Positions 1 through 32,423 of a stretch of 32,423 bases of DNA are shown here, piece after piece. The notes beneath the pieces are model-generated. The model was not told the DNA's origin, made no database searches, and saw only the letters and a program-made list of their open reading frames with translations. How positions within the stretch are numbered: the first letter of the stretch is position 1; every line of letters starts with the position of its first letter. Source of the DNA: an uncultured Verrucomicrobiae bacterium (GTDB lineage: Bacteria; Verrucomicrobiota; Verrucomicrobiia; Chthoniobacterales; JAFAMB01); assembly GCA_963813025.1 (NCBI GenBank), contig CAWEXO010000007.1, forward strand, positions 1 to 32,423. The letters are read 5' to 3'. A program made the position numbers and the translations under genes.

Positions 1-14
1 AGTTCAACTTTTGA
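1..14 (+). other. 3' end (…FNF-stop) of a probable paralogue of the sugar-binding protein gene at 12833-13891, cut by the window edge
   Basis: Bases 1-32 (agttcaacttttgagtgcccggccgtagaata) match 13878-13909 (agtttaacttttgactacccggccgtagaata) at 29/32, including the TGA stop and downstream sequence. Confidence 0.55.
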
Positions 15-40
15 GTGCCCGGCCGTAGAATAGGGTACTA

Positions 41-78
41 GGGGTCGTTTGACGAAAGGGGAAATAAAGTACGTTAAG
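41..78 (+). repeat. 38-bp Tn3-family (Tn21-like) terminal inverted repeat, facing right
   Basis: GGGGTCGTTTGACGAAAGGGGAAATAAAGTACGTTAAG; canonical GGGG…ACGnTAAG form; 35/38 identical to the reverse complement of 6046-6083. Confidence 0.9.
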
Positions 79-198
79 CCCAAGGCAAAGTCTGGGTCGA
101 AGAGGATGACCGATTGACCGATTCTGGGGCGGCGCTCCATTAGGCATTCCGTTGCAATCACCGAAACATCCCGTTCTACTCTCGGAGCCCCTGGCTTC

Positions 199-1313
199 TA
201 GTGCACTGTTACATTGATTATTGATAGGAGCTTGCTGTAGAAAGAGGGGGTGTCTGAACGTATCGTGATTTCGCCGCCGGAGAGAAAAATGCTGGAGAGT
301 CGAGCCCGAACTCGGAGCGGAAGCGTGGCTGAGGCCATGCGCTCGAAGATCGTTTTGAGTTTGGCGGCCGGCAACAGTCAAGCCCAGACCAGTCGGACGG
401 TGGGCTGCAGTGTCAATACGGTTCGATTGTGGAAAGAGCGCTTTGTTGGGGAACGTCTCGGTGGCCTCTACGGCAGGCATCGTGGACGGAGTCGCAGCAA
501 AGAAAGCGTTCGACTCGAGGCCAGAGTGTTGCGACTGGCCCAACGCAAACCGGCTGATGGCTCGACGCATTGGTCGACTCGCAAGATTGCCGCCGAAGTG
601 GGCACCAACCACGTCCGGGTAACGCGCATCTTGGCCAAAGCTGGGCTCCAGCCGCATCGACTGCGCCGCTATGTTTCCAGTAACGATCCGGAGTTCGAGG
701 AAAAAGCCGCCGATATCATCGGTCTGTATCTCAAGCCGCCGGTCAATGCAGCGGTGTTCTGCGTCGACGAGAAAAGTGCCATTCAAGCATTAGATAGGTT
801 GGATCCTGTGTTGCCCTTGAGCCCAGGGCGCGCAGAGCGGCACGGTTTTGAATATTATCGGCACGGGACGCTTTCGCTCTTTGCGGCGCTCAACCCCCAA
901 AGTGGTGAAGTCCTGGGCAGAACCTCTGCCCGCCATACCAGCGCGGAGTTCGTGGCTTTTCTCGAGCAGATCGTTGCTAGCCAAACCCCGGCAAAGGAAA
1001 TTCATATCATCGCCGATAATCTCTCGGCTCATCGTACCTCCAAGGTCTGGGAATTCCTGGGGCGAAATCGTAATGTTGCGCATCCATTACACACCAACCT
1101 ACTCCTCCTGGCTCAACCAAGTTGAGATCTGGTTTTCCAAAATCCAGCGAAATGTAATCGCTCGCGGCATCTTCGTCTCGGTTAAAGATCTCGATCGGAA
1201 ACTCATCCGCTACATCCGTAGCTACAACGAAAAGGCTAAACCCTTTAAGTGGACTTACGCCGAACCTGATAGGCGCATTCGCACCACCAAGAAATCAATG
1301 TAACGCTGCACTA
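199..1313 (+). mobile_element. IS630-family insertion sequence
   Basis: IRs TAGTGCACTGTTACATTGATT (199-219) and AATCAATGTAACGCTGCACTA (1293-1313); both ends lie in CTAG, consistent with TA target duplication. Confidence 0.9.
250..1303 (+). pseudogene. IS630-family transposase with one frameshift near 1078
   Basis: HTH N-terminus; DDE motifs VFCVDEKS and HIIADNLSAH; HYTPTYSSWLNQVEIWF continues in the other frame; one extra T in aatgttgcgcatc. Confidence 0.85.
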
Positions 1314-1338
1314 GTCTGTGACCACGCGGATCTGGATG

Positions 1339-1863
1339 CTATTGGTTGCTAGGGCTGGCCGCAGGAGACGGCGTCGCGGCGGGTGCTGGGGTTATGTTAA
1401 AGGTCTCCAGCTGGTCCTTCCAAGTGTTGCCTTCATGAACATTAACGTCTGACCAATAGCCCTTGATTTCTACAGGACCGAAGTTCTGGCCTTGAACAGT
1501 CGTACTCCATTCCCCGTTGCTCCATGCCTTGTCCCGTTGTTCCTATCATGTGAGGGGAATACTGATCGGCTTTAGAGATATGGTTGCTGAAATGAACTTG
1601 CTTAAACAGGTCTACAAAATGTTTCTCAATGGCATCCCGACCGTAAATCGGTCCCGTGTCCGTTACGATAGCCGCGTCCTCTGCGTAGAGCGCTGCCAGC
1701 GCGGCGGCATCGTTATTATTCCATGCTTCATCAAATTTCTTAATCATTGCGTCCAGCTGCTGGCGGTCCTGCTCACTCGGGCATCGGTCTCTCTCTGGCC
1801 GAAGGTCGGCAAAGCAAAGCTGATTGCCAACCCTACAAGGGTAATTACCAAGCATAATTTCAT
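1339..1863 (-). pseudogene. Secreted NTF2/SnoaL-like (DUF4440-type) protein with two frameshifts
   Basis: Signal peptide MKLCLVITLVGLAISFALPTFG; core KKFDEAWNNNDAAALAALYAEDA…GPIYGRDAIEK; C-terminus EIKGYWSDVNVHEGNTWKDQLETFNITPAPAATPSP…NQ* in a further frame. Confidence 0.75.
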
Positions 1864-2369
1864 TTTTTTCTCCTGGGGTTTTAGGATGGTTTGTCGCTCA
1901 ACGACCTGCCGCGGGATTTCTCTGAGTCGCCGGTAACAACCGGCACCGGGGCAGAGGGAACGCCTTTGGTCAAAGGTCGTAGGTCGTGAGCGACGCTCCA
2001 AGTGGACGCCTCGCCGAATCCGGTGTCAACGAGAAACGATTTTGCATTGGCTTCGCGTTGGTTTTGGTCCCTTTGCCATGGCAAGCCCGCCGACTCCGGC
2101 AGAGAATCCAATGGTAAAAACCAAACTGCGCGGATTAGCCTTACTGGGCTTTTTTGCTCCGCAAACAGGTTCTATAACGCTCCAAATGCGTTCAAAGCGA
2201 CGCAAAGTGCCTGGTCATCGAGCGATCGCGGCATTTTCCGGCGTGGGTAGGATCGTTGATGAGTGGTAACCTGCGAGGGTGAGTTCATCGGACCCGCTCG
2301 GGAACAGCGATCGTTTGTCGGCTTGAACTCCTTAACAAAGATTTTCGGGCCGCTGTGGCCAGTACCCGG

Positions 2370-3005
2370 TTAAGGGCGAGGGCCCTTTTGCGTAAGGACG
2401 CCGCGGCGTACAGAGGTGCGACCGACCTTTAGCCGTTTGGCGATCTCGCGTTTACTGAGTCCGCTGGCGAAGAGACGTTTAATTTCGGCACTGCGTGCTT
2501 TGACGGTCGGTGGTCGGCCATGAGGCTGACCTCGTGCTCTGGCTTGCGCAATGCCAGCCTTCACACGCTCGCGCAGTATTTCGCGCTCAAACTCGGCGAA
2601 AACGGCCAGCATGCCGGCCAGCGCTCGCCCGCTTGGGGTGGTTAGATCTAGCGCTTCGCACAAGGAGACAAAGCCGACGCCCAGCGTCGAGAGTTCTTGA
2701 AGCGAACCGATCAGATCGAGCAAGGATCGCCCCCAACGATCCAGGCGCCAGACCAGAATCGCATCAATCTGACGGCGCCGTGCCGCTTTGATCAGTTCTT
2801 CGCGTTGCGGTCGCTCACTGGCGCCCGAACCCACATCTTCGACGGCTTTGACCACTTTCCAGCTGCGCCGCCTGGCGTACTGACGCATCGCCTTCACCTG
2901 CAAAGGCAGCGTCTGCTGATCATGAGTGGATATCCGCGCATAAATGCCAACGCGAAGCGCTTCTACTACTCTGGCCAAAAATCCTCCGCGAGCACCACCC
3001 CCCAA
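2370..3005 (-). CDS. tnpR: Serine recombinase/resolvase (start uncertain)
   Basis: GIYARIST catalytic Ser motif, LVWRLDRWGRS, FAEFEREILRERVKAG, GRPP, C-terminal HTH. Confidence 0.88.
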   Translation of the reverse strand: MGGGARGGFLARVVEALRVGIYARISTHDQQTLPLQVKAMRQYARRRSWKVVKAVEDVGSGASERPQREELIKAARRRQIDAILVWRLDRWGRSLLDLIGSLQELSTLGVGFVSLCEALDLTTPSGRALAGMLAVFAEFEREILRERVKAGIAQARARGQPHGRPPTVKARSAEIKRLFASGLSKREIAKRLKVGRTSVRRGVLTQKGPRP

Positions 3006-3104
3006 TCCCTCTAAATGCAGGGGGCGCTTTGCTCAAAAAACGCTATGGCGTAAAACATTAGTTAAAGGTCATACTACGCCCGATTTCTCGTCCAGGAAAA
3101 GCTC
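3006..3104. promoter_or_regulatory. Probable res site and divergent promoters between tnpR and tnpA
   Basis: AT-rich spacer between divergent resolvase and transposase genes, the usual res location in this arrangement; subsites not resolved. Confidence 0.45.
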
Positions 3105-6050
3105 ATGCCACGTAAAGCCGTTTTGAGTGCAGCCCAGCAAGCGGCTTTGATCGCCTTGCCGAGCGCAGAACATGACCTTCGGCTGCACTATACGTTGAGT
3201 GAGAATGATCTTGCGATCATCCGCAGCAAGCGTGGCCCGCATAACCGACTCGGCTTCGCCATCCAACTGTGTTACCTGCGCTTTCCAGGCCAGGCCATGA
3301 CTTTGGAGGCGGAACCGCCGGCTGAGCTCTTAGCGCACGTCGCCCAGCAAATTCAGGTCACTCCAGACGCCTGGACCGAATATGCCTCCCGGGACGAAAC
3401 CCGACGCGAGCATGCGCTCGAACTGCAAAGCGTCTTTGGCTACCGGCCGTTTACGATCGCCGAGTACCGCCGGCTTCGCGGGTGGTTGACCGACCTTGCC
3501 CTGCAGACCAACAAAGCCTTGGCTCTGGCCGAACAGCTCATTGAATCGTTACGCAGCCAACACATCTGTTCCGACGGTCACCATGATCGACCGCCTGTGC
3601 GCCGAGGCGCTCGCCCGTGGCGTAAAGTTACTCTATCAACGGCTGACCCGATCGCTCGACGGAGACGGCCGCGCCAAACTGGATGCCTTGCTGTTGCCGC
3701 GGGAAGATCTCCGCACGGTCGTGCTCACCTGGCTTCGACAGCCGCCCGGAGAGCCAAAGGCCCGGAATGTGCTCGCCCATCTCGATCGGTTGCATCGTAT
3801 TCGCGAAGTAAAGCTCTCGGCTAACCTTAGCCAAGCGGTCCATCAGGGTCGCATGGCTCAGCTCGCGCGCGAGGGTGCGCAAATGAGCGCTCAACACTTA
3901 CGAGACCTGGAAAACCGACGACGCCATGCCACGCTAATTGCCGTGTTGCTTGATACCGAAGCGACGATCACCGATCAGATCCTCGACATGCACGACCGCA
4001 TCGTGGGGCGGATGTTCAACGAGGCGAAGCGCAAGCATGAACAAAGCTTTGCCGACTCGGGAAGGGCGATTAACGAAAAGATGCGGTTGTACGTTCGAGT
4101 CGGTCATGCGTTGATCGACGCACGGCAAAAAGGGCTCGATCCCTACGCAGCAATCGAAGCCGTGGTGGCCTGGGACCGCTTCACTCAAAGCGTGGATGAG
4201 GCGGAGCGGCTGGCCGAGCCGGAATCCTTCGATCATCTGCATCTTCTAACCGAAAGCTACGGTCAAGTGCGCCGCTACGCGCCAGCATTGCTGGAGACAT
4301 TCGACTTTGGTGCAGCGCCCGCCGTTGCTCCCTTGCTGGCGGCGATCGACACGTTGCGCGCCATGAATCGCAGTAACGCGCGCAAGGTGCCCGACGACGC
4401 ACCGATGGGTTTCCTGCGTCCGCGCTGGAAACCCTACGTGCTCGCCGAGGCCGGTGCGGGTCGGCCGTTTTATGAACTCGCGGTGCTCACGGAGCTCAAA
4501 AACGGGTTGCGTGCCGGTGACATGTGGGTGCCCGGCTCGCGCCAGTTCAAAGACTTCGAAGCGTATCTGTTGGGGCGAGAGCGTTTCGCCAAGCTGCAAG
4601 ACGCGCAGGCTCTGCCCGTCGCCATCGAGGTAGACAGCGAACGTTATCTGCAGGCGCGTCTTGCACTCCTCCAAGAGAAGCTGCACCAAGTCGATCGACT
4701 CGCGGGTCAGGGTGAACTGCCGGATGCAGAAATTACGGGTGAGCTGCTTAAAGTAAGTCCCCTGAAGAAAGCGGTGCCCGAGGAGGCAGAGCAACTCGAA
4801 GAGGAAGCCTTCGCCCTCATGCCACACCTGAAGATCACCGAGCTTCTGCTTGAGGTCGATCAGTGGACCGACTTTACGCGTCAGTTTACGCACCTCAGGA
4901 GCGGCGAGTTGGCCAGAGACCGCTCGATGTTACTAACCGTAATCTTGGCGGATGCGATCAACCTGGGCTTGGCAAAGATGGCCGAAGCGTGTCCAGGGAC
5001 TACCTTTCGCAAGCTCGACAGCTTGAGAGCTTGGCATGTCCGTGAGGAGACCTACTCCAAAGCCCTCGCCGAAATCGTCAATTACCAGCATAGCTTACCC
5101 TTTTCCGGCCATTGGGGCGCGGGGACAACCTCCTCGTCTGACGGACAGTATTTTCACGTCGGTGGGCGCGGTGAACACGCCGGCCAGGTCAACGCTCGTT
5201 ACGGCAGTGGTCCTGGGGTTACCTTCTACACGCATATCTCGGACCGCTATGCGCCCTTCCATACCAAGGTCATTAACTCGACGGTGCGCGACGCAACCCA
5301 CGTGCTCGATGGACTGCTTTACCATGAATCGGACTTGCGAATCGAAGAACACTAAACCAACACGGCCGGCTTCACCGACCACGTGTTTGGCCTCTGCCAC
5401 TTGTTGGGCTTCCGTTTTGCGCGCCGCATTCGCGATCTCGCCGACCGGCGGCTGTACACCGCCGAAAAAGCCAAGCGCTATCCGACGCTTCGGCCGTTTA
5501 TCGGAGGCACGATCAACCTCAAACAACTTCTGGCCCAGTGGTCAGAGATCCTACGGCTTGGTTGCTCTATCCGCCTGGGCACGGTGCCCTCCTCGCTGAT
5601 CCTGCGAAAACTGGCCAGCTACCCGCGACAAAATGCCCTCGCCTTGGCTTTGCGGGAATTTGGCCAGATAGAACGCACGCTCTTTACGCTCGACTGGCTG
5701 CTCGACAAGGATCTGCGCCAGCGCGTGACAGCCGGCCTCAACAAAGGAGAACTCAAAAATTCGCTGGCCAAGGCCGTCTGCTTTAATCGCTTAGGGGAAC
5801 TGCGCAACGTCACCGCGCAAGCGGCCTCAACCTGGTGGTCGCCGCGATTATCCTGTGGAATACCGTATATCTGGAGCGCGCGCTCGGGGCGCTTCGCCAA
5901 CAAGGGCGGCAAGTCGACGAAGGCTTACTCAAGCATCTGGCGCCGGTCCATTGGAACCACATTAACCTCACCGGCGATTACTCCTGGCGGCAGAACAAAC
6001 ACGTCGAGAAGGGCGGTTTTCGGCCACTCAGGATCTCGCCCGAAGCTTAG
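3105..6050 (+). pseudogene. tnpA: Tn3-family transposase (Tn21/Tn501-like), disrupted
   Basis: MPRKAVLS…[44 protein letters not shown]; frameshift near 3565, TAA at 5353-5355 in place of Tyr (IEEH*TNT), deletion near 5808; stop codon lies inside the IR. Confidence 0.92.
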
Positions 6051-6083
6051 CGTACTTTATTTCCCTTTTCGTCAAAGGACCCC
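6046..6083 (-). repeat. 38-bp Tn3-family terminal inverted repeat at the tnpA end
   Basis: Reverse complement GGGGTCCTTTGACGAAAAGGGAAATAAAGTACGCTAAG. Confidence 0.92.
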
Positions 6084-6265
6084 TTACAGACCGAGCACGG
6101 GTGCTCGCCGTCGAAGGTCTGAACAAGGCCAGCCTTTAGCCCGGCCCGCTGGCTGTACTGGACAATCATGCCAAGCCAGGCGCTCGTTTGCAGCAACGCC
6201 CAGTGACCTCCCAAAATTTGCAGGAGGGCCAGAGCGCAAAAAAAGATGCCAAAACGCGGCCGCAT
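6084..6265 (-). pseudogene. Hydrophobic hypothetical protein with HPCxxC motif, truncated by the transposon end
   Basis: [39 protein letters not shown]…[12 protein letters not shown] runs straight into the IR. Confidence 0.6.
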
Positions 6266-6504
6266 CGGTTCCCGTGTGGCATGTTGACCGGTTCAGCGCC
6301 AAAGGCAACTGCCCAAATGCCCGCCGCAAGTCAACCGCCCCGAGACTGCGGCCCAAGCTTTAGATTTTAGACCTTTGTGCTGATCGTGACGGGAATTTGC
6401 CACTGCTAACGCAATCTCGGCGTCCCCTAGTGCGATGTGAGACAAAGTGTCGCAAAAACGGCGCTTTTGCGACCCGTTCCCGCGACATTCACACATCCCG
6501 CTTG

Positions 6505-6528
6505 ATATATCGGTAAATACCGATACAT
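6505..6528 (+). promoter_or_regulatory. ArsR/SmtB-type operator palindrome overlapping the putative promoter
   Basis: Perfect 8-2-8 core TATCGGTA-AA-TACCGATA (6508-6525), extending to 11-2-11 with one mismatch; TTGATA -35-like hexamer at 6502-6507; ATG at 6537. Confidence 0.75.
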
Positions 6529-6536
6529 GGAAGGTA

Positions 6537-6920
6537 ATGCGAGACTTTACTTCCCTTGGGCAAGCCATCGTAGATCCGACACGCGTCCGCATTATTGCTG
6601 CTCTACGGCGCTGGGAACTGTGCGTGTGTGAGTTGGTAGACGCATTGGAGATCAGCCAATCGACTCTCTCCGGTCATCTTCAGGTCCTTCGGCAGACTGG
6701 CCTGGTTGTTACCAGGAAGGAAGGCCGCTGGATTTACTATTCTCTTTCTGATCGGAAAACTGCACTGATCGAGGCGATATTCTTTCAGGCTAAACCCGAT
6801 AGTGATACCGATCCGCGCCTCCGCCGTGACACGCGGCGAATCGAGCGCCGCTTGGCCATTCGTGAGAACGGGCATATATTGTCGGCTTCACGGAGTTGGA
6901 AGAACATCAGGCTGCTTTGA
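6537..6920 (+). CDS. arsR: ArsR/SmtB-family metalloregulatory repressor (alpha3 CVC type); C-terminal tail possibly frameshifted
   Basis: DPTRVRII…ELCVCELVDALEISQSTLSGHLQVLRQTGLV…RKEGRWIYYSL winged HTH. Confidence 0.88.
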   Translation: MRDFTSLGQAIVDPTRVRIIAALRRWELCVCELVDALEISQSTLSGHLQVLRQTGLVVTRKEGRWIYYSLSDRKTALIEAIFFQAKPDSDTDPRLRRDTRRIERRLAIRENGHILSASRSWKNIRLL

Positions 6921-6928
6921 AATAATCG

Positions 6929-8173
6929 ATGTCTCAATCTCCAGAAACTATCGAAAGTTTGGCGCTCCGAGCCGCGCCAGCACTCCATGAGATCGCTCGT
7001 GGCATGGCGCTCAGAAAATGCCGCAAGTGCGGCTGCATGAAAGATGCTCTCAATCAGGCAGGGCACGCTTTTGAGACTTCCGAAGACCCGAAAATCCGCT
7101 CTTTTCTGCCGCGCATTTCCGATTATCAGGCGAGGATGGAGACGCTGGCCTACGACTGTATTGGCTGTAAAAAATGCTGGGGTGCGGACGCTACCATTGA
7201 GCTCGCCAACCATTTTGATGAGGTGGAGCTCGATACGTGCAGCGATGAGCACTCCCCCGGCGGCATAAAATCGGCTGTTACCTCTTCGAATAGGTACGCG
7301 CGCTCATCAGCGATAGCTGCTTGGCCGCCGCATCCGGGTGACTATGTTTTGGGCAACCCTGAGGGGAGCGTGGCCATTTGCACGCTTTCTAATCGCGATC
7401 TGCCTGCCCGTCTTATTGCTGTCGGAGAACCGGCTGTGGCAATTGCGGGTCGCTGTGACACCGAAAATATTGGTATTGAAAAAGTCGTATTAAATCTGCT
7501 GGCCAATCCACGGATTCGCTGGTTGGTAATCTGCGGCACAGAAGCCAAGGGCCACCGTGCCGGAGACGCTTTTCTCCAACTGAAAGAGCGAGGCGTTGAT
7601 GCTGATATGCGGGTCCTGGAGTCAGCTTCCTGGCGGCCGATTCTTAAAAACTTGACGCTTTTAGACGTGGCACAGTTTCGCCAACAAATTGAGGAGGTTA
7701 ACGTCATTGGCGTTATTGATATAAAGGAAATTCTCGCCGCCGTTCGCGACTGCTCTCACAGCCCGGTGCAGGCATTTCCTGCTGTTCCCGACGAGGCCGC
7801 CGGGCGCAAAGACATACTTGCAGCGGTCGAACACATCCCTGCCAAGGCTCCAAAGCAACTAAGACTTGATCGCGCCGGATTCTTCATTGTTCTGCCGCAG
7901 CCGCAGAAAGGTCTGATTGTCTGTGAACATTACGAAAACAATGGTCGCTTGGCTCATGTCATCGAAGGACGGCAAGCGGCGCTGATCGCTTCTACAGTCG
8001 TGGAGCGCGGATTTGTGACACAACTGGACCACGCCGCGTACCTGGGCCGCGAGCTGGCCAAGGCCGAGGCGGCGCTTTCGTATGGCATCACTTACGAGCA
8101 GGATGCCGCCCTCGGCCGGCTCGCAGCAGCGGAGCCGCACAAAACGAAAAAATCCGACTGCCAGTGCAGCTAG
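6929..8173 (+). CDS. Fusion of an N-terminal Cys6 domain, an MtrA-like corrinoid-binding domain and a DUF4346 domain
   Basis: CRKCGC…CIGCKKC; WPPHPGDYVLGNP, AIAGRCDTENIGIEKVVLNLLANPRIRWLVICGTEAKGH match MtrA motifs; LDRAGFF…LDHAAYLGRELAKAE…YEQD matches DUF4346. Confidence 0.85.
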   Translation: MSQSPETIESLALRAAPALHEIARGMALRKCRKCGCMKDALNQAGHAFETSEDPKIRSFLPRISDYQARMETLAYDCIGCKKCWGADATIELANHFDEVELDTCSDEHSPGGIKSAVTSSNRYARSSAIAAWPPHPGDYVLGNPEGSVAICTLSNRDLPARLIAVGEPAVAIAGRCDTENIGIEKVVLNLLANPRIRWLVICGTEAKGHRAGDAFLQLKERGVDADMRVLESASWRPILKNLTLLDVAQFRQQIEEVNVIGVIDIKEILAAVRDCSHSPVQAFPAVPDEAAGRKDILAAVEHIPAKAPKQLRLDRAGFFIVLPQPQKGLIVCEHYENNGRLAHVIEGRQAALIASTVVERGFVTQLDHAAYLGRELAKAEAALSYGITYEQDAALGRLAAAEPHKTKKSDCQCS

Positions 8174-8228
8174 ATCGTGGCTTTCGGCCCGGTGATGAAA
8201 CGCCTCCGAAACCAAGCAGGTAACGAAT

Positions 8229-8627
8229 ATGACCACAAAAACCAAATGGCCAGGCGCACTTTTGGCCGTAGCAATCACTCTAGTCGCAGGGGGTATCAGG
8301 GCGCAGGATCAGCAGCGGCAACAGCGAACGTCGGAGGGCGCTGTGAGCGTTAATGATCTTGCCGCTAAACCCGGGGAGCACCTGGGCCAAGTGCAGCTGA
8401 TCGGTGTTGTGGCCGCTGTCTCACAAGGACAAGGCTTTGTGCTCGTAGACAAGCGCGAGTATGCCGATTGTGGCCTGACCTGCTTAGCTGAACCAGGTAC
8501 AAAGAAAATTCCGGTACGCTGGAGCGGCGACGCTCCAAAGCTTGAACAAACAGTCCGTGTCGCGGGCATCTTGGGCCAGAGCGCGCAGGGTCTAAGTTTT
8601 GTTGCACAGCAGATAGGTATCCAGTGA
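8229..8627 (+). CDS. Secreted hypothetical protein, OB-fold-like, with CxxxC
   Basis: Signal peptide MTTKTKWPGALLAVAITLVAGGIRA; SVNDLAAKP…VQLIGVV…CGLTC…VRVAGIL; GTGA overlap with the next gene. Confidence 0.75.
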   Translation: MTTKTKWPGALLAVAITLVAGGIRAQDQQRQQRTSEGAVSVNDLAAKPGEHLGQVQLIGVVAAVSQGQGFVLVDKREYADCGLTCLAEPGTKKIPVRWSGDAPKLEQTVRVAGILGQSAQGLSFVAQQIGIQ

Positions 8628-9199
8628 ATGTGACGAGGCTAATTACCGCGGTCGTCTTTATCGCAATCTTTGTCGCGCACGCTCTTTACGTGAGCGCGTG
8701 TGCCGCCTCAGCCCCTTCCGGCTGGACGGACTTCGGTATTAGCGCCCATGTCGTCGGGCCGCTGGGCCTGGGGGCTTACTGGCGCGGACAGGATTATTTC
8801 ATCGGTTTTTCCTATGCGTTGGCTGCGGCGTTCGCGACATGGGCGCTCAGTCGCAGCATCCTCTTTCGTCAAGGAAGGGCCGTTACGGCGGGAGCCGCTG
8901 CAGGCGGGGTGACGCTTTTGGGAGCGCTCATGGCCGGCGGCTGTTTTCTAATCGGCTGTTGTGGATCACCGATGCTAGCTGTCTACCTGAGCCTGTTCGG
9001 CGCCAACGCGTTGGGCTTAGGCAAACCCTTAATGGCCTTGGTGACTCTGATTTCCGTCAGCTGTGGTTACTGGTGCCTTTCGCGCCGTCTCGCGCGAGGA
9101 AGCACTTGCATGGACGATTGCTGTTCTGGGTCAGACACCCCTGCTGGGATCGAGGGCATTAACAGATTCAAAGCTAAGATAAGAAGCCAGAAAGAATGA
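8624..9199 (+). CDS. Cys-rich multi-pass membrane protein (GCCGSP motif)
   Basis: About 4 hydrophobic segments; GGCFLIGCCGSPML, SCGYWC and tail CMDDCC; overlapping stop/start with the upstream gene. Confidence 0.78.
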   Translation: MNVTRLITAVVFIAIFVAHALYVSACAASAPSGWTDFGISAHVVGPLGLGAYWRGQDYFIGFSYALAAAFATWALSRSILFRQGRAVTAGAAAGGVTLLGALMAGGCFLIGCCGSPMLAVYLSLFGANALGLGKPLMALVTLISVSCGYWCLSRRLARGSTCMDDCCSGSDTPAGIEGINRFKAKIRSQKE

Positions 9200-9323
9200 T
9201 CTCATACCCGGCGGCGATCATCGCAAGGAACGATTAGACCCCGCCAAACAGTAACCAATGCGCCATCCGATTCCGCGCTGATGAAGTAAGTACGGCGCTC
9301 CCCTGCTCAGTCTTGGCTAAATC

Positions 9324-12300
9324 GGCCCAGTGAAAACATTCGTTTCACCAGGGGCAAAGTAGCGCTGAACGTGGCAGTCAGGCAGCAACGGCATCTTGTC
9401 CGATGGCCAATCTCTGGCTCATGTCGAGCCGAAAAGTCCCGTAGGGAGTCACGTGAGCGTAGATGAGCGGCGTCAGTGCACGTAGATCATCTGGCAGCAT
9501 GCGTTGCGTCCAATCGGGCTCGGTCAAGACACGCTGGATCATCAGGGTGTTGATGTAGACAAGGCAGATCTGCAGGAGGTGAAGTGCCAGCATAGTGAGC
9601 TCCTGGTTTTCCAGGTCGTTGGTAGCGATCTCACCGCCTTTGCCGTACAGGATGAAGCTGTTGGCCCCGTTCCAGGTCTCGATGACGTTGAGGCCTTCTT
9701 GGATTTCGCGCCGCAGCGCTTCGGAGTGTAGGTACCGACACAGAAAGATCGTTTTGATCGCCTTGCCGAACTCTGCAAAAGCTAGGTATGTAGGATGTTT
9801 TAGGTTGTTGCGGGCGAAGCGTTTCAAAATCGCCTCCGTCTCCGCTGTGCCCAAGCGTAAGGCGGTGGCATACTTGATCATCTGATCGTATTGCTGCTGG
9901 ATTAGTTACCAATCGATGGGGCGGGTCAACACGACTTGGAGGTTGGGATACGCTTCAGGCCGGCCGGCCTCGGCCCGATACAGCTTCTGGGCATGGATAG
10001 CTTTGAGCCTTGGCAAAAGCTGAAAGCCAAGCAGGCGGCAGAAGGCGAAAGCCACCTCGCTTTGTCCGTGCGAATCGACGTAGTTTTTCTCGACCTCCAT
10101 CTCTGTATCATGGCGTAGCAAGCCTTCGATCATGGCCGCAACTTCGGACAAGGAACAGGTTTTCAACTGCGAGTAGATGCAGACCGCGTGCTTCTCGACA
10201 TGCCAGTAAATCATGATGCCTTGACCGCCGTAGCGCACGTGTCACTCCGTCATGAGGATCCCAGGAGCCGAACTTTTTGGAGTCCGAAGCGCAGGCCGTC
10301 GTCGCCTCGCCCCAGATATGAGGCAGGCGGATCCGAAACACCCCATTGACAACCTTGGCAATAGCTTCGCGGAACGGCTCTTTGCGGATGAAACGTCGGC
10401 GCACATAGACCAAATCGGGGTAGCTTTCGGCCCCCGCGCCGCTACTTACGCGCTTCAGTCCGGTGTTCGTGCCCAGCCCGTACAAGCAGAGTAAGAGGCG
10501 CTTCTGCAACGTCGCCGGATCCAGAGACTCGCGTCCGGTTGCGCTCTTGAATGCCTTGCTGAAGTCGGTACGTAAATCGGTCTCTTTGAGCATGTCGAGG
10601 AGACTGGTCATCGGCCAGCGCTTGAGGATCTCGCTTTTAAGATCCGATAGATTGACCGGTTCAGGCTGCGCGTTCAGGGGCGAGAGCGCGATCCAGCCGT
10701 GACGCTTTTGCAGGATCTTGACGTGTGGATTCTTTGGCAGACCGCGATCCAGCAGGGTGAGCGCTTCGTTCATTTCCCGTTGCACACCGCCAAGGAAGCT
10801 CTCGACGTCTTGTGGAAGGTTGAGCGCGGCATAGTATTGCTCACGCTGGACTTCGAAATCTGTCGGTAAATCCTCGTCCGGGTTGCGATAGCGGTTGGCG
10901 CCGACCACCCAGATCTCTTTACATCGCAGGCGCTCGCGCAAGACTTGCAACACGCAGAGCTCGTATTTGAGCCGGTCCACGCGCAAATGCCCTTGCTTAT
11001 CCGGCATGAGAATGAGCTCGCGCCACCCGCTGCTCACGACTCCCTCCAGGGGGACCTCTTCTGGGTCATAAAACCTCGGGGCGTGCTCTACAGTTTGTTT
11101 AATGACGTCGAGGGCACGGATCACGGGTTGGTGCATCTGGTTGTTGGAACGAAACTCCAGCGCCTGCAACAAGGCCGGGATCGCCCGTCTGTAGTGATGG
11201 CTGTAGGAGGCGCGCATCACCGTGGAGACGTGCTGGCGATAGGCCGGGCCAGTGCTCTTAAGCTCCTTCACCAAGTCGGCGAGGGTCTGCTCATCGACCA
11301 CGGGAAAAAGCACTTCGCGGATGATCCCATCGGGGTTAGCGAGTGCCGTCTCGGCCAGCCGACACAATAAAGTGTTTTTACTGGTCACCCGTTTCAACGT
11401 GCCAATCAGTTCGCGTTCGACGCGCCGCTCGGCCGTCGCGCCGATGCGGTGGATGATCTGAATCAGCGACTCGATCAAGTCGTCCGTGATCTCCTGTGCC
11501 CGCAGCCAGCAGTAAACGGCGATCAGACTGTAGCGCAATGATGCGGGATGGCGGCGGATCTCGTAAGCGTTCTCCACGGCGGCGCGTTGCCGATACCGCT
11601 GCAACAGTCGGGGAGCAACGTGACGCAAGAGGTCCTGTGCAAGGTTAAGCTGTCGGAGCTGTTGCAGCTTGCTAATCTCCTCGAGTGCGTTATCGAGGCC
11701 CGCCCGCCTCGGATCCGTTTTTAGTTGCTGAAGGGGCGAGTGCTCCGATTCCGCTGTTTCGCCACCTTCTGTCTCTGCACTGAGCAAGATTTCCAGCCGT
11801 CCTAATGCCTTGCGGCAGGACGTGCTCAGATAACCAGACGGCCAACTCCTCGGCATCTTGCACCGTCGGCTCGCGAAAGCCGAGGAAGGCACGGATCTGT
11901 GCGCGGTGGTATTTTACGGTGCGCCCTTCCCAGTCATAGCGTGAGAACTCCTCTGCCGGAACGCCTACCTGCCCGGCGATGTAGGCAACGGCAGTCGTCG
12001 GCACTTCCTGCATCGAGAGGGGAAAGCGGCCAGCATACTGAAAGAATTTCAGTGAAAGAATTTCAGCAACACGGCGAAGCCGAGGCGAGTGGGACCGGTC
12101 TTATTGGCCAACAGCGCCGCATCGGAAGGCAGAAGGGTCCAGTCGGCGAACTCCAAGTCGGTCCATTCGCGTTTCATACGATCGATCGCTCCTATTCATC
12201 CGAGATAAGAGGGTCGTTATCAGCAATGAAGCCGCTGTAGGATAGCACTTCGCACAAGAGCTGGAAGAGGAAGGACGACAGCGCTCAAAGGCGGGCGAGG

Positions 12301-12483
12301 TAAAAAACGCACTGAAACCGAGGCAACTCCTACCTGGTCACGAGTCGCACCAACCCGGCGGAACTTTACCGTGCTCAATGTCAATACACCAAGGTATCAA
12401 ACCCAGTCTGACACGGCGTGACGTTTATTCCAAACTCCTCAGTCCTACTTTGCCCCTGGTGACACGAATGTTTCTACTGGGCC
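9324..12483 (-). mobile_element. Resolvase-less Tn3-family element with 39-bp IRs and probable 5-bp TSD
   Basis: IR 9324-9362 GGCCCAGTGAAAACATTCGTTTCACCAGGGGCAAAGTAG vs reverse complement of 12445-12483 (36/39); TAAAT at 9318-9322 and 12484-12488. Confidence 0.85.
9378..12177 (-). pseudogene. tnpA: Tn3-family transposase (different clade from 3105-6050), disrupted
   Basis: MKREWT…[50 protein letters not shown]; several frameshifts, 14-bp tandem duplication at 12039-12066, nonsense codon at 9906-9908. Confidence 0.9.
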
Positions 12484-12531
12484 TAAATGCCTGGATTGCC
12501 TGAACCGAACGAGGCGTGCTACTTTCCGCGC

Positions 12532-12681
12532 ATGCGCACGCTCTCCGAAATCGAAGCCGCTGTGGACCAACTGTCGCATTCGGGCCGGCTCGGTAAACTC
12601 CCAGTCATCAATGGCAGTCAGATCCTGCTCGGTCCGCCTTTTGTGTTCAACAAAGACAATATCGATCAGTTTAACTTTTGA
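12532..12681 (+). pseudogene. Chimeric mini-ORF: short helical N-terminus fused to the last ~32 codons of a sugar-binding-protein paralogue
   Basis: MRTLSEIEAAVDQLS then [32 protein letters not shown], near-identical to the C-terminus of 12833-13891. Confidence 0.65.
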
Positions 12682-12832
12682 GGCAGGCTCCTGCCTTATC
12701 CAATTATCCACTTCCTTAAAACCGAACATTGCTCCCCCACCCTAGGTAAACGCGCAACTTGTCCCCGCCGTCGTGCCGCGAAAGCGGTGCGAAGGCCGGA
12801 CGCTTTCCCTGTATCCCCGAAAAACGTTAAAA

Positions 12833-13891
12833 ATGAAACTAGCTAATACTGTCCTTTCGACTATTCTTGCGATCTCGTTGTCCGCCGGCCTCACCGCGAA
12901 TTCCCCTGGTGCAGATAACGCCTACAATGGCGGCCGCGCAATTAATCCAAGGAATTTGCAAGGTAAGAAAATTGTTCTTGCCGATATCCCGAAGCTGGTT
13001 GGCATCGGGTACTTCGCGGCAACCGCGAAAGGAATTGCTGACGGCTGCGCCGATCTGACCAAGAGCGGTTTGCCAACCGAGGTAACCACGGACGCGCCGA
13101 CGGAAGGAGATATTCAAAAGCAGATCGAATTTATCGACAACGCAATCTCGCGCGGAGTGGATGGCATTTTCTTTGCCGCGAACGATCCGGTGGCGATCTC
13201 ACCAGTCCTGCGGAAAGCACTTAAAGCAGGCATCCACGTCATCGGCTATGACGCCGAGTCGGAGCCCGATGCGCGGGAGTGGTTTGTACAGATGTGCACG
13301 CCCGACGCGGTTGCTAAAGCGATCATTGACGATATGGCCTCGCAGGTAGGAGAACAAGCCGATATCGCCTTGATCACCAGCTCGATGACAGCGGCGGGAC
13401 AGAATGCGTGGATCGCTGAGATCAAGAAATACATTCCTCAGGCTCATCCCAAGCTGAACTTAGTAACGATTCTCCCGGCGGAAGAGGATCAGCAACTGGC
13501 TTTCAAGGTCGCAGGACAGATCCTCAAAGCTTATCCCAACGTAAAAGGCATCATTGGCCTCTCGAGTGTGGCTTTTCCTGGAGCGGCTGACGCGATCACG
13601 CAGGCTAACCTGATCGGTAAGATTGCTGTCGTTGGGCTTTCAACGCCAAACCAGATGAAGCCCTTTGTCAAAAACGGGGCGGTCAAAGATGTCATTCTTT
13701 GGAATCCGGTTGACTTGGGTTACGCTGCTGCTTATGCGATGCGTGCGGTGGTTGACGGAAAATTGAAGCCAGGCGACACGGAAGTCGATGCGGGCAAACT
13801 CGGTAAACTGAAAGTGATCAACGGAAGCCAAATCTTGCTTGGGCCTCCCTTCGTTTTCACGAAGGACAATATCGATAAGTTTAACTTTTGA
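12833..13891 (+). CDS. Sugar ABC transporter substrate-binding protein (RhaS/LsrB-like)
   Basis: Signal peptide; [51 protein letters not shown]. Confidence 0.88.
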
Positions 13892-14008
13892 CTACCCGGC
13901 CGTAGAATAAGCTTCCAGCTTGTCAGTTTTTTTAACCGTAGGCGTCTTACTAACCACACTGCGGACGATTTGGGCGGCGTCGCAACCCGAGGACCCGCCT
14001 TCCTTACT

Positions 14009-14046
14009 GGCCTCACTACACCAAACGGAAAAAATTGTACGCTAAG
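14009..14046 (+). repeat. Degenerate Tn501/Tn21-like inverted repeat
   Basis: GGCCTCACTACACCAAACGGAAAAAATTGTACGCTAAG adjacent to a tnpA 3' remnant. Confidence 0.7.
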
Positions 14047-14048
14047 CC

Positions 14049-14330
14049 TCACGAAGCCGCTACGTTGACCGTAGTCGGCGCACCGACCGGCCGTAAGGGT
14101 CTCAATCGACCTTGAGCAAAGCGACCGTTGCTTTGCCGAGTGTAATCCCCAGTCAAGTTGATGTGCTCCCAGCCGACTGGTGAGACGTGAGGAAGGAGCA
14201 CATCTGAAGGCGATTCCATGTTGACGCAGTGCATTGATAGCGCGCTCGAGATACATCGTGTTCCACAATATGATCGCGAGGACCACCAAGTTTAGCCCGC
14301 TGGCGCGGTAACGTTCGTTTCCGTAACTGG
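14049..14330 (-). pseudogene. tnpA: Tn3-family transposase C-terminal remnant
   Basis: [25 protein letters not shown], then after a frameshift [19 protein letters not shown]…RLRPLRP. Confidence 0.85.
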
Positions 14331-14473
14331 AGCCGCCAGCCGATTGGGTGCGAGAAGACTTGCCGGGATCGACTTCGGTGCACATTCGATTGAGCGCGGC
14401 TGTCCTGCTTCAGTCGGAATTGGAAAGTCGTGAGCTGAGGGTAAGCTAGTCGAGGCAAGAAAAACAAGCCTCG

Positions 14474-14791
14474 ATGAACGACAACAACCGACGTCATTTC
14501 CATCCAGAGCAGAAAGTCGCGATTCTGCGCGAGCATCTGATTGAAGGCCGCGCCGTTTCTGATCTTTGTGAGAAGCATCGCATCAACCCGACGATGTTTT
14601 ACCAGTGGCAGCGCCAATTTTTCGAGAACGGAACCGCTGCTTTTGCCAGCCAGCAGTCCCGCTCCCGAGTTTCGGATGGGTATCAGCAAAAGATTGAAGC
14701 CTTGGAGCAAAAACTCCAGCGCAAAAACGAAGTGCTCTCGGAGCTGTTGGAAGAGCATACCCGTTTAAAAAAAGAACTTGGGGAGAGCTGA
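14474..14791 (+). CDS. IS3-family transposase OrfA (HTH)
   Basis: RRHFHPEQKVAILREHL…VSDLCEKHRINPTMFYQWQRQF followed by a coiled coil. Confidence 0.88.
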   Translation: MNDNNRRHFHPEQKVAILREHLIEGRAVSDLCEKHRINPTMFYQWQRQFFENGTAAFASQQSRSRVSDGYQQKIEALEQKLQRKNEVLSELLEEHTRLKKELGES

Positions 14792-14802
14792 CGGGCCAAT
14801 GG

Positions 14803-15771
14803 GTGGCCCACGACATTCGTGACGCGATCATGGACTTCATCGCACATTGGTCGGACTGGACCGGGATTGGTGCCTTGCAGATGGTCGGCTGGATGAGTTT
14901 GAGCCGCAGCAAGTATTACTCCTGGCGCGATCGCTACGGCAAAGTCAACGAACACAACGCCTTAGTCCCGCGGGATCATTGGCTGGAGCCCTGGGAAAAG
15001 CGAGCCATTATCGATTTCCAGCAAGCCTTCCCGCTGGAGGGCTACCGTCGCCTGACCTTCATGATGTTGGATCGCGATGTGGTGGCGGTCTCTCCCTCCA
15101 GCACCTATCGGGTGCTGACCGCCGCCGGGCTTCTGCAGCGCTGGAACCCAAAGCCTTCCCGTAAAGGAAACGGCTTCCAGCAACCGCTTGGGCCGCACGA
15201 ACACTGGCATGTCGATATCTCTTATCTCAACATTGCTGGTACCTTCTTTTATCTCTGTTCGGTCCTGGATGGTTGTTCGCGATTCCTGCTCCATTGGGAA
15301 TTGCGGACGGCTATGACCGAACTGGATGTCGAGATTGTCTTGCAGCGCGCACGCGAAAGTTATCCGGACAGCTCTCCCCGAATTATCACTGACAATGGTC
15401 CGCAGTTTATCGCCAAGGATTTCAAGGAATTTATCCGGCTGGCCGGCCTGACCCATGTCAAAACCTCTCCCTATTACCCGCAAAGCAACGGCAAAATTGA
15501 ACGCTGGCACCAAAGCCTCAAAACCGATTGCCTTCGGCCTGGCTGCCCGCTTTCCCGGCAGGATGCCGCTCGGCTCATCGAGCGTTTTATTAAGCATTAC
15601 AATACCGTCCGGCTCCACTCGGCCATCGGCTATATCACCCCGGCTGATCGCCTCGCCGGCCGCCACCGCGAAATCTTTGCCGAGCGAGATCGTAAACTCG
15701 AACTGGCTCGCCAAAACCGAAAACTTAAACGACAATCCCTAACCCAAAACACACCCACCTCGACTAGCTAA
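14803..15771 (+). CDS. IS3-family transposase OrfB (rve/DDE), probably fused to OrfA by -1 frameshift
   Basis: WHVDISY, IITDNGPQF, PQSNGKIERWH, RLHSAIGYITP; in the -1 frame relative to OrfA with A7G at 14767-14774. Confidence 0.9.
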   Translation: MAHDIRDAIMDFIAHWSDWTGIGALQMVGWMSLSRSKYYSWRDRYGKVNEHNALVPRDHWLEPWEKRAIIDFQQAFPLEGYRRLTFMMLDRDVVAVSPSSTYRVLTAAGLLQRWNPKPSRKGNGFQQPLGPHEHWHVDISYLNIAGTFFYLCSVLDGCSRFLLHWELRTAMTELDVEIVLQRARESYPDSSPRIITDNGPQFIAKDFKEFIRLAGLTHVKTSPYYPQSNGKIERWHQSLKTDCLRPGCPLSRQDAARLIERFIKHYNTVRLHSAIGYITPADRLAGRHREIFAERDRKLELARQNRKLKRQSLTQNTPTSTS

Positions 15772-15814
15772 TCTGAAGGCCCAATTTTCCATTTCACGCT
15801 GAACCAGAACACGG

Positions 15815-16675
15815 CTACTTCTTGATGAATCCCATTTGCTTTGCAATCGCCGCATCTAGCATCCGGGTTGGAAGAAGTCTTGGCAATGTCCAGTTCTTGA
15901 AGCGCTGAGGCACAACGGCGTATCTAGCCTTTGGTTTCGTCGCAGTCAGGGCGACATAGACTGCTTCGCCCAATCGCTCGGGGGGCAAACCGTTACGCCC
16001 CTCTTTCACAATATATTTCTGAAAGTTCTTGATCGCTTCCCAATACGGAGTCGACTTGAATTCGCTTAGGTCCTCAATTTCGCCCTTGTCATACATGGCA
16101 GTGTTGACCGTGCCAGGTTCGATGATCACTAGATCAATGTCGAACAACATCAGTTCACGCCTAAGGGCATCCGACATGCCTTCCAAGCCCCATTTCGAGG
16201 CTGTGTAAGCACCGAGGAGAGGCAGTGGAATCTTTGCTGCCGAGGAGCTGATGTTTACGATTCGGCCCGTTGGACCCGTTCTCTTGTTGTCTGTGCCGAG
16301 CAAAGGAGCAAAGGCTTGCGTCACCATCAGAGGGCCGATCATGTTTGCCTCGAGTTGGCGACTGTACTCGCTCGGTCGCAGATGCAAGAGGGGCCCACTC
16401 ACAACAATCCCGGCGTTGTTGACCAGGCCAGCCAGCCTGTTCGAGCCGATCATGGTACCTACCATTTCACTCGCGCGCCGAACGGCGTCGGCATCCGTGA
16501 TGTCCATGATGAGAGGAACATAGCGATCCCCAAATTCTTTCTGAAGACGGTCAGCATCGGCCTGCTTCCGTACCGAGCCGAAAACACGAAAATCGTTCGC
16601 GATGAGGACCTTCGTTGTCCCCAAGCCTATGCCGGTTGATACACCGGTTACAACGACATCCTTAGCAGTTGCCAT
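15815..16675 (-). CDS. SDR-family NAD(P)-dependent oxidoreductase
   Basis: TGVSTGIG, LVNNAG, YTASK catalytic motif, IEPG; GGAG RBS upstream. Confidence 0.92.
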   Translation of the reverse strand: MATAKDVVVTGVSTGIGLGTTKVLIANDFRVFGSVRKQADADRLQKEFGDRYVPLIMDITDADAVRRASEMVGTMIGSNRLAGLVNNAGIVVSGPLLHLRPSEYSRQLEANMIGPLMVTQAFAPLLGTDNKRTGPTGRIVNISSSAAKIPLPLLGAYTASKWGLEGMSDALRRELMLFDIDLVIIEPGTVNTAMYDKGEIEDLSEFKSTPYWEAIKNFQKYIVKEGRNGLPPERLGEAVYVALTATKPKARYAVVPQRFKNWTLPRLLPTRMLDAAIAKQMGFIKK

Positions 16676-16773
16676 TGTCCACTCCTTCCCTGTGCTTAAC
16701 ATGGGCACCGAACATCTTCATTGTGTTCACCGTACACGTTCGCCAATTCGCTGTCAAGGTGTATAGTGTCCAT

Positions 16774-17379
16774 GTGCCCTATCCTTCGAAAACAGACCGA
16801 AATGCCATCCTTTCGGCAGCAGTCGGGGAGTTGTCCCGCGGAGGTATCCGTGATCTCTCGCTTCGAAACATCGCGGCATCTCTGGACCTAGCGCCGAATG
16901 CCCTTTATCGCTACTTTTCAGATCGGGCGGCACTTGAGGCAGCTCTCGCAGATGAATGCGCCCGTCAATTGGAGCTGGTGTTGCGAAAAGCCGCGCATGG
17001 TCGCGCGGCCGCGCAAGCTATTCGCAGGATGGCGGCCGCATACATTCAATTCGCAAGGGATCATCGCCATCTCTACGAAGTCATGATGAGCTTTCATACG
17101 CCTGACCATGACGCACGGTCTCGTCAGAGTCTTTGGCTTTTCACGGTCGAACAGGTGCAACGCCTTACCGGTGAGGCGCGTGCAAGAGAGGCTTCGGTCG
17201 CTCTGTGGGCTCTGCTGCACGGAGCGGTGACGCTGGAGGCAGCCCAGGTGCTCGGAGAAGACAAGCCGCACAGTGGGCTAGAGTTCGGGCTGGAAGCTTG
17301 GCTCCTCGCCGCGGAAACACGGCCGGCCGCAATAAAGAAAAGCTCCTCGAAGGCCAAGAAATCGCTGCTACAGGTGTAG
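16774..17379 (+). CDS. TetR/AcrR-family regulator (WHG-type C-terminus), divergent from the SDR; probably leaderless GTG start
   Basis: LSLRNIAASLDLAPNALYRYF HTH, LWALLHG; TATAGT at 16762-16767 just upstream of the GTG. Confidence 0.88.
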   Translation: MPYPSKTDRNAILSAAVGELSRGGIRDLSLRNIAASLDLAPNALYRYFSDRAALEAALADECARQLELVLRKAAHGRAAAQAIRRMAAAYIQFARDHRHLYEVMMSFHTPDHDARSRQSLWLFTVEQVQRLTGEARAREASVALWALLHGAVTLEAAQVLGEDKPHSGLEFGLEAWLLAAETRPAAIKKSSSKAKKSLLQV

Positions 17380-17504
17380 GAACTCGAAGTGCGAGACTAT
17401 GTTCTCCAGCTACGAAGCCGAGTTCTTTGGTGCTACGCGATACTTTCATCCCCGAATGTCGTTGCGTCTTGGAGTATTCAAATTGCTCGAGATGGATGGC
17501 AGCC

Positions 17505-17561
17505 AACAAGGGCGAGGCCAGGAATGCTCTTGCCCGCGCCGTCTTCTTCAACCGGCAGGGC
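17505..17561 (+). pseudogene. Very short Tn3 transposase fragment
   Basis: NKGEARNALARAVFFNRQG, a conserved TnpA catalytic-region motif. Confidence 0.7.
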
Positions 17562-17756
17562 GCCTTCTCGGGGTCCCTTGCCTACACGTTCGCCCGGATC
17601 GGCGCGGTCGTGAATCTCAAAGTCGAAGATTATTATCCGTCAGGGAAACGGTTCTTTGCTTCGCTTTAAAGAGAAAGGCGGCAAAAGAAAAAGAGCTTCC
17701 CGTGCACCACAAGTTGGAAGAGCTCCTCGATCAGTACCTTAAAGCAAGCGGCTTAG

Positions 17757-19338
17757 CCCGGATATTTCATCATAAGTGCAAAAAAGTAGCGAAGTTTTTT
17801 ATATAACCTGTTAGCAATGAATTAGTTACAAACAAAGCAACAGGAAACTTCGCTAATGACAAAATGTACTGAGTTTGATTTCGAATTACCAGGAGTAAAA
17901 GGGAGAAAGATTCAAGGCAATTTCGAAGGTGGAGAAGTCACCAGCGACGGCGGCTTGGTGGTACTGCGGCAAGTCGACCGCTGGATTGGTCTAACCAAGG
18001 CATTGGCCAAGCGCTTGCCCGATCAGCGAGATCCGGACAAGATCGAGCATTCCTTGGGGAGCATGCTCCGGCAGCGCATTTACGAATTGGCCCTGGGCTA
18101 TGAAGATCTTAATGACCATGACACTTTGCGCAAAGATCCATTGTGGCAGACGGACAGTGAACGAACCGAGCAATTAGCCAGTTGCTCGACGCTGTGTCGA
18201 TTCGAAAACCGAGCGGGGCGCACGGAAGCGCGGCTGATGCACGAAGTGTGGTTCGAGCAGTTTGTGGGCAGCTTCGAATCGGCACCCAGCGAATTGATTC
18301 TGGATTTTGACTGCACCGACGATCGGGTGCACGGCCTGCAAGAAGGTCGCCACTTCCACGGCTATTACTACGATTTTTGCTTTTTGCCGCTTTATGTCTT
18401 TTGCGGCGAACAGCTGCTGGTCAGTTACCTGCGAGAGAGTAACATTGATTCGGCCAAACATGCCTGGGCGATCTTGGCCTTGGTGGTCAAAGGACTGCGC
18501 CGACGCTGGCCTCAGGTCAAGATTATCCTGCGAGCCGATAGCGGGTTCTGCCGCTGGAAGATGCTGCGTTGGTGCGAGCGTCACCAAGTCCAGTACCTGG
18601 TTGGATTGGCCAAAAATCCGCGACTCAACGCACTGTCGGTCAAACTGCAAAGACGCGCGCAACGTAAACACCAGAAGAGCGGGAAAAAAGTGCGGCTCTT
18701 CACGCACTTTAAGTACAAAGCCAAAACCTGGGACAAGAAACGCCGGGTGATCGCCAAGGCCGAACACAACGATCGGGGTGCTAATCCGCGCTACGTGCTT
18801 ACCAATTTAGAGGGACGTGCGCAGGCACTCTACGATGAGATTTATTGCGCTCGCGGGGAGATGGAAAATCGCATCAAAGAACAGCAGCTTGGCCTCTTCA
18901 GTGATCGCACCAGCTGTCATGCTTGGTGGGCCAATCAGTTCCGACTCTTGCTCTCCTCGGCCGCCTACGTGCTTTTAGAAGCGCTGCGACGTATCGGCTT
19001 AAGCGGCACCCAATTAGCCTGTGCCCAGGTTGGCACTATCCGCTTACGCTTACTGAAAGTCGGTGCGCTCATCACCCGTAATACTCGCCGAATACGCTTG
19101 CGCTTGAGCTCAAGCTTTCCACTCCAAGCACTCTTTTGCTCCTGCCTAGCGCATTTTTACGGTTAAGGTCCCTTCGCGGTGCTGACCCCGGCACCCGAAA
19201 AACAACGGCGGCTTACTCGCGGTGTCTCCCGAGGGCGCTCTTGCAGCATCCAATCGCCCGCTTTTTGACAAAACTATTACCATCCCCAACTATCTTATCT
19301 CGCACTTGCGCTAACCTCCACGTGATGCAAAACGCGGG
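17757..19338 (+). mobile_element. IS1380-family insertion sequence
   Basis: Ends CCCGGATATTTCATCA and reverse complement CCCGCGTTTTGCATCA; 4-bp TSD TTAG at 17753-17756 and 19339-19342. Confidence 0.92.
17856..19166 (+). CDS. IS1380-family transposase (intact ORF)
   Basis: FEGGEVTSDGG, GYEDLNDH, LDFDCTDD, RADSGF, YCARGEMENRIKEQQ. Confidence 0.93.
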   Translation: MTKCTEFDFELPGVKGRKIQGNFEGGEVTSDGGLVVLRQVDRWIGLTKALAKRLPDQRDPDKIEHSLGSMLRQRIYELALGYEDLNDHDTLRKDPLWQTDSERTEQLASCSTLCRFENRAGRTEARLMHEVWFEQFVGSFESAPSELILDFDCTDDRVHGLQEGRHFHGYYYDFCFLPLYVFCGEQLLVSYLRESNIDSAKHAWAILALVVKGLRRRWPQVKIILRADSGFCRWKMLRWCERHQVQYLVGLAKNPRLNALSVKLQRRAQRKHQKSGKKVRLFTHFKYKAKTWDKKRRVIAKAEHNDRGANPRYVLTNLEGRAQALYDEIYCARGEMENRIKEQQLGLFSDRTSCHAWWANQFRLLLSSAAYVLLEALRRIGLSGTQLACAQVGTIRLRLLKVGALITRNTRRIRLRLSSSFPLQALFCSCLAHFYG

Positions 19339-19714
19339 TTAGAGAAGGAGCCAGGCTCTCCTTTGTTCCCGACCGCTTTGGGAAAGACGGACAAGTTATC
19401 GTGCCGGCCGCTTGTGCGCACTGATGCTGCGGACATGCTCAAAAGACGACTCAAACAAGCCGGATTGCCGGCTCACTATTCGCCTCACTCATTTCGGGCA
19501 ACCGGTATTACGAATTTTCTGGAAAATGACGGCTCTCTCGAAGCAGCTCAGCGAATGGCTGGCCACGCAGACAGCCGCACCACGAAACTCTATGACCGCC
19601 GCGGGCAAAAGGTTCTCCTGGAGGATATGGAAAGGATTCGATATTGAAGATGATGTTAATTCGTTGGACGGCTTCCATCAAGCGTCCAATTCTTAATAAC
19701 ACAACGTCCGATAA

Positions 19715-20014
19715 ATGAATCCCCAAATCCTCTCCGTTTTGGCAGGTACGTCTGGGGCTATTGACCTACTCGCTGTTATCTCCTATTTCTACTATTCCTA
19801 CCGCATACGAGAGCTGGAGAGCTCTGAACGATCCATTCGCCAGCTTGTCGAGGGAGAAGGCCTGTTCAACTCCGACCAGATACTACAAATACTTCGAGAA
19901 TTCAAAGAAGACGGGGCTAGGTTGGAGGCACTCAAAACCTTCGGAAATATCGGTATTCCTCCCTCACCGCCTATCCGTAGTAGTCGTAGTAGGTGTCGCA
20001 AGGGCCTGTTGTAG
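19715..20014 (+). CDS. Hypothetical protein with N-terminal membrane segment, probably truncated
   Basis: Hydrophobic N-terminus and helical charged region; the tail looks non-coding. Confidence 0.35.
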   Translation: MNPQILSVLAGTSGAIDLLAVISYFYYSYRIRELESSERSIRQLVEGEGLFNSDQILQILREFKEDGARLEALKTFGNIGIPPSPPIRSSRSRCRKGLL

Positions 20015-20254
20015 TAACCGGCTTTGAAAGAAAGACAGTCTGGGCAGGTGAGCGGGGCTTACGATAGGCGGTATCCACGGTGCGGCGCTGACGCGCGAGC
20101 GCGGTCTTTGTTTCTTCCTTGGTGAGATAGGGAAAGTTGCGGATCTGGCCCGGACCCGTCAGATGCGGCCCCATTTCCGGACGAAGCACCATGCGACGAC
20201 AGGGGTCCTCTCCTCCATGCTGTGTTAATGCTGGATTCTGTGTTAAATCGGATC

Positions 20255-20482
20255 ATGGAAATAAGCGAGCAAGCGTATCGGAATTTCCAGCGACACGTCG
20301 ACCGGCTCTGTTTTCTGATCGTTGCAAGCGATTGCCCGGATAGCCAAATCGAGATCGAGCGGCTCAACCTCCGAGCCCAGGCGATGAGCCTATTCCCTGA
20401 GAGTATTCCGCTCTATGACATGATTTACGAGAGCCGTTTCCGCCGGTTGCACGAGCAGTTCCGCTGCTCCAATTATCGCTAG
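20255..20482 (+). CDS. Small hypothetical protein
   Basis: Protein-like MEISEQAYRNFQRHVDRLCFLIV…LYDMIYESRFRRLHEQFR. Confidence 0.6.
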   Translation: MEISEQAYRNFQRHVDRLCFLIVASDCPDSQIEIERLNLRAQAMSLFPESIPLYDMIYESRFRRLHEQFRCSNYR

Positions 20483-20609
20483 CCTAATGCCCGATGGCCT
20501 GCCCGCGAACAAAGAATCGAGCCATCATGATGCTAGAGCCGATCATCGGGCGGCTGCGGTAACTGCTCAAAGTTTCCCGTCGCATGAAGTTGTTCAGCAG
20601 AATCATACG

Positions 20610-20903
20610 TCAACGCCTTGTCGCGGTCGCCAGAAGACGCTCTTTGACTGCTTGCGGGTTGGCAGTGACGAAGAAAACCTCTTGGACAGCCGTTCCGGTT
20701 TTAGCAAGCGCTTTCAGTCCTGTCCCAGTAAAATACTTGATTTCCAGGCTAATCTGCCGCTTGGAACCCTTGGTCGGTCTAGTTCGTCCGGGAATAATCG
20801 ACTGAATGTTCTCCCAGGGCGCAATGCTTTCCAAGAGCGGCCGCAAACCCTCAATAAGGGCATGCTCATATTTCAGCTTTGAGCTCTTGCCGCGATGTTT
20901 CAT
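20610..20903 (-). CDS. DUF2103-like protein
   Basis: HALIEGLRPLLE…IIPGR…GLKALAKTGTAVQEVFFVT; AAAGGTGG RBS upstream of the ATG. Confidence 0.72.
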   Translation of the reverse strand: MKHRGKSSKLKYEHALIEGLRPLLESIAPWENIQSIIPGRTRPTKGSKRQISLEIKYFTGTGLKALAKTGTAVQEVFFVTANPQAVKERLLATATRR

Positions 20904-21140
20904 AGCTCGTCCACCTTTCGGAGATTCTTGAACACATCTCAATCGTTTGTCTTTCTGCCCAGATTTAGCCTTCGAATGTGGCCATACGGCGATCAAATTC
21001 ACGTTGCCGTCGTTGGCCGATGATCCGGACTGAAGCTATTGCTGCCAGCGGTCCATGTCATAACCACAAAACATAGCTGCCCCACTCGCCGTATCCCTCT
21101 GGCTTACCCGGTTTTCCGTCCATTTGCTAATCAACCCCCG

Positions 21141-21300
21141 TTGGCGGATAGCGCACAAGGCGTAGGGTTAAACGAAATTCTCGCCTTTGCTACCGAGCGG
21201 CTTGCAGACTACAAAGTTCCGGAGACCATCGAGGTCGTCGATAAGATTCCCCGCAACACCCCCGGCAAGGTCGACCGCCAATTGTTATTGACGGAGCCGG
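21141..21300 (+). pseudogene. C-terminal fragment of an AMP-binding (acyl-CoA synthetase-like) enzyme
   Basis: ERLADYKVPETIEVVDKIPRNTPGKVDR, the A10-type motif, with no N-terminal domain. Confidence 0.7.
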
Positions 21301-21416
21301 GTTGCCTCAATATGAGGCATACCGACGGCGCCATAGCGGCCGCAAATGACCGATAGCCAATGAGCTATAAATCGGATTCTGGAGCGTTTTCTTTTGGTTA
21401 AATGATCCTTGAAGGT

Positions 21417-21454
21417 CTAAGCGTACTTTAATTTCCGTTTCGTGCAGTCACCGG
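21417..21454 (-). repeat. Degenerate Tn3-family inverted repeat, facing left
   Basis: Reverse complement CCGGTGACTGCACGAAACGGAAATTAAAGTACGCTTAG; inner part matches the Tn21-type consensus. Confidence 0.6.
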
Positions 21455-21749
21455 ATGAACGCAGACCAACCGCCCCGCCTGTGTTCCCCTCTTTCGCCAT
21501 GCCGGTTGCATGAGAGAACAACGAAGGACCGTTTTTTCTTGCATATCCCAAAATTGAACGTTTGATTTTGTGCTGAGAACGTCCTCCCCAAATGAACTTT
21601 CACCATGGTCGAAAGATCCTTCGTTCGAGGCGTTTCATTCGGAGTCATTTCAATAGCCGTCGTGTGGTTTACGGCAAGCTCGAGCCCTTTGCCGCAACTT
21701 TGTTGTTATCCCCGGCTTCATTGGCTTTTAGGAGGATGGGGGATTTTCT

Positions 21750-22424
21750 ATGACAGACCCACAGGCAGGTGGAGGAGCCGCAGCGACATTTTTCAATGTG
21801 CATCAGCGCGCGACGATCGAGGCGGCGATGGCGCGCATTATTCCTACTGACGACCAACCCGGCGCCAGAGAGGCCGGGACGATCGACTTCCTCGATCGTT
21901 ACCTCTCGGGACCTGATTTTATCTACGCGAAGCCGGATGGAAGTGGCTTCGAGAAGCTCGAGGGCAAGCGCGCCGATGCCTGGAGGCAACGCGTCGAGAT
22001 CATCCGGGCTAAATATGTCGATGGTATCACGGAACTGGACCGCAAAAGCCAGTCCCAGTTCGGTGCAGAGTTTGTGCAGCTTACCCCCGAGCAGCAGGAC
22101 CGTATCCTGACCGATATGGAACATCCCGCGCTGGAGACCGGAGTGGGGATGGAAGAGACAAAGGCCGTCGAGCCAGCGCTCCAGCAGACGAACGCGGAGA
22201 TCGATCTCGCCTTCTTCCCGTTGTTAGCTCTGCACACTCGCCAGGGCTTCTACGCCGATCCGATCTATGGCGGCAACAAAAACCGCGTTGGCTGGAAATT
22301 AATCGGATTTCAGGGGCCGGAATCGCTGACGGAAACGCACGCCGGACGTTTCACAACACTGCCGTTCTTCGCTGAACAGCAGATCGATTGGGAGGAAGAA
22401 AAGAATCATAGCTCAAAAGCGTAA
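21750..22424 (+). CDS. Gluconate 2-dehydrogenase subunit 3 family protein (no Tat signal)
   Basis: ARIIPTDDQPGAREAG, FFPLLALHTRQGFYADPIYGGNKNRVGWKLIGFQGP. Confidence 0.9.
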   Translation: MTDPQAGGGAAATFFNVHQRATIEAAMARIIPTDDQPGAREAGTIDFLDRYLSGPDFIYAKPDGSGFEKLEGKRADAWRQRVEIIRAKYVDGITELDRKSQSQFGAEFVQLTPEQQDRILTDMEHPALETGVGMEETKAVEPALQQTNAEIDLAFFPLLALHTRQGFYADPIYGGNKNRVGWKLIGFQGPESLTETHAGRFTTLPFFAEQQIDWEEEKNHSSKA

Positions 22425-22434
22425 ACCGGATCGT

Positions 22435-24057
22435 GTGGATGTTGTTATCATCGGGGCGGGAGCATCTGGGGCGACCGCCGCAAAGGTCCTCACCGAGCGC
22501 GGAATGCGAGTGGTGGCACTCGAGCGAGGGCCATGGCGTAAGCGCGAAAGCTTTGGCGGTGACGAGTTAGCCAACGTCAATCGCTACAACCTTTGGCCCG
22601 ATCCAATCCTTAATCCGCGTACGTTACGGGCCTCTGCGGGTGAAGAAGCCGAAATTAACCTTTTCTGTCCGGTGCCGCAGATGGTCGGCGGCGGTACGGT
22701 GCACTGGCAAGGCTGGCTTCCGCGTTTTACCGAGAGCGATTTTAAACTCCGCTCGATCGTGGGCGACGTGCCGGACGCAACGCTCGTCGATTGGCCAATC
22801 TCCTATGCCGATCTGGAGCCTTACTATACCGAAGTCGAGTGGGCCTTTGGCGTCTCGGGCGCCGGCGGCGTTAACAAGTTCGAGGGCTTTCGCAGTAAGG
22901 AGTATCCATGCCCGCCGCTGCCCGCGACACGATACGGCCAAAAGTTCCACGTAGGCTGCCGCAAACTCGGCTACAACTCCTTTCCGACCCCGATGGCGGC
23001 CCTTTCGCGTCCCTACAACGGGCGCCCAGTTACCGTTCAAAGCGCCTTTGCCCAGCAGCACGGCGACCCGACCGGCACGCGATCGAGCGCTCTCTCGGTC
23101 TTTGTTCCCGACGCGCTTAAGACTGGCAGATACGATCTGCGTCCCGACTGTTACGTGCATGAAATCACCGTTGACGAGCGTGGTCGTTGCAGGAGCGCTG
23201 TGTACCAGGACGCCGAAGGCGATTTCATTGAGCAGGAAGCGGACATTTTTATCCTCTCCTGCGGAGCGATTGAATCGGCCCGACTGTTGCTGCTTTCGCG
23301 GTCGGGGCGCTTTCCGCACGGGCTTGCGAACGGTAGCGATCTGGTAGGGCGCAACGCAACATTCCACGAATTTAGCGCCGCAGTGGGCGTGTTCGAAGAT
23401 CCGATTTATGCCTGGGCTGGCGGGGGATATGTGGCCGCAAGCAGCTTCCAATTCTACGAGCATGACGAAAAACGGGGCTTCGCCGGGGGGTGCCATATTG
23501 CATGCGCGGGTGTCGGCATTCCGCTGCCAATCAACTGGAGCCTGCCGGGTCGCCCGGCATGGGGAGCCCAGGCGAAGCAGATCGATCGTGACTTTTACAA
23601 CCATAGCTTCGCCATCGCAATGGTCGTGCACGATATGCCCCAACATGATAACCGCGTTGATCTTGACGATAAGGTCAAGGATGCGTGGGGCTTGCCCGTT
23701 GCACGCATTACCAACAAGATCCACGAAAATGACCTTAAGATGGGTCGCTGGGTTATCGATCATAACGCCGAGATACTTGATGCAGCTGGCGCGAAAAAAG
23801 TCTACCCCGTTTATATCGACCGCATTACGGGCAACTGTTCTCACCAGCACGGCACCACGCGCATGGGCGACGACCCTGAATCATCCGTACTGAACAAGTG
23901 GTGTCAGGCGCACGAGGTAGACAACCTCTTTGTCATTGACGGAGGGCCGTTTCCGACCGCCACTGGAGCCAACCCCACACTTACAATCATGGCGAACGCC
24001 TGGCGCGTCGCTGATTACATTGCCGGTCGCTACAAGGCGGAACGCAAACCGCAATAG
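22435..24057 (+). CDS. GMC-family FAD oxidoreductase (start may lie at 22408)
   Basis: VVIIGAGASG, VGGGTVHW, WPISYADLEPYY, HQHGTTRMG, GANPTLTIMA. Confidence 0.93.
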   Translation: MDVVIIGAGASGATAAKVLTERGMRVVALERGPWRKRESFGGDELANVNRYNLWPDPILNPRTLRASAGEEAEINLFCPVPQMVGGGTVHWQGWLPRFTESDFKLRSIVGDVPDATLVDWPISYADLEPYYTEVEWAFGVSGAGGVNKFEGFRSKEYPCPPLPATRYGQKFHVGCRKLGYNSFPTPMAALSRPYNGRPVTVQSAFAQQHGDPTGTRSSALSVFVPDALKTGRYDLRPDCYVHEITVDERGRCRSAVYQDAEGDFIEQEADIFILSCGAIESARLLLLSRSGRFPHGLANGSDLVGRNATFHEFSAAVGVFEDPIYAWAGGGYVAASSFQFYEHDEKRGFAGGCHIACAGVGIPLPINWSLPGRPAWGAQAKQIDRDFYNHSFAIAMVVHDMPQHDNRVDLDDKVKDAWGLPVARITNKIHENDLKMGRWVIDHNAEILDAAGAKKVYPVYIDRITGNCSHQHGTTRMGDDPESSVLNKWCQAHEVDNLFVIDGGPFPTATGANPTLTIMANAWRVADYIAGRYKAERKPQ

Positions 24058-24111
24058 CCACATTGAGGGGCCTCTGACCTTGTCGCAAAACCAGTTAAAG
24101 AAATATTAAAC

Positions 24112-24948
24112 ATGCCGACTTGGAACAAAGCTTACCATGCGAACTGTTGGGGAGCACTAGGAGGGGCGCCAGTTGGAGTAACCTCCATCAAAGATTTGTA
24201 TTACCGAACGTTTGGCGACATGAATCGCGCCATCGCGGATATCGGAGCCGCTGGTTATAAAGGAATTGAACTCTTCGACGGCAACCTTCTGGACTATGAA
24301 GGGAAGGTCGGTGAGCTTCGAAGTCAATTGGTCGATGCCGGACTGAATTTTCTGGCCGTGTACAGCGGTGGCAACTTCATCTTTCCGGAGATTTTGTCGG
24401 AAGAATTATGGCGAATCCGCAAAGGAGCAGATCTGGCCGCCGAACTCGGCGCTCGGCACCTGGTCGTAGGGGGCGGCGCGCAACGAACGACTCCGGCCAT
24501 GGACGAAGATTATCGCCGCCTCGGAGAAGGATTGAACCAGGTTGTTAAAGTCGCCGAGGAACGTGGCATGACCGCTCATTATCATCCGCATCTTACTACA
24601 ATGGCGGAATCGCCTGAACAGATTCGAAAGGTGTTTGATCTCTCAAACATTCATTTTTGTCCGGACACTGCCCATCTGGCGGCTGGCGGCGGCGATCCAG
24701 CAAAACTTATCCTCGAGCACGCGGATCGTATTACATATGTCCATCTCAAGGACTTTCGCCGCGACCCGTTTGCGTTTCTGCCGCTCGGCAAAGGCGAGTT
24801 GAATATGGACGCTATTCTGCAGGCACTGGTCACGATTAAATATGCGGGCTGGCTTCTAGTCGAATTGGACTCCTACGACGATCCGAAAGCCGGGGCAGAG
24901 AGTAGCATGCGTTATCTGACCGGATTCGAAAAGCGAGTGAAAGACTAA
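24112..24948 (+). CDS. Sugar phosphate isomerase/epimerase TIM-barrel protein (IolE-like)
   Basis: GYKGIELF, YHPH, CPDTAHL, YVHLKD, GWLLVELD metal-binding motifs. Confidence 0.88.
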   Translation: MPTWNKAYHANCWGALGGAPVGVTSIKDLYYRTFGDMNRAIADIGAAGYKGIELFDGNLLDYEGKVGELRSQLVDAGLNFLAVYSGGNFIFPEILSEELWRIRKGADLAAELGARHLVVGGGAQRTTPAMDEDYRRLGEGLNQVVKVAEERGMTAHYHPHLTTMAESPEQIRKVFDLSNIHFCPDTAHLAAGGGDPAKLILEHADRITYVHLKDFRRDPFAFLPLGKGELNMDAILQALVTIKYAGWLLVELDSYDDPKAGAESSMRYLTGFEKRVKD

Positions 24949-25001
24949 AGCATTCCTTTGATAGTATTTGATAGCCATTTCCTAACCGTAAAAATAGACC
25001 C

Positions 25002-26129
25002 ATGAGAAAACTTAGCCCTCTCACCACAATCGTCTTTGCGTTTGCATTGACCGGCGGGATCGTACAACGCGCTACCAGCGAAAACGTCGACCCTGCAAAA
25101 GCATTGGCCGAAATCCAGCAAAAGCCGTTGAGTAAAGGTCCGCACGGCGAGGATCCGGCGCCTGCCAGCTCTGTGACCCTAACGCCTGAAGAACTTGATA
25201 AGATCAAAGGCCTTAAAGCCAAGGCCGCGATTGTGATGCACTACGCGGGAAATGATTGGTCCCAGGCGCAGGTGGCCGGTCTGAAAGCGCAGTTTGCAAA
25301 GATGGGAATTGATGTGATCGCGGTCACAGACGCGGGCTTCAAGCCGGAGAAACAAGTCTCCGATATCGAGACAGTTCTCGCCCAAAAACCGCAAATAATC
25401 GTATCGATCCCAACCGATCCGGTCTCCACAGCGTCAGCCTATATGAAGGCGAGCCAGCAAGGAGTCAAGCTGGTCTTCATGGATAACGTGCCGAAGGGGA
25501 TGGAAGCGGGGAAAGATTATGTCAGTGTCGTATCGGCAGACAACGCCGGGAACGGCGCAGTGGCTGCCCTTCTGATGGGGAAGTTTCTGAAAGGCAAGGG
25601 GCAAATCGGCCTCGTCTACCATGCGGCGGACTTTTTCGTGACCCGCCAACGCTATGATACTTTCAAGAAAACGATCACGAACGATTATCCCGCGATCAAG
25701 GTCGTAGAGGAACAAGGTATCGGTGGCCCCGACTTTTCCGGGGACGGAGAGAAAGCGGCTTCGGCAATCCTGACCTCCCATCGGGGTGTAAACGGCATCT
25801 GGGCAGTCTGGGATGTACCGGCGGAAGGAGTAATTTCCGCGGCGCGATCCGCCGGAGCGGACAATTTAATCGTGACCTGCTGCGACCTGGGGTTGAATGT
25901 CGCCATCGATATGGCTCAGAATGGCTTTGTCAAGGGATTGGGAGCGCAGCGGCCGTATGACCAAGCGGTAACCGAGGCGCTTCTTGGCGGATACGGGCTG
26001 CTTGGTAAACCGGCCCCGGCTTACGTCGCGTTGCCTGCACTTCCGGTAACCCGGGACAACCTGCTTGAGGCTTGGAAGGAAGTCTATCACGCTGAGGCGC
26101 CCGACAGTGTCAAGCAGAGCATGAAATGA
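25002..26129 (+). CDS. Sugar ABC transporter substrate-binding protein
   Basis: Signal peptide; KLVFMDNVP, VVSADN, IWAVWDVPAEG. Confidence 0.9.
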   Translation: MRKLSPLTTIVFAFALTGGIVQRATSENVDPAKALAEIQQKPLSKGPHGEDPAPASSVTLTPEELDKIKGLKAKAAIVMHYAGNDWSQAQVAGLKAQFAKMGIDVIAVTDAGFKPEKQVSDIETVLAQKPQIIVSIPTDPVSTASAYMKASQQGVKLVFMDNVPKGMEAGKDYVSVVSADNAGNGAVAALLMGKFLKGKGQIGLVYHAADFFVTRQRYDTFKKTITNDYPAIKVVEEQGIGGPDFSGDGEKAASAILTSHRGVNGIWAVWDVPAEGVISAARSAGADNLIVTCCDLGLNVAIDMAQNGFVKGLGAQRPYDQAVTEALLGGYGLLGKPAPAYVALPALPVTRDNLLEAWKEVYHAEAPDSVKQSMK

Positions 26130-26203
26130 ACATTCGGCGGTGGGTTAACCGAATGTATAGCGGAAGTATCCGGAGCAACCCAAAATCTCACTAACACTAT
26201 GAA

Positions 26204-27766
26204 ATGAGCCAAGCCGAACAACCGCCAGTCGACGCTGTGGCCATGATTGGGATTGCCAAATCATTTGGCGGCGTTGCGGCCTTGGAACATGTGGATTTTA
26301 GCGTGCGAAAAGGCGAAATTCACGCCCTGTTGGGGGGCAACGGCGCCGGAAAATCCACGGTTCTGAAGATGCTTTCCGGCGTACACAAGCCGGATAAGGG
26401 TCAGATTTGGATTAACGGGGTCAAGCTCGAAGAACATGCACCGGAAGCGGCGCGCCGTTTGGGAATCGCCATGATCTTCCAGGAGATGAGTCTGATTCCT
26501 TCCTTGACAGTTGCTCAGAATATATTTTTAACGCGAGAACCTAAGGGTGCGATTGGAATGCTGGACGATCGCGCGGCTTTAAAGGAAGCACGCATTCTTC
26601 TGGAAAAAATCGGCGTCAACCTGGACCCGCGACGCCGCGTTGACAATCTCAGTTCTGGCCAGCGGCAACTTACGGAAATTGCGAAAGCCCTTTCGCAACA
26701 GGCGAGCGTCCTCATCATGGACGAACCAACGTCGACGCTCAGCTCGGCGGAAATCGAGCACTTGTTTGGCTTTCTCGACAGACTGAAGAAGTCCCATGCG
26801 TCGATCATTTATGTATCGCACAGAATGGAAGAAATCCGCCGCATCTCGGATAGGGTTACTGTTATCCGGAACGGGCGCAACGTGATGACGAAAGCGGTGG
26901 CCGAAACGACGCTTGATTCCATCGTCGAGGAAATCGTCGGACGAAGAGTTGGCGCTTTCGAGCGAAAAGCGCGAACCACTAAGCCGGGGGCAGAAGTGCT
27001 GCGCTGCCTAAACGTTACCGCTAAACCGCGTCCAGTTGAAGCGACCCTGACCGTTCGCGCTGGCGAAATCGTTGGAATCGCCGGTTTGATGGGCAGTGGC
27101 CGCACCTCCCTCGCAAAATCCATTTTTGGATTGCAACCGGTCGCTTCCGGTGAAATTCGCCTGAAAGAAAAGGCCGTGAAGATCAGCACACCTCCAGATG
27201 CGGTCGAAGCGGGCATCGCCATGATTCCGGAGGATCGTCTCACCCAAGGTTTGGTGCTTCAGCACAGCGTGGCGGATAATATGACCCTGCCGGTGATCGA
27301 TAGAAATTCCCGATTCGGTTTTGTACAGGAGGCGAAAGAGAAAGCTCTGGTTTCACAGTACATTGAGCAATTGCGGGTCAAGACGGCGTCGCCCCAAAAG
27401 CCGGTACGCACGCTTTCGGGAGGCAACGCACAGAAGGTTGTTCTGGCAAAATGGCTGGCGACGGACCCGCTTCTACTGATTTTGGATGAACCCACGGCCG
27501 GCGTGGATATTGGCAGCAAGACGGAGATCGTGGAGATCGTACGTAAATTCGCCGACCAGGGTAGAGGGGTCCTCGTAATATCTTCCGAACCCGCAGAGCT
27601 TCTCGCGCTGAGTGACCGAATCTTAGTCATGGCTGGAGGGCGGGTCGTTCGAGAGATCAGCTCAGAGGAGATCGAAAGCTGGGCGGAAAATTCAACGGAC
27701 GCAGCCCATAGAATCAGTTTGATGGAGACGGGCCTGCAAGTGGCCATCCAGGAGGCAAATTCATGA
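26204..27766 (+). CDS. Sugar ABC transporter ATP-binding protein (RbsA-like, two NBDs)
   Basis: GGNGAGKST, LIMDEPT, LSGGNAQK, LDEPTAGVDIG. Confidence 0.95.
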   Translation: MSQAEQPPVDAVAMIGIAKSFGGVAALEHVDFSVRKGEIHALLGGNGAGKSTVLKMLSGVHKPDKGQIWINGVKLEEHAPEAARRLGIAMIFQEMSLIPSLTVAQNIFLTREPKGAIGMLDDRAALKEARILLEKIGVNLDPRRRVDNLSSGQRQLTEIAKALSQQASVLIMDEPTSTLSSAEIEHLFGFLDRLKKSHASIIYVSHRMEEIRRISDRVTVIRNGRNVMTKAVAETTLDSIVEEIVGRRVGAFERKARTTKPGAEVLRCLNVTAKPRPVEATLTVRAGEIVGIAGLMGSGRTSLAKSIFGLQPVASGEIRLKEKAVKISTPPDAVEAGIAMIPEDRLTQGLVLQHSVADNMTLPVIDRNSRFGFVQEAKEKALVSQYIEQLRVKTASPQKPVRTLSGGNAQKVVLAKWLATDPLLLILDEPTAGVDIGSKTEIVEIVRKFADQGRGVLVISSEPAELLALSDRILVMAGGRVVREISSEEIESWAENSTDAAHRISLMETGLQVAIQEANS

Positions 27767-28739
27767 ATGCGAAATCCGAAGTTTTCCCGGCGAAGTCCGA
27801 ATCGTTTTTTGGCCGCATGAAGGAGGAGTGGCGTCAATACGTCATCTATTTGGGATTTGTAGTCATTTTCATTTTTTTCTCGCTTACCTTGAGCGACAAG
27901 GGGTTTCTCGATCCTAACAACCTGCTCAATATTGTCCGCCAAACCACGATGATCGCCGTCATGGCGGTCGCGATGACGTTTGTTTTGTCCTCAGGTGAGA
28001 TTGATCTGGCGATCGGGGCTACTGCCGGGCTGGTCTCAGTCACCACCGCGATGTCGCTTGCAAAGTTCGGTCTCATCGGTGGCATTGTTGGGGGACTGCT
28101 GACTGGTGTTGTGGTCGGTCTAATCAACGGACTTTTGACGACCAGGGTTGGTATTCCGTCCTTTCTGGTGACCCTCGCCATGATGGGAATCGCCCGGGGG
28201 ACAGCCATGTGGGTCAGCAACACCGCCGCTATTCCGATTCTCGATAAGACCTACTATTTCACCTTTGGTTCCGGGAATGTTGGTCCGGTGCCGATTTTGT
28301 TAATATGGGCTCTGGTGGCCGCAGTGATCGGTCATATTGCGCTTCGAAAAACAACATTTGGAAGAAAGGTGTTGGCCACTGGGGGAAGCGAAACTGCGGC
28401 AAGATTTACTGGCATTAAGACACACGATATCAAGCTGCAGGTGCTGATTATTTCGAGCGTTGCCGCGGCGATTGCTGGAATGCTTTATGCCGGGCGTCTT
28501 CATCTGGCCGGTTCCAACTTGGTGAAGGTGATGAGTTGTCCGTCATTGCTGCGGCCGTGCTGGGAGGCACCAGCCTGTTCGGAGGTTTTGGTTCAGTCAT
28601 CGGATCTATTGTTGGCGCGCTGATGATCGGTCTAATTAACAATGGGTTGATTTTGATGGGACTTGAGTTCAGCCAACAATTGATCGCTCGCGGAGTTATC
28701 ATCATCCTGGCCGTGATGGTAGCGAGATCGCGCCGCTGA
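27763..28739 (+). pseudogene. Sugar ABC permease (RbsC-like) with a single-base frameshift near 28504 (possibly a sequencing error)
   Basis: GEIDLAIG, IPSFLVTL, FGRKVLATGG; ELSVIAAAVLGGTSLFGG follows in the other frame; catct instead of cattct. Confidence 0.85.
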
Positions 28740-28756
28740 TCGGAATTCCATTGCGT

Positions 28757-29914
28757 ATGAAGCGAAAACTGAGAGCTGGCATGGTGGGCGGGGGTCGAGA
28801 CGGGTTCATCGGTGGAGTTCATCGCATGGCGATGCGACTCGACGGGGAAATCGAATTGGTCGCTGGCGCATTCTCGTCGGACCCCCAGAAATCGAAACTC
28901 TCCGGCGAGGACTTGCTGCTGGACCCCAGACGCGTCTACGCGGACTACCGCACAATGGCCACAGAAGAAAGTGCATTGCCGGCTGGTGAACGGATAGATT
29001 TTGTTTCGGTAGTGACTCCCAATCGGACTCATGTGCCTGTGGCTAAGACGTTCCTGGAAACCGGGTTTAACGTTGTCTGCGATAAGCCACTGGCTTTCGA
29101 TCTTGGAGAAGCCCGTGGGCTGCGCGACGTGGTCAGGAAGACAGCCAAGGTGTTCGCATTGACGCACAATTACACAGGCTACCCGATGGTGAAGGAAGCG
29201 CGCGAGCTGGTTCGGAGTGGTGAACTTGGCGAAATACTGAAGGTGGTTGCCGAATATCCGCAAGGCTGGCTCAGCAAGCCGATCGACGAGGAGGGACAGA
29301 AACAAGCGTCATGGCGGACGGACCCGCAGCAAGCCGGGGCCGCAGGGTGTATTGGTGATATCGGGACGCACGCCGAAAATCTCGGTAGATACATCACCGG
29401 CCTGCAGATCGATGAGCTGTGCGCCGAGTTCACTTCGTTTGTCAAAGGGCGACAGCTCGAAGATGATGCTAATTTGCTCATTCGGTATAAAGGCGGGGCG
29501 AAAGGTGTATTGAGCGCCTCGCAAATTTCGGTCGGCGAAGAGAACGATTTGAACATCCGGGTGTATGGAACAAAAGCCTCACTGGAATGGCATCAGGAAG
29601 ATCCTAACGAACTAGTCGTCAAGTATGTCGACAAACCACGACGCACCTATCGGCGCGGCAATGAATATGTGAGCGATATCGCAAGACGGTTCACTCGCTT
29701 GCCTTCTGGTCATCCGGAAGCTTTTGTTGAGGCTTTTGCGAACATTTATGTCGAGGCAGTCCGCGCTATAGAAGCGGAAGTCGACGGCCGGACTATTCCT
29801 GGCGATTGCGATTTTCCAACCGTCGATGATGGGGTCGAAGGGATGGCGTTCATCGCAACCGCGGTCCAAAGCGCAAAGGGCGGCTGCGTCTGGACTAGGA
29901 TAGTAGGCACTTAA
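28757..29914 (+). CDS. Gfo/Idh/MocA-family oxidoreductase
   Basis: GMVGGG…FIGGVHR, VTPNRTH, CDKP, GDIGTHA, GHPEAF. Confidence 0.93.
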   Translation: MKRKLRAGMVGGGRDGFIGGVHRMAMRLDGEIELVAGAFSSDPQKSKLSGEDLLLDPRRVYADYRTMATEESALPAGERIDFVSVVTPNRTHVPVAKTFLETGFNVVCDKPLAFDLGEARGLRDVVRKTAKVFALTHNYTGYPMVKEARELVRSGELGEILKVVAEYPQGWLSKPIDEEGQKQASWRTDPQQAGAAGCIGDIGTHAENLGRYITGLQIDELCAEFTSFVKGRQLEDDANLLIRYKGGAKGVLSASQISVGEENDLNIRVYGTKASLEWHQEDPNELVVKYVDKPRRTYRRGNEYVSDIARRFTRLPSGHPEAFVEAFANIYVEAVRAIEAEVDGRTIPGDCDFPTVDDGVEGMAFIATAVQSAKGGCVWTRIVGT

Positions 29915-30010
29915 AAAAAAAGAGAGAGGCCCCGAAAGGATAGAGCTCGGCAACACCGGCGCGACGGACGGAAGGAGGCACATGAGCGCTCCAACGAAAG
30001 GATATTTTAA

Positions 30011-30349
30011 ATGGACCAGATGTGCACGGTCATTGCGTATTTTCATGCAAAGCCCGAAAAGCAGCAGGAGCTCGAGAAAATCCTCCAAGATTTTGTAGTG
30101 CAAACCCGGCAGGAACCCGGCTGCATTGACTATCATCTTCATCAGGGCGACGAGGATCCGAATGTGTTCGCATTCTACGAAAACTGGCGATCTCGCAGCG
30201 ATTGGGATCTCCATAACCAAAAGCCATTTCTGAAACGCTTCCTCGATGAGCAGACGGATTATTTGACGAAAGGTCTCGGGGTCAAAACCTACACGATGCG
30301 GAGTCCGTACGATAAAACCCGGCCGAAGAATCAAGTTAAGCGATCCTAA
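30011..30349 (+). CDS. Antibiotic biosynthesis monooxygenase (YgiN/putative quinol monooxygenase) family protein
   Basis: AKPEK…TRQEPGCIDYHLH…FAFYENW…H…P. Confidence 0.88.
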   Translation: MDQMCTVIAYFHAKPEKQQELEKILQDFVVQTRQEPGCIDYHLHQGDEDPNVFAFYENWRSRSDWDLHNQKPFLKRFLDEQTDYLTKGLGVKTYTMRSPYDKTRPKNQVKRS

Positions 30350-30372
30350 CCATCATCGGGAGCCGATAACTT

Positions 30373-31502
30373 ATGAAAAGAGCGAGTTTTCTAGCTTCCC
30401 TTGGCTTGGCGTTTGTATTGGTCACAGGTGTCGTAGAAGGCGTTTGTAGTCAAACCGCCGATCGAGACAAGGCGCTGGCTGCGCTCCAGGACACGATCTT
30501 GAGCAAAGGACCAAATGGGAAAGAGCCCTCTTCGGCTAGTTCCGTTAGTTTATCGGCCGAGGAGGTCGAAACAATCCGAGGACTCAAGGCAAAGGCGGCA
30601 ATCGTGATGCACTATTCACGAAACGATTGGTCGGAAGCGCAGATCGCCGGTCTCAAATCGCAATTTGACAAAATGGGAATCGAGGTCATTGCAGTAACTG
30701 ATGCTGGCTTTATAGCCGACAAGCAAGTAGCCGATATCGAGGCGGTTCTAAATAAGCATCCTCAGATAATAGTCTCTATTCCGACTGATCCCATTATCAC
30801 AGCTCCCGCTTACAAGAAGGCGAGTCAACAAGGAGTTAAACTGGTCTTTATGGACAACATTCCGCGCGGGTTCGAAGCGGGGAAAGATTATGTGAGTGTC
30901 GTCTCGGCAGACAACTACGGAAACGGTGTGGCCTCCGCTGATTTGATGGCAAAGGCTCTTCAGGGCAAGGGACAGATTGGATTAGTCTACTATGCGGCTG
31001 ACTTTTTTGTAACCCAGCAGCGCTACAAAGCATTCAAAAAGACGATTGCGGAGAATTATCCTGATATCAAGATAGTCGCTGAACAAGGTATCAGGGAACC
31101 CGACTTTTTCACTGATGCGGATCGAGCCGCTTACGCCATGCTGACGGCCAATCAAAATTTGAGCGGCATCTGGGCAGTATGGGATGTGCCCGCGGAAGGA
31201 GTGATCGCAGCGGCTCGGACCGCGGGCAGAGAGCACCTCGTTATTACCACAATCGATCTCGGGTTGACGTCGCTGTCGAAATGGCCGAGCCGGCCGGACT
31301 GGTGAAAGGCGTGGGAGCGCAACGGCCGTATGATCAAGGAGTTACCGAAGCGCTTCTGGCCGGGTACGGCCTCCTTGGGAAACCTGCTCCTGTATACGTT
31401 GCGTTGCCTGCCCTTCCGGTGACCCGGGAAAATCTACTTGATGCATGGAAGACTGTTTACCATACAGAGGCGCCGAGCAGCATTCAGAGCAGGATGAAGT
31501 AG
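30373..31502 (+). pseudogene. Second sugar ABC substrate-binding protein, paralogue of 25002-26129, frameshift near 31267 (possibly a sequencing error)
   Basis: Shared blocks KAKAAIVMHY…NDWS, GKDYVSVVSADN, GAQRPYDQ; ttgacgtc where ttgaacgtc would keep the frame. Confidence 0.85.
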
Positions 31503-31522
31503 TCGTTCGTCGCGGCACCAAC

Positions 31523-31720
31523 GATTATCTCGGGCTTGCTCACGAACTCAAGGAAGCGCTAGCCACCTACACCGAGAGCGGAGGCAAAGGAAAAACCGCT
31601 TTGGACCATGCGGAAGCTGTCCAGGTAATGCTCGAAAGTACGAGATCTGCCGCGACTTTTTCTTTTCCCTCGATTGGAGCATATGGTTGACCGGCTCGGC
31701 TGCTAAGAGGCCTCATGCCC
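31523..31720 (+). pseudogene. hsdR: Internal fragment of a type I restriction enzyme R subunit
   Basis: [38 protein letters not shown], then KYEICRDFF in a shifted frame, resembles the HsdR C-terminal region. Confidence 0.65.
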
Positions 31721-31974
31721 CCTGTCGGAAGCCGGACGCGCGCTGCGGATGCGCAGATCATCACAGGAGGTCACCGAACATGCCAAGGCGCGAAAAACTC
31801 ATCGCCATCCAAGCGAGTACATTGGCTAGCTGAGTCTTGTGCGGTATGGAACAACACCAAGCCTGGCAACTGTTCGAATTCGCGCCAGCGTCGCCAAACA
31901 ACTCGAGGCGAATCCCGAGTTGAAAGAAGCTTATCGCAAGCTGGTGAAGAACCTGCCGCTGATGCACTTGGACG

Positions 31975-32422
31975 ATCGATTCTGGCGCTTCGGAAGATGT
32001 ATTACCAGGTGAGGTCCGGAGGCCGCATCGTCGTGCAGGATTATTACTTTCCGGCGATCGACAGCCATCCTGCCATCGAACCTCTCGTTGAATTCAAGAA
32101 GGTATTCTTCGGCGTGTACGACAAGACCGGCAGCGAGACACGAATGGGGATCAAATTGCCTGGCTACTTCATCGAGGAGCGGGCGCTCGGCGTTCCCGAT
32201 GGTACAGATGTCACAGGGCTTCTCGTACCAACGCCGGCTGGCGCAGAGATGTTAGCAGCTGTGTACCGCAGCGTGCTCCCATTTGCGCTGAAACACGGTA
32301 TCACCACTGAAGAACAAAGCGTGTCGTTTTTCGAGGAAATCCGTAGAATCAGAGAGAGCCAGTACTATCTCCTTTGGCCACTACTGGTAAGTGCGTGGAG
32401 GCAGAAACCAGCCGAGGGATAG
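31975..32422 (+). pseudogene. C-terminal part of a class I SAM-dependent methyltransferase
   Basis: LALRKMYYQVRSGGRIVVQDY (post-motif II/III pattern)…WPLLVSAWRQKP; no GxGxG SAM motif upstream. Confidence 0.6.
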
Positions 32423-32423
32423 G

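Follow-up and report, generated by a model that had tools for sequence, protein, structure and literature searches.

A conserved cysteine-rich cassette built around a bacterial MtrA-like corrinoid protein, possibly for handling soft metals or metalloids

A four-gene, cysteine-rich cassette centered on a bacterial MtrA-like corrinoid protein is a real, conserved module, whose recurrence across phyla and natural gene fusions exceed chance. The cassette is found in the window (the whole stretch of 32,423 nucleotides that was analyzed) from an uncultured Verrucomicrobiae bacterium. Its gene set, co-conservation, fusions, cobalamin-binding residues, selenocysteine (Sec) variants, folds and metal-gene neighborhood are observed directly. 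The cassette may be a horizontally spread accessory operon that deals with a thiophilic metal or metalloid by way of a Cys relay ending at the corrinoid protein; the chances of this reading being correct are about even. In a soil bacterium the cassette looks like an undescribed form of microbial handling of toxic metals, for example mercury, cadmium or arsenic. A literature search found no paper on the MtrA-like family or tying it to any metal.

The four-gene cassette and its relatives

A first-pass annotation had described a unit of four tightly spaced, co-oriented genes, every product of which carries clustered Cys. This observation is confirmed. The unit (6537-9199) appears as plus-strand frames in the ORF listing, the sequence gives spacings of 8 bp and 55 bp and a GTGA start/stop overlap at the last junction, and the translations carry the Cys at the positions claimed. 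The cassette and its flanks comprise:

2370-3005, minus strand: resolvase gene of the left Tn3 remnant
3105..6050, plus strand: left Tn3-family transposase remnant in three frames, with DUF4158 and DDE_Tnp_Tn3 pieces
6502..6526, plus strand: operator block with palindrome, near-invariant in 7/7 aligned loci
6537..6920, plus strand: arsR, ArsR/SmtB repressor with an ELCVCEL motif (HTH_5, 3.5e-17; NF033788)
6929..8173, plus strand: MtrA-like three-domain protein of 414 aa (PF04208 and PF14251 matches)
8229..8627, plus strand: P132, secreted protein of 132 aa with CxxxC (signal or anchor; OB-fold)
8624..9199, plus strand: P191, polytopic membrane protein of 191 aa with invariant C107-x4-C112-C113
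9324..12483, minus strand: right Tn3-family element with 45-bp terminal inverted repeats (9324-9368 and 12438-12483)

HMM searches, which the annotation had proposed as a check, gave matches to HTH_5, MtrA (PF04208) and DUF4346 (PF14251). The cassette does combine a sensor, an extracytoplasmic binder, a membrane protein and a corrinoid protein in the cytoplasm, which supports the layout that the annotation had proposed. A census of foreign loci further establishes that the four genes are co-conserved, and natural fusions couple them physically. By tblastn, 10 of 18 foreign genome loci carry the four genes colinearly, the hosts being Verrucomicrobiota and one Acidobacteriota MAG. The MtrA-like gene adjoins the P191 gene in loci of Bacteroidetes, Saganbacteria and Actinomycetota and in one locus of an unclassified bacterium, and P132 homologues are present in L015, L016, L017 and L019. 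The census covers 98 foreign loci, of which 30 encode the N-terminal domain (N-domain) of the MtrA-like protein and extend at least 1.5 kb on both sides. In this subset, ArsR is a same-strand neighbor in 25 loci, P191 and P132 are neighbors in 20 each, and 23 have either P191 or a DsbD_TM protein. In six loci without the N-domain, none of ArsR, P191, P132 and DsbD_TM proteins was found near the MtrA-like gene. Distribution is patchy, with the gene held by 5 of 60 relatives' genomes.

Natural fusions connect the MtrA-like protein with each of its partners. Among 150 representatives, five join it to a P191 domain in one order or the other, the P191 domain coming first in P0375, P0377, P0381 and P0402 and last in P0404; both domains also share a single ORF in 5 of 80 metagenome loci. 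P0371, P0403 and P0408 carry a C-terminal P132-like domain behind a transmembrane (TM) helix on the MtrA-like protein, and P0407 is fused to ArsR. RNA contigs from four soil/peat libraries (85-97% alike) cover the four genes and bridge all three junctions, which is weak evidence given that DNA carry-over is possible.

These patterns bear on whether the genes have a joint function at all, or whether a corrinoid protein of the C1/folate type has simply come to lie next to small genes of other function on a mobile element. Thymidylate synthase (P0463) and dCTP deaminase (P0451) are indeed fusion partners of MtrA-DUF4346 proteins lacking the N-domain, and the window copy lies between decayed transposons. 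Such a chance assembly is hardly credible in view of the co-conservation in several phyla, the conserved operator and the lack of partners where the N-domain is missing, and it is contradicted by fusions to each partner, in both orders. The annotation had named homologues embedded in folate/thymidylate or pterin pathways as potential counter-evidence, which was not borne out: the thymidylate and dCTP-deaminase context is that of the subfamily without the N-domain.

The flanks are decayed, as had been noted: the Tn3-family transposase genes on both sides are broken over several frames. The tnpA gene of the right element (9378-11892) is in three pieces, and the inverted repeats of this element align with a score of 65 over 45 bp. 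A cassette carried as a Tn3 passenger inside one inverted-repeat pair was considered and rejected, as both repeats lie to the right of the cassette. No pair spanning 6040-9400 was found, the sole pair being the one that bounds the right-hand element. The cassette is placed between two decayed Tn3 elements, not within one.

Operator and regulator

The palindromic operator reported earlier, ATATCGGTA-AA-TACCGATAT at 6507-6526, is conserved in all seven aligned loci, and the DNA upstream of its block is unalignable. The window palindrome has one arm mismatch (C for T at 6526), and the block overlaps -35/-10-like hexamers. The repressor, a winged-helix protein with its Cys at C29-V-C31, matches a curated family (94.9 bits against a cut-off of 55 for NF033788), and no close relative was found among characterized sensors. 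A longer arsR start, GTG at 6447, is also open. In Bacteroidetes loci the regulator is instead a CsoR-like protein with a C-terminal CxxxCxxC.

The annotation had called the cassette largely intact, which needs qualifying at the 3′ end of arsR. Compared with L001 (a 99.5%-identical record) and all relatives, the window copy has a 1-bp deletion near 6874-6876; the frameshift replaces the last ~19 residues and loses the Cys of the conserved C-terminal 'RENGRC' of relatives. Because of this frameshift and the decayed mobile surroundings, regulation of the window copy may be abnormal.

The regulators also raise the possibility of a reactive sulfur, selenium or tellurium substrate, in which case the Cys relay would bring a chalcogenide or persulfide to the corrinoid for methylation to a volatile product. 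Against the BigR model, of the sulfite/persulfide type, the ArsR has a weak score (57.8 bits; cut-off 155), and the CsoR-like regulators have other Cys in place of the canonical one. In L045 the gene immediately after the MtrA-like one encodes a TPMT-family methyltransferase, and TauE/SafE genes are near the MtrA-like gene in L046, L062 and L069. The known reaction of MtrA, as a passage in PMC4915002 describes it, hands a methyl group to a thiol. A chalcogen substrate is nevertheless improbable, as the recurrent neighbors are cation pumps and mer genes, the CVC motif of ArsR is that of metal(loid) sensors, and the census contains no recurrent sulfur-oxidation or rhodanese genes.

The MtrA-like protein

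The 414-aa protein is composed of an N-domain with six Cys (residues ~16-95), an MtrA domain (1.8e-39, residues 128-283) and DUF4346 (5.6e-21, residues 313-392). Its Cys are arranged as C31xxC34xC36, C77xxC80xxC83 and a terminal C411-Q-C413. The six of the N-domain are invariant, and five relatives (L040, L050, L064, L088 and L097) have an in-frame TGA (Sec) at the C77 position. The corrinoid domain superimposes on 5LAA with a Z-score of 25.4 and an rmsd of 1.4 Å over 153 residues at 38% identity (Foldseek E-value 2.6e-15). In 5LAA, an MtrA homologue with cobalamin, the published contacts are the cobalt-binding His84, Thr53, Asn55, Gly57, Asn64 and Asp17/Tyr18, with which H209, T178, N180, G182, N189 and D138/Y139, respectively, align. 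H209, T178, E179, N180, G182 and N189 are invariant in 41 sequences. The protein scores under the MtrA equivalog cut-off of TIGR01111 (125.3 bits vs 249.15) and has 317.7 bits against NF002128, for which the cut-off is 568. No hydrophobic segment or TM anchor was found in it.

In agreement with the annotation, the window has no other mtr gene, and a search of the genome, which is 80% complete, gave no match to MtrH (PF02007). Two absences count against a relay ending at the corrinoid: no methyl-donor enzyme of the MtrH or MeTr type is in the window, and neither CobS nor CbiB was detected in the host genome, which has two B12-binding-domain genes. As the genome has no detectable CobS, CbiB or cobalamin riboswitch, the cofactor would need to be scavenged.

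The same genome could point to cobalt or corrinoid trafficking, whereby the module imports, stores or protects cobamide or cobalt and the MtrA-like protein is a carrier and no enzyme. The conserved cobalamin site and the undetected CobS and CbiB would suit this role, as would a TonB-dependent receptor immediately upstream of the gene in L016 and in its vicinity in L015 and L036, hemA/hemC adjoining the gene in L033 and hemB/hemL in L090. However, the receptor is far under the BtuB cut-offs (50 bits vs 836, 49.2 vs 599.7), searches of the window, 10 loci and the host genome gave no cobalamin riboswitch, and the regulators are Cys-rich, putative sensors of the metal type. Invariant Cys (some of them Sec) in P132, P191 and the N-domain would also be superfluous for corrinoid transport. 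Trafficking is a very improbable account.

P132, P191 and the proposed relay

P132 is an extracytoplasmic OB-fold protein with C81 and C85 on a helix between barrel strands. P191 has the invariant motif CFLxGCCGSP, an invariant H19, a Cys-rich C-terminal tail, and vicinal Cys at C112C113 and C166C167. The short motif PCGTPVL of DsbD_TM proteins resembles CCGSPML of P191. Neither P191 nor its relatives have a significant match to MerT or any other Pfam family, and no MerT was found among 14 P191 relatives at E-values up to 5. P191, P132 and the 414-aa protein likewise have no Pfam or NCBIfam match to MerT, HMA or MerA.

In the proposed metal relay, a three-Cys ArsR (CVC plus the C-terminal Cys present in relatives) would occupy the palindrome and be released on binding the inducer. 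The CxxxC of P132 would pick up the substrate outside the cytoplasm, and P191 would pass it through the membrane by ligand exchange on CxxxxCC and the cytoplasmic Cys tail. The Cys/Sec site C77xxC80 in the N-domain of the MtrA-like protein would then receive the substrate, on which the His-on cobamide would act by methyl transfer to or from the element or by two-electron reduction through Co(I). The other N-domain Cys may hold a cluster or metal that re-reduces cobalt. Direction of flow, substrate identity and the chemistry of the relay are what we infer.

Other proteins take the place of P132 and P191 in some loci. In at least four, the P191 slot after the MtrA-like gene encodes a short membrane protein resembling CDF, which fits export and speaks against a relay to the corrinoid. 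In at least six the P191/P132 slots are held by a DsbD_TM protein and a thioredoxin-like partner, a pair that fits an electron relay. In a DsbD-like transmembrane system of this kind no ion would be relayed; electrons would pass from the Cys/Sec pair of the MtrA-like protein, acting as a dedicated reductase in the cytoplasm, to P191 (or a CcdA-like protein) and on to the periplasmic OB-fold or thioredoxin-like protein. They would serve either to mend thiols that metals or oxidants have damaged or to reduce a substrate in the periplasm. The gene order agrees, with a TM-anchored thioredoxin-like gene preceding the DsbD_TM gene in these slots. DsbD_TM proteins occur in 7 loci by clustering and 11 of 98 by HMM, P0394 and P0433 combine the MtrA-like protein with a TM helix and a thioredoxin-like domain, and Redoxin/AhpC-TSA family neighbors are found in L029, L092 and L096. 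Sec takes the first position of UxxC, and a UxxC Sec typically fits redox catalysis as well as metal binding, a point against the metal relay. The small, helical six-Cys N-domain may resemble cluster-plus-disulfide reductases.

An electron relay, the main alternative to the metal relay, is still rather unlikely. Of six thioredoxin-like partners compared, one has CGC and the other five have a single active-site Cys (DAC, DPC, DGC or DSC) in place of CxxC. Vicinal CC pairs, which are typical of metal ligands, occur in P191 and the CcdA-like proteins, and P191 has no significant profile similarity to the seven DsbD_TM (PF02683) proteins of sister loci (hhalign probability 0.7%, E 0.085). P1B ATPases in the same gene string in two loci also argue against it, and an electron relay gives the invariant cobalamin site no role.

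Metal genes near the cassette

Linkage to metal genes, another check that had been proposed, is found in relatives, where mer, cad, znt, cus and ars genes are near the cassette. The P1B ATPases belong to L013, where the protein is ZntA-like, and L017. In L018 the gene string also contains MerA (561.7 bits; cut-off 454), and thus the MtrA-like gene is no simple replacement for MerA. MerR/MerT/MerB adjoin the cassette in L002, MerR/MerT/MerP in L006 and MerB in L056. Recurrent neighbors are CadD, CDF proteins, ArsM-like or TPMT methyltransferases, CusA-type RND pumps and CusB-type adaptor proteins, some with a heavy-metal-binding domain. Candidate substrate links of the Hg, Cd/Pb/Zn and As types are all present. 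Since the neighboring genes span Hg, Cd/Zn/Pb, Cu and As, they point to no single substrate, and they may mirror resistance islands in general. The earlier interpretation, a B12-dependent handling of metal(loid)s, is partly supported overall, its layout, co-conservation, lack of other mtr genes and metal-gene linkage having held.

MerA over its cut-off was found in none of the four cassette-bearing Verrucomicrobial genomes. Two of them have merT beside the cassette, accompanied by merB in one and merP in the other. Demethylation and reduction independent of MerB and MerA have been reported from anaerobic soils and sediments. A more specific form of the metal relay, tentative and somewhat doubtful, is a second cobamide route for soft metal(loid)s that is unrelated to HgcAB and leads through a Cys/Sec relay to an MtrA-type corrinoid. 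Hg(II) or methylmercury, or alternatively species of Cd, Pb or As, would be brought in from the exterior to the corrinoid, which would remove a methyl group, add one, or use Co(I) to reduce the metal. If true, this route would offer a candidate mechanism for the processes that need neither MerB nor MerA and would explain the merT/merP/merB islands without merA in cassette-bearing Verrucomicrobial genomes.

Comparison with known systems

The middle domain of the 414-aa protein has the same fold as MtrA and its cytoplasmic methanogen homologues (5LAA, 5L8X, 8Q3V and 9QTQ), and the base-off/His-on cobalamin contacts are kept. The protein differs in having no TM anchor and no mtrB-H partner genes, adds the six-Cys N-domain and DUF4346, and is bacterial, ArsR-regulated and located among metal genes.

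The mer operon (MerR-MerP-MerT-MerA) shares the layout of sensor, binder, membrane protein and enzyme, the vicinal Cys in the membrane protein, and Cys-rich tails on the membrane protein and the enzyme, and mer genes are frequent neighbors of the cassette. However, no part of the cassette is homologous: P132 adopts an OB-fold instead of an HMA domain, a corrinoid protein takes the place of the flavin disulfide reductase, and regulation is by an ArsR- or CsoR-type protein. DsbD and CcdA likewise provide a Cys-based passage out of the cytoplasm and, by way of a membrane protein, into the periplasm, whereas P191 is not detectably DsbD_TM, the cytoplasmic partner is a corrinoid protein and not a thioredoxin, and the thioredoxin-like partners in sister loci mostly lack CxxC.

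HgcA has a CFeSP-type domain with Cys-on cobalt ligation, and HgcB is a ferredoxin with two [4Fe-4S] clusters. HgcA belongs to an unrelated family, the 414-aa protein having an MtrA-type domain with a His ligand, and unlike HgcAB the cassette has no ferredoxin gene. The two systems have in common a corrinoid domain, a membrane domain (a fused one in some relatives of the cassette), an element that is Cys-rich or redox-type, a Cys tail at the C-terminus and an ArsR-type neighbor. The linkage of hgcAB to an ArsR-type regulator is reported in bioRxiv 10.1101/2022.10.17.512643, and a listing in PMC13188914 includes HgcA and HgcB as selenoproteins; going by that listing, Sec at Cys positions in some members is a feature shared with the MtrA-like family. 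On the best reading, the cassette would supply a corrinoid enzyme through a thiol relay like that of mer and would be analogous, not homologous, to HgcAB.

Organization of the gene cluster

The module comprises four genes on the plus strand, and the spacing that the first-pass annotation had assigned to them (gaps of 8 bp and 55 bp followed by a GTGA overlap) agrees with the ORF coordinates.

Genes of the module
6537-6920, plus strand: arsR, from the ORF scan; HTH_5 match at 3.5e-17 (Pfam); a GTG start at 6447 is also open
6929-8173, plus strand: gene of the 414-aa protein; MtrA at 1.8e-39 over residues 128-283 and PF14251/DUF4346 at 5.6e-21 over residues 313-392 (Pfam)
8229-8627, plus strand: gene of the 132-aa secreted protein P132, from the ORF scan; no Pfam match
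8624-9199, plus strand: gene of the 191-aa polytopic membrane protein P191, from the ORF scan; no Pfam match

In relatives arsR begins at the ATG, not at the more upstream GTG that is open at 6447. The regulator exceeds the NCBIfam cut-off for ArsR/SmtB, and its PDB relatives are SmtB, HlyU, NmtR, CmtR, BigR and CadC, with E-values of 1e-13 to 1e-8; this set is generic and does not name the inducer. Upstream of it, the operator block TTGATATATCGGTAAATACCGATAT, with its palindrome at 6507-6526, is conserved in all seven aligned loci, and the DNA 5′ of the block cannot be aligned among them. A generic promoter and terminator scan stayed at shuffle level (2 vs 1.8; 5 vs 3.4) and did not flag the conserved operator block. 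A hairpin with 17-nt arms lies at 6444-6478, immediately 5′ of the operator; its core scores as terminator-like on the minus strand, and it is not conserved among the aligned relatives. The window, which is the entire 32.4-kb contig of a genome that is 80% complete, carries a single copy of the cassette.

An MtrA-like, predicted corrinoid protein with a Cys-rich N-terminal domain

Bacterial homologues of MtrA have been known since 2016, as sequences only as far as that account describes them; the 2016 structure paper states that they occur in some bacteria with the His mostly conserved (PMC4915002). A 2024 paper describes archaeal MtrA-like and MtrAH proteins, whose activity it leaves unclear (PMC11291895). 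No paper mentioning DUF4346 or PF14251 was found, and a wider search by title and abstract returned nothing on the MtrA-like/DUF4346 family.

The 414-aa protein falls under every NCBIfam cut-off for MtrA (125.3 against 249.15 for TIGR01111; 317.7 against 568 for NF002128). Its structural model has a mean pLDDT of 86.5, and the middle domain superposes on 5LAA, a methanogen MtrA homologue with bound cobalamin (Z 25.4, rmsd 1.4 Å over 153 residues, 38% identity); fold searches with the whole model resolved only this domain. The residues that contact cobalamin in the MtrA structure, His84, Thr53, Asn55, Gly57, Asn64 and Asp17/Tyr18 (PMC4915002), align to H209, T178, N180, G182, N189 and D138/Y139. 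No variation is seen at H209, T178, E179, N180, G182 or N189 across 41 sequences, which reach down to 29% identity. The same alignment shows that DUF4346 keeps D314, E333, H334, H368, Y371 and E375, and that the helical N-terminal domain (N-domain) has six invariant Cys (C31, C34, C36, C77, C80 and C83).

An in-frame TGA replaces the C77 codon in five loci of relatives (L040, L050, L064, L088 and L097), where the motif would read U-x-G-C-x-x-C; the encoded homologues are probably selenoproteins, split by gene callers. A selenocysteine at this position would argue that C77/C80 form a reactive or ligand site and not a cluster ligand. Neither MtrA nor tetrahydromethanopterin appears in the main text of a 2026 review of prokaryotic selenoproteins (PMC13188914).

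Conservation and spread of the module

Among 8,000 candidates scored, 988 proteins belong to the family at E≤0.001. A further family search gave 1362 proteins at E≤0.001 and 164 at E≤1e-30, from which 150 representatives were taken. In metagenomes, 603 stretches matched; 543 of them proved to be relatives, and the metagenome set consists of the best 80 of these. Family loci occur in at least seven phylum-level bacterial groups and one archaeon. By tblastn, 10 of the 18 loci from foreign genomes have the four genes in colinear order; their hosts are Verrucomicrobiota and one Acidobacteriota MAG. A Geobacteraceae contig holds three of the four genes before it ends. The genes for the 414-aa and 191-aa proteins lie side by side in loci of Bacteroidetes, Saganbacteria and Actinomycetota and of one unclassified bacterium; divergent P132 homologues are present in the relatives' loci L015, L016, L017 and L019.

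A census of 98 foreign loci scored every stop-to-stop frame with profiles built for this analysis. It found the MtrA-like gene in all 98 and the N-domain in 85. Of those 85 loci, at least 54 have ArsR, at least 48 P191 and at least 46 P132, these being lower bounds because many contigs are short. A strict subset took only the 30 loci that have an N-domain and extend at least 1.5 kb to either side; 25 of these have a same-strand ArsR no more than 1.5 kb away, and the P191 and P132 families are represented in 20 each. A protein of DsbD_TM, a membrane electron-relay family (PF02683), occurs in 3 of the 30, and either P191 or DsbD_TM in 23. That these genes have no joint function is a reading we consider barely credible.

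The first-pass annotation had named a folate, thymidylate or pterin setting of the homologues as speaking against a metal-related operon. On inspection, only proteins that lack the N-domain show a folate/thymidylate context, and ArsR, P191 and P132 are found in none of the six loci of such proteins. A folate/thymidylate role for the cassette was accordingly rejected. Judging by their sequences, MtrA-DUF4346 proteins without the N-domain are a separate subfamily with a nucleotide-metabolism context. Two of its representatives, P0451 and P0463, are fused to dCTP deaminase or thymidylate synthase and retain the cobalt-binding His.

The gene is present in 5 of 60 relatives' genomes (5 of 36 from the same family, 0 of 24 from the order's other families), a patchy distribution compatible with an accessory, transferable module. 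Four metatranscriptome libraries from soil or peat yielded contigs, 85-97% alike, that span all four genes and the three junctions; these contigs weakly support transcription in relatives, because such libraries may contain DNA and a two-gene contig is not equivalent to a single transcript. In public sequencing runs at most 0.32 of the sampled words are present, and hence no habitat claim is built on them.

Membrane and periplasmic partners

P132 is modelled as an OB-fold (pLDDT 82.4) with its CxxxC in a helix between strands. Its fold matches include RPA, MCM and tRNA-synthetase OB domains as well as periplasmic YgiW (Z 8.9) and CcmE (Z 8.7). Neither P132 nor P191 has a significant Pfam, NCBIfam or Atlas family, the two NCBIfam matches of P132 (E 0.013 and 0.017) being at chance level. 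The P191 family numbers 862 detected proteins, 0 of them with a Pfam domain, and its CFLxGCCGSP motif and H19 are invariant.

Fusions connect these proteins to the corrinoid protein. Among the 150 representatives, a P191 domain precedes the MtrA-like protein in four and follows it in one, and 5 of the 80 metagenome loci have a single ORF with both domains. Since P191 is joined to a cytoplasmic protein at either end, its two ends, and with them the Cys-rich tail, would be cytoplasmic. Three representatives (P0371, P0403 and P0408) carry a C-terminal TM helix and a P132-type domain, and P0446 ends within such a domain; behind a single TM helix, this domain should be extracytoplasmic. A TM helix with a thioredoxin-like domain is fused in two representatives and an ArsR domain in one of the 150. 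A complex prediction for the 414-aa protein with P191 scored 0.00, a value that speaks neither for nor against binding.

We propose that the cluster is a module for soft metal(loid)s, with a relay of thiols that would feed a putative corrinoid enzyme; we give this reading roughly an even chance of being right. Its main rival is an electron relay. The best argument for that rival comes from at least six loci in which TM-anchored thioredoxin-like and DsbD_TM proteins occupy the two partner slots, the latter with NPCC and PCGTP motifs. However, the thioredoxin-like slot protein has a single Cys in five of six cases (CGC in the other), and single Cys, vicinal Cys pairs and the invariant cobalamin site all disfavour electron relay, which we judge unlikely, yet still worth serious attention. 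A profile comparison of the P191 family with DsbD_TM proteins was not significant.

Metal-related genes around the relatives

Neighbouring genes were annotated with Pfam and NCBIfam; two of the sets took ORFs from 90 residues upwards, and a third, confined to the roughly 3 kb surrounding the gene, from 140. P1B ATPases stand in the same gene string in L013 (ZntA-like, CPC...DxG) and L017, and another six loci have P1B ATPases of various subtypes nearby. The archaeal locus L018 encodes MerA (561.7 bits, cut-off 454.45) and the MtrA-like protein on one strand, and the intervening genes are for a DsbD_TM protein and a protein resembling cysteine desulfurase. MerR, MerT and MerB adjoin L002; MerR, MerT and MerP adjoin L006; MerB adjoins L056, and a MerR-family gene adjoins L008 and L092. 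Four Verrucomicrobial genomes with the cassette were searched for MerA, and none has a match above the cut-off; their completeness is not given, and a divergent MerA could score lower. In two of these genomes merT adjoins the cassette, accompanied in one by merB and in the other by merP.

CadD occurs in L006 and L009. CDF proteins occur in nine loci and lie directly 3′ of the MtrA-like gene in L041, L056, L074 and L077. RND pumps occur in ten loci and CusB-type adaptor proteins in four, the sole annotated one (L096) having a heavy-metal-binding domain. L096 has an ArsM-like gene 34 bp upstream, L045 has a TPMT gene immediately downstream, and L051 has ArsP. That the substrate of the corrinoid enzyme is instead a chalcogen seems to us improbable.

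Several local arrangements were observed in addition. L006 has a CadD-MerR-X-MerT-MerP string (8404-10970, minus) without MerA that converges on the cassette; X is a secreted protein of 269 aa that belongs to no family, has a Cys pair and bears CC at its C-terminus. In four loci without P191, a Cation_efflux membrane protein of about 195-218 aa comes immediately after the MtrA-like gene (L041:3496-4152, L056:5423-6064, L074:4043-4627 and L077:1285-1869); from its sequence it is a third kind of membrane partner. In Bacteroidetes the regulator belongs to the CsoR family and carries CxxxCxxC at its C-terminus. Such regulators head the Bacteroidetes version of the operon (L015:4740-5075 and L016:2520-2855) and end in CPGTCEYC; they presumably lack the usual copper-binding Cys position. 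In L016 the gene is directly behind one for a TonB-dependent receptor. In two loci the module is bordered by genes for tetrapyrrole precursors: hemA/hemC at L033:130-2180, where the hemC ORF also matches LMWPc, and hemB/hemL at L090:3409-5648.

Cobamide or cobalt trafficking is another reading of the cluster, and in our estimate a very unlikely one. No cobalamin riboswitch was found in the window and ten loci, nor in the host genome (80% complete). The host genome has two B12-binding-domain genes; CobS, CbiB, MtrH, MerT and over-cut-off MerA were not detected in its 80% complete sequence.

State of this copy and its flanks

A record from the same genus is 99.5% identical to the window over 13.2 kb, with 38 mismatches and 16 gaps. 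Compared with this record and with all relatives, the arsR of the window has a 1-bp deletion near 6874-6876 and clustered mismatches. The deletion alters the last ~19 residues and removes the Cys of 'RENGRC' that all relatives keep; the missing base is present in the relatives' RNA-library contigs. It could be a genuine mutation or an assembly error.

Elements flanking the module
2370-6050: left flank; resolvase gene and a Tn3-family transposase broken over three frames (Pfam); no matching repeat detected
9324-12483: right minimal Tn3-family element; 45-bp terminal inverted repeats at 9324-9368 and 12438-12483; transposase in three pieces and frames

The possibility that the cassette is a Tn3 passenger inside one repeat pair was rejected, as no enclosing pair of inverted repeats was found; the cassette is therefore placed between two decayed elements and not within one. 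Other mobile genes of the contig, namely a DDE_3 transposase (250-1125), a Tn3 fragment (13732-14385), an rve integrase (14803-15771) and a DDE_Tnp_1_4 transposase (17856-19166), are interspersed with sugar ABC-transporter and oxidoreductase genes.

Comparison with known mercury systems

Apart from HgcAB, which drives the formation of methylmercury, no enzyme system is known to act on a toxic metal by means of vitamin B12. If the soft-metal(loid) reading is true, the module would be a second corrinoid system of this kind, linked to metal sensors and without homology to HgcAB, and would represent an unrecognised step in the cycling of Hg, As or related elements in soil and sediment. Confirmation of its function would provide new marker genes for metal(loid) cycling, a role for two new membrane or periplasmic protein families, a new selenoprotein family and a clue to the role of bacterial MtrA homologues. 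Among the known systems, the module is similar to mer in its layout and to HgcAB in its ingredients, but it is homologous to neither.
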